A stretch of 61,431 bases of DNA, counting the filler, from Squatina squatina (taxonomy: Eukaryota), in assembly GCA_031763465.1 (NCBI GenBank). It is 4 parts of 3 records of this genome, joined end to end, with 100 filler letters (N's around TTAATTAATTAA, not from the genome) between each part and the next. Parts side by side here need not be neighbours in the genome. Positions count along the whole stretch, not along the records: positions 29,568 to 42,853 come from JARFOE010000121.1; 3 more parts are not named here. One strand, 5' to 3'. A program made the position numbers and the translations under genes. Under the pieces are notes generated by a model. That model ran no database searches and was not told where the DNA came from. It saw nothing but the letters and a program-made list of their open reading frames with translations. How positions within the stretch are numbered: the first letter of the stretch is position 1; every line of letters begins with the position of its first letter. Positions 1 to 61,431 of the stretch are shown in pieces.

Positions 1-59
1 CCCACAAAAAAAATCTAGCCCATAATCACTATGGTACCGTATCCTTATAGATAAGCACT

Positions 60-860
60 GAAATCCTGGTCCACTTCTCATTTAAATGTTTAGATATAGG
101 CAAACAATGAATTATATTAAAGTTTGCTGTTCATACCAAATTATGGAGCTTGGAAACTGAGGTACTTCACAAAAGATTGTAGGAGGACATTAACAAATTA
201 AAAGAGTGGGCAGATAGGTTCATAGCAGTTCAATGCGAAGAAACATCAAGGGGCACATTTGGGAAATAGAAAAGTGAAAGGAAGTACCCCAAATGATAAG
301 AAATTAATAGAGTTGAGGAACAGAAAGATTTGGGGAGGCAGACTTATGGCTAGTTAAAGCGCAGATTGAAAAAGCCATTAAAAAAGCAAATAAGATCGAT
401 CTATGTTTTGTACATAAAAGATCGATCTAGGTGTTGAATAGTAAAGATAGGAAATCATCTTGAATTTGTATTAGGTCACTTTTGGAAGAATGCAAGCAGT
501 TTTGGATATCCCATTATAGAAAGGATAGTGGATCCACAGAAAGCATACAGCAATAGTTCATTAGAATGATACCAGGAATGATAGTTATGAAGAAAGACTG
601 AACAGAGAAACTTAAAGATGGATTTTAAAATAGATTTATAAATTATGGAACGTTTTGAGAGTGTGAAGAGTGATATATTTTGTCCAGTACTGGTGAATTT
701 GTAACAAGGGGGAATAAATCAGGATTATTACTAGAAGAAAAAAAAGTGAGAGGGGAGGGGGAAGAGTTATGAGCAGATTTTGTCACAAATGTTTCTTGAA
801 ACATGCTATGCTGTAACACTAATAGCTATTGAGGCAGAATCTATAGCATGATTTAAAATT
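60..860 (+). mobile_element. Decayed CR1-type LINE, C-terminal RT region and 3' part
   Basis: Degenerate CR1 ORF2 motifs (KFA..TKL, EDINKLKEWADR, QFNAKK, RMIPGM) with many stops and indels; boundaries approximate. Confidence 0.7.
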
Positions 861-909
861 GAATTGGTTACTACAAAAAGGATTTTAAATATATATTTTT
901 GTATTTCAG

Positions 910-1301
910 GGAATACAAGGGAACCAAATTTTATCTCAAAGAAACGAGTGGCATACTACAGACCTCAAGTTTCACAATCTTTTCACTGGGACTGCAGCAG
1001 TGATTCCGAAAGCAAATTTCATGAACCGATACCCAAAGTACCTGAACTCGTGAAATCACAGACTTGTGTTTTCAATAAAAGAGTGACTGAGAAGGCTCAA
1101 GAGACCCAAGAAGAATGCAAAACTCCTAATGCTCCTCGAAAAGCTAAATTTCCGAGATCACGGTCTGCGGACTGCCGTTTGCACTCGGCGTTAGAACCAT
1201 CAGTGGCCAAAGTCAAGCAGTTGGCTGCAGATGCGCAGAAAGAAAAGGAAGACAACCTGGCTTCAAGAAAAGAAGGTGCAGATAAGGCAGTTGATAATGG
1301 T
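910..1301 (+). CDS. MDM1: MDM1 (centriolar/nuclear microtubule-binding protein) internal coding exon
   Basis: tttcag| acceptor and GGT|gtaagt donor. Peptide GNTREPNFISKKRVAYYRPQVSQSFHW...RSRSADCR...AVDNG matches recalled human MDM1 GITKEPSFISKRRVPYHDPQISKSLEW...RSHSADSR...ENVDNG. Lies next to IFNG, as in other vertebrates. Confidence 0.88.
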
Positions 1302-3078
1302 GTAAGTAGGAACAATGATTATTAAAGTGACATACTACTGGTTTTTGGTCCTCTTGTGTAGACTATATTTAATAATTGCCAAAATGAAATATCAACACTT
1401 GCAATCACACTGGTCTTTCTGAAAATTTCAAGAGCAATGGTCAAATATATTGAATTAATTTTTACAATTTAAAAAATCAGAATTAATACTATAATATCTT
1501 GATGGAACTTGGTTTCATTTACCAGCTTAATAAAAAGTTAAATTCTTTTAAAGTAACTGTACATCTTTATTAAAGATGGTTAGTGGTAGATTTGCTAATA
1601 TTATGATTCTTCCACCCGTTAGATGGTCAGTGCTGCCATTTTGCATGTGGCCAGGTTTAGCAACCTGGCTTTACACACCTGCCCACCATTAACCTGACCC
1701 TATTTCTACTTTTGGGGTTCAAAAATGTGCTTGTTCAGTGGGAGGCAGGATGGCTAGATTGTGCTGTATGATTCTAAGTAACGGACAGCTGTAGAACACT
1801 ATAGTTGCTGAGGCACCTGAAGACAATGATTGATGGGAACCGACCAAAAATAATTAGCCTTACCCACTGTGGTTTGTGATTGGCTGGTACCCATGAACTG
1901 TGAATTATATTTTAAAGGTACACAGCTTCAATAAAGAATTTTTGGTTAACTTTTTGTACCTGCATAATGTGACTATCTAAATTGTTTTGAAATGCAACAT
2001 CATACCACTAGCAAATGATGCCAAAGCAATGGAAATGCAAACTTCTCCAGCGCGCNNNNNNNNNNNNNNNNNNNNNNNNNNNNNNNNNNNNNNNNNNNNN
2101 NNNNNNNNNNNNNNNNNNNNNNNNNNNNNNNNNNNNNNNNNNNNNNNNNNNNNNNAATAGTTTCTTAAGGGTACATTCTCTAAACGAATAATATTTATTT
2201 CTGATATTTATTGTGTATAATTGTATACACATCATCGTATTTACTTACAGTAAGTTATGAGTAGCAATCAGCATTGCTAATGGACACTTGTAATATTACA
2301 TTGTTATACGTGTTGGGCAGAAAGTCGAAGATTGCGTCTTTAAAACTTTAAATAAAATACTTGTAATAAAACAGGATACATAATGAGTTCATTCTTTGTC
2401 AGTTATGTGGTGGAACTGTTTTCTGCAGAAAATGCTCTCTATGCGGCAAAATATGGCCTGTGAAGCGTTATGGTTTTTGTTGCAAGCTCAAAACTCGTTT
2501 CTATAAAGAACAGTTTATTTGCAAATAATAGGAAATAATCACTGCAAGGAATAAACTGGAATACAATTTTCTCTCTTAAAATTGGCAGGCACTATGATAC
2601 TGAAATCCGGTTGAGTTTAGAAAAAATCCCATTTTTTTTGTATTTGATAAGTTTGATGGCGATTATCCGCGAAGACACCTAGGTTGTGTCAAACACAGGC
2701 TAACAAGGTGAGAAAAGGCATCATGTCTTCTCCGTTAAACCTAGCCGATGAAGACATGTATAAAGCGAATGGCTTAAACTGCTTTGAAATGTCTTTAACA
2801 AATTCCAATCTTTCAATCTAAACGTGACAGGCGTCTTTAGAGAATGATTCCTTCCTGTGTTTATCATTTGTAATAATTTAAAAAAAAACCCAGAAGAGCC
2901 AGTTAATCAGAAACTGTAAAAGTACCAGACATGTTTTGTTGTAGTTTGATTATATTAAAGCATATCTTCTGCCATCCACAACACAAATAACGATAATCAG
3001 ATTTTATCAAACGCTTGTCTCACATGGGATTTCCGAAACCGAGATAGTGATGTTGTCACCATATACATTATATAAACT

Positions 3079-3100
3079 CACACACACACACACACATACA
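3079..3100. repeat. (CA)n microsatellite
   Basis: Directly visible CA run. Confidence 0.85.
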
Positions 3101-3502
3101 AACGCGTTGGAAACGTTCTTGATACGATGCCACAGATAAAGCTCGGTTGGGTCAGAGAGTTTCGCTAAAGTCACAGGCCGGATAAACATTCCAACACTGA
3201 TGTTGTACAATAAATAATGGAAACGCAGTTGGACTTCGCGTTTTCAGGTCATACAACACACAGAAACCACAAAGACCCCAATAGGATGAACTTATGCTCA
3301 TTCATGTGTGCGAAAGGAAGGCGGGACACTGAAAGCAGATGGGAAGGTTTATTGTGATTACATAATAGAGTGCATTTTAAAGGACACCAGTTTCATTATG
3401 AAGTGTTGGGCAAACCTTTTTTGTATTTAGTAACACAAAAGTCTAAATCGTGCAGGTACACAGTCCTTCCATTACTTGTGCAATGTCAACATGACCAAGA
3501 TG

Positions 3503-3670
3503 ATAGAAACAGAAAATAGGAGCAGGAGTAGGCCATTCGGCCCTTCAGACCTGCTCCACCATTCAATATGATCATGGCTGATCTAACTCAGTACCATGTT
3601 CCCGCTTTCTCCCCATATCCCTTGATACCTTTAGTATCAAGAAATATATCTATCTCCTTCTTGAATATAT
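3503..3670 (-). mobile_element. 3' end of shark CR1/HER1-type LINE (tail shared with HE1-type SINE)
   Basis: Reverse complement of GAATGGCCTACTCCTGCTCCTATT tail; same motif at ~20815, ~24065, ~38360 and ~47030. Confidence 0.8.
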
Positions 3671-3770
3671 NNNNNNNNNNNNNNNNNNNNNNNNNNNNNN
3701 NNNNNNNNNNNNNNNNNNNNNNNNNNNNNNNNNNNNNNNNNNNNNNNNNNNNNNNNNNNNNNNNNNNNNN

Positions 3771-4857
3771 CTGAATATTTTGCTTTGTGCTACACAATTA
3801 GAATATGGTACTAAATAAATCTGAACTGAATGTGGTACTAAATACAATGGAATTGGAATATGGTACTAAATAATCACAACAGAATCAGAAAATGGTACTC
3901 AATACAACAGAATCAGAAAATGGCAATGAATACAACAAACTCAGAATATTGTGCTATTTAAAACAGTTTCAAAATACAGTACTAAACACTCACAACGGAA
4001 TCGGAATATTGCACTAAGTACAACAGAATCAGAATATGGTGCTCAGTACAACAGCACATGAGTATGATACTAAATACTCAAAACTGAATCAGAATATGGT
4101 ACTAAATACAACAGAATCAGAATATCGGTGTATTTACAACAGAATTGGAATATGGTACTAAATAAAACATAATCAGAAGATGGTACTAAATAAAACAGAA
4201 TTGAATGTGGTGCTAAATGCAACAGAATTGGAATATGGTACTATGTACAAACCAGAATATGGTGCAAGTACAACAGAATCAGGATACGGTCTCAAATACT
4301 CACAACAGAACCATAATATGGTACTAAATGCGACAGAATCAGAATATGGTACTAAATACTCAAAAGAGAATCAGGATGTGGTACTAAGTAATGACAATAG
4401 AATCGGAATATGGTACTAAATACAACAGAATCAGAATATTGCATTAAATACAACATCATCAGAATATGGCACTATATATAAATACTGACAAAACAATCAG
4501 AATATTGTACAAAATACAACAGAATCAGAATACAGTACAAAATACTCACCACAAAATCAAAATATGGTACTAAATAATGCAGAAACAGAATATGGTACTA
4601 AATACAACACTATCAGTGCAGAGTACAGAATACAACACAATCAGAGTATGGTACTAAATGCTCACAGCAGAATCGGAATGTGGTACTAAATACAACAGAA
4701 TCAGAATATGCCACTAAATACTCAAGACACAATCAGATTATGACAATCAAAGCAACAGAATCGGAATACAGTACAAAGTACAACAGAATCAAAATAGAAT
4801 GAGGAATATGGCACGAAATACAATAGAATCAGAATATGATCCTTAAAGCAACAGAAT
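3771..4857. repeat. Degenerate minisatellite, 28-bp unit (AATACAACAGAATCAGAATATGGTACTA) with interspersed 33-bp variants
   Basis: More than 30 head-to-tail imperfect copies, no unique spacers. Confidence 0.92.
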
Positions 4858-4959
4858 CTTTTTTCTGACCAGTACCTAACTCAGCAGATACGTTATCACC
4901 AAGGCTAGCTGAATCGAGTTTATTAAATTTCAAATGTGGATTAGATTACAGATGGCTCG

Positions 4960-5210
4960 TTATGTGGTGATGAATTGAAAATAGTGTAATGCTGGTGACC
5001 TCGGGCCCCATTGAAAATTAAACGTGGTCTTCTGAAGAACCTCTGATGTGGCGATGAATTGAAAACCTCACATTTCTTGGAAGCATGAAGCAGTTGAACA
5101 GTTCCAGTAAGTTTGCAGGTGAGACACGTCACAGACTCAAAAGGCAGATTTTTTTCAAAAAGTGAAATCGTAAGCACATAAAACACCAACAGACTGGATT
5201 ACATGGAAAG
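4960..5210. promoter_or_regulatory. Candidate IFNG upstream enhancer (motif cluster)
   Basis: RUNX TGTGGT (4963), GAS TTCTTGGAA (5074-5082), GAS-like TTCCAGTAA (5102-5110), T-box-like AGGTGAGA (5117-5124), CRE-like CACGTCA (5125-5131), IRF-like AAAAGTGAAA (5158-5167), NFAT TGGAAA (5204-5209). Motif matches only. Confidence 0.35.
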
Positions 5211-5750
5211 TTTTGTTTCACCTCATAAAGAAAACAAAAATCTGTGAACAAGGCATTTTAGAAACAGTTGTTAACTGCACTTGAGTCTGAAAGCAGGAAA
5301 GAGCAGCATTGGTATGATGCGAGTTCGGGTTTCTTCACTGCGCTGTTCTTGCTCAAAGTTTGCTTTTCTTACTGTGCAAAGAAAGATTCAAATAGACAAA
5401 GAATATGCTTCANNNNNNNNNNNNNNNNNNNNNNNNNNNNNNNNNNNNNNNNNNNNNNNNNNNNNNNNNNNNNNNNNNNNNNNNNNNNNNNNNNNNNNNN
5501 NNNNNNNNNNNNCGAAGGATCCCTGAAAACTCAGCAGGGCAGACAGCTCAGGATCTACGTAATCTGCATGGGCGATGTGTCAACTTGTCGCTTCGTTTGA
5601 AGGAAATTATTAATTGAAACCTCATAAACCAAACCTCAGGGCTACACCAACGTTCGTCCCATCCTATCTAACACCATCTGAGCTTCAATGAATTGCAAAG
5701 CAAGTGTGAGGCGGGTATTTTTGACAAGCCAAAAATGAACAAGTGGCAGG

Positions 5751-5758
5751 TATAAATA
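5751..5758 (+). promoter_or_regulatory. IFNG: TATA box of IFNG
   Basis: GGTATAAATAC about 120 nt upstream of the signal-peptide ATG; T-box-like AAGTGTGA at 5702-5709. Confidence 0.7.
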
Positions 5759-5869
5759 CAAGAGGGAGCAATGCTTGGCATCAGTCCTACTCGAGCCAGA
5801 TCTGAGCAAACACACGGACACATAACAGTGACTTTGTTCGATTTCAGACAGTTTGATCTTCTCGAATCC

Positions 5870-5986
5870 ATGATGCTTTTGACATATTTCATCATTGGGA
5901 TGGCCAGTAGTGTATTAGCAGACTCTACAAATTCTAGGCTTCTAAATGCACTGACTGTTCCACTCGAAGATCTGAAGGAATACTTT
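5870..5986 (+). CDS. IFNG: Interferon-gamma exon 1 (signal peptide plus helix A)
   Basis: MMLLTYFIIGMASSVLADSTNSRLLNALTVPLEDLKEYF followed by phase-0 donor gtaagt; recalled human IFNG exon 1 ends EAENLKKYF at a phase-0 intron. Confidence 0.82.
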
Positions 5987-6693
5987 GTAAGTACTGATAT
6001 TAATGTTTAATACTTTGAACTGCCATGCCATTAATAATGTTACATTTGATGCAGTGTAGAATGATTATTCATGTTANNNNNNNNNNNNNNNNNNNNNNNN
6101 NNNNNNNNNNNNNNNNNNNNNNNNNNNNNNNNNNNNNNNNNNNNNNNNNNNNNNNNNNNNNNNNNNNNNNNNNNNNNNNNNNNNNNNNNNNNNNNNNNNN
6201 NNNNNNNNNNNNNNNNNNNNNNNNNNNNNNNNNNNNNNNNNNNNNNNNNNNNNNNNNNNNNNNNNNNNNNNNNNNNNNNNNNNNNNNNNNNNNNNNNNNN
6301 NNNNNNNNNNNNNNNNNNNNNNNNNNNNNNNNNNNNNNNNNNNNNNNNNNNNNNNNNNNNNNNNNNNNNNNNNNNNNNNNNNNNNNNNNNNNNNNNNNNN
6401 NNNNNNNNNNNNNNNNNNNNNNNNNNNNNNNNNNNNNNNNNNNNNNNNNNNNNNNNNNNNNNNNNNNNNNNNNNNNNNNNNNNNNNNNNNNNNNNNNNNN
6501 NNNNNNNNNNNNNNNNNNNNNNNNNNNNNNNNNNNNNNNNNNNNNNNNNNNNNNNNNNNNNNNNNNNNNNNNNNNNNNNNNNNNNNNNNNNNNNNNNNNN
6601 NNNNNNNNNNNNNNNNNNNNNNNNNNNNNNNNNNNNNNNNNNNNNNNNNNNNNNNNNNNNNNNNNNNNTTACGTTTATGTTTATTTTTAACAG

Positions 6694-6813
6694 TGGTCGG
6701 ATCAATTGGTTCAGCGCAAAGCAATCCTTGAACTCGAAACATTTCTGAGGGAAATGCAAATGTCTGGGAAAAGAAGGCGCAAGAGGAACATGGGAAGGAG
6801 GCAGAGGACTTAA
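6694..6813 (+). CDS. IFNG: Interferon-gamma last coding exon (exon 4)
   Basis: ttttaacag| acceptor, then WSDQLVQRKAILELETFLREMQMSGKRRRKRNMGRRQRT*. Contains the IFN-gamma [IV]QRKAxxEL signature and the basic C-terminal tail. Exons 2-3 presumably lie in the N gap 6077-6668. Confidence 0.92.
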   Translation, partial: WSDQLVQRKAILELETFLREMQMSGKRRRKRNMGRRQRT

Positions 6814-7298
6814 AGATTATTTTACTGTAATTGTTGAATAATGCAATATTTATGTCTGTAACAAGTCAAAAGTTAAGATATTTATTTCATATTTAATAAT
6901 TTATATTTGCTGTAATGACAAGTTTACCACAATTAACCTTATTAGTTGCTCTCTTGTGTCAGTAGACTTTGACTATTTATTAGGTAATCACGGAATTCCA
7001 TATATGAATTAAGGTGAAACTTTTACTGACCTACATACCATTCCAATTTGGTAATCATTTTTAGAATTTTATTTTTACTTTTGATCAAACACCTTAAACT
7101 AGATGGTTCGCATACTCTAAAACTTGACATGTTTGAGAACAGGTAGAATCTACCTGTTATGTCTGAGCAGAATATCATTAACCCTGGAACAATAATTATG
7201 CTTCTTTCCATTAAACAAAANNNNNNNNNAATTGTTTGCAAATACATAAGTCTAAACTGTAAAAGTTTTGTCTGAAGAGACACAAGGAGCAAAATAAA
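6814..7298 (+). promoter_or_regulatory. IFNG: IFNG 3'UTR with AU-rich elements and candidate polyA signal
   Basis: Clustered ATTTA pentamers at ~6848-6905; AATAAA at 7293-7298, another at 7375-7380. Confidence 0.6.
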
Positions 7299-7643
7299 TG
7301 CTTTTTTTTAAAAAAAGAACATTTGAAATCTACTTTTGTCAGATCTGTGTCTGTATTGTATTATTAATGAACAGAATAAAATATATACATTTATTTTATA
7401 TTTTGAGTTTCTATCTCTATGCAAAGCATGTGTTAACTTCAATCAATCTCTCCTAAATAAGTATAATCAAAACCTGATCTTCTGACCATCAAGCTAAATT
7501 GCCAGATTAAATGACATTGGACCTTGCTAATCAGAAATGTTTCAATATATGGATAAGTGGACAGAAGAATGAACCTCAATGGATGTAAATACTGATTGAT
7601 ATGGGCTAAAAGCAACTCTGTAAGATATGACAGAAGAATTTAC

Positions 7644-7759
7644 CTTACGGAATAATAACTGAAAATCAATTAAGTCTTCACTCCGGAGTAATGCAAAAGC
7701 CTTCAGTGAAATTTGCCATAATGTTACCAGAATCATGGACATCAATGCATGGATGCAGC
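7644..7759 (-). other. Possible exon of unknown gene or antisense transcript
   Basis: ttacttcag| acceptor, AAG|gtaaat donor, one open frame (GCIHALMSMILVTLWQISLKAFALLRSEDLIDFQLLFRK); no homolog recognised. Confidence 0.25.
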
Positions 7760-7874
7760 CTGAAGTAAAGCATTNNNNNNNNNNNNNNNNNNNNNNNNNN
7801 NNNNNNNNNNNNNNNNNNNNNNNNNNNNNNNNNNNNNNNNNNNNNNNNNNNNNNNNNNNNNNNNNNNNNNNNNN

Positions 7875-7960
7875 AGCCGCCTTGAACCATCGCAGTCCAT
7901 GTGGTGAAGGTACTCCTAGAGCCCTATTGGGTAGGGAGTTCCAGGATTTTGACCCAGAGC
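7875..7960 (-). mobile_element. Fragment of shark LINE/SINE 3' end
   Basis: Minus strand encodes SKSWNSLP, a typical CR1-clade C-terminal motif. Confidence 0.55.
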
Positions 7961-8394
7961 AGGCTTGCGAGACCGTTGAAACTCCACAGCATGTGGGGAA
8001 ATCTGGACATCTGGGTTGGTTGTTTGAATTTTTTTTTGACATTCGATACCAAAGAGGCTTCTAGTTTTGTTTTTTTTCTATACCTTTTTTATAGCCCAGT
8101 GACTTGGCATATTTAGTGTCATGTTATAGCCAGGGAGGTTTAGGTTTTAAATATAGTTTCACTGATATGGTTTTTAGCAGAAGGAAGGCCAAGCATCAGT
8201 AAGAATTTAAAAGTTGTGTTGAAGGCAGAGAGTAGAGCTTCTCTGCATGACGGATGGAAAATGGTTGTACTTTGCTGTTACATGACTAGCAACAACAGCA
8301 TTGGCAAATGAGTCTTGAAGGAATGTTCTTTTTGAGGATATGAGGAGTTCAGAAGCGGGGTTAAGGATGTGAAGCNNNNNNNNNNATATTTAAT

Positions 8395-8640
8395 AAATAA
8401 ACAGAAAATGCTGGAAATACTCACGGGTCAGGCAGCATCTCTGGAGAGAAGAATAGATTTAACGTTTCAAGTCGATGACCCTTTGTCAGAACTGGAACAA
8501 GTTAGAGATGTAACAGGTTTTTAAGCAAGTGTAGCGGCAGGGAAAAGGGGGAGGAAAGAACGAAAGGGAAGATCCGTGATAGGGTGGAAGGCAGAAGTGA
8601 TTAAGAAACAAAAGGGATGATGGTGCAAAGCAAAAGAAGC
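8395..8640 (-). mobile_element. Penelope-like element terminal repeat with degenerate hammerhead
   Basis: Reverse-complement similarity to 25488-25765; hammerhead core reads CUGACAA instead of CUGANGA. Confidence 0.75.
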
Positions 8641-8735
8641 AGTATTTAGTTGTGCTGCTCTGTTAAATGATCCAGTATATTGATTGGCAAATTTTTAATA
8701 CTGGCTTTACAATATTTCCTTTTACCGAACAACAG

Positions 8736-8879
8736 GCAATTGGAAATGCTAAAACTACAAGAAATGACAACAGTAGTCGTTTTGGAAAATACATAGAAAT
8801 CAGTTTTGATCACAGGTATCACATAATGGGAGCCAATATGAGAACATACCTGTTGGAGAAATCGAGAGTTGTGTTCCAG
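8736..8879 (+). CDS. MYO5B: Class V myosin motor-domain exon with switch I (most like MYO5B)
   Basis: cag| ... CAG|gtaaag, 144 nt, [48 protein letters not shown]. Class V is secure; the paralog (A/B/C) is less so. Confidence 0.8.
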
Positions 8880-9317
8880 GTAAAGAACGCATTTTTTTTT
8901 CTTCCACTCCCCCTCCCATGTTCAAAAGAAATCTATAAATTACCAACTGGCCTTGTTTTTGTCTAGTTAGCCTCTTTTCTACACTTACAAAACTGCAGTA
9001 TAAATTGAAAATGTGCTAAATACTGATTAATTCAGAGGCGGGATCTTCATGTAAAATTTATGGATATTAAAATTTTGTACTTGGGACTTATTAGATTAAA
9101 AGCAGTAGACCTATTAATAGACCAGCACATGTAAACATATTCCAGAATAACTTTTTTTTCCTTAATTAGTGATGGTGGTGATCACCCAAAGGGTTTTTAA
9201 ACTAGAATAGGGAAGATAGCACTGTATTAATCAGCTCTTAGCTCACGATTCCAGTGTAAAATGCTCTCTGCGAGGAATTGCAAATGTGAACCTGGACCTT
9301 ACATTCTCAGTGTTTTC

Positions 9318-9578
9318 ATAGAATCTTACCTCTGCTAGCTCTTTTGGAAAAAGCTATCCAATTTAGTCCCACACCCCAGCTTTCTCTCCATCCTGCAAAT
9401 TAGTTCTCTTTTGAAAGTTCCTATCTAATCTGATTATGCCACCCTTTTAGGTAGTGTGCTTCAGATCATCATAACCCTCTGAAATAATTTCTCCTCACTT
9501 CCCCTCTAGATCTTTTGCCAATTATTTTGACTGTGATCTCTGGTTACTGACCCACTTGCCAGCAGAAACCGTTTCTTC
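9318..9578 (-). mobile_element. Decayed CR1 LINE 3' fragment
   Basis: Similar to the minus-strand CR1 3' region at 53597-54085. Confidence 0.6.
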
Positions 9579-11622
9579 NNNNNNNNNNNNNNNNNNNNNN
9601 NNNNNNNNNNNNNNNNNNNNNNNNNNNNNNNNNNNNNNNNNNNNNNNNNNNNNNNNNNNNNNNNNNNNNNNNNNNNNNAACAACAACGTTTTTTTTATTT
9701 TTTAAACAAATATGACTCTCCACATTGCAGCATTTCTGTAAGGGTAAAGGGTCACCTTGGATTCTTCTGTAAGTTTTGGACTACCTAGAAAAGCATTGTA
9801 CCCACACGTAGCTTACGGGAAATGTCATCTGGTAGGCAATAAGTTTACCGTAAACACTCAGTCAATGTCACAGTTAAAGCTGACCACAGATTCTGGAAGG
9901 TTTATTTCTGCAGACACAGAAGAGACAGGAAGCAAGTACACATAGACTGAAGTGCACCACAATACTTCATTGTGTGATATTCATGGTATATACAAACTGG
10001 ACAAACTAATCAGCATTCTTAACATTCTGACAATACACTGTTAAACTTATTAAAATACACTAGTAGAAATCCTGTGTATTTTATGAAAAAAGCTCAAAGT
10101 CAAGATGAAAAGCAAATGCCCAAGACCGATACTTGTAATTGCCAGATTTAATTTTTTTGTAATGATTGACACAAGTACAAGACTGGTACCATTAGAAGCA
10201 CTGTGCATACTGGCTCCAGANNNNNNNNNNNNNNNNNNNNNNNNNNNNNNNNNNNNNNNNNNNNNNNNNNNNNNNNNNNNNNNNNNNNNNNNNNNNNNNN
10301 NNNNNNNNNNNNNNNNNNNNCTCAACCATATTATGGTCACTCTTGCCCAAGGGGCCTCGCACAACAAGACTGCTAACTAACCCTTCCTCATTACTCAGGT
10401 CTGCGACCCTTCGTCAGAGCTATTCTTTCCTTGCCTGGTTGTCCCCCGACAGTCTGCTACTGAAGTGTGTAGGTTGAACTGTCCCTTTAAAGGTTGTACT
10501 TTAATTTCCATGCACTCCAGTAGATTACACCAATTTTTCTTTGTCAAGGTGCTATACATAAAGTTGTCATTTTCAGTAAAAAAAATAGATTCTGGGCCCA
10601 TGAGTTTGTACAATAGTAAGAGAGAGCATTGATTAAAACATAAATAAGATATACACAACTCAGATACACTCTCATGCCTTCCAGTAGGATTTAATTCAGT
10701 TCCAAGAACAGGTGGTGACGCAGTCAAGACAGCAATGGACCAGGATTTGAAACTGTTCTCACTTCAGATTTCATAATTTTCCACTCATTTGAAGAGTTAG
10801 TGCTCACTAGCAAAGTTTATCTGTTTACAAGTTACAGCTTCTAACTTTCATCAGTGGCTAACTATCCTTGGTTTAAACATGCTTTGATGATCAATGCTTC
10901 ATGTATAAGTACACTATTTGTGATGATGAAACTCTGTGTGTGTGTGTGTATATAAAATATAATTTTTATAAATATATATACAATATATCAAAATTTAGGT
11001 TTGAATGCATCTTTGTAAAAACTTCAAAGTTATACTTCTTTATCTTCTTGCATTGATGACCCAAAACTGAAATTATTCACGTGAGTTAAGGGAAACAGTG
11101 ATGAGTCAGGTGAAGCTGAAGCTGAAACCATCTGAAGCAACTGACCACACTGAGACATGTACTCATAAACCAGAATGCGGAAAACAACCTGCCAAGCCTC
11201 ACAAAACATGTAAAACATAAGAATTTCCCAAAACTTGCTTCTGAAGAAAAACCACGAGGTGTTTCTGAAGGTGATAGAATTTTCATTGTGGTTGAAATTA
11301 GCTTTTTATTTTTCCATCCACAAAAAATGATTGGCGGAGTCTCAGGCTGCATAAAGGAGGAGGCTATTAGAAATGAAGACCAACCAGTTAAAAGTGAGAT
11401 CAGAATAAAATGTCTATGAATGAAATGAATTTCCCAGAGTGATTTTTTCCCTTATTGGCCCTGAGTTTTTTCTCCATTTTTGCCTCTCCCAGGGGTTACA
11501 TGGCAGCAGGGAGAGAGGGGGNNNNNNNNNNNNNNNNNNNNNNNNNNNNNNNNNNNNNNNNNNNNNNNNNNNNNNNNNNNNNNNNNNNNNNNNNNNNNNN
11601 NNNNNNNNNNNNNNNNNNNNNT

Positions 11623-11821
11623 CACCCAAAAGGCTATGGATGTTGGGTCAATTGGATCTTTCAAGACTGGGATTGAGAGATTTTGGTTAAGTAAGGGTAT
11701 CAAGGAACATGGAGCAAAGGTGCATAAATGGGGTTAATGTACAGATCAGCCATGATCTAACTGAATGGCGGAACAAGTTCAAGGGACTGAATGGCCTACT
11801 CCTGTTTCTAATGTTCCTATG
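11623..11821 (+). mobile_element. CR1 LINE 3' end
   Basis: FK..I..F...KGIK.G C-terminal peptide followed by GAATGGCCTACTCCTG tail. Confidence 0.8.
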
Positions 11822-13504
11822 GTAGTCTGGCTCGTTGCCAACAAAAGTAAATAATTTCAACTCCACCCAGCACACCTCGCCACACAAAATCAGAAGTGTT
11901 TAGTGCACAGCAGGATTTGGCACAGAAGAACATAAACAGAAAATATATTTTATTGACAGAATACTGCCTTCAAATTGCCAGAGATCATAGTGAAACAAGA
12001 ACTCTTTTGTAGAAAAAAAACTTTCATGAGCTAAGTTCTTCATCAGAACCTCATTGGGACTCAGCACATGTATGTTGGTTTGCATGTGTGAAACTGATAG
12101 AGCTAAGAAACACTAAGGGAGTAAATCAAGCATGCCTGCAAGTGATTTGTTGTTTCTCACCTCTGCATTTTTCACTCTCCGTGACTACTTCTGCAAATTT
12201 GCAGTATTTGGGCAGTAAATTGAACGCCTGGTAAGTGCAGACATTCATGGGATATCACAATGCTCCTGTGCACTTGTTCCAATAATCATGATGATTACTG
12301 CATAGCTACACCATTCACAATCTATTCTGCCTATAGATCTCTAAAGAGACGGGTTCGCAATCCCTTTTGTTCTGTGGGTTTTACAAATCATCAAGCAATA
12401 AATGAAATATACTTCCCTGACCATTTGCCTTATTTTCTATATTTCACTGCCAGAAAGAACATTCAGAAACATTACGCTAAATGAATTATTATAAAACAAA
12501 TCATTAGGAATTTATGAATGTTCTACAAGTCTTCTTTTTCATTAGAAATGTACTTTTGGAATTTCCATTGAATATTTTTTGCAAACCTCGTACTTTCCTT
12601 TTATTACATCACACAGTACTTGGCAACACCAATATATAATAGCTACACGTGAACTAATAATTACTTCATCTGGATCAATGTTTTGAATGCGACATGTGTA
12701 AATGTGGTGCATGATTTCTTAATGTTGATTTTTAAACCCAAACACTTATCAAACTATGCTGCAATCTGTGCAGAGATCAATCCGTGCATCTTTAGTTTTC
12801 TGTCATGTATTTTGCTGTGCCAGAAACTGTCATCATTTTTTTAAATCAATGTTTATTGAGAGATAGAGAGAACACAACCTTGAATAGCTTGATAAATGAC
12901 CATATATAAAATATTTTATATACTGCAATTGTATGTGGAAATCATCCCTCCGGTTCCAGTGATGAAGCTTTTTTTTACTGTACACTATTTATCAAGCATG
13001 TACATTTAGTCCTGAAATATACATCAAGTTTCAGTCCTGTAAGGATGCTCAATGCCACTTAGGATAAATTTTTAATGTAGTACAGATAGGAGTTTCCATA
13101 TTTTCCCTTCAGGGCTTTTACCTCCTTCAGTNNNNNNNNNNCTTAGACCACTTGCTTCAATGCAATATAGTATTTATGGTTTATAATAAAACTCATTTAA
13201 GCTATTTCGGAAGGCTGGCCGGAGTAGTTCAAGATGGCAGCTTAACTAAATTCACAATCTGAAATAGTTCAATTTTGATCAGTACGTCACTTATTTTTAA
13301 AACAAAAGCAATAATACAGACACACAGTGGGACAACACATCCTCCATACACATGGCCATTTCTCATGTTCCGTTATTTCTAGGCATGAATGGAATACAGA
13401 GAAGTATTTTATGGCCCTTTTTGAATTAATCTGGCATTCATTTCGGAGTGTCGAAATTGGTCTGCGCAATAGCATGAAACAGACTCAGTGAATTGGCAAC
13501 CTAA

Positions 13505-13566
13505 TTTACACCACGCCCAATTTTTTTTTTTTGTCCATTGGAAACTAAAATTGGTCGCAGTGTAAA
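13505..13566. repeat. Imperfect 20-bp inverted repeat (MITE-like core)
   Basis: TTTACACCACGCCCAATTTT ... AAAATTGGTCGCAGTGTAAA. Confidence 0.55.
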
Positions 13567-15810
13567 ACCGGCTGTCGATATGCTATGAGCGCACGACTGG
13601 TGAAGACCAATTTCACTCCCGGATTCTTTTCTTTTTAAACTCTTGGCAATATAGTGGGGGGGTCTTGACATGGGAATGGCTGCTGTTAAAGTACTGCTTG
13701 TGCCTATGTCCAAATGAATTGGCCTCATTTTAAGTTCTTTAAATATTTTAGTGGTCAGTGACAACCTCTTCTCATCCTATACAAGGCCGTTGATGCAGAG
13801 GGAGCTGGGCTGGAGTGGGACCAGAGGGGTGGAGACTCCTGAACCTCGGAGTTCCCACATTCCCGACATCAGAGACCCAGCAGATCCAGAGTGGAAGTTG
13901 ACCCAGTGAAAGGCGACACACTGGGCATCAGGAATGGAGGTTGTTGAGGTCCACCTTGGGGTCAAGGCTGTGATTACGGCTCTGAAAANNNNNNNNNNNN
14001 NNNNNNNNNNNNNNNNNNNNNNNNNNNNNNNNNNNNNNNNNNNNNNNNNNNNNNNNNNNNNNNNNNNNNNNNNNNNNNNNNNNNNNNNCGAGTGTGTCTT
14101 AACTGAATAGTGAAACCACATACACACAGGTTTGCTTTGTTCACTGGCGATTTGGGTGCATTTTAAATGTCAGATTAATGTTTGAGAAGCGCTACGCATT
14201 TTACCGTCCAGCTCCTATAGTGGGCAACCCTTGTTGACATGCATATGATCAGGGCTGTCTGGTTAAAATCTGAAGCCTTTTATATTCTAGTAGCGCTTCA
14301 CGTTTTCTTTAAAAAAAAATCTCAACCTAAATGACCATTTATAATCCCACTAAATAGCCAGATTGAACCTCAATTTCTTGCTCCTTTAAGTATCATTGTA
14401 AAACTAGGAATGTATAATTTTCCATTTGATATATGCCAGAATTACCAATTGACTCGATTNNNNNNNNNNATTTAAGGAGGATAAAAGGAGTTTTGAGAGG
14501 GCAAAGGTTAATGGCCAAATTGATCCAATGGAATTGGGGAGTAATTAAGCTGTATTTCCTACCTCCCTGTTTGTTTTTTACCCTATGGAAGGATGATAAG
14601 AATGCATAAGTAATTTCATAGGAGTGAAATGATGCAGTGGTGAATTTAAACTGCGATGATTAATCATTTTCCTTCATGTTAAATTTGAATTTGATGTAAA
14701 AATGAAACTGAAGGGTCAAAGAGGGGCAATAAGTCCAAAGTTACAATTGGAAGCTTTCCATCTTCCCCTCTGGCAATCTTTACATATGTGTGAACAGTCT
14801 GCTGAGTTATTTCTGACATCTTGCAGTGAGGTGCTGCATACAAATGCTTAGCCCTATATTTATCCTTTGCCCAGAAATGGCCTGACTGCTGGCTCTATCC
14901 ATACAGTTAGTACTCAGCTTAATCTTTTATTAACCAGGAGTGATTTCGTCACAGAAAAAAAAATGATTATAAAGATACTCACAAGGTCTGAAGCACTTTT
15001 TTTAGGTTAGAAATAAACAATGTAATTTTTTTTAAATCCCTGTTTTTTTTTGTTTTTACTTCCTCATACCGCACATGAAATCCCAGCTGATAGGGTGGCC
15101 TAGTAACTTGTTCCTAATCTTCTGCCAATANNNNNNNNNNNNNNNNNNNNNNNNNNNNNNNNNNNNNNNNNNNNNNNNNNNNNNNNNNNNNNNNNNNNNN
15201 NNNNNNNNNNNNNNNNNNNNNNNNNNNNNNTATATCAATGTTTACTTACTCCACACATTTAAAACTGAATACTAGTGATTTTATATATGCTTATTTTCTT
15301 TTTAATTTGCTCTCTTCTACGAGTCCATCATTAAAACTTAACTCTGCTTTATTGCTAAATAATAAATTATCTTTATTTCAAGACTAGAAAAACACAGCTT
15401 CGACAGAACATGAGTGACACAAATCTATTTATTGAAAGGATTAAGAGTCTAAATTTCAGCTCAAATTAGCAACTTAATTATCAGCTCTAATTTTATGTGC
15501 TTGTACACGCAGTCCAAGATAAAAAAAAACATTTGCCAGTTCTGTTTAGTTTAGAAAGCAGTATATCTTCCAATATACCCTAGTTTCTGCAATTATATTT
15601 AAGAATCTGGAACTAATATTCCAGTCGCTATGACTCTAAAGCTATCACTCAATGCAAGAATGAATCAAGTGCATTAAATAGTACACATTGTCTGGATGGC
15701 TTCAGTAAGCCAACAGCTGGGTGCTCTTGTACAGAGTCAATAGACGTCCAAACTAATCTATTTCTGGCTGCTCTCTTGACCTGAATAGGCTATAAATGTT
15801 GTGGTCTATT

Positions 15811-15910
15811 NNNNNNNNNNNNNNNNNNNNNNNNNNNNNNNNNNNNNNNNNNNNTTAATTAATTAANNNNNNNNNNNNNNNNNNNNNNNNNNNNNNNNNN
15901 NNNNNNNNNN
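15811..15910. other. Artificial concatenation spacer N44-TTAATTAATTAA-N44
   Basis: Palindromic 12-mer giving stops in all six frames, centred in exactly 100 positions; identical construct occurs three times. Confidence 0.97.
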
Positions 15911-16116
15911 ATGCGCTGCCTGAATGGGTGGTGGAGGCAGACCCAATCATGGCTTTCAAAGGGGAATTGGATAAGCACCTGAAAAAAATAATTCACAGGG
16001 CTACTGGGAAAGGGCGGGGGAGTTGGACTCGCTGAAGTGCTCTTGCAGAGAGCTGGCATGGGCTCGATGGGCCGAATGGCCTTCTTCCATGCTGTAACCA
16101 TTCTTCCATTCTATGA
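15911..16116 (+). mobile_element. CR1 LINE 3' end
   Basis: ALPE.VVEAD.I.AFK.ELDK.L motif and GGGCCGAATGGCCT...CTATGA tail. Confidence 0.8.
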
Positions 16117-17778
16117 CTATCTGGAAGCGTGTTATTCCATTAAGTACTCACTCATGGGGGAGGGGAAGAAAGAAAGAAGGGACAGTGAGCAGGACCACGA
16201 GACCTTTTCCGCACAACGCACCTCCTGCCAGACAGTGGTATAACAGCACTTCTGACGGTCCCAATAGTACGTGAGACACTGACCTCTTCCTCCCAGCTGA
16301 CAGTAGCTCAAGAGGAAAGGGAAGGACAGATTAACTAACAGGAGATAACCAAGTACATAAGTGGTAGAAATAAGACATTTGCATGAAACTCAACACATCA
16401 AGACTACCTTGATCTTATCGTGCTACTTAATTCCTTTTAAAGCTCAGACTTGTGTGACTTGAGCTATTCATTCTTCAAAAATACTTGAAGGCCAACCTGG
16501 CAGCTTAATATCTCCAGCAGCTTCTATTCCTGAGGTTCTTGTCTCTGCCAGCGTCTTCATAAATAAAACATAGTGGCTGCCACACATGGACAGTCGTACT
16601 TGTATAAATCATGCAAATGGGTTTGAAATGCAATTCTGTCCATTCNNNNNNNNNNNNNNNNNNNNNNNNNNNNNNNNNNNNNNNNNNNNNNNNNNNNNNN
16701 NNNNNNNNNNNNNNNNNNNNNNNNNNNNNNNNNNNNNNNNNNNNNGGTGGGGATGGGGTGCTCTTGCAATGTTAATGCTGAGGTGTATTGGTGGAGCACA
16801 GTGTGGGGAACTTCATCCAGCCACTAACCATGCTGTAACTAACCCAGAAAGGCTTGGAGCTGGGTGCCTGAAATAAGATAATGTTCAACTTCCCAACGCA
16901 AACATCTCGCTCACCTTTTTAATATGCACAAATTTCCTGATGGGGGAGGGTAAGGAAAAAAAAAAGAGACAAAATAATCTTTGAATTGAGGACAGAGGCA
17001 AAAGATAATCCGAATAGTTGCCAGAGAATAAATAAACATACCAGTTGACATCTCAAGTGAGAAAAACTCATGAAAAAACTAGTGGTAACAGAGGTGGTCA
17101 CTGCCACAGCAGCATTCAAGTATTCATGGATTAAATGTGACTGTCCATTTAATCTCAGTCTGCGAACATTATGCAGAAGTGTGGGTCTCTTTTCCTTAAG
17201 GCTAATTGAGTAACTTATATTTGTGTTCCTCATAAACTATTGATCAATTGAACTCCCCAAATGGAAATGGAACTCAGCAACCTTGGTGAACCCAACAAGA
17301 TTGAAAGGACAGTGTACTCAGTCTCTGGAGACTGGTCGGATGAATGAATAATTTGTCAATGACATCGTCTTGGCGGGGGGGCGGGGGGGTTGTTAATGGG
17401 TGAGACCAGAGATCAGTGTGATCTAACTGCAATGAGTGCATTGTGGGTTGGGGTCACCGTGGCTAAGGCCAGGGATTAATGGGTATAATGCAGTCTCGGC
17501 CAGGTAATCACTGCAGTCAAAGCCAGAGATCAGCAACTGGAACAAGCTGTTAGTCATCGGATGGCTAAGGCAGTCACCTCAGGAACTCTGAAGGCATATT
17601 TTTCTTCTGCGAGAAGTATAGATGTATTCCAACACTATAATATTGCATTTGAAATAAGTGAATATTATTTCACTTACTTAAGGGAGCAGGGTTTAGGATC
17701 CCTGTTAAGAATTCTGACTGTACTTCTCTTGTTTGAATCTTTTCAGTCAATTTCTTTTTTAAATGACTGATGTTGATT

Positions 17779-17885
17779 AAAGAAAGAAAGACTTGCATTT
17801 CTAGAGCGCCTTTCACAAACACCGGATCTCTCAAAGCGCTTTACAGCCAATGAAGTACTTTTGGAGTGTAGTCACTGTTGTGATG
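17779..17885 (-). mobile_element. SacSINE1/DeuSINE 3' fragment
   Basis: Matches the 3' end of the full-length copy at 26513-26958. Confidence 0.75.
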
Positions 17886-18286
17886 TTTGAACCCAAAATG
17901 ATCCTAATTCTCCTCTAATTACAAGTGACTTCCAGATTACGAACATAATTAGAATTTTTTTTATAATGGAGCATTTTTTTTTAAACTGTTTTACAATTAT
18001 AATCCATTGCATTTATCACCCAGCTGGTCCTCAACTCTCTGCAGACCAGCAGGAGTGAGCTGGCTGGAAGCGTGCAGCTAGTCTGCTCCCCTTGCTCAGA
18101 TTGAAGGCAGACAATAGCAAGCAATACAGGCCACTCCTCTACATCTACCAAACAAGCATATAGTAAGAGAACAAGCTGTCAGATTCCTTGTATAACAATT
18201 AACAATGTGAATAAATTAGTATTTACCACAAACACATGAACAGTAATAAATAATAAAGGCTTTATCAGGGTTTGGTTAAACAGAGC

Positions 18287-18427
18287 GGCCCTGAATTTCC
18301 ATGACAGTTGTCCCGATCTTCTGAAAAACTTTGGCGGAAACCCAAACAGCCATTTATATTGTTTCTCTCGAATTTCCGCCAACGTGATGGTAGCAGGTCA
18401 ACAGAAGGCCTGCGGAAATTCTACCCC
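18287..18427. mobile_element. Short MITE-like palindromic element
   Basis: Terminal GAATTTCC / GGAAATTC and internal TTGGCGGAAA / TTTCCGCCAA inverted pairs. Confidence 0.55.
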
Positions 18428-18589
18428 GGCTCATCAAAAAATAAAAGAGATTTCTCTGAATATGTTAGACTAAGACATTGCCTTTCATCACAACAAAAAT
18501 AACCAGGGTCTTTATGGCTTTTTTAATTTAAACACAAACACTGAATGCTAATAAAATTCATCCAATAACCCACAGAAGGCCCAGTTTTA

Positions 18590-18880
18590 AAGCCAACAAA
18601 TCACTGCACATTGGAACCAAGAGGTTCCAGCCTTGATTCCCATGACAGTAGCCAGATGGTACTTTAGATGCTACAGTTGGCTGCAGGAGGACCGCACAGG
18701 AGAAAATCAGCCAGGACTTCTACTCCAGATCACCAGTAAGTGACCTCTCTGTAAAGTAGGCAAGTACGAGTGTCAGGTTACAACACTCGCTGTGTAGGCT
18801 CAAGCATGAATAACAGCCTCTTGGCCAAGTTACCAGAGTGTCTAGCCCCTGTGGAACTGCATCCTAGCAGGAGAGGTGGC
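18590..18880 (+). mobile_element. Ancient tRNA-derived SINE (LmeSINE1c/UCON3-like), diverged
   Basis: Shares GCTACA(A/G)TTGGC...AAAATCAGCCAGG core with copies at ~21950-22210, ~28200-28410 and ~59700-59880 (minus); family name from recall. Confidence 0.5.
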
Positions 18881-18987
18881 AGAGAGGAAAAGAAATCTAT
18901 CTAATATTGAGAACGTCAGTTCAATTCCTTCCAACTGAAAACGAAGATGGAGTACTTTTTGTTCTTTTTCAATCCTTAATGTCTTAC

Positions 18988-19065
18988 CTGTTTCGAGAGC
19001 TTCCTTGACCTCCATGCCATTGAATGAGCCAGGGGGAGGCCTGTAGAGGGTTTCGCTTTCTGCAC
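18988..19065 (-). CDS. Putative 78-nt symmetric exon, unknown gene
   Basis: ctctgaaag| acceptor and CAG|gtaaga donor; open as (G)AESETLYRPPPGSFNGMEVKEALET or VQKAKPSTGLPLAHSMAWRSRKLSKQ. Confidence 0.35.
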
Positions 19066-19313
19066 CTTTCAGAGAAAGTGAAGATAGTTCAAATCAGATG
19101 GGAATAAGATCACTGCATCGTACTAATTTACTATGTAACAATAGAAATAATGGCTCCCAAAATCNNNNNNNNNNNNNNNNNNNNNNNNNNNNNNNNNNNN
19201 NNNNNNNNNNNNNNNNNNNNNNNNNNNNNNNNNNNNNNNNNNNNNNNNNNNNNNNNNNNNNNNNGATGAATGCACCAAGATGTAACCAAAATCATTGCGA
19301 GATGTCAAGCATG

Positions 19314-19492
19314 AGGATTCAATACGAGTGGTTTAGCATTAGGATTCAGTACGAGAGTTTGATGTTAGGATTCAATACGAGAATTTCATTTTAGGATTCA
19401 GTACGAGAGGCTCAGTGTTAGGATTCAGTATGAGAGGCTCAGTGTTTGGATTCAGTACGAGAGGCTCAGTGTTTGGATTCAGTATGAGTGGC
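19314..19492. repeat. Minisatellite, 26-27-bp unit (AGGATTCAGTACGAGAGGCTCAGTGTT), about 7 copies
   Basis: Directly visible tandem units. Confidence 0.9.
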
Positions 19493-22400
19493 AGCATGTC
19501 ATTAGGTAATCACAAACTGTCCTGACTTGGAATGGCTTTTATTCTAATTATGGTAAAACCTGTGGAAATGTGCTGATATGAAAAACTGTTTGCTATCCAC
19601 TTTCCTCTGCTGAACAAGGAGTTATCTTATGAAAGCACCACCTTTAGGATTTGGATTACTGCTTTTGTTTTCTCTAACAAAGTGGGGGGAAAAATACAGT
19701 GGAACCATTCTTTACTACACTGGCACCTGGCCAAGGTCAGGGACATAGTGTGTGGGGAAGTATGGTAAGTGAGCCATGTACTGCCACTCCCAGGAATCTG
19801 TTCTGTATTCTCCCCAAGTGTCCCCACAGGATTTCTAGGTCTGTTCATATAAATTAGATCCTCATCTCGCAAAAAATGAACTGAAGCCTGGGTGGATTAT
19901 TCTGATTATTACAAGAGCAGACAAAACAGAAACTAGGTGGGTATTAACATGATTTTATTGAAGAAATGTTATTGTCTATGTGAAGTTACTTTAATTAGGT
20001 CTGACTAACAGTTCCCCGCAACGAAATTCCATAAACATAAAATATTTGACCCCTTAAATATTGATCTAAAAATAGATTCATCATTCCTGCCTTTAAAAAA
20101 TGATCCCTATTCCCATTTGTTCTTTTCAATTAGGTCTTTGCTATTTACACACACACATATTTCCTTTCGATTTACAGTACACCGTGTTTTCTTTAAGATG
20201 CATTCGGATGTTAAGTGGTTCACTGAACAATGTCATGCAAAATCTTATGGGAGTACTGAAACTAATAGGATTCTATGGAATGTATTGGGCATCAAAGTGT
20301 TTGTGTGATTTGCAATAGTTCAGTGACTGCGACAGACCCGGATTCCTTGGTGCTGAATCCTTCTTCATGCTGCATTTGGATCTTTTCCATCAGGGCTGTA
20401 ATGGTCAACTACTGACACAGGAAATGAGATTTAAAAAAATTAAAATACAGATCCACAGCGTATGTGTAACCATGTCAATCATCCCAATGTACCCTTCCAC
20501 TAGTACTGTGCAATAAGACTGTACAGCAACTTAAATCTATATATTATTGAAAGACTTGCAAATGCACAGATTTCCATTGTTTGTGACACTTTTATGTCAA
20601 CATTTGCAATTGTAACTGCCTATATAAAGATTTACACTGCCAAATTCCCATGTAAACATTTACCCGTCACACTCTAGTTGCAGGCCTCCAAACAGGTATG
20701 GCACTGTGGTAATGCCCCATTTCTGCCACCATGCTCTTTGTCCTCCTCAGCCGATGTTCCCATTTCTTCAACCACTCCCAAGGTTTTGACCTGAGATAGC
20801 TGTATATCTCTCTCATAGAAACATAGAAAGTAGGAGCAGGAGTAGGCCATTCGGCCCTTCAAGCCTGCTCCGCCATTCAATATGATCATGGCTGATCATC
20901 CAAATTCNNNNNNNNNNNNNNNNNNNNNNNNNNNNNNNNNNNNNNNNNNNNNNNNNNNNNNNNNNNNNNNNNNNNNNNNNNNNNNNNNNNNNNNNNNNNN
21001 NNNNNNNTACAATGTGGGAGAGACAGAGGGACTGAGAGAGTAATTAAAACGTTTGTGTGACCCGTTGACTACTAGAATGCATTTGATCAGGTGAATGAGT
21101 TAGTGATATCATTAAGAAGGAATCATTAATCATGAAATATTCAGAGAGTGAAAAAGGGAACTAAGCAAACCAAGACTATTTGCCCTCCATGTAATAAGGT
21201 GTGTCAATTGATGCCAAGAAATAGACAAATGCATTTATTTCTGTTTCTGTGTCCAGTGGTGCTGCCTGACCCGCTGAGTGTTTTCCAGCAGTTTTTGTTT
21301 CTATTACAGTATAAATGTGAACCATTGGTAGTACACCACATGAACTACAAATTCTGACAGCTTTTTCAGTACCAGAGCTGGTCCTTAACTCCCAAGCATT
21401 GTGGGTGCTGGGAGTTGTGGTTTTTGAGCTGTCCTGCGCTTTCAAAGGGCATTGGTTCTTGGTAGAACCTTAAATAGCTCTTTATTAGATCCTTGGCAGA
21501 ATGCCTGCTGCTGTCAGTCCCGCAGGGTCATTATATACGTGTTACTTATCATCATTGACTTTCAACCAAGTGACATATGGCAGGAAAATTGCTGGTCACA
21601 CCCGATGCATTCTTACTAAACTGAAGAAATGCACATCAAAGTGCTTAAAGAAAACAGATTTAGCACAGGGCAGACTAATTCAGCCTGCCTGGCATAAATC
21701 AGGATTGTTTTTATGACTGTGTGAGTGATAAATCTCATTCTACTTGTAGTCTTAATGTCTGACATAAAATCTATGAGGCAAAGAAGCCTTGCTGTATGTT
21801 TGGGGAGTGGTCTTTGTCAGACTCGCACACTGCACAAAATATCAATGTGCAGTTAAGATTTTGAAGGCAATACATTTACAATTGGATAAAAAAAAATGTT
21901 TTGGCTGCCTCTAGGGCTCAGCAAGTTTAGCCATTGAGGAGAGGAACCTTACAGATCAGGAAGGTCCCAGGATTGATCCCTGGTATGGAGGTGAATTCAG
22001 CCAACCAGCAGTAGAAGTGATACAATTGGCCTTTGTGTTGGAGTGGAAAATTGACCGAGGTTTCCCTATTGCTGTCCAGTGTCCCAAAAACAATAACAGC
22101 TTTGTCCCTGCTCCCAAAATGCTCAAACAGCTTCTCAACACTCACTATTGAGACATGGGTATGATCAACCACCATTTAGATGAGCTCCAGCAGAACTGTA
22201 CTTCAGCAGAGAATCAATGCTCTCGGGCGTTTGGGGGAGGGAGATAATTGGTGAGAAACAAATATACTAACATAGAGCAATACTGGGCCAATTTTGTGTG
22301 CATTTGTCAGTGAGGATACTTGCCCGTTTGGTGAACCTATTGGGAAATTGTGGGCGCGCTGCCTGTGAACTTTTATCCATTGTACTTACAATCTATTTTC

Positions 22401-22665
22401 ATTACAAACCTACACAGGACTTCAATTAATATCACATGGACTGGCTTACTTAGCCTGAAGTCTTGATGCTAACTGCTGGTGGGATATCACACATGCTACA
22501 ATTAACATCCAACCTTATAGGCATCATAAATCCTATTCCGTTCCCCTGTGTGTTCAATTACCGATTTGTAAATCCCACGCAGTGTTTCCATGGTAATGAC
22601 ACCACTGTGACAGGCTGCTGGACAACATAAGACAGAGGGAGAAGTACAGCAGTCAGTTCACTCAC

Positions 22666-22804
22666 CTGCCGTTGTCTGCATGTAGCCAGCCAGCGTGCAG
22701 ACTCTCTTCTCACACAGCCCACTTGGCAGGAAGACAGTAACAATAGCCAGCAGAGCGCTGGTAGCCAACAGAACGCAGCCTCCGGAGCACAGGACAGCAC
22801 TCGT
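22666..22804 (-). CDS. LHFPL-family tetraspan exon (LHFPL7/TMEM211-like)
   Basis: tttcag| ... CAG|gtgagt, 139 nt, TSAVLCSGGCVLLATSALLAIVTVFLPSGLCEKRVCTLAGYMQTTA. Resembles the TM2-loop-TM3 region of TMEM211-like proteins; this frame is not in the ORF track. Confidence 0.68.
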
Positions 22805-23233
22805 CTGAAACATCAACAGATGGGCAAAGGTTTCAGTCCCGCTTCTCAGTTCAAACTTTCAATTAGTCTGGAGTCGCAACTCTTTCAGCGGGAGTGATAC
22901 ATGAGCTTAAACGTCTCTAACCTCAGTATTTCTCTGATATTCTTATACAGATGATATACGTTTATTCCACTTGTGAAGGAGAGTGTGGAACTCACAATTG
23001 CTGAGGTGGTCATTGAGTTGCAGCAGTCTCCTTCATGATTGGAATAATTAAGAGATGAAGCAAATTTAGACGCTGTATTTTATTAAACAGTGTGTGCATA
23101 ATATGGCTAGACAATAGGGCAGCTTCACTGTGGNNNNNNNNNNNNNNNNNNNNNNNNNNNNNNNNNNNNNNNNNNNNNNNNNNNNNNNNNNNNNNNNNNN
23201 NNNNNNNNNNNNNNNNNNNNNNNNNNNNNNNNN

Positions 23234-23386
23234 GTGTTGGGGGTGGGGGAGGGTGTGGGCTTGGGGAATAGGGGAAGGGTGGTGGGAGTGGTGGGCTTGG
23301 GAAATAGTGGGAGGGTATGGGCTTGGGGATAGGGGGAAGGTGTGGGCTTGGGGTATAGGGGGAGGGTGGTGGGAGTGGGTGGGCTT
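23234..23386 (+). repeat. G-rich imperfect tandem repeat with G-quadruplex potential
   Basis: Repeated GGGTGTGGGCTTGGGGATAGGGG-like units. Confidence 0.8.
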
Positions 23387-24454
23387 CTTTGACCTAATTG
23401 CTTTTTCCTATTCCCATAATTTCTTTGGTACAATTCCGTCAGTGTTCAACTTTTACTTCCGAAACCTTTAGTCTGTGCTTACCCAGTGAGTGCTTCACCT
23501 GCTTAGTATCTAAATCTGTCCACTTTGTTCTTATTCCATTAATTGAATGAATTAAAATGTCAAAATACGGTGCACTAAATTGGTGACTGATACGTTAGCG
23601 TGCCGCTGCACTCTGCGGTATAGGGTAATAAGCAGGGAACAAAACAGATGCAGACAGTAAACATTCCGTAATGAATCTTGTCAATCCATAACCTATTATG
23701 GCTCATCCCTGCATGAAGGGTGGCACTATTTATCGGCTATATTGGTGCAAAGTGTCCCAGTTAAACTTGTAATTGTTTACAATGGGATTCCGCCTGAGGG
23801 CAGATTACAGACCTGACATAATGTAAGAGAAAGAAATGGATGCGGTGTAAATCAAAGTCAAAAGGCACCCACTGACATTTCTAATTGCTTAGCTCACTGC
23901 AGCTGTCACCTGGTAATAAAGCCCAATGTTCTGTTTTAAAAGATTATTATGAAGCTCGACACCGGGCCCCTGCTGACAGGGGACCAAACTGCACGAGAGT
24001 GCCAGTTCCAGGTGACCGAAGCCTGTCAACCATGCATTCTGGCTTTGGGTACATCCAGATGGCATAAGAACACAAGAAATAGGAGCAGGAGTAGGCCATT
24101 CGGCCCCTCGAGCCTGCTCCACCATTCAACAAGATCACGGTTGATATTCTACCTCAACGCCATTTTCCTGCACTGTCCCCANNNNNNNNNNNNNNNNNNN
24201 NNNNNNNNNNNNNNNNNNNNNNNNNNNNNNNNNNNNNNNNNNNNNNNNNNNNNNNNNNNNNNNNNNNNNNNNNNNNNNNNNTGTTTATTCTTAAGAGCGT
24301 TTAATGTTAAGGATATTCGTCATTGTGATTACTTTTATATTGGCAGAGATTTGGCTTAGCTTTCAAGATTCGTGTGTGCATTTGTACAATGTGTTTGTGC
24401 TAGTACAAAGTATGTGCATTTGAGCTTCTGAGCACATATCCATGGCATAATTAA

Positions 24455-24900
24455 GACCGCCTATTTCCACCTCTGTAATATCGCCCGTCTCCACACCTGC
24501 CTCAGCTCCTCCACTGCTGAAACCCTCATCCGTGCCTTTGTTACCTCTAGACTTGACTATTCCAATGCTCTCCTGGCTGGCCTCCCATGTTCTACCCTAC
24601 GTAAACTTGAGGTCATCCGAAACTCGGTTACCCACGTCCTAACTCGCATCAAGTCCCGCTCACCCATCGCCCCTGTGCTCGCTGATCTATATTGGCTCCC
24701 GGTTAAGCAACGCCTTAATTAACTCATCCATGTTTTCAAATCCATCCATGGCCTTGCCCCTACCTATCTCTGTAATCTCCTCCAGCCACACAATCTCCTT
24801 ATGTGGCTCAGTGTCAAATTTTGTTGCCCCATAATACTCCTGTGAAGCACCTTGGGATGTTTCACGACATTAAAGGCGCTATATAAATACAAGTTGTTGA
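24455..24900 (+). mobile_element. L2-clade LINE 3' portion
   Basis: Encodes AYFHLCNIARL...AETLIRAFVTSRLDYSNALLAGLP; ends GCGCTATATAAATACAAGTTGTTG. Confidence 0.85.
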
Positions 24901-25487
24901 TGTTGTACAATGCGCTGGTACATTCTGTGTGTGCAAGTACGTGTGCGTGTGAGAGAGAGTGTGACAGTCATACTGCATTTATGGGCTTTTCTTCTGCCAT
25001 CAGTGAACAGCCCCAGCAGGCGCACTGTACAAATACTGCCTCCGTAATTCTACACTCAGTATCTTTTCATGTCACAAAAGCAATAGCTCGGAAAGGTAAT
25101 GAGGGGAAATTGCTGGCATCGTGGAAGTACGATAGAGAAGAGCACTTTGAATGCTGCATTATTCATCATGCACTCAACAACAGCTAAATTGAACCGAGTT
25201 TGCAGCAATCATGCAACCTCAAACCACACAGCAGTGCCGAGCAGATGCCTGTGACCTCGCTTCAGCAACAAGAAGGCAGAATTCCTCCCAGGGTAGAACA
25301 GGATTCTGTGCCAAAATAGAAGCATAATCACATTGACCAAAAGTAGTAAAAGTGCCTTTGGTGCTGTCAGCCATCAACAACTACAACTTGTATATTATTC
25401 GGGCCTTTAGCGTAGTAAAACCTCCCAAGGCGCTTCACAGGAACGTTATCAAACAAAGTTTGACACCGAGCCACATAAGGAGATATT

Positions 25488-25765
25488 ACCATCTCCTTTT
25501 GTCTTGCATCATCTCTTAATGTGCCTTAATCTCTTCTGCCTTCCACCCGATCACAGACCTTCCCTTTTGGTCTTTCCTCCCCCTCCCCCTGCACTTGCTT
25601 AAAAACCTGCTACATTTCTTACTTTGTTCAGTTCTGACGAAGGATCATTGACCTGAAACGTTAACTCTGTTTCTCTCTCCACAGATGTTGCCTGACCTGC
25701 TGAGCTTTTCCAGCACTTCTTGTTTGTATTTCAGATTCCAGCATCCGCAGTATTTTGCTTTCGTT
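25488..25765 (+). mobile_element. Penelope-like element terminal repeat (pLTR)
   Basis: Pyrimidine-rich stretch, hammerhead motif, then GATGTTGCCTGACCTGCTGAG...TTCCAGCA; related copies at 8395-8640 and 38643-38800. Confidence 0.78.
25630..25666 (+). ncRNA. Minimal type I hammerhead ribozyme motif
   Basis: AGUU-CUGACGA-AGG(AUCAUUGA)CCU-GAAA-CG-UU^AACU: stem I AGUU/AACU, stem II AGG/CCU, palindromic ACGU stem III; predicted cleavage after 25662. Confidence 0.7.
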
Positions 25766-26123
25766 CAGTTTATCATCACTGGGTTAATCGTAGTGCTCAG
25801 GCTCCTCTCGCAAAACACTTATCCAGTTTACAAACAAAAAATGCTGGAAAATCTCAGCTCGCTTCTGACTTATCCAGTTTATCTCTCTGTCCCAATATCG
25901 GTCAATAGCTCCCGTCTCTCATGTCTGTGCCCTATAGGCAGTCCTCTAATACTAACTCCATTTCTCCCCGTTGCTTAACCACAAAGTTTGCTCCCCTTTT
26001 TACCACTGAAACCACCGAGGTGATTATCTGCAAGAACATTTTTGTGTCCTTCTGCGCGTGCGCACAGTTGGTCCCGTCCCTTTTTACTCATGCACACCCA
26101 ATCCCCTTATGTGCATGGTCAGC

Positions 26124-26319
26124 GAGAAAGAGAGAGGGGTCGGAGAGGGGAGAGAGAGAGACAGGGGGCTGAAATGAAGGGTCAGAGAGAGAGACAGGGG
26201 TCAGGAGAAAGACAGAGGGAGAGGGGTCAGAGAAAGGTTGGAGGGAGGAGAGAGAGGGGTTGGAGGGAGGGGAGAGAAAGAGACACAAGGGGGTTGGAGA
26301 GAGAAAAATACACATGGGG
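26124..26319. repeat. GA-rich polypurine low-complexity tract
   Basis: Degenerate (GA)n/(GAGG)n sequence. Confidence 0.85.
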
Positions 26320-26512
26320 NNNNNNNNNNNNNNNNNNNNNNNNNNNNNNNNNNNNNNNNNNNNNNNNNNNNNNNNNNNNNNNNNNNNNNNNNNNNNNNNN
26401 NNNNNNNNNNNNNNNNNNNGCATGGTGTTTTGTATCCTCCTGCTGTACCAGCTTTCCATCTCTCCGAGTTACATACGACAATGACAGGCAAGAAAGGACC
26501 AGCTGGTCCATC

Positions 26513-26958
26513 AAGAAAGATTTGCATTTATATGGTGCCTTACACCACCGGACATCCCAAAACACTTTACAGCCAATGAAGTACTTTTTGGAGTGTATTC
26601 ACTGTTGTAATGTAGGAAACGCAGCAGCCAATTTGCACAAAGCAAGCTCCCACAAACAGCAATGTGATAATGACCAAATAATCTGTTTTTAGTGATATTG
26701 ATTGAGGGATAAATATTGGCCAGGACACCAGGGAGAACTCCCCTGCTCTTTGAAATAGTACCATAGGATCTTCGACGTTCACCTGAGAGGGGAGATGGGG
26801 CGTCGCTTTAACACCTCATCTGAAACAGTGCAGCACTCACTCAGCACTGCACTGGAGTGTCAGCCTTTATTTTCATGCTCAAGTCTCTGGAGTGGGACTT
26901 TGAACCTATAATCTTCTGACTCAAAGGCGAGAGTGCTACCCGCTGAGCCACAGCTGTC
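26513..26958 (-). mobile_element. Near full-length SacSINE1-like DeuSINE
   Basis: Minus strand has a tRNA-derived head (TGGCTCAGCGGGTAGC A-box, GGTTCAAAGTCCC B-box), central domain and L2-like TATAAATGCAAATCTTTCTT tail. Confidence 0.85.
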
Positions 26959-27482
26959 ATACGTGAGAGGAAAGCTTGGCCTACTCCTGTTCCTATGTTC
27001 CTATGAGATTTTAGGAGGAAAGAAGTTGAGGAGTTTTGAAGTCCTATGAAAGAAAAATTCTGAGAAAAAATTGGTGTAATGTCCCGGTATACATATACAA
27101 ACTAATCATATATTTACATCAATAGCCCTTTTGATATTAGATTTTCTTTGTAATTTGCAAAATGATTTAGACCTTAAAAGCCAAGATTTAGAGAACACCA
27201 CAGAGCCACTGCCCATTTAATTAGCTATACTCTCTAAATAAACTGAAGCTTGTTAACAGCACATATACTATTATTATTATTCTGCATGAAAAGTGCTGTC
27301 ACAATCCTTGGGGGATTAATAACAGTTTTGATATAAGCAATTATAGGGTAATGAGATATTTTTCTGGTAGCCCTTTTACATTTATTAAACCTTAGAGTGT
27401 AATCTTACAAACCAACTTATGACAGAAATGCATCATAACGACCTCAGCTTTATGAACCATTGTTTTATTTTTATTCATGTTT

Positions 27483-27799
27483 CTAGAACTCCCCTGGCGC
27501 TGAATGTAACAGGAGCAGCATTTTTCGCTTGTGTGTAGCACAGTAATATTGTAAATAGTCTGCCTTGTTCCCAACAGTAGCTGGGTACGTGCTCCCTTCA
27601 GTACATGAAGGAAAACAATGGCCGTACAGCCTGTGCCTGAAATAATTAATAACAAGGCACGAAATGGCCCTCTGCTCGACAGTTCCAATCACAGAGCAAA
27701 TTGAAATTGTAGCGTGACCCAGTGTGTTGGAACACTGTCCTTTCACCTCTGGGTACTGTGTATGCATCCGGCCCAGATAGACAGGATTAAAGGTCACCT
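27483..27799 (-). CDS. Putative terminal coding exon of an unidentified gene
   Basis: Pyrimidine-rich acceptor (cctttctgtttgacactcag|), 104-codon non-repetitive frame VTFNPVYLGRMH...LLLLHSAPGEF*, two AATAAA just after the stop (27464-27475). Confidence 0.42.
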
Positions 27800-28199
27800 C
27801 TGAGTGTCAAACAGAAAGGAATCTCAGGCGAAAGAAGTCTGGGCATCTCTAACCTAGCTCTTAGCAGACAGGAGCCCACAGCAGGTGTCCTTCGAATGAT
27901 GTGCTAATTGACATTGATTCNNNNNNNNNNNNNNNNNNNNNNNNNNNNNNNNNNNNNNNNNNNNNNNNNNNNNNNNNNNNNNNNNNNNNNNNNNNNNNNN
28001 NNNNNNNNNNNNNNNNNNNNGAAAAATTGCACGTAAAAGGGGCAATTCCCTACATTTTACAAGCTTATTTTTTCACCGAACTCACCTTATTCAAGCTTGG
28101 AAGGAATGAATAAATCTACTCCACATTGGCACTCAGGATGGTTGGCTTTGTTGCGAATATATAAGCGAGGAAAAGAAGCCTTCCCAGTGTCCCAGTTCC

Positions 28200-28410
28200 T
28201 GACTTGCAGTGTGTAACTGAACCATACAGACCCTGAAGATCCCAGGTTCGATCTTTGTTCTGTGCTACATGAACTGAACACGGCTAAAGTGATGGCAGGA
28301 GTGCTATAATTGGCCTCAGTGCCCCTGTGTAGGGAGAGGGAAAGATTTTGCCAGGATTCCTGCTCCTGGATGCTTTCCCGTAAGCACTACTGGACACTGG
28401 GTGAAGGTCT
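28200..28410 (+). mobile_element. tRNA-derived SINE (LmeSINE1c/UCON3-like)
   Basis: B-box GGTTCGATC followed by GCTATAATTGGCCTCAGTGCCCCTG...GCCAGGATTCCTGCTCCTG core. Confidence 0.55.
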
Positions 28411-28520
28411 CCGTCCTGACTGCAAAAAACCCCAGGACATTTGAGGCTTTTTGAAAGCATTGTTGGGACACCGGGACGTTTGGGTAAAAACCGGGACTGT
28501 CCCGATTTTGGTCACCCTAT
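28410..28520. mobile_element. hAT (Blackjack-like) non-autonomous element end
   Basis: Repeated CGGGAC/GTCCCG subterminal motifs ending in TGGTCACCCTA. Confidence 0.5.
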
Positions 28521-29467
28521 CCTGTCATGGGGAAACAGAATACTGCCCTGTGGAAGCACATGCCTCCCGTTTGGTTGATTAATAGAGCAGGTCAGACATT
28601 GAAAGCGGCCCATGCTGCTACCTAGAGGAAGAGGGTATGTAGCTAACGGGTGCAAACGGTGGGGGATAAATATGGGTGGAGAGACACTGAAGTAGACAGT
28701 CTGAAATGCCAAAAGTGAGCGCACTGCATTTGTGAACCTTTTGTTGCCCTCTTTCTACTGGCAAAGTATTTCACTCTTTCAAATTACAAAAGTGACAAGT
28801 AAATAAGGAAAATGAAGGCGACAAATTCAGCCAAATATAAAGGACTTCATCAATACAAAAAAATGACACAGCACAGCATAAATCAGAGCTGTCAGCGCTG
28901 TCCCAAGCCAAGAAAACATGGTTGCTAATGGCTTTGTTTTATCAAAGGGCCTCGTGGAAACTGGCCAGAAAGACTTTGAAAAGAGAAAAAAAACAACCCT
29001 GAAGAATTAGCACATCAATGCCGCCTTTCTCTCCGCTGATAGAGTGTAACGGGGCTCATGAAAATTTAACAGCAGGCTAGACGTTTGCTCCCAGTCAGTC
29101 ACAGCAGACACTTCCTAATCAGTGGAGTCTGTACCCAGACAGTGCCTCTCAGACATACAGTACGTCATAAAAATTTCACATTTTAAAAAAATGTTCACAC
29201 TTAAAATGGAAATCACGTCCTCCTCTTGAAAATTATGACATTTTTATAGCACTTAGAAAACAGAAACAATGCTTAATAGCATCTAATTTGTCTTCTGTTC
29301 TGACGCCTCCTGTAAGAAAGCATAGTACTGGCAATCCAGCTGGTGACTTAATGGAAGCCATTGTGGCACCTACAACTGAATACACACTTCTGCCTTGTCA
29401 CACCGTGTATGTCACACTGTGCATCCCTGATTTTAATCGCTCCACCATTGGCAGCCGTGCCTTCAGC

Positions 29468-29567
29468 NNNNNNNNNNNNNNNNNNNNNNNNNNNNNNNNN
29501 NNNNNNNNNNNTTAATTAATTAANNNNNNNNNNNNNNNNNNNNNNNNNNNNNNNNNNNNNNNNNNNN
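29468..29567. other. Artificial concatenation spacer
   Basis: N44-TTAATTAATTAA-N44. Confidence 0.97.
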
Positions 29568-29801
29568 TGACGCTCACATTGATAGATGGACAATTGTGAT
29601 ATTGCAAGTTAGTGGTAATAGTCATCGATTGTATGGAAATAAAACAGTCAGCATATCTCATAGTTAATCTAATATGCAGTGGGACTATATTTAAAAAAAA
29701 ACTATATGTTCCCAGTGAAGTCAAATCACATTTAAAAATAAACATTTTCACTTTTTTTGAATTTGCTTTTGAGTTCTACTATAGTGATCTGAAGGCTGTG
29801 T

Positions 29802-29810
29802 AAAGGATAA
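29802..29810 (-). other. ALG12: U12-type 5' splice site variant TTATCCTTT
   Basis: Immediately follows the TGG GGA (WG) codons; matches RTATCCTTT except at +1; no good GT donor nearby. Confidence 0.65.
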
Positions 29811-29914
29811 TCCCCATTTGGAGCTCTTATTCAAGACTGTGTTGTACCAAAGTACTTCTCCCTCAGGCCATAGGAGACGTCCCCAAAATATAGAATCCAC
29901 ACACACGGTTAGAC
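29811..29914 (-). CDS. ALG12: ALG12 alpha-1,6-mannosyltransferase exon
   Basis: tttcag| acceptor; [35 protein letters not shown], 104 nt. Confidence 0.92.
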
Positions 29915-30017
29915 CTGAAAGGAAACATACTGGAATGTTACTAGATGTGTTATTTGGGTGTACGGACAAGTCGTTAAATTCAAGTCCCTGTCGAAGAACA
30001 AACAGTATGTTACTTAC

Positions 30018-30212
30018 CCAACCACACCAAACCAGCTGGTACCGCATGGCACAGACTTTTGAAAATAGAAATATGATGGTTCACGACTGACAGCAACAGC
30101 ATGAGGCCCAGGAATATGCAAAGCTCAGATCGGAACACAATGATAGATAAAGCAGAAAGCCAGATAAAGGTGCCATGGTTCTGCTGCATCCAGGCAGTAA
30201 ACGCCAAGATAA
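30018..30212 (-). CDS. ALG12: ALG12 exon
   Basis: gcag| ... G|gtaagt, 195 nt; [40 protein letters not shown]...[10 protein letters not shown]. Confidence 0.93.
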
Positions 30213-31223
30213 CTGCAACATAGATGAAATATACAGCTTTCAATGGATGTGCCCTGTACAGACTATAAAAACTATTTAATTTTTTTTTAAACCCTCACTG
30301 GAAGTAAAAGATTTGCATATCAACAGTCACTCCATTAGAACAGTTCCATTGTTACAGGCACTGAATATTCTCAGTCACTAACTTCAGGTGTCAGCCTCGG
30401 CTCAGTGGTAACACTTGTCCTGGAGTCAGAAGGTTGTGGGTTCATGTCCCACTCCAGCATTNNNNNNNNNNNNNNNNNNNNNNNNNNNNNNNNNNNNNNN
30501 NNNNNNNNNNNNNNNNNNNNNNNNNNNNNNNNNNNNNNNNNNNNNNNNNNNNNNNNNNNNNNNNNNNNNNNNNNNNNNNNNNNNNNNNNNNNNNNNNNNN
30601 NNNNNNNNNNNNNNNNNNNNNNNNNNNNNNNNNNNNNNNNNNNNNNNNNNNNNNNNNNNNNNNNNNNNNNNNNNNNNNNNNNNNNNNNNNNNNNNNNNNN
30701 NNNNNNNNNNNNNNNNNNNNNNNNNNNNNNNNNNNNNNNNNNNNNNNNNNNNNNNNNNNNNNNNNNNNNNNNNNNNNNNNNNNNNNNNNNNNNNNNNNNN
30801 NNNNNNNNNNNNNNNNNNNNNNNNNNNNNNNNNNNNNNNNNNNNNNNNNNNNNNNNNNNNNNNNNNNNNNNNNNNNNNNNNNNNNNNNNNNNNNNNNNNN
30901 NNNNNNNNNNNNNNNNNNNNNNNNNNNNNNNNNNNNNNNNNNNNNNNNNNNNNNNNNNNNNNNNNNNNNNNNNNNNNNNNNNNNNNNNNNNNNNNNNNNN
31001 NNNNNNNNNNNNNNNNNNNNNNNNNNNNNNNNNNNNNNNNNNNNNNNNNNNNNNNNNNNNNNNNNNNNNNNNNNNNNNNNNNNNNNNNNNNNNNNNNNNN
31101 NNNNNNNNNNNNTCCTGGACTTTACCAACCCCACTATAAAACTGGAATATAGTTCATACATTTACAATGGACCCCCATCTCCACAAAAGAATAAACAATA
31201 AAGAGTTACAAAGCTGCACTCAC

Positions 31224-31397
31224 CAATAGGAAATGCAAAGATATTTGGGAGAGTTCTTGAGCAGTAGAAGAGAAGATGAAACTGAGTTGCTGAGATCCAA
31301 CAGTAAAAACAAGCCACTGTTGAGCCAAACTGTTTCCTTACTTCTTTCTGAAACTTCCATAGTGCATAAATCACACAGAGACCCAGGCATCCTCGAA
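31224..31397 (-). CDS. ALG12: ALG12 exon
   Basis: cag| ... G|gtgagt, 174 nt; [25 protein letters not shown]...[20 protein letters not shown]. Phases join correctly with the next two exons. Confidence 0.93.
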
Positions 31398-31424
31398 CTG
31401 TTGAACAAAAACATAAAGGAAGCT

Positions 31425-31660
31425 GAACAACAGCTACTTGTATTTATATAGTGCCTTTAACGTCAGCACTTCACAGGAGCATTAGGAGATAAAAACTTTG
31501 ACACCAAGCTGCATAAGGAGAAATTAGGGCAGGCTTGGTCAATGAGGTAGATTTTAAGGAGTGTCTTGAAGGAGGAAAGAGTGATAAGAGAGGTGGAGAG
31601 GTTTAGGCAGGGAATTCCAGAGCTCAGGGCCTAGACACAGCCACCAATGGTTGAGCGATT
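31425..31660 (-). mobile_element. L2 LINE 3' end
   Basis: Reverse-complement similarity to the L2 tail near 24800-24900; LWNSLP motif. Confidence 0.7.
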
Positions 31661-32593
31661 NNNNNNNNNNNNNNNNNNNNNNNNNNNNNNNNNNNNNNNN
31701 NNNNNNNNNNNNNNNNNNNNNNNNNNNNNNNNNNNNNNNNNNNNNNNNNNNNNNNNNNNNCCTTTCCTACTGAGTCATTCTGCATTTTCCCAGATAATTT
31801 ATCCCTGTAACTGCTCAACAAGACTACCCAATTATTACCAAATAATGGACACTTCCATGCACTTGCAGGCTCCAGGAAGCTGATTTATACTTTTACGACT
31901 TTCAGTCTGGGCCAGATTCAAATCCAGGTCTCCGAAATAAACTTACAGGACCCTTGCTCGGAACCATTAAAATCAACGAAATGTAAATAAGGCGAGTTCT
32001 ATAATGGGTGGATGACCCGCTCTGCCATATTGCCTCCCAATTAGCGGAGACAAATCCTTACCCCATTGTTTATTACTAATGATAGAGTTAGATGGCACTG
32101 TGGTGATTTTCCAAATTTTGCCCTTTCATAGCTAACTTTAAGTCTCCCTGGTGTTCAGACCCACTTTCCATTTACATTCCATTCCTCCCTCAGTCCTGCA
32201 CTCATTTCTCAAGATAGGCCTGTAACACAGCCCTCATAGTCCTCAACAAGCAGTTTTGTCTCTAATTTACATGTTCCAATTTTATGATGGGATCAAGAAG
32301 TAGTGATGATAAGAGAGAAAGCTCATTACTAATTTTTGCTGGTCTTGCTCATCTTTTTAATCACTTTCTCAAAAAAAAATTTAAATTGATGACTAGAGGG
32401 GAAAAAATGCCCCATAATTCATTTTTCGTCTGGAGGAGCCCTGCAGAATAATATGATGCATTTATGTAGCTTAAGACAAGCTTGCAAAGTCAGAATATTA
32501 AGACTAAAAGCACAGTGAAGAAATGTAAACTGTGGTTGCATATATTCACCATACTCTCTTGTGCTTTTTGACAGATGGCCCTTCTTTAATCAG

Positions 32594-32788
32594 TTAGGTG
32601 GGTATTGTTGATGTGTCGAGGGGGTCAGGCTTGTCTGTTGAACATAAATAACTTCTCCACTCTGTCGGTTGAGGACTTGTAGATTCTTTGGATATTGATT
32701 TTGGGGTGGGAAAGTCTAAAAAATCAGACAGTGTGACTCCCAGTGAGAGCGTGTAAAACCTTTCCATTTTATCGAACTCTGAAGAAAA
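32594..32788 (-). CDS. Putative terminal exon, unidentified
   Basis: poly-T + aaag| acceptor, phase-0 frame FSSEFDKMERFYTLSLGVTLSDFLDFPTPK...DTSTIPT*; no homolog recognised. Confidence 0.3.
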   Translation of the reverse strand, partial: FSSEFDKMERFYTLSLGVTLSDFLDFPTPKSISKESTSPQPTEWRSYLCSTDKPDPLDTSTIPT

Positions 32789-35502
32789 CTTTAAAAAAAA
32801 AAAGCAGATCCAATTACCACTCCTCATTTAACTTATTTCGCTCCTGTGCTCTAGCTTTTAGATCCATATCTGTGTAGATTCTTGGATTACCCTAAATGTG
32901 AAGCTAAGATCTCAGATTTCAAGAAAAATCAATACAATATGTACAGTTTAAAGGACTGTCAAAATCCAGTTACATTTTTAGTGAACCTCCAAAGAGAGGA
33001 TCATTAAAGATGCACTGTTGCCATGGTGAGGATCTTCCAAGATCCATTAGTAAGCACAAAGAACGGTGCCGTGATAAGAGAGCAAAACTATGTTTCCAAT
33101 TATATCTGATGCACCAAATTATTTTTAGCATGGTTTGCATTTTCAGACTTTTTGAACTAGANNNNNNNNNNNNNNNNNNNNNNNNNNNNNNNNNNNNNNN
33201 NNNNNNNNNNNNNNNNNNNNNNNNNNNNNNNNNNNNNNNNNNNNNNNNNNNNNNNNNNNNNGTCAGGAAAACGTGTTCCCCATGCCCATGAATCCCCAGG
33301 ACAGAAAATCTGGGACTGGAGTGTGTGCCACTTCTTAACATGCATCTAGCAAGTACGAGAGAATCCTTTTCAACCACTTTCATTCTTTTAATGGAGCCTG
33401 TGATTTCTGTGTCTCAATGAATCAATATCCAGCACCGTCTACAGATATGGTCACAGGCTTAGAGCCTGTTTCAGAATTCACATCTACTTTGTGATGGCTC
33501 AGCCAGACTACGGGTTACAGAGAGTTGTTTGGCTGGCACATTAATCATTAAACTCAACACCGATGATAAAAATAGACGATACTCAATGGAGAACAGTGAG
33601 CTACAAAATTTACTGTGATTTATTACACATGTTTCACCCATGAATAAGCTAAATACTGCAGTTTTCCATTGAGCGCTCTGTTCATAATATTCATATATAC
33701 CTTTCTTTTTATTAACTAAGATCATTTCAATTTAAATTAACTACTCTGGTTTTACCAGTGATAGGGACTATTACAGTAAAGAAGGCTTTTTAATATTCCT
33801 GAGTGGTTTTTGTGAGCTGCCTCTCCAGCTACGAAGAGATTCATCTTTCAAATTCATCAGCCCATCTCTGCTCTAAAAAGAACAGATTGCAGCGCAGTCT
33901 TTTAACTCCAAGACTTGGCCTATGTGTTTTAATGTCTCTGAGAACAAATTATTTTTTACAAAACTGTTCACTTGTTTGGGGTTCATTTACTTCAGAGAGA
34001 TGTCTGCTTTTAAAGTAATAGATTATTCACTGTTGCCAAATGATTTACTGATGTTTACTTTTAGAGGTATAGAATTGAAAAGTAGTGATGTTATGCTAAA
34101 CCTGTATGAAACCGTGGTTAGACCACACTAAGGGAAGGTCNNNNNNNNNNNNNNNNNNNNNNNNNNNNNNNNNNNNNNNNNNNNNNNNNNNNNNNNNNNN
34201 NNNNNNNNNNNNNNNNNNNNNNNNNNNNNNNNNNNNNNNNTGAACCAGAAGATTTACTGACGTGATTAAGCAGCATTTAGAAAATACAAAGCCTCTTCAT
34301 AGCTCTTTGTTCAATGAAAATAAATTTGTACACTGCGTGATCAGGGCCAATTGAAGGTCCAATGAGCTAAGGTAATAAATGTGGAGACAGTAAGCCCAAA
34401 AATTTAATTTGTGTTCTCTAAAATAGCTTTAGGCACAAAATTAAAATTTGTATTTCTGCAACAATAAGTTTTAATAATGTCGCCAAATATTATGGGGTAA
34501 TTTTTCATCTGTCTGTCATTAAAGACCTTTATATAATTATTGGCTAATGAATGCCTTCAACTGTTGCCAATATGGGGATGCGGCAACAGGATGATTCATA
34601 GCTGGCAGGAAGTTAAGTCACCCAATTAGAATTCACCCACAATAATAACAGTCTAGCACATTAGCTGTCGGGAAATGACTCTCCTCCCGCAGAAAACATC
34701 AAGAGAGTTCTAATCCCAATGTGCTGTTCAGAACATTGCAACATAATGGCATATCAAAATTGAAAGGCTGATTTCCTGATTTGAAGCTGGCAATCATTGT
34801 GGAAGGGAAACTGTTGAGGAGGGCGATGATCTTTGACAAGGGAGTGCATCCCTCTTCCCCGCCTGCAATCTACGTTGAGTGAAACAAACTTGGTAGGAAA
34901 TTACAAAGTTGTTGAATGTTATCTCAACCAACAGAAGGACTGGGAAGGAGGTCCTTTTCAAAAAAAATCAATGGCAAGACAAGTAAAGGTGTTCAATGAC
35001 TAGACAGGAGACTGATCAGGCATCTGATGTGCATTTTTAGCATTCCAATTGTGTGCTCTGTTATGATCATGGTGGAAGAATGGTTTTGTTATAATGAGGC
35101 TCAGCTGGCTTCCTGAGTAAGCAGACAGGAAACATTGGCCAAGACTGTGGAAGGTAGACTTGATCTCCCAAGATCCATCCAGACACTTCTATTATTTGGT
35201 CAAAGGCTGCCAGCATTGCTTTAAAATGAAGCCATAGTGCCAACAAAGCACATATTCACTTGCATAATTTGCCTCTGCTGATCATAAAAGGGCTGGACAT
35301 TGAGAACATGAAATCCTTTCCTGTTGATGTAGTTAATGGAATAAATCAAGGAAGCATATGTAGGATCATGGGNNNNNNNNNNGCATCTTACCATGCTGAT
35401 AATTTGCAGTACCCTGGTACACATTCACTGGTTGTCTATGAGGAACAGGATGAACTGATTTATACCATCAAACCATGCATTTGGAACTTGATTTGTAACT
35501 AA

Positions 35503-35782
35503 AACTGCCTATTTCCACTTCTGTAACATTGCCCGACTCCACCCCACCTCAGCTCATCTGCTGCTGAAGCCCTCATCCATGCCTTTGTTTCCTCTAGACT
35601 TGACTATTCCAAAGTACTTCTGGTTGGCCTCCCACGTTCTACCCTACGTAAACTTGACGTCATCCAAAACTCGGCTGCCCATGTCCTGACTCACACCAAG
35701 TCCCATTCATCCATCACCCTTGATCTTGCTGACCTATGCTGGCTCCCGGTTAAGCAATGCCTCAATTTTAAAATGTTCATCG
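35503..35782 (+). mobile_element. L2-clade LINE fragment
   Basis: Close paralog of 24455-24730 (AYFH..NIARL...SRLDYS). Confidence 0.85.
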
Positions 35783-36488
35783 TTNNNNNNNNNNNNNNNN
35801 NNNNNNNNNNNNNNNNNNNNNNNNNNNNNNNNNNNNNNNNNNNNNNNNNNNNNNNNNNNNNNNNNNNNNNNNNNNNNNNNNNNNCAATGGGATCCTTTCA
35901 CTTTCAAAACAAAAGGTTTAGGTTTACTTACATGCTTTGATCAGTTTTTAAACTCTGATACAGTTCTAGCAGTGCATCCACACTCCAAAAGTTTAGCAGT
36001 AGTGTAAAGCTGAAATTGCTTCTCACAGCTGTTAAGCTTGGGAGTGTGATTTGGGTGCAAGGGCATGAGCTGACTGAGGTAAAGTGGAACGATACTTCCT
36101 CCTCCAGGGAATTTCATTCTACTTCATTCTAGTTTCAGGTTAAGCCCTGAAACTGGACTTGGACTGCATTTACGCCGTACCTGTAACTTCGGGGAATTTA
36201 ACAACGGGGCGCCAACGAGGCGTTGCGCCCACTGATGACATCATCGGAGGCGCTAACACAATCTTGCCTGACCGCAGAGGCAATAAAACGGTAAATCCAA
36301 CAGCCACAGCCTCCACACAATCCACCACCGAGACACAGGCAGGGGGCCACGGGCCCCCTGCCATAGCAAGAGGCAGACATCCCCAAGCAGCAGCAGAACC
36401 AGCAGCTGAACCACCAGCACCAGTCCCACCAGCTGCGGACCAGCAACAGGGCCAAGGAAGAGGAAGGGCCAGAGGCAACATTCCAAGC

Positions 36489-37031
36489 AAGCCCTACCCA
36501 CGCAGGGATTTCCGTCAGCAATTCAGCTACCTCGACCTTTCTGAGGAGCTGTGTTTGAGAAGATTTTGATTCTCCCTGGACATCATAACAGAGCTTTGCC
36601 ACCTGCTCATCCCAGATCTCGAGCCACAATTGCAGGTGAGGACAGCTCTGTCTGTAGCTGTCAAGGACACCATTGCTCTCAACTTCTTTGCCAATGGCTC
36701 CTTCCAGGAAGCCACTGGAGATATGAACAACATCTCCTAATTTGCAGTTCACCGCGCCATCTGAGATTTCACTAATGCTTTCTTCAGGAAAAGAACCCGA
36801 TACATCATTTTCCCATGTCAAGACCAAAGGTCACGGAGCGCCAAACTGGATTCCTCCGAATGGCTGGCTTCCCGATGGTACATGGTGCCATCGATTGCAC
36901 TCACTTAGCCATAAGATCAGCCAGAATGGTTCCGCAACTGCAAGGGCTTCCTCTCCATGAACATTCAGCTGGTGTACAATCACAAGAGGATGATCATGGC
37001 CGTCGAGGCCCACTTTCCAGGACGTTGTCAT
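36489..37031 (+). pseudogene. Decayed PIF/Harbinger (HARBI1-like) transposase
   Basis: SYLDLSEELCLRRF*FS...ALSVAVK...ALNFFANGSFQ...AGFPMVHGAIDCTHLAI...KGFLSMNIQLV...AHFPGRCH, with stops and frameshifts. Confidence 0.9.
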
Positions 37032-38009
37032 NNNNNNNNNNNNNNNNNNNNNNNNNNNNNNNNNNNNNNNNNNNNNNNNNNNNNNNNNNNNNNNNNNNNN
37101 NNNNNNNNNNNNNNNNNNNNNNNNNNNNNNNAAAATATATTTAGATTGGGGAATCCCTGAGGAAATCCTGAGAAGTGCAGGATTACTCCGAGCTAACAGC
37201 TCCATGTACATGGATTCCCAATTAAAGACAGGACTAAGGCATTACTTACCATTACCTCTCAAGGAGCAAATCCTTTAATGTCTGTTTAAAAATGTTTTAT
37301 TTTTCCAATCCCTAAGTGTTATTATCCTTTAGCTTAGTAATAAATGCTGTGCCACCAAAAAAATAGAATTGCAGTTTGTGAATCAGTCAACAGATGTCAG
37401 TAAGACTCCAGGATACACTGATTCCCTGTCTATCCACGGATAGAAGCACCTTCTTTCTAATTCAAGATTAGCAGTTCATCTTCTGATGGGCACCTAACTT
37501 ACTACCTATGTGGAATAGCCTCAAAATAATCAAAAAGCAGACTGCTGCATAGAGACTTCAGGATTAAATTCTTGCTACTATTTGTAGCATGTCAACATGT
37601 ACTAATGGTTTATTGTGTGTGTAAGTCTAGTAATTGCCTCCTACTCCCCTTGTATTTAAACCCTCCACACAAGACTGATTTAGCTGTCTTGGCAGGACAG
37701 TCGTGTTCTCAGGCCAGCCACAGTTTTCTTTGTACAAATCAACATCTTGAGCTCTCTTCTCTTTAGGAGCTGTAATTATCTGTCACATAATTTTCCTGAA
37801 TGATATGCAGATTTCTTTTGGCAAATATCTTGCTTTTATTTTCTAAATGTTATAACTAATGTGTAGCAATTTTACTGTTGTGGAATTTTTGAAGCCAGTT
37901 TGTCACTGTCCTAGGTTAATGGTGCAAAGGCCGATAATGTGTATCTACCAAATTAAAACGACCATCTGTATAGATGCAAATATGTTAAGAATCTACAGTT
38001 TAAAAAAAA

Positions 38010-38416
38010 AAATGAGGTGATGTCATTGAAACACATAAAATTCTTACACGGCAGGGCAGATGCTGGGAGGATGTTTACCCTTGCTTGGGTGTCTAGAACT
38101 GGGGGTCACAGTCTCAGAATGAGCAGTCAGCTATTTAGGACTGAGATGAGGAGAAATTTCTTCACTCAAAGGGTGTGAATCTTTGGAATTCTCTCCCCAA
38201 AGATCTGCGGATGCTCAGTTGTTGAGTATATTCAAGACAGAGATTGATAGATTTTTGGATATGAAGAGAATCAAGGGTCATGGGGACAGTGCGGGAAGGT
38301 AGCACTGAGGTAGAAGATCAGCCGTGATCTAATTGAATGCCGGAGCAGGCTCAAAGAGCTGAATGGCCTACTCCTGCTCCTATTTCTTATGTTTCTTATG
38401 TTTCTTATGTTCTTAC
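38010..38416 (+). mobile_element. CR1 LINE 3' end with (TTCTTATGT)n tail
   Basis: TRGHSLR/NFFTQR/LWNSLP-like motifs and microsatellite tail. Confidence 0.85.
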
Positions 38417-38642
38417 TTATGACCTTGTTAATAATGGCTGTCATAATATTATTGTTCTGCAAAATGGTAGTAGACTTGAAAGAGACTTTGTTTCCCTTTC
38501 AGCTTCATATAACCCTTGTGTAAACTGTTGATTTGAAGTGAAAGTCTGATCCATGCATCATCTTGCTTTCTACTCTGCATGTATTGGTGAAAGCAGCATG
38601 GAGATCAACTGTAGACACTTAACTGAGGCCAGCTTTATTAAA

Positions 38643-38800
38643 TAAGAACAGAAAATGCTGGAAATACACAGCAAGTCAAGCAGCATCTGTGGAGAGAGAA
38701 ACAGAGTTAACGTTTCAGGTCAATGACCCTTCATTAGAACTGGAAAAAGCAGGGGCAGGAAAAGGGGGACAGGGAGGAAACAACAAAAGGGAAGGTCTGT
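38643..38800 (-). mobile_element. Penelope pLTR with mutated hammerhead core (CUAAUGA)
   Basis: Reverse-complement match to 25630-25730. Confidence 0.75.
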
Positions 38801-39789
38801 NNNNNNNNNNNNNNNNNNNNNNNNNNNNNNNNNNNNNNNNNNNNNNNNNNNNNNNNNNNNNNNNNNNNNNNNNNNNNNNNNNNNNNNNNNNNNNNNNNNN
38901 CCTGTATGTGAGGTTGGTGTTAGTAGATTGGAACATAGAGGTAAAGGAAAACAGCAGCACAGACACACAACTGTAATGTATTAACATGTGGGTGAAAACT
39001 ACTTTTCTGTTGGAAATGTTACTTAAAGGGGCATTGTCTTCATGAATAAAATCATTTGGCAAACCTCTTTGTCGAGCAGGGAAAAGAGCCAGGAAAGCTG
39101 TATGCCATTTTCACCACAATGACGTCATGCACAAGAGATGAGATTATGCTTTTCGGAGCAAATTATATTGCTGCCTTGTGTGTTTGTAAACAAAGGAAAA
39201 AGGTCCCATTTAAAGCTGGGCAAGAAGGCATGCTGTTTATTTGGAAGGCAGAAAATAAAATAAAGACTGGATTGTTTCCCTTGAATGTGTAAGCCAGTAG
39301 CACTGTACTCCCTTTCTAAACTTCAGGCCCTGTGTAGGAAACACATGCTCACTGAAGCTGCAAGTGGCAGAGACTCCAATCAGTGTGAAAAGTGGCGAAT
39401 GAGTACTGATGGAGTAATTGTCTTCTATTTAGATTTGAACTAACGGTCGGAAAGAGATACTCCACTGCCACCTCTCCTCCTCCCCGCCCACCGAGTGGAG
39501 TTTGTCAAGTTGTTTTTTTCCCCCAAGCAGCCACACTGTTTATTTAGAAACACGGGTAAAGTTGCAGTCTCTGCCAGAACTGACTGATTATTGAATTTAT
39601 TGAAAACAGTTATTGATCATAAAGCACAAGACGCACACAATGTCACAGGTTCTGCTGCAGTGGAAATATTTTCTTTTAAAACAGTTTAGTCATAATGTTT
39701 AGACTTTGCAATAATAGTGGTAATATCTCAGTGTGCTTGGGGGAATCTATTCGAGCAAAGAAGTCTAAAAGGAGTTTTAATAGTGTGAA

Positions 39790-40087
39790 GGGTCGATAGC
39801 CGGAGGGCACAGATTTAAGGTGATTGACGAACCAGAGGCAACGTGAGGAAAAATCTTTTTTCAACCAACGAGTGGCGAGGATTTGGAAAGCACTGTCTGA
39901 TAGGGCGGTGGATACAGATTCAATAGTAGCCTTTGAAAGGGATTTGGATAAATACTTGAAGGAGGAAAATTTGCAGGGAGGAAAGAGTGGTGGAGTGGGA
40001 CTAACTGGATTGCTCTTCGAAAGAGCCGGCACAGCAGATACGATGGACCAAATGGCCTCCCTCTGCGCTGTACTATTCTATGATTCC
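39790..40087 (+). mobile_element. CR1 LINE 3' end
   Basis: FFNQRVARIWKALSDRAVDTDSIVAFERDLDKYL. Confidence 0.85.
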
Positions 40088-41829
40088 ATGAATGCAGCAG
40101 ATGCTAGGGCAAATTAGTGCCAAAATCACAAGAGTTTTAGTGCTGATTTTAACAGAACCTTGTTGATGGTGCGGTGAAGCATTATGCCATTCTTTTATGT
40201 ACATGTGGAGGGAAAATTTAGAAAAAGTACACTTGATCTTGAAGGAAACTCTAGCAGTAATCGTTCTCATAATTACTGATGTTCATTGATGTTACTCATC
40301 CTCCACCTGGGCAGCAAAATGGTTGCAGTTAAATAACAGAAATAACATCATTATAGAAGTTTGCATGCGACTTTTGAAATTTTTCAGGGCACAGTTGCCA
40401 ATGCAGTACATGCTCAATGAATTAGAATTGTATGCATAATCATTTAGCTGTGATAGTTCAGTCCTGGATCAGGATCCCTGGCTGAGTGAATTTGGCTTCT
40501 TCCCCTTTGGACTGGCAATTGCATTTGAGATTCCTTTGCAGTATAAGTTTCTTGTCTTTGGAAGGCAAAACACACACACACACACACACACATATTTGGG
40601 GGAAGTTGCCTCCTTCAACTATGGATTCTTGTGAATCTACTAGAGAATGGCATTGAGGATGTTTAAAGGAACAGTCATAGACTGAACCACTTTGCTATCC
40701 CAGATAAGGATGATTGTTGGAGAACAGAGAGGATATTACAAAAATTAATACAAAATTTTGCTGCTTGCTTTTGTGTGTTTCATATTTTGTCAATATTCTG
40801 AACGATATGTTTGCAAATATTATAAAGTTAATTTAACCAGGAATTACATTATTATGAAAATAATCTCCAGGACAGGTACACATCAAAATAGATGGGTTGA
40901 TTGTAATCAAATAGTTACTATACCTTTAACAGATCGTGAACTTTTTGGATCCAGTTCCATTGACAGATCAGAAATGAAAGGAGGGTTAATGTGTCTATCT
41001 ATTTTGTAACTGTAGAGCTATGTGTGATCTCAGAAGTTTGTATAATTCATATCTAAGTAGGACCCGCAAACAATATCTTGCATTTGAAACTATAAAAACT
41101 CAAATTACACAATGTTCCAGTTATAATTGAGTGCAATTAGTATTGTTTGATTTAATAAATAACTCAATGTATAATAGAAAAGTATTTCCTCATTGAATGT
41201 TTCCAGGGCCACATGACTGATACTTGCACCATACTTTTGCTAACAGCAAGTTACACTGTGACAATATATTTGACGTTCTTTCACTTGTTGCATTTTATAC
41301 TATTTAATGTCAGGCTGACTACAGCATATACAGAAAGAAATGGCCAGCCATTCAACAATATTACTAATGCATTTTATCAGAAAATATATAACCCAATATC
41401 TTTCATTGAAGTTAAAGTAGAATATCAGACGACAAACATAAATTTGCCTATGCTTTGTTCTTGCAATTTCTGGAACCCCTCAAATGGATTACACTTGCAA
41501 TATGCACAATAAAACTGCAAAAAGACAACCTGTGCTTAATGGGTTAATGGCTGCTGCAATAATTTATGGGGGAATGTGCTTGGCAGCTCTTAAATTACAC
41601 TTATGCTCTAATATATTATTGTCACAGTACTCTGTATCATATAGACGTAGATCATATGCTCTGAGCTATATTGTCATACATCTATTCTAAAGAATAAAGC
41701 TTTACAAAGTAAATCATATTAGTAAATTCCATAGCAGGTTGCCTCAAACATCATTCAGTTATGTTAGTAATGTTTTATGGCAGCTATTGCAGATCAAAGG
41801 TCAAAGGTTGCTTATGGTGCACTTGAAAA

Positions 41830-42260
41830 TAAACCTGTTGGAGCCCTAGGGAGCAGGAGTGCCGTGCCAACAGCCGACACACAAGCAGAGTGCCGGGCTG
41901 ACCGAAGCGCCAACGGGGCACAGACGAAAGTCTTCAGATTTTTTTTCAGCAGCAGCAGCTCCCCTTTATGTATCGCCGCGCGAGCAGCCTGTTACCCTGA
42001 AACTGTCGCTGGCATCACCCGAGCGCAGCTTCAGGGGGCGGTACCCAATTTAGGGTGCGGGGTGATAACGCGGCTCTCCACATGGTGGTCATCACCGGTA
42101 CAGCAGAGTGAGGCACTACGGGTTACCGCTGCCGGTAAACTCCCGCGGAACTTACTGGAAGTCGTTAGCAGCGGTGTGCCCAGGCGGAAAGTCATTTGCG
42201 CCCCATTAGCGCCCCCCCAGGGGTGCTAATGGAAGGCTCAAACAACTCGAATTTCTCCCT
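41830..42260. mobile_element. GC/CpG-rich terminal region of a DNA transposon (Harbinger/MITE-like)
   Basis: Abrupt GC-rich block ending GAATTTCTCCC, with subterminal hairpin CCATTAGCGCCCC/GGGGTGCTAATGG. Confidence 0.5.
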
Positions 42261-42554
42261 CAATGTTACTCAATTAGCGATGCAGAGCCTCGGCTAAAAA
42301 TCGAGAGATCGTGAGTTCAAATCTCACCGTGGCAGTTTGAGAATTTGTATTCAGAGCAAAAAACTGGAAATAAAAAGCTGCTATCAGTAAAAGTGACCAT
42401 GAAGCTGTTGGATGAAGCTCTTCAGGTATGTCTTGAATTATCTCAGAGATAGTCAGCTGGTCCTGTTCAACTATTTCCCGCAGGAATGGCTACTGAGCAA
42501 GGCTAAGTACTTCTAGCTCACTAAGTTCATTACATTTCGGATACCCAAGGTCAT

Positions 42555-42853
42555 CAAGTTCCTACAGATTGGAGAGTAGCAAATGTAATCCAACTCTTTA
42601 AAAAAGGAGGAAAGAGAAAAAAGGGAATTATAGATCGGTTAGCCTGACATCAGTAGTGAGGAAAATTCTAGAGTCCATTATTAAAGATGCACTGGCGGAG
42701 CATTTGGAAGACAGTGACAGGATTGGTCAAAATCAGCATGGATTTACAAAAGGGAAATTACGCCTGACAAATTTACTGGAATTTTTTGAGGATGTAACTG
42801 GTAGAGTAGATAAGGGAGAACCAGTGGATGTGGTGTATTTGGACTTTCAGAAG
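42555..42853 (+). mobile_element. CR1 LINE reverse transcriptase fragment
   Basis: PTDWRVANV...GNYRSVSLTSVVRKILESII...QHGFTKGK...TNLLEFFEDVT...VDVVYLDFQK. Confidence 0.93.
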
Positions 42854-42953
42854 NNNNNNNNNNNNNNNNNNNNNNNNNNNNNNNNNNNNNNNNNNNNTTA
42901 ATTAATTAANNNNNNNNNNNNNNNNNNNNNNNNNNNNNNNNNNNNNNNNNNNN
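42854..42953. other. Artificial concatenation spacer
   Basis: N44-TTAATTAATTAA-N44. Confidence 0.97.
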
Positions 42954-43218
42954 TAGATGCCTGTATGTGGATATTTGAGAAATGGATGGATGTGGCTCAA
43001 CTGTGATGTACCCACTGGCCAAATCATCTGCCAATAACTCACTGCCTATGCTCAAGTGAAGAGTGCCTACTTGGGCATGGTACTGAAGGGCTGCCAGTGC
43101 CATGGAGATAGATGGTAGTATGCATTACTGTTTTAGGGGTTAGGGTTAGGGTTATTGCACTAATCTGAAATAGTTACAGTTTTGTATTTAATCCTGCCTT
43201 TGTTGATTTGTAACTGAT

Positions 43219-43234
43219 CCACAAGATGGCACTG
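43219..43234 (+). promoter_or_regulatory. Candidate CTCF site
   Basis: CCACAAGATGGCACTG resembles the CTCF core; motif only. Confidence 0.3.
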
Positions 43235-44262
43235 CAACAGTGTTGTTCAAGAGTTTTCATGTTACATTTCTGTACGAATTGGGAGATGAAAGCTTTGAAA
43301 TCCAGAATATTTTAAGTTGTATTCTCCTACAAAAAAGCAACTCCTAAAATTGATTCTGATGTTTCCCTCCCCCAATGTGACGGCTTTGGATTGGCATTAT
43401 ATGAGGTATCAACTCCAAGTGCAGTGTCAGACTTTCTGAGCACCGTAGAAACTTGAACTTTCGAGACTTTTTTAGTGCTTTGAGGAAGCAGATATTCCTG
43501 CCCACATTTACACAACTTTAAATCAACTGGTTGGGACTGGAATTGTGCATATACATGTTTCCCCTCATGCACAGAGCTCTTCGCTGGTACCATGAGTGCA
43601 AATCGTAGCCATTCACTGAGCCAGGCAATGCATCTACTGCTCCTGCATATAATTTCAGCATCAATAGTTTAGTGTGTATTCAGTTCATAGCAGTTTTCAA
43701 TGCAGCAGACTATACACTATGCAATCATTTCTTTCATACATTTGATAAAAATTCTATTTTTAGAACTGCAGCAGAATTAATAGGTGATAATTTTGAAATA
43801 TGAATGTTATATTTATATGGCTTATTTGTGGTTTCTTAACTTTTTTTAAAGCAAGCGGTTCTAGTAACACCATTGTTTGACTAGCCACATGGCTATCTCA
43901 GAGACTTGTGTCCCAATGTGTGTTCCACCCAACACACATTTACACTACAATTCTTAAATGTTTATAATGAGCTACTTGGTAATGCTAAAATAAATATTCT
44001 GATTAGAATTTGTTTTCTTAGTTAAATAGCACCTGTATCTCAAATCCTAACTGTATTGTGTTCATTTTGAACTCTCGCATGTACTTTTTTGTGTGAACTA
44101 ATTGCTGTAAATATGGATTGTTGGTCTAAGTGATTTGCCATGCAAAGCATTATCCTGCTTGTTTTGCAGTGCTCTAGTTTTTTAACTGATGAATATTAAA
44201 AGTGAAACTGCCTTCTAACTTTTTTTTGTTTGCATGTTGCATGCTGTTCCATTACAACACAG

Positions 44263-44274
44263 ATGGTGATGAAG
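44263..44274 (+). CDS. MYO18A: 12-nt microexon of MYO18A motor domain (DGDE)
   Basis: cag|ATGGTGATGAAG|gtaaaa, with branch point TTCTAAC and U tract upstream; read as phase 1-1; sits upstream of the GPK..ECLEG exon where the ATK-xxxx-AGRKQF insert is expected. Confidence 0.6.
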
Positions 44275-45723
44275 GTAAAAAAATGTTCATCATTATATAT
44301 GTTTATGTTCTCTGTTACAAAGCCATTTTTGTTTGAAATATCATTCGTTTTCTACACGGCGCAGGACTTCATAGAGCTAGTGATTGGGCTTTTTTTAATT
44401 TCATTTCCTTTCACTTTGAAATGTCAACAATCATTCATCTAATATATGCTGTGAAGCTATACTAATGCATAGTCAGTTCATTTCTTTTTATTGCAGATGT
44501 AGATTTTTAAATGTTTTATGCAAAAGTGCCAGTTACTGTTAGAATGATGGTCTGAATCCAAGTGATTTATCCAGTACTTCTATTGCAAGAAAGAGGTATA
44601 TAATGAATAGAGCAGCCCATTTTTTATTCTCCAATTTTCCCACTATTTTTCTCCCCTTACTTCTCCCGAGGATGATAATTCATGCTGGAGTACATCGGAA
44701 CTGGAGTAGGCCATGCATCCCCTCGAGCCTGCTCCGTCATTCCATTAGGTCGTGACTGATCTCTAGCTTAACTCAGTTTACATGCCTTGGCTCCGTATCC
44801 TTTGATACGCTTATCTAACAGAAATCTATCAATTTCAGTCTTGTACGCTTCAATTGTCCTAATATCCACAGTCTTTTGGGGATAAGTATTCTGGATTTCT
44901 ACTACCCTTTGACTGAAAAAGTGCCTACTGATTTCCCTCCTAAATGGCCAAGCTCTACTTCTAAGATTATGTCGCCNNNNNNNNNNNNNNNNNNNNNNNN
45001 NNNNNNNNNNNNNNNNNNNNNNNNNNNNNNNNNNNNNNNNNNNNNNNNNNNNNNNNNNNNNNNNNNNNNNNNNNNNAAGGAGGAAATATGCAAATTACTA
45101 CGATCTCCTCTTAAATGTTATACATTTCTTATCCCTTGGAATAAAAACGACCCCCAAAAACAATAAAGAGCTGCGCTTCCATGTTATGTGCATAGATTTA
45201 CTAATGTGACTATGGTATGTGCAGAAGAAAATTATTTATCAACTCACAGTAAGAGACCTCCTCAAAAACAATAAAGCATTTTAAAACTATTTGGTAGCTA
45301 AGGAAAATGTTTTGTTTTTCAAGAATCAGTCAAAATACATTTCCTTCACTGTCTGAGGAGGTCTCTTGCAAACATCATTCCAAGGCTTCTCAGTGGAGAT
45401 TGAACCCCTCACCCATTTTCACATCCCACCAACTCCCTTGCACGAGTATAGCCTCTGACTTACAATAGGCAACTCGACAGTAGTGCTCCAAGTAAGTTTG
45501 AATTTTTTAAAGAAAATATTTATCTAATTAAAATCAATAGTAATATGCAGAGAAAAATTGTGTTTAAAACCATTGCTTGAGGTTGTATAATAGATAAATG
45601 TTATTACTATAACTGTTCATTTAATACTGTAATATATATTCTTATGGTTTTTTAAAAAAGGAACAAGACTGTGCATGGACTTGTGTAACTATTATAATTT
45701 CATTATGTATGTGTTTTTAATAG

Positions 45724-45814
45724 GCCCTAAGATAACAGCAATGGAATGTCTAGAAGGAATGACATCCAGTTTATATGGAGAGCTGTTTATGCTGCTAATC
45801 TCACTCATTAATAG
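45724..45814 (+). CDS. MYO18A: MYO18A motor exon
   Basis: tag| [31 protein letters not shown] |gtgaaa. Confidence 0.9.
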
Positions 45815-46609
45815 GTGAAACTTTCATTATTTTCACTCCTCGGATTTGCATATAATAGTATAAATGCAAAGAAGCGTGTGTTAAATAGACATCTTCTAAA
45901 ATTCATACAAATCACACCCTTGGGAGTATTGAATTTCACTTTTGGCTTTAAGAAGCTGCACAATTACCATATAATANNNNNNNNNNCCTCACAACCTGCC
46001 TGTTAAACTCTGTTCCTCTGATTCTGGCCTCTAGTTCATTTCCCCCTCCTTTCACCTCACCTTTGGTGCTTTGTGTTTAGCCACCTAGACCCCATGCTCT
46101 GGAATTACCTGCCTAAGCCCCCCTGTTTCTCCCCTTCCATCTCCATTTTTAAGACCTTCTTTAAAGCCCACCTCTTTGACTAAACTTTCGGTCACCTCCT
46201 CCGAATAGCAACTTCTTTAGCTCANNNNNNNNNNNNNNNNNNNNNNNNNNNNNNNNNNNNNNNNNNNNNNNNNNNNNNNNNNNNNNNNNNNNNNNNNNNN
46301 NNNNNNNNNNNNNNNNNNNNNNNNNNNNNNNNNNNNNNNNNNNNNNNNNNNNNNNNNNNNNNNNNNNNNNNNNNNNNNNNNNNNNNNNNNNNNNNNNNNN
46401 NNNNNNNNNNNNNNNNNNNNNNNNNNNNNNNNNNNNNNNNNNNNNNNNNNNNNNNNNNNNNNNNNNNNNNNNNNNNNNNNNNNNNNNNNNNNNNNNNNNN
46501 NNNNNNNNNNNNNNNNNNNNNNNNNNNNNNNNNNNNNNNNNNNNNNNNNNNNNNNNNNNNNNNNNNNNNNNNNNNNNNNNNNNNNNNNNNNNNNNNNNNN
46601 NNNNNNNNN

Positions 46610-47068
46610 ACCAGACTGATTCCTGGGATGGCAGGACTGACATATGAAGAGAGATTGGGTCGATTAGGCTTATATTCGCTCGAGTTCAGAAGAATGAGAG
46701 GGGACCTCATTGAAACTTATAATATTCTGATGGGACTGGACAGACTAGATGCAGGAAGGATGGTGGCGAAGCCCAGAACCAGGGGTCACAGCCTAAGGAA
46801 ACAAGGTAAGCCATTTAGGACTGAGATGAGAAATTTCTTCATGCAGAGAGTAATGAACCTGTGGAATTCTCTGCCACAAAAGGCAGTTGAGGCCAAATCC
46901 TTAAATATATTCAAGAAGGAGTTAGATATAGTTATTATGGCTAAAGGGATCAAGGGATATGGGGAGAAAGCAGAGACAGCGTACTAAATTTAGATGATCA
47001 GCCATGATCATATTGAATGGCGGAGCAGGTTCGAATGGCCTACTCCAGCTCCTAATTTCTATGTTTCG
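46610..47068 (+). mobile_element. CR1 LINE 3' end
   Basis: GLTYEERLGRLGLYSLEFRRMRGDLIETY...LWNSLPQK plus tail. Confidence 0.92.
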
Positions 47069-47316
47069 AATGAATACAGATCTGTTTCTGATTTGATTGC
47101 AAATCAAAGTCACCGTAGATTTTTTTTTTCCATCAACAGTGTGTTTTATATGCATGGAAACCTGTCATCATGTTTGAGAGTCTCTAATCAATCTGCTGAA
47201 AAATCTACACCTGGATAGTTTCTATTGTCCAATATTAAAGATATTCAAATATGTAAAGCCAAGAAATGCACACTGTGAATTTAGATGTTTCTAATATTAC
47301 TCTTCATTCATGTTAG

Positions 47317-47509
47317 GGCTCTTAAATCCACTCAGCATTCACTTTGTTCAATAATGATAGTGGACACCCCTGGATTTCAGAATCCAAAGAACACATCACA
47401 TGAGAGAGCTGCAACTTTTGAGGAACTCTGCCACAATTATGCACAGGAACGTCTACAGATGCTCTTCTATGAACGAACATTCCTGAAAGAACTTGATCGA
47501 TACAAGGAG
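47317..47509 (+). CDS. MYO18A: MYO18A motor exon (DTPGFQ switch II)
   Basis: [23 protein letters not shown]...[14 protein letters not shown]...RYKE with AG/GT boundaries. Confidence 0.93.
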
Positions 47510-48970
47510 GTATTCTGTTTGTCATAGAAGCCCTTAACAAACAAAATTAAACACAACGTACTGCATTATAATGGGCTGTGGTCTATAAATAATAAATTAA
47601 GTATGTTCACCTAGTAAGATCGATGAATTTGTATCCAAAGTTCTTGAATTGTGTTACAGCAATCAAGTAGACTCTAGCATTTCTTCGGCTTATTATAATA
47701 ATGGTGATCACTGTAATTGCTGAAATTTAGTAGAATAGAAATTTGAACACAATTATTTTATTCGTTATAAAAATATCAATCATGGGAAAGGCGGGGAGGG
47801 GAGTGGGTGGAGAAATAGTTTTACTGACAGGCAAGAATTGACTAATGAAGAGTCCATTCGCTTTCCAATTGGCGGGAGAGGGCGGAGCATCACAAGGATG
47901 TGCATGTTGAGTGACCAATGGCAGGAGTGAGGGCGGAGCAGCAGGAGATCATGTGACGACACCTCCAGGAATATGTCCAATCAGAGTTGGCAACCCAAAC
48001 CCCCACTCCTAGTTGCCCCAAGGCATTAAAACTCAGCCACGGGTGTGGGACTAGCATCACATTTAGGCCAGACCAGATAAGAATAACAGGTTATCTTCCC
48101 TGAATGAACCAGTTGGGGTTTTTTGAATATTAGCTTAACATTGAATGAATTCAATTCATAATTTTCCTGGGTGAGATTCAATATTCTTTCTAAAAACATT
48201 TTTGAGCATGGTCCCTGTGCGTCTTATTAAAATTTTCGCAGAGAGGCGAGAGTGGCTGCCCTTGACATCAAAGCAGCATTTGACCGAGTGTGACATCNNN
48301 NNNNNNNNNNNNNNNNNNNNNNNNNNNNNNNNNNNNNNNNNNNNNNNNNNNNNNNNNNNNNNNNNNNNNNNNNNNNNNNNNNNNNNNNNNNNNNNNNCCT
48401 GTCTCCTGGTTCTGTCTCACCTATCCAACTAAATTGTCATGGAAACCAAAGCTGATTCGAAATCGGATATGAGTTGCCCGATCATTCAGACACAATTGTG
48501 CCACATTACATAGTATGTAATTAGACGTACTTTGGAAATGGCATGGACAGTTTATTTGAAGTTTCACACAGATGCCAAATACCCAATTTAGAAAACTTTC
48601 TGATAGGGCATAATTGATACCTGGGACAATCACAAGGCAGTAATTTAATCAGAGGTTTCTAAATAAACTATGAGAGCAAAGCTCCAACAGTTTATAATCA
48701 ACAACTGAATGCTAAAATTAGATCACTGCTTTGAAATCTCTGCTCTAGTTCAGGCTCATTTTTTATACATATAATACACACAGTATGAATGAATTCCCTC
48801 TAGCATTGCTCCTAATGAGTCAGATTGCTTTTTCTCGTCTAGAATTGAGTTTCTCTGCTGCAACATTATTAAATGAATGCAAACTTTGTATAGATCGCAA
48901 AGCTAAGCAGAATTGTTGTTAGGAGAAAAAATTTCAGAAGTAATGCATTACTTTACATTCCTCCTGGTAG

Positions 48971-49112
48971 GTTCGAACTTTGGCTCGAACAGATGAAGCA
49001 AGAGGACTACTTTGGCTGCTGGATGAAGAAGCGCTGCAACCTGATGGAAATGAAGACACGCTTTTAGAGCGACTGTTTACATACTATGGCTGTCAAGATG
49101 GAGATAAGAATG
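48971..49112 (+). CDS. MYO18A: MYO18A motor exon
   Basis: [44 protein letters not shown] boundaries. Confidence 0.93.
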
Positions 49113-49360
49113 GTGAAGTACCATAAATAAAATAATTAAAACCTAAGCAATGAAGCAGAACAAATAATAATTTAGAAAGTGTGCCAGTAAATGTCTGACC
49201 AGTGTACACTGCAGTGTTTTTTTTTCTTTTAGTACAAGGTCATCAAAATATATATACATCACTTGACTTTACATATCTGAAGAAGAATGATTTGACCTTT
49301 ACATTGTGTGCTGGGTGGGAGCGGAGAAACTGCTAAAGTCTTTGCTTCCTCGTTTTACAG

Positions 49361-49520
49361 GTCAGAGCCCATTGCTGAAAAGCAACAAACCCCATCACTT
49401 TGTCTTAGGGCATTGTTATAATACCAATTGGGTAGAATATGACACAACCGGCTGGTTGAATCATGCGAAACAGAACCCTGCTTCCCAAAATGCTGCTGCC
49501 GTACTGCAGGATTCACAGAA
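49361..49520 (+). CDS. MYO18A: MYO18A motor exon
   Basis: [18 protein letters not shown]...NWVEY...QNPASQNA...LQDSQK, AG/GT boundaries. Confidence 0.93.
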
Positions 49521-51140
49521 GTAAGGAGTAAACATTTTTACGAAGTGTTTGGTACCAATATTTGTAAGATGNNNNNNNNNNNNNNNNNNNNNNNNNNNNN
49601 NNNNNNNNNNNNNNNNNNNNNNNNNNNNNNNNNNNNNNNNNNNNNNNNNNNNNNNNNNNNNNNNNNNNNNNNNNNNNNNNNNNNNNNNNNNNNNNNNNNN
49701 NNNNNNNNNNNNNNNNNNNNNNNNNNNNNNNNNNNNNNNNNNNNNNNNNNNNNNNNNNNNNNNNNNNNNNNNNNNNNNNNNNNNNNNNNNNNNNNNNNNN
49801 NNNNNNNNNNNNNNNNNNNNNNNNNNNNNNNNNNNNNNNNNNNNNNNNNNNNNNNNNNNNNNNNNNNNNNNNNNNNNNNNNNNNNNNNNNNNNNNNNNNN
49901 NNNNNNNNNNNNNNNNNNNNNNNNNNNNNNNNNNNNNNNNNNNNNNNNNNNNNNNNNNNNNNNNNNNNNNNNNNNNNNNNNNNNNNNNNNNNNNNNNNNN
50001 NNNNNNNNNNNNNNNNNNNNNGAAGAAAATTGTACTATAGTGATCACTTATAGTGGTTGTATAAAGAATGATTTAATACTTATTCAAATACTGCTTATCA
50101 CAATTTTTATTCACTGCAATATTAATTTGAATTGCTTCATACAACATCACGAAGTCTAAAAAATCTAAGTGTTGCCAAGTTTAATTTTCTTTGATTCATA
50201 AAAGCCTTAGAGATTGTTTAAAAATAAAAAATTACAGATCAGTAAATTATTACTCTATAACTAGATTAGAGTCCATATATTAATAACCATCTATAATAAA
50301 CAAAACCTTTTTAATTACAGGGGAAATTAATTATTTGATCATTTAAAGCTGGTAACAGTAATGACCCTTTATCTGCTTCGCTGCTATTGCTTTAATAAAT
50401 CTTACTTAATTTTTACTATTAAATGGATTTGTAGTCTTTTAACATTTTTAGTTTGACTGTCGATCGGTATTTTAAAATAAGATCTGCTTTCTATGTTGAA
50501 GTTGTAGTAATAGCATCAATATTTTAATGATGTTGAAACTTCAAGAGCCTCAAACTGTTTCTACAACATAATAAAGACTGAGCTTACATAATCCCATTAT
50601 TTGACTGCTTTTAAGGAATGCATGATCTGTGTATTCACTAAAACTCTGAATTTTTCTGAAACTTTTAATTTTGTTCGGTTCATAGGAAAATGTGCTTTTC
50701 AAATGCAATTAAGTCTTTGATGGAAGTATGGGACAATCGAGTCGGTTATTGCACTCCACTTTCTCCTTTAGGATCTTGATTTAGTTACTTCGAGAGAAGG
50801 ACTGATTATTTCACCTTTTTGATAGCTTTTATGGCTTCTGACTGGTGAATTTGGGCACCTTATTGAAAGCCTATACACGACATTTACTTCATGTGCTTTT
50901 TCTATCCAGTTGGCAGTTCTATAAAAACTCTTACATTTGTCAAATCCATGCTGGGTGCATTAATTAACCTGTGCATTTCTAAATGTTCACTAATTTTATC
51001 TCGAATTATGGATTCTAAATTTCTATTCTAACTGAAACGTCTAAATAACAAAGTGTATCAAATATCCTTGCCTTCAAGTTAATAGAAACAAATATGTAAG
51101 CTATTTTGATACCTGGATTAATTCAGTTCTTTTTTCACAG

Positions 51141-51381
51141 GATGCTCTTATTGACATAGTCAAGAAGTCTAAGATTCATTTTATCCACTGTTTGCTGCCA
51201 AAAACTGATGCCGTTACTGAAACTAAAGTGTCTCCAACTCCTTCTCTCAAGTCTGGAATTACAGAAGTTGATGCCCAGGCAGAAAACTTTGAAGCAGGTC
51301 TGATGCAGCTGGACCTACCACTGCTTCGAGCCCAGATCAGGGGCTGCAAACTTCTTGATGCCCTTAGAATATATAGACAAG
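51141..51381 (+). CDS. MYO18A: MYO18A motor exon
   Basis: DALIDIVKKSKIHFIHCLLP...AGLMQLDLPLLRAQIRGCKLLDALRIYRQ. Confidence 0.92.
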
Positions 51382-52429
51382 GTAGGTTCCGTTCAGTAAA
51401 ATTTCATGTTTATGTATTAGTTTTCACACAAAAATGACTTGATTGTACTTTCCTAATCATAGAAGTAAGCCATTAAANNNNNNNNNNNNNNNNNNNNNNN
51501 NNNNNNNNNNNNNNNNNNNNNNNNNNNNNNNNNNNNNNNNNNNNNNNNNNNNNNNNNNNNNNNNNNNNNNNNNNNNNGCAAGTGACTTTTTCACATGGAG
51601 GCATCAGAGTTGAAATGTTTCAACTGTAAGCACAGTTTAACTGTTTATGTTTAATAGTAATGGAAAATTATGTATTAGTTTAGTTGGAAATATGTGTTTG
51701 TGCACGGACTATTTAAAGTGATTATTTAGCAATACTATCACCATTCTTACTGAAACCAATTCTGATGTATTGGTTTTTACTGTTCAGTATTTTGAGTGTG
51801 TTGTGCAGAGGTGTAGGTAACACAATTAAGTGAAACCTCAAAAATGTAAATGTATAATGTAAATATTACTATGTACTCTATCCAAAGAATCAAATGGGAA
51901 TTATAAACTTGCTAAAGTTATAATTAATGACGAGGCTTTTAAAGTAGGAATAAAATGTTATAATTTCCTCTGAATATATTGTTGCCCTGTCAAAACTCAT
52001 TAAGTTAATTTCTGTTATCCAATTAAATGTTTTTGAGACTAAACGCAGTCAACATAGGTCAGTCGTCATATTATGGATGGTACTGATGAAGAGGTGGGGG
52101 TATAGATAATGGAACCCCATGAGAATTGGAGGCAGAATAATCTGTGCTCCATGCATCTCTCAAGTCAAACTGATGGAGGGATCCGCAGCCACACTTTTGG
52201 TCGAAGTTGTTGCATGGCTTGAGCAAAAAAAGACAAACACTCAAATAGCAAAGTATTTTCTGAAACCATATTGTTTATTCATGTGTCCTTACAGTAAAAT
52301 TCTGACCTGGAATTGACTTGTTTTAGAGAATATGTACAACATAAAAAGGGTAAATGTGGTAAAATAAAATTTAAATGTCATCTAATCTACACTTGATATT
52401 TACAATAAATGTTTCTTTTTCACTTTTAG

Positions 52430-52495
52430 GCAGTAGAAGAGCTTCTGGACTCACTGGATTTAGAGAAGAGCAGTTACCACATGGGCCTTAGTCGG
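52430..52495 (+). CDS. MYO18A: MYO18A converter-region exon
   Basis: AVEELLDSLDLEKSSYHMGLSR, 66 nt, AG/GT boundaries. Confidence 0.9.
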
Positions 52496-53038
52496 GTAAA
52501 TAATACAATTTTTAAAATAAGTCGTCTGAGCAGATAAGTTAGTAAGTTGTCCATAAGTGTTCCTATTACTTCTTTGCCTCACAAGAACAATGAACCAGCA
52601 GCATTTCTTAACTCCTGTCTTGCTAAATTAACACGGTCAAAACTTTATGGTTAGCAAAACAAGTGGTATAATTGGGTACTTTAAGAGTTGAAAAAATAGA
52701 AAAAACTGTAAATACACAGCAGGTCTGTCGGCTTCTAGAGAGAAGTTAACATTGTCTTTGAGTGATCCCACCTGACAGCTTAACATCCTTTTTTCTGTCT
52801 CTTCAGATGCTGACTGACTTGCTTTTTTTAAAAAAGATTTCCACCATTTGAAATTGTTCTTTTCACCATTTTGAGTTGATATATACTAAAATATCATTCA
52901 TCAAACATTAAAAGTTTGTAACTCTGTACTGCATTGACTTTGATTATAGCTGATACTGAATTTAGTTTTATTTTCTATTGAGTGCGTAGTATTGAATTGT
53001 TCTATCAGATAAATATTTGGGGGACCCAATTGGTGTGC

Positions 53039-53085
53039 TTTCACGCCCGGGTAGCGGCGATTAGCAGCGCTACCCGGGCGTGAAA
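53039..53085. repeat. Perfect 18-bp GC-rich inverted repeat (hairpin)
   Basis: TTTCACGCCCGGGTAGCG-11 nt-CGCTACCCGGGCGTGAAA. Confidence 0.9.
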
Positions 53086-53596
53086 TCAGCATAGAGTGGA
53101 AAAATGAGAAAATGTTGAATTGGGCCTGGCGGCGTATNNNNNNNNNNNNNNNNNNNNNNNNNNNNNNNNNNNNNNNNNNNNNNNNNNNNNNNNNNNNNNN
53201 NNNNNNNNNNNNNNNNNNNNNNNNNNNNNNNNNNNNNGACAAACCCCTCCCATCACATGTCTTTCTTGCTTATTACATTTTTGAAGGCCACTCGGTCTGG
53301 ACCTCATTATCTTGTTTGGCCTTGTCCCTTCAAGGCTTTCAAAGCCATGGGCCCCTTTTGTAGAATGTAGAATTCACTCCCGAATCTAATTCAGTGAAAC
53401 TGTCTCAAAGCCTAACGCAACCTTTTTCCCAGGAAAACGAAACTTAAAACCCAGCACGAGATTAACCCCTTGTCTCGATTAAAAGCATACAATCAGTTAA
53501 GCATAGTATTCTTTGTGTTACAATTTCATTTGCATAACCAAAAGTCTTTCAGGTATCCCTATTTTCTAACAATTATACTGCTGTAAAGTCATGTGA

Positions 53597-54085
53597 CTCA
53601 TAAAATCGTTACAGCATGGAAGGCCTTTCGGCCCGCTGAACTCGTGCCGGTTCTCTGCAAGAGCACCTTAGCTAGTCCCACTCCCCGCCCTTTCCCCGTA
53701 GCCCGATAAATGTTTTTCTTCCGGATACTTATCCAGCTCCCTTTTGAAAGCCATGATTGAGTCTGCCTCCACCACCCTTTCAGGCCGTGCATTCCAGATT
53801 GTAACCATTCACTGCATAACAAAGTTTTTTTCTTGTCGCCTTTGGTTCTTTTGCCAATCACCTTAAATCTGTATCCTCTGGTTCTCAATCCTTCTGCCAA
53901 TGGGAACAGTTTCTCTTCATCTGCTCTGTCCAGACCGCTCATGATTTTGAACAGCTCTATCAAATCTCCTCTCAATTTTCCCTGCTCTATGGAGAGCAAC
54001 CCCAGCTTCTCCACTCTGCCCACGTAACTGAAGTTCCTCATCCCTGGAATCATTCTCGTAAATCTGTTCTGCACTCTCTCCAATA
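53597..54085 (-). mobile_element. CR1 LINE 3' end
   Basis: ERVQNRFTRMIPGMRNFSY...RGDLIELFKIM. Confidence 0.92.
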
Positions 54086-54356
54086 TGTAAAGACTTAAGT
54101 AATTTGAGTCATCAGATTATACCAATCAGTATTGTTGTAGTTAGAGAGAGCTCAAAAGGGAGATTTTGAGTCCTGTATCTGTCCCTTTCATCAACACACT
54201 CTACTAAATGTAGTGCCCCTAATGTAAACCACTGAAATATATTGGAAGACAATAGATTTTCATAATATCTTTGCCGTATGCCCCAGATGTAACTAACAGC
54301 AAGTCAGAATTGTGTCTTTTGTTATCATAATGTTTTCTCTAACTTTCATGTTCCAG

Positions 54357-54480
54357 GTTTGACGGTGAGTTGTCACAGGCACAGGATGAAGCTCAAAGAG
54401 AGAAGATCCAGAAAGAGAAACTGAGCAGAGAAAGAGATGGTTTTATAGCAGAGATATTCAACCTTAAACAACAACTGGAT
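54357..54480 (+). CDS. MYO18A: MYO18A coiled-coil exon
   Basis: [27 protein letters not shown]...LKQQLD. Confidence 0.9.
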
Positions 54481-55268
54481 GTATGTACTACCATGATTAT
54501 AATAAAATACACCTTCAATAANNNNNNNNNNNNNNNNNNNNNNNNNNNNNNNNNNNNNNNNNNNNNNNNNNNNNNNNNNNNNNNNNNNNNNNNNNNNNNN
54601 NNNNNNNNNNNNNNNNNNNNNGTTTATCAAGTGGTGCTGGGAACGGATTAATACGCCCCCTCAACTGAAAACTGTAGGTAGTACAAAGGAATACAAGGAA
54701 GCAGTAGAAAACTTTCTTTTCATCTTGTAATGAGTCTCCTGTAACGTTTTATTTGGATTCTGATTTGCGTGGTGTTTCTTTCCTCCGCTTCCCTCCACCA
54801 TCATGCCGAAACAACCATACTTCATATAAAAGAAAAAGAAAGTCTTGCATTTATGTAGCGCCTTTCATAACCTCAGGACAGCCCAAAGTGCTTTACAGCT
54901 AATGAGTACATTTTTTTTTAAGTCAAGTACATACATTTTGAATTCAGTAAGTCCAAGTGGGTTTGCATCTGTAATCTCCCAGACAGAGTTCCTAATGTTT
55001 CCCATAAGGAACCCAAAATTACAGGGAAAATCAACCTGAACTACTCTCACTCATCTGAAGGTTTTTGAATGGCATGGTGTGTGATGAGGGGAAACAAGGG
55101 GGGAAATCTTCAAGAGAAGGAAGAGCCTTCAGAGTTATTAAGTGTGACTTTAAAAAGCTTAACACCAGTATATCTGACATTTTACAACACCGCAAATTGA
55201 TATAGCAAGGATGGTAGCATTGCACAAATGCCTCAAACATCATTTGTGTCTGCATTTCCCTTCTACAG

Positions 55269-55385
55269 CTGGAAGAGCAGCTGAGTCGTCTGCAACGTGA
55301 AAAAAATGAGCTACAGAGCCGCCTTGAGGAGGATCAAGAGGATATGAATGAGCTCATGAAGAAACACAAAGCCATAGTGGCCCAG
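55269..55385 (+). CDS. MYO18A: MYO18A coiled-coil exon
   Basis: [39 protein letters not shown]. Confidence 0.93.
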
Positions 55386-55966
55386 GTAGGTAGTGTCTCT
55401 GATTTGTCTGCCCAGGTCCCTTCCAAAGAAAAAAGCACATGGTACCCACTCCTATGACACAATTGGTGTCTAAATTTGCCATGAAAAGGAGCACAGTTGT
55501 AAATCTTTGTTGAAAGTTAAATGCGGTTAGCACATTAGTTAGCTAGTTTGCACGGCAGAATTTAAAGTGCTCTGAAATAAAGAATGCAGTGCACTTCAAT
55601 GGATTTAATTNNNNNNNNNNNNNNNNNNNNNNNNNNNNNNNNNNNNNNNNNNNNNNNNNNNNNNNNNNNNNNNNNNNNNNNNNNNNNNNNNNNNNNNNNN
55701 NNNNNNNNNNAGGAAAAGAGGTACCATCAAAGTAACTTTGGTGAGTTGCTGCAGTGCATCCTGTAGGTCATGTATACTGCAGCCACAGTGCATCGTTGGT
55801 GGCGGCGGCGGTGCTATTGAGTCCACTGGCAGGAGCACCGATTTTATTAATCGTTCTGTTGAGTCATAGAAATATATTTTATACTGCTGTTTTTCCCTCA
55901 GTTGCAGCATTAATTAATAGTTCGTTTACCTACTGATATTGTCCTTTTCTATGCAACTTTCTCCAG

Positions 55967-56104
55967 TTACAAGGACTGCAGAGTCAGCTAGAGTTCACAG
56001 AGCAATCCATGGTAGATAAATGCTTGGTGAGCAGGCAAGAAGCTAAGATTCGTGAACTTGAAACCAAACTGGAATTTGAGAAGACCCAGGTCAAACGCCT
56101 TGAG
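55967..56104 (+). CDS. MYO18A: MYO18A coiled-coil exon
   Basis: [46 protein letters not shown]. Confidence 0.93.
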
Positions 56105-56513
56105 GTATGCAGTTGCAATTTAAAATCTCACTCCATTTGTTTGCGTTCCATGCTATTGAAAAAAACAAACTTCTTCAGACAGCATTGCACCTTAATAAAT
56201 TCTGGTTGCAGAACTTAATTTCCAACTTTCATGTTAATCGGATACAAAAAAGAAAATCTCTCAGAAAATAATTTTTTTTAACTTAGACATCAAAATAAAA
56301 CTCAGTATTTTTTTTTTTAAACAGAGTAACACGTGATTTGGNNNNNNNNNNNNNNNNNNNNNNNNNNNNNNNNNNNNNNNNNNNNNNNNNNNNNNNNNNN
56401 NNNNNNNNNNNNNNNNNNNNNNNNNNNNNNNNNNNNNNNNNTGCACTCCATTTTGTAATACATTTACCTTGATTTTCATTTTCTTCTTTGTTTCCTGTCT
56501 GTCCGTTAACCAG

Positions 56514-57900
56514 ATTTTCTGTTAGTTTGGACCTGAAAGAGGGGAAGGAAGGGAAAGAATTAAAGGAAGGGAAAGAAGTAGAGGACAGTAGACCAGTTTC
56601 TGTAATGAGTTCTCTCAGCTATCGTAAACGAGGGAATATGAAAGATTCTCTCAGTGGTAAAAGCAATAATGACTCCCTTCTGTCAACACTTAGCAAAGAG
56701 CGGTCGGTGTCACCAGATAGGTCATTCCGAAGAGCAAAGAAGACTACCAGTGCAGACAATTTAAATGACAGCTTCTCTGTTACTTCTTGGAAAAAATCCC
56801 AAGGAGCTGATGACTTGGATGATAGGGGATCTGTTATTTCCCAGGCATATTCAGAGGCTACAAGTAGAGCAAGGAAAGGGTTAGACAGGAGATGGGCCTT
56901 GACCAGTCCTGACTTTGACAAAGCTTCTACTGTATCAGTTCCTATAAGTCGAGTTTCCACAAGGCGAGGCTTGGAAGCCGACGATGATGTCAAATCATCT
57001 GTGAGTTTTGCTATAACCAGCCCTCCATCTAGCTTGAGACGAAGCCTTTCACGACTTGATGACAATCATAGTGACTTATTCAGTCCAGTTAGCCCTTTGC
57101 TCAACCGTAGATCAGAATTAGGACTGCAAAGCCCTACACTTAGTAGTCGTACAGATTCAAGATTATCCTTTTCAAGGAGTAGATTGGGTGCGTTGGATGN
57201 NNNNNNNNNNNNNNNNNNNNNNNNNNNNNNNNNNNNNNNNNNNNNNNNNNNNNNNNNNNNNNNNNNNNNNNNNNNNNNNNNNNNNNNNNNNNNNNNNNNN
57301 NNNNNNNNNNNNNNNNNNNNNNNNNNNNNNNNNNNNNNNNNNNNNNNNNNNNNNNNNNNNNNNNNNNNNNNNNNNNNNNNNNNNNNNNNNNNNNNNNNNN
57401 NNNNNNNNNNNNNNNNNNNNNNNNNNNNNNNNNNNNNNNNNNNNNNNNNNNNNNNNNNNNNNNNNNNNNNNNNNNNNNNNNNNNNNNNNNNNNNNNNNNN
57501 NNNNNNNNNNNNNNNNNNNNNNNNNNNNNNNNNNNNNNNNNNNNNNNNNNNNNNNNNNNNNNNNNNNNNNNNNNNNNNNNNNNNNNNNNNNNNNNNNNNN
57601 NNNNNNNNNNNNNNNNNNNNNNNNNNNNNNNNNNNNNNNNNNNNNNNNNNNNNNNNNNNNNNNNNNNNNNNNNNNNNNNNNNNNNNNNNNNNNNNNNNNN
57701 NNTCCACAGTTTCGTATCGAAGTGTCAACAGTGTTAAACGAGGTACAAAAAAGAAAGAATCTAATTCAGGCGATGAAGGTAAAGAAAACAAAACCGATCA
57801 AAAATCTGGAAAGAAGACAAAGAAAAGCGACAAAAAGGGAATGAAGCAAGTTGACAGTGTGATGATGAAGTACTTATACAGACCAGAAAGTGACGAGTAA
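56514..57900 (+). CDS. MYO18A: Large Ser/Arg-rich alternative terminal exon of MYO18A (gamma-isoform type), interrupted by an N gap
   Basis: cag| acceptor after a pyrimidine tract; RPVSVMSSLSYRKR..KDS...SLLSTLS.ERSVSP and C-terminal MMKYLYRPESDE*, resembling the recalled Myo18A-gamma tail. Confidence 0.72.
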
Positions 57901-58089
57901 AGTAGGTTTATTTGAATCTTTGTGTGGAATGGAGCATAAAGATGCATGATTACTTTATAGTTCACTTCTCCTAACTGAAACTTACTAAAGTTGAAAAATA
58001 AGTTGGTTTATGCAGTAGGCAGTGTGTTCTGTAGCAATAATAATTTAGCGCAGAACAAAACTAGGTGGCACATTGGGTTAGATATGAGA

Positions 58090-58380
58090 CTGGATATAAA
58101 TCCAGCCCTGATTCATAGGATGAAAGCCTCTTTCTCCTGGTTGTGAAGGTCCTATGTCAAATGAGTTAGGACAATTTCGATCAGTTCCTAATGGGCATGG
58201 GTCCACAGCACCAAACTGTCCACAATTCAGCTCCAGTTAATAATCTCAATCAGAAAGGCTGCTGAATAGCTAGTGTGGGAAATTGAAAAAAATATCAAAC
58301 TGGTACAGTAGGGGATGCTCTTCTGAGGTTGGAACAGAATAGAGGAAGCGTTACTCTGCATCTGACTGCTGATATGGAAG
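58090..58380 (+). mobile_element. LF-SINE-like element
   Basis: AATCCAGCCC...CCTATGTCAAATGAGTT...CAGTTCCTAATGGGCATGGGTCCACAGCAC resembles the recalled LF-SINE consensus. Confidence 0.6.
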
Positions 58381-58402
58381 TGTTTAATGTTGATACTGGG
58401 TA

Positions 58403-58593
58403 GGGGCTCATTTTAACCAAACCTGCCAGGCAGTAAACCTGCCAGGCAGTTCAGGTTGGCCTCTCGTTTTCTACCCCACCTGATCTTCCTTTCCAGTGAC
58501 TTTAGTGGAGAGGAAACTCGAGTGGGGTCCAAAATGCCAGCTGGCCTTCTGTCGCCCATTTCCTGCCCAGCGAAAACATTTAAAATCAAGCCC
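58403..58593. mobile_element. MITE with ~14-bp imperfect TIRs
   Basis: GGGGCTCATTTTAA ... TTAAAATCAAGCCC. Confidence 0.6.
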
Positions 58594-58829
58594 GACATCT
58601 CTATTTCTAGAAAAATATTGATTGTGCATTGTTATTCTTCACTTGTATGAGAACACACAATGTGCATAGACAACAAAAAAATAGAGATCAGGGCCAGGAT
58701 TATTCTCTGGATTATTGCCTGTTTTCAATCTGCTAAAGAAACAGAACACTTCCAGTCATTTAGAACTTTTCACATCCTCAGGATGTCACAAATGCTTCAC
58801 AGCTAATGAATTACTTCAGCATCCTGAAG

Positions 58830-59452
58830 GGACCGCTCCAACCGCGACACCCTGGTCCACTACTCAATCACCCCCAGCAACCCCCTCCTCTTCCCATGGC
58901 ATCTTTCCGTGCAAGCGCAGGAGATGCATCACTTGCCCTTTCACCTCCTCCATTCCCACTATCGAGGACCCCAATCACTCCTTCCAGGTGAAACAGCTAT
59001 TTACTCTTTATTCCAGCATACAAAATAGTCAGTGTGTACACTACAATAGCTTTCATATCCACATCTGACTGTGTTCCCAATAAACATATCTGTGATCATT
59101 TCTTTTATTATAATTAGTCACTCAAGTCATTAACAACCATCATTTTAGCTTGAACCTATTCTGAAAGTTGCTGTTTTCTTGCAATTTATTATACTGTATT
59201 CGCGACTCACTATGTCATCTCCTCTACATTGGGGAGACCAAACGAAGATTGGGTGACCGCTTTGAGGAACACCTCCATTCAGTCTGTAAGTCTGACCTTG
59301 AGCCTCCGGTCACTTGACACTTTAATTTTCCGCTCCACTCCCATTCTGACCTCTTGGTCTTTGGCCTCTTGCACTGTTCCAATGAAGCTCAACGTAAGCT
59401 CGAGGAGCAGCACCTCATCTTTCGATTAGGCACTTTACAGCCTTCTGGACTT
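58830..59452 (+). mobile_element. Penelope-like element ORF remnant: Cys linker and GIY-YIG endonuclease
   Basis: GIFPCKRRRCITCPF...FQVKQ; NLLYCIR...LLYIGETKRRLGDRFEEHL; RKLEEQHLIFRLGTLQPSGL. Confidence 0.88.
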
Positions 59453-59736
59453 NNNNNNNNNNNNNNNNNNNNNNNNNNNNNNNNNNNNNNNNNNNNNNNN
59501 NNNNNNNNNNNNNNNNNNNNNNNNNNNNNNNNNNNNNNNNNNNNNNNNNNNNGCTTAGCAGCTCATCCAAAAGCCAGCACCTCTGACAGTGCAGTATTCC
59601 ATTGATGTCAGTCTGAATTATGTGCTCAAATGTTTGAAATGGAGCTTGAAACTACAACCTTCTGACTCAGTCCAGAGTGCTACCTCTAAGCCAAGGCTGA
59701 CTCCCTCCAGCAGTAGGAACCCTTGCCAAATTGTTT

Positions 59737-59836
59737 CTGCCCTAGCCCAATGGGCGCTGAGGTCAGTTGTAGCAATCCAAATACTGCCCTAGCCCAATGG
59801 GCGCTGAGGTCAGTTGTAGCAATCCAAATACTGCCC
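59737..59836. repeat. Perfect 47-bp tandem duplication inside a SINE
   Basis: CTGCCCTAGCCCAATGGGCGCTGAGGTCAGTTGTAGCAATCCAAATA twice, followed by CTGCCC. Confidence 0.92.
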
Positions 59837-61431
59837 CAGCTAAGATCAGCCAGCTTGGCACAGAGGATTGGACCTGGAATCTTAAAAGTTTATCCTTTCT
59901 GAAGATATTAAAATTCCTGCACTCAGTCCATTGCAGGCTATTGTTGTTTTTCATTGACAGGAATTCGGGCACAATCAGTCTTCTGGAACCTCGACACTTT
60001 ATTAGGATGAGGGAATGGATGCTGGAGGTAAGAAAAATGTAGCTATACGTAACCAAATAATAAAGTTGCAAAATGTAAAAACTAAAGATGACTTGTCAAA
60101 TCTGGCATACTTGGGTGAGTTCTTGTGGCAGGATTCCAGAAATGCTGTGTTCTGCTTAAGTGCACAATTTTCCTTCAAATTATCGCTGAATTTATGTGGC
60201 ATGGCGCAGTGTTTTTGCAACAACAGCGTGCTGAGTTACGGAACGGTAGGATCCAATTTACCCCAATACCACTGAGTTGCAAATCTCAGATCTGTTGTTG
60301 TGAGGAGACACTGAGAAAAGACCATGAGCCATCTGTTGGAGGGAGGGTAATTCAGAGGCAGCTCAATACCCAATTCTGTAAGATTTCTTTCCCTGTTGGC
60401 TGCAGACAGTTCATAGCCCAGGTATGTGGAGCTAAAACAAAAGCTTCTATGAATTAATGAGAGAAGTTATTTTTTTAAACTGCTTTTTGTTGAAGTTGAC
60501 ATTAAGTGGCCACTTTGTTGCAGTGAATTGACCTCTCTGATAGCAGTTGTAGTGTGTTCTTAAATTATAAATGCTGAAATACGCACATTTAGGCAATTTT
60601 GAACAAAAGATCACCATGTAGAATGGCTTTTAGCAACTTCTTCTCCAAGGTTCAACAATTTTATTCTGCAACACTTTTCATTATAGGTAGTTTACTTCAA
60701 AGCTGAACAGAAACAAAACAATATTGTTTGTTTGGACTATTATTCCAAATCTGTTGGGTTTCACTTTTTCTGATTGCTTTCTTGTCACTTATAGATGTTT
60801 TCTTCCACCTGAACCCCAAGCACTTCTATTTTTGTTTCAGTTCTATCCCAGCAAGTCATTTCCGTTTGAAAGCAGAAGCACTATGCTGTACACTCCAGCA
60901 CAACACTGCTGTAAAGTGTTTTTTTAATTTAATTTCTCCATAGAACTCCTGTAAGAATTGAATAAAACTTTAAACTGGCCTGATGTGTATCAGTTTTGTA
61001 GCAAGTTGTTCAGTTGAAAACTAATGGCGATAAAAACAAAAACACATCCTACAGTGACCATGTTCAATCTCGTAAACCCAATCACTGACTAAGCTCACCA
61101 CATTTCTGGATGACTGCAAGCAAATCGGTGAACATTTTAATCATTAGGATCTATGGGTACATTACAAAGCTGGTTCTATTTATAAGAAAAAAGTGATTTT
61201 TTTGCTCAGCAAGGTGAGGAATGCTGATAAGAAGGACATTTATGACTACCTCAGATTCCATATCCTAATGAACCCCTCTGGGGATGGGAGACTGGATAAG
61301 ATTCTCCTAATCACTCTTCATGATGATCTTAAATATATTTCCTCCAGTTTCTCACTAACTGGTAGTTTTTTCCTATTTACCTTATCAAAATCCTTAATAA
61401 TTTTGAACATCTCTATCAGGTTATCCTCTTA

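Follow-up and report, generated by a model that had tools for sequence, protein, structure and literature searches.

A probable minor-class intron with TT-AG ends in the ALG12 gene of Squatina squatina

Results and Discussion

The ALG12 gene of the shark Squatina squatina appears to contain a minor-class (U12-type) intron with TT-AG ends. On the strength of sequence comparisons, we consider it likely that this intron is removed exactly at TT...AG by the minor spliceosome. The intron is U12-type by both defining signals, and a contig from a relative carries the corresponding exon joint. At the register that restores the conserved protein, the terminal dinucleotides are TT-AG and match neither canonical U12 subtype (GT-AG or AT-AC).

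Gene structure and donor site

The window, the whole stretch of 61,431 nucleotides that was analyzed, includes several ALG12 exons on the minus strand. The exon that ends at the unusual donor (29811..29914, 104 nt, phase 0 end) matches PF03901 above the cut-off (29914-29811, E 1.4e-5) and is 97% identical to residues 223-259 of Heterodontus ALG12. It is separated by an ordinary GT-AG intron of 103 nt (29915..30017, minus strand) from a coding exon of 195 nt (30018..30212, minus strand). A further coding exon of 174 nt (31224..31397, minus strand) is 89% identical to Heterodontus residues 100-162. These last two exons were located by tblastn and have AG/GT flanks. Beyond the window, a downstream exon of 224 nt (G000:C121:2936793-2936570, minus strand) begins TSPFFWYFYS and is 96% identical to Heterodontus ALG12, a protein whose sole PDB match is 9s6t. 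AG/GT flanks and an open frame are present in each of the three other ALG12 exons checked, and the four exons around the site show no stop and no frameshift. Identity to shark ALG12 proteins is 88-95%, the best match being Pristiophorus (232/245 residues).

In a genome search, every ALG12 exon recovered was present in a single copy, so that a decayed duplicate gene is unlikely. The first and last exons were not found in this genome-wide search, and the assembly is therefore incomplete. A separate contig of 1.7 kb carries an early exon (residues 56-99; L014:143-274, plus strand; G000:C252287). An EPL1-domain exon, presumably BRD1-like, is located 1.6 kb past the last ALG12 exon found, across N gaps (PF10513, E 2.6e-39; L002:4701-5423, minus strand; G000:C121:2934923-2934201). 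Elsewhere in the window is an exon of an MDM1-family gene (852-1322, plus strand; PF15501, E 1.6e-19). The U12-like donor motif GTATCCTTA upstream of this exon (39-48, plus strand) is probably a chance occurrence; it has no clear exon ahead of it, and positions 1-2055 yielded no U12 branch motif. An Rfam scan of the window returned no matches.

The last base of the 104-nt exon is position 29811. Its final codons, AAA TGG GGA (K-W-G), are followed by intron sequence beginning TTATCCTTTAC. Intron position +1 corresponds to 29810 (G000:C121:2939341), where the assembled base is T. The donor opening TTATCCTTT (29802..29810, minus strand) is assigned as a U12-type 5' splice site on the basis of its sequence, predicted U11 pairing and the exon joint described below. 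Its positions +2 to +9, TATCCTTT, agree with the extended U12 consensus. A sequence-only reading of this DNA had described the same exon end and the T at +1 on the minus strand, and both stood on re-reading. It had also seen no plausible GT donor nearby, which proved correct: between -100 and +120, GT/GC sites in frame with the acceptor occur only at -96, -90, -45, -27, +81 and +108, and all are unusable. Use of any of the first four would remove 9-32 conserved residues, while +81 and +108 sit downstream of a stop codon at +61.

The 8-mer TATCCTTT is common by itself, occurring seven times in the window against 3.17 expected (at least seven in 2 of 100 shuffles) and at a frequency of about 1 per 11,000-39,000 positions. 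The branch motif TTCCTT[AG]AC occurs once in 66,098 called positions on both strands of an 80-kb region. Given this rarity, the placement of the donor motif exactly at the conserved exon end and of the branch motif at the acceptor is beyond chance.

Acceptor and intron structure

The first 243 nt of the intron lie within the window (29568..29810, minus strand) and the remainder in adjoining DNA. Ahead of the next ALG12 exon, whose first base is C121:2936793, stands TTTCCTTGAC-TGAGATTCTATTTAG, and the AG end of the intron is at G000:C121:2936794 (minus strand). The U12 branch sequence TTCCTTGAC is found at G000:C121:2936817-2936809 (minus strand), with a pyrimidine-rich stretch upstream of it. 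The distance from its branch A to the exon is 17 nt, longer than the optimum of 11-13 nt given in PMC3584512. Because 1716 of the 2548 nt that make up the intron are N, its true length is uncertain.

Joining at TT...AG is in phase 0 and restores KWG|TSPFFWYFYS. When 14 junction registers (-6 to +7) were tried, the conserved WG|TSP was obtained only from register 0 (TT-AG) and register -1 (AT-TA), the latter being incompatible with the joint in the relative's contig. Register +2 has AT-AC ends in this genome (ATCCTTT...AGAC) and keeps the frame, giving WG|LSP. All other registers were rejected for stops, altered residues or implausible ends. Of 294 homologues, 265 have a readable junction and 29 do not; in 199 of the 265, the residues after the junction are Thr-Ser-Pro.

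Contigs from related organisms

Contigs of 4 of 20 sequencing runs were aligned to the stretch covering three exons. These runs derive from related organisms, the best sharing 0.38 of the stretch's words, and X9 and X18 are designated “RNA” by a software guess. From X18 (organism F, RNA-labelled), one 2307-nt contig joins three ALG12 exons. Its joint, 394->2943, carries no ambiguity (both=0) and is followed by 102 exon bases (2943-3044) with no other letters. This joint fits register 0 only; the shifted +2 AT-AC and -1 registers are excluded there. The sequence-only reading had looked to transcripts to identify the donor and its paired acceptor; in this relative's contig the exons are joined in the TT...AG register.

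The X9 contig (organism A) runs 54 nt into the TT-AG intron, with one other letter and one gap over 156 nt. The 103-nt upstream intron is removed in this contig, as in that of X18. The 54 nt represent a retained minor intron, as expected with slow U12 splicing. Removal at the TT...AG boundaries is thus seen in one of two RNA-labelled runs, both from relatives, the contig of the other entering the intron; such contigs are no measure of splicing or retention rates. The three runs that cover +1 (X5, X7, X9) have one A>C tally each, and X18, in which +1 is uncovered, has none. G at +1 in both organism A and organism C could account for these tallies, but a repeat at the end of the stretch could do so equally, and they are uninformative. 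Organism F, the source of the spliced contig, could itself carry G or A at +1.

The same intron in other animals

A minor intron is catalogued in both human and mouse ALG12 (supplement rows of PMC4667643, PMC11347168 and PMC6800510), in agreement with the sequence-only reading, which had named ALG12 as a minor-intron gene. The human intron spans 1299 nt (chr22:50301593-50302891, hg19). Both the human and the mouse introns are reported to respond to minor-spliceosome defects, with higher retention of the human intron in RNU4ATAC patients (38.5% vs 8.0%). The human intron is disease-relevant.

Protein models that read through the donor indicate that this intron has a U12 donor across animals. 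Among 29 such models from other animals, 16 continue V-S-F and 13 I-S-F (GT/AT-TCC-TT). None of the 29 continues L-S-F, and none is from a named cartilaginous fish. Where species are named, I-S-F comes from seven ray-finned fishes and V-S-F from a skink and a beaver, which points to A at +1 in those ray-finned fishes and G in those tetrapods. Given the beaver model (WG|VSF) and the other read-through models, we infer that the catalogued human intron is at the same junction. Several observations support the interpretation of the shark intron as the orthologous U12 intron, here starting with TT: its branch sequence and AG, the joint in the relative, the human and mouse minor intron and these 29 models.

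Models of cartilaginous fishes provide a further indication. Leu occupies the junction in Heptranchias, Cetorhinus, Mustelus and Narcine (NCBI models; P0003, P0007, P0216, P0218), four of 23 cartilaginous-fish species, and Thr in the remaining 19. Counted by rows, Leu occurs in 4 of 40 from cartilaginous fishes, one cluster being represented by 15 of its 21 members, against 0 of the 225 other junctions read. A U12 donor of the form N-T-A-T-C-C before a Thr codon would offer annotation a false AT-AC intron two bases further in. A model shifted in this way would expose the +1 base of the intron as a residue: Val for G, Ile for A, and Leu for T or C. The four Leu models are probably such mis-annotations. 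In a tree computed with the junction residue masked, Cetorhinus (Leu) is sister to Carcharodon (Thr; support 100/99), Mustelus (Leu) is sister to a Scyliorhinus pair (Thr; 98/92), Narcine (Leu) falls inside the batoids (100/100) and Heptranchias is at an unresolved fork.

These placements suggest one shared pyrimidine at +1. Four true Thr-to-Leu changes seem much less likely, as each would require two base changes and would have recurred about four times. The Thr in the models of 19 species is silent on +1, and Leu fits T and C alike. The junction residue itself is variable: V or I precedes SP in 14 rows, some of them probably genuine. Two related geckos are included (P0045, WG|VSP; P0054, WG|ISP), in which the residue is a true substitution or else results from the same +2 shift.

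We judge the chances slightly better than even that a pyrimidine at +1 is old and common to sharks and rays. It is an evenly balanced proposition that U specifically was fixed in their common ancestor and has been kept since, in a constitutive intron of a housekeeping glycosylation gene. Sharks and rays split more than 250 million years ago.

Minor spliceosome components and proposed mechanism

The U11 and U12 genes are intact in this genome, each with upstream elements that we take to be an octamer and a PSE-like element. The 5' end of U11 is predicted to form a duplex of 7 bp with intron positions +3 to +9 (-6.5 kcal/mol), leaving +1 unpaired. A duplex of 10 bp with the branch A bulged is predicted between U12 snRNA and TTCCTTGAC (-9.2 kcal/mol). 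The sole U6atac-like copy found (L016:2-121, minus strand; G000:C636205) has an altered 5' end and lacks the Rfam-consensus 5' box. Neither octamer, PSE nor TATA motifs were found upstream of it, and a search with the U6atac consensus pattern gave 8 two-mismatch matches vs 6 in a control. This copy is probably a pseudogene, the functional gene being missing from the assembly. A shark-specific change in U6atac was rejected as an explanation for the TT start: the single copy is promoterless and pseudogene-like, and there is no sign of an adapted machine.

A mechanism consistent with these predictions can be proposed. With U11 paired to +3 to +9 and U12 to the branch sequence, recognition of the first base would not depend on RNA pairing. 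Positions +1 to +3 would instead be contacted by the U11-48K protein, which is reported to recognize the first three intron bases in place of RNA pairing (PMC3584512). The minor spliceosome would then assemble normally, guided by the strong signals at +2 to +9 and at the branch sequence. Cleavage would occur before U+1 and ligation at AG, perhaps with more retention. A single-base difference at +1, where tetrapod models indicate G, ray-finned fish models A and this genome T, would be tolerated, probably at a cost in retention, because the first base lies outside RNA pairing and non-canonical ends are spliced. According to PMC3584512, non-canonical U12 ends support splicing, often with lower efficiency.

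Alternative explanations

The strongest alternative is that T is real in Squatina and recent. The Leu residues of the other species would then be separate changes to T or C, or true substitutions, with most sharks keeping G or A. This is a credible minority view, to which we give appreciable weight. It is in line with Thr in 19 of 23 species models and with a +1 base that is already A in ray-finned fish vs G in tetrapods. Non-canonical U12 ends also switch often, being the same in human and mouse for only 10 of 24 (PMC1557818). Weighing against a recent origin, some four or five independent events would be needed, all in one intron and one clade, to produce a type of start (TT-AG, CT-AC, CT-AG, CT-AT) listed for 38 of 73,671 animal minor introns (~0.05%; PMC10639083).

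The sequence-only reading also raised polymorphism or a base-call error. In this case, T would be a private allele or consensus error in a species with an ordinary GT-AG (or AT-AG) U12 intron. The assembly is fragmented (1,152,659 contigs) and incomplete, neither the end exons of ALG12 nor a functional U6atac having been found, and the A>C tallies in X5, X7 and X9 are compatible with G in relatives. Furthermore, TT-AG accounts for only 0.014% of animal minor introns, and consensus error rates are of the same order. However, Leu is present in four other elasmobranch models from different branches, independent of this assembly, and neither stops nor frameshifts interrupt the four exons around the site. 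An error or private allele has become less likely in view of these shark and ray models, and we regard it as unlikely while reserving a small probability for it.

Removal of the intron by the major spliceosome, either from the non-canonical TT site or from a cryptic GT nearby, is highly improbable. A constitutive TT-AG junction in human ETV1 (PMC4176328) and the pyrimidine-rich stretch ahead of the branch sequence could be accommodated by such a process. The match of +2 to +9 to the U12 consensus, the U12-type branch sequence, the lack of a usable in-frame GT and the response of the human and mouse introns to minor-spliceosome defects all oppose it. Least probable of all is a true cut two bases further in, yielding an AT-AC intron and WG|LSP: register +2 does have AT and AC ends with the frame kept, and four NCBI models show Leu, but the exon joint of the X18 contig is at register 0 and free of mismatches, Thr is found in 10 of 10 Logan-labelled skate-like proteins, a +2 donor is out of register with U11 pairing and a false AT-AC is available wherever an NTATCC donor precedes a Thr codon.

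Significance and relation to known introns

Pyrimidine-start minor introns are known mainly as survey counts and are hard to separate from assembly or annotation errors. ALG12 provides a named, transcript-supported and probably clade-wide case. As such, it is a substrate for testing how U11-48K and the contact between the first and last intron bases operate with U at +1. The case also flags a likely annotation error in four public shark and ray protein models, and no new splicing machine is implied. If U is ancestral, a single orthologous minor intron would be processed with a different first base (G, A or U) in each of three vertebrate lineages. This would constitute a natural long-term test, in which the catalytic steps of the minor spliceosome need no purine at +1, and would identify a source of systematic Thr-to-Leu error in public shark protein models. 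Tolerance at +1 also bears on the clinical judging of +1 variants in U12 introns, because an A>G change at this position of an LKB1 intron causes disease (PMC8329584).

The TT-AG intron of shark ALG12 is probably a further case of a very rare type that has already been counted. Larue and Roy (2023; PMC10639083, Supplementary Table S1) count 10 TT-AG introns among 73,671 conserved animal minor introns, together with 12 in plants. These share their terminal pair with the shark intron, and the table gives counts without gene or species, such that shark ALG12 may be among the ten or absent from them. In literature searches, no report of a TT donor was found for ALG12 or for sharks; the intronIC data, IAOD and MIDB may already list the intron. 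Nothing on TT ends appears in the available portions of PMC13602164, PMC7367187 and bioRxiv 10.1101/2020.07.18.209528.

Another close known system is the human and mouse ALG12 minor intron, which is of the same gene and U12 class. It probably differs in its first base, tetrapod models indicating GT and ray-finned fish models AT vs TT here. The RT-RN U12 introns of Sheth et al. (2006; PMC1557818) likewise depart from the canonical subtypes by one letter, switch subtype frequently and are subject to automated mis-mapping. However, all 66 of 66 in this class start with a purine and the class is defined in this way, so an intron with a TT start cannot belong to it. The human ETV1 junction of Parada et al. 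(2014; PMC4176328) is also TT-AG, is constitutive and breaks standard aligners. It is in a different gene, and it may be either U2- or U12-like.
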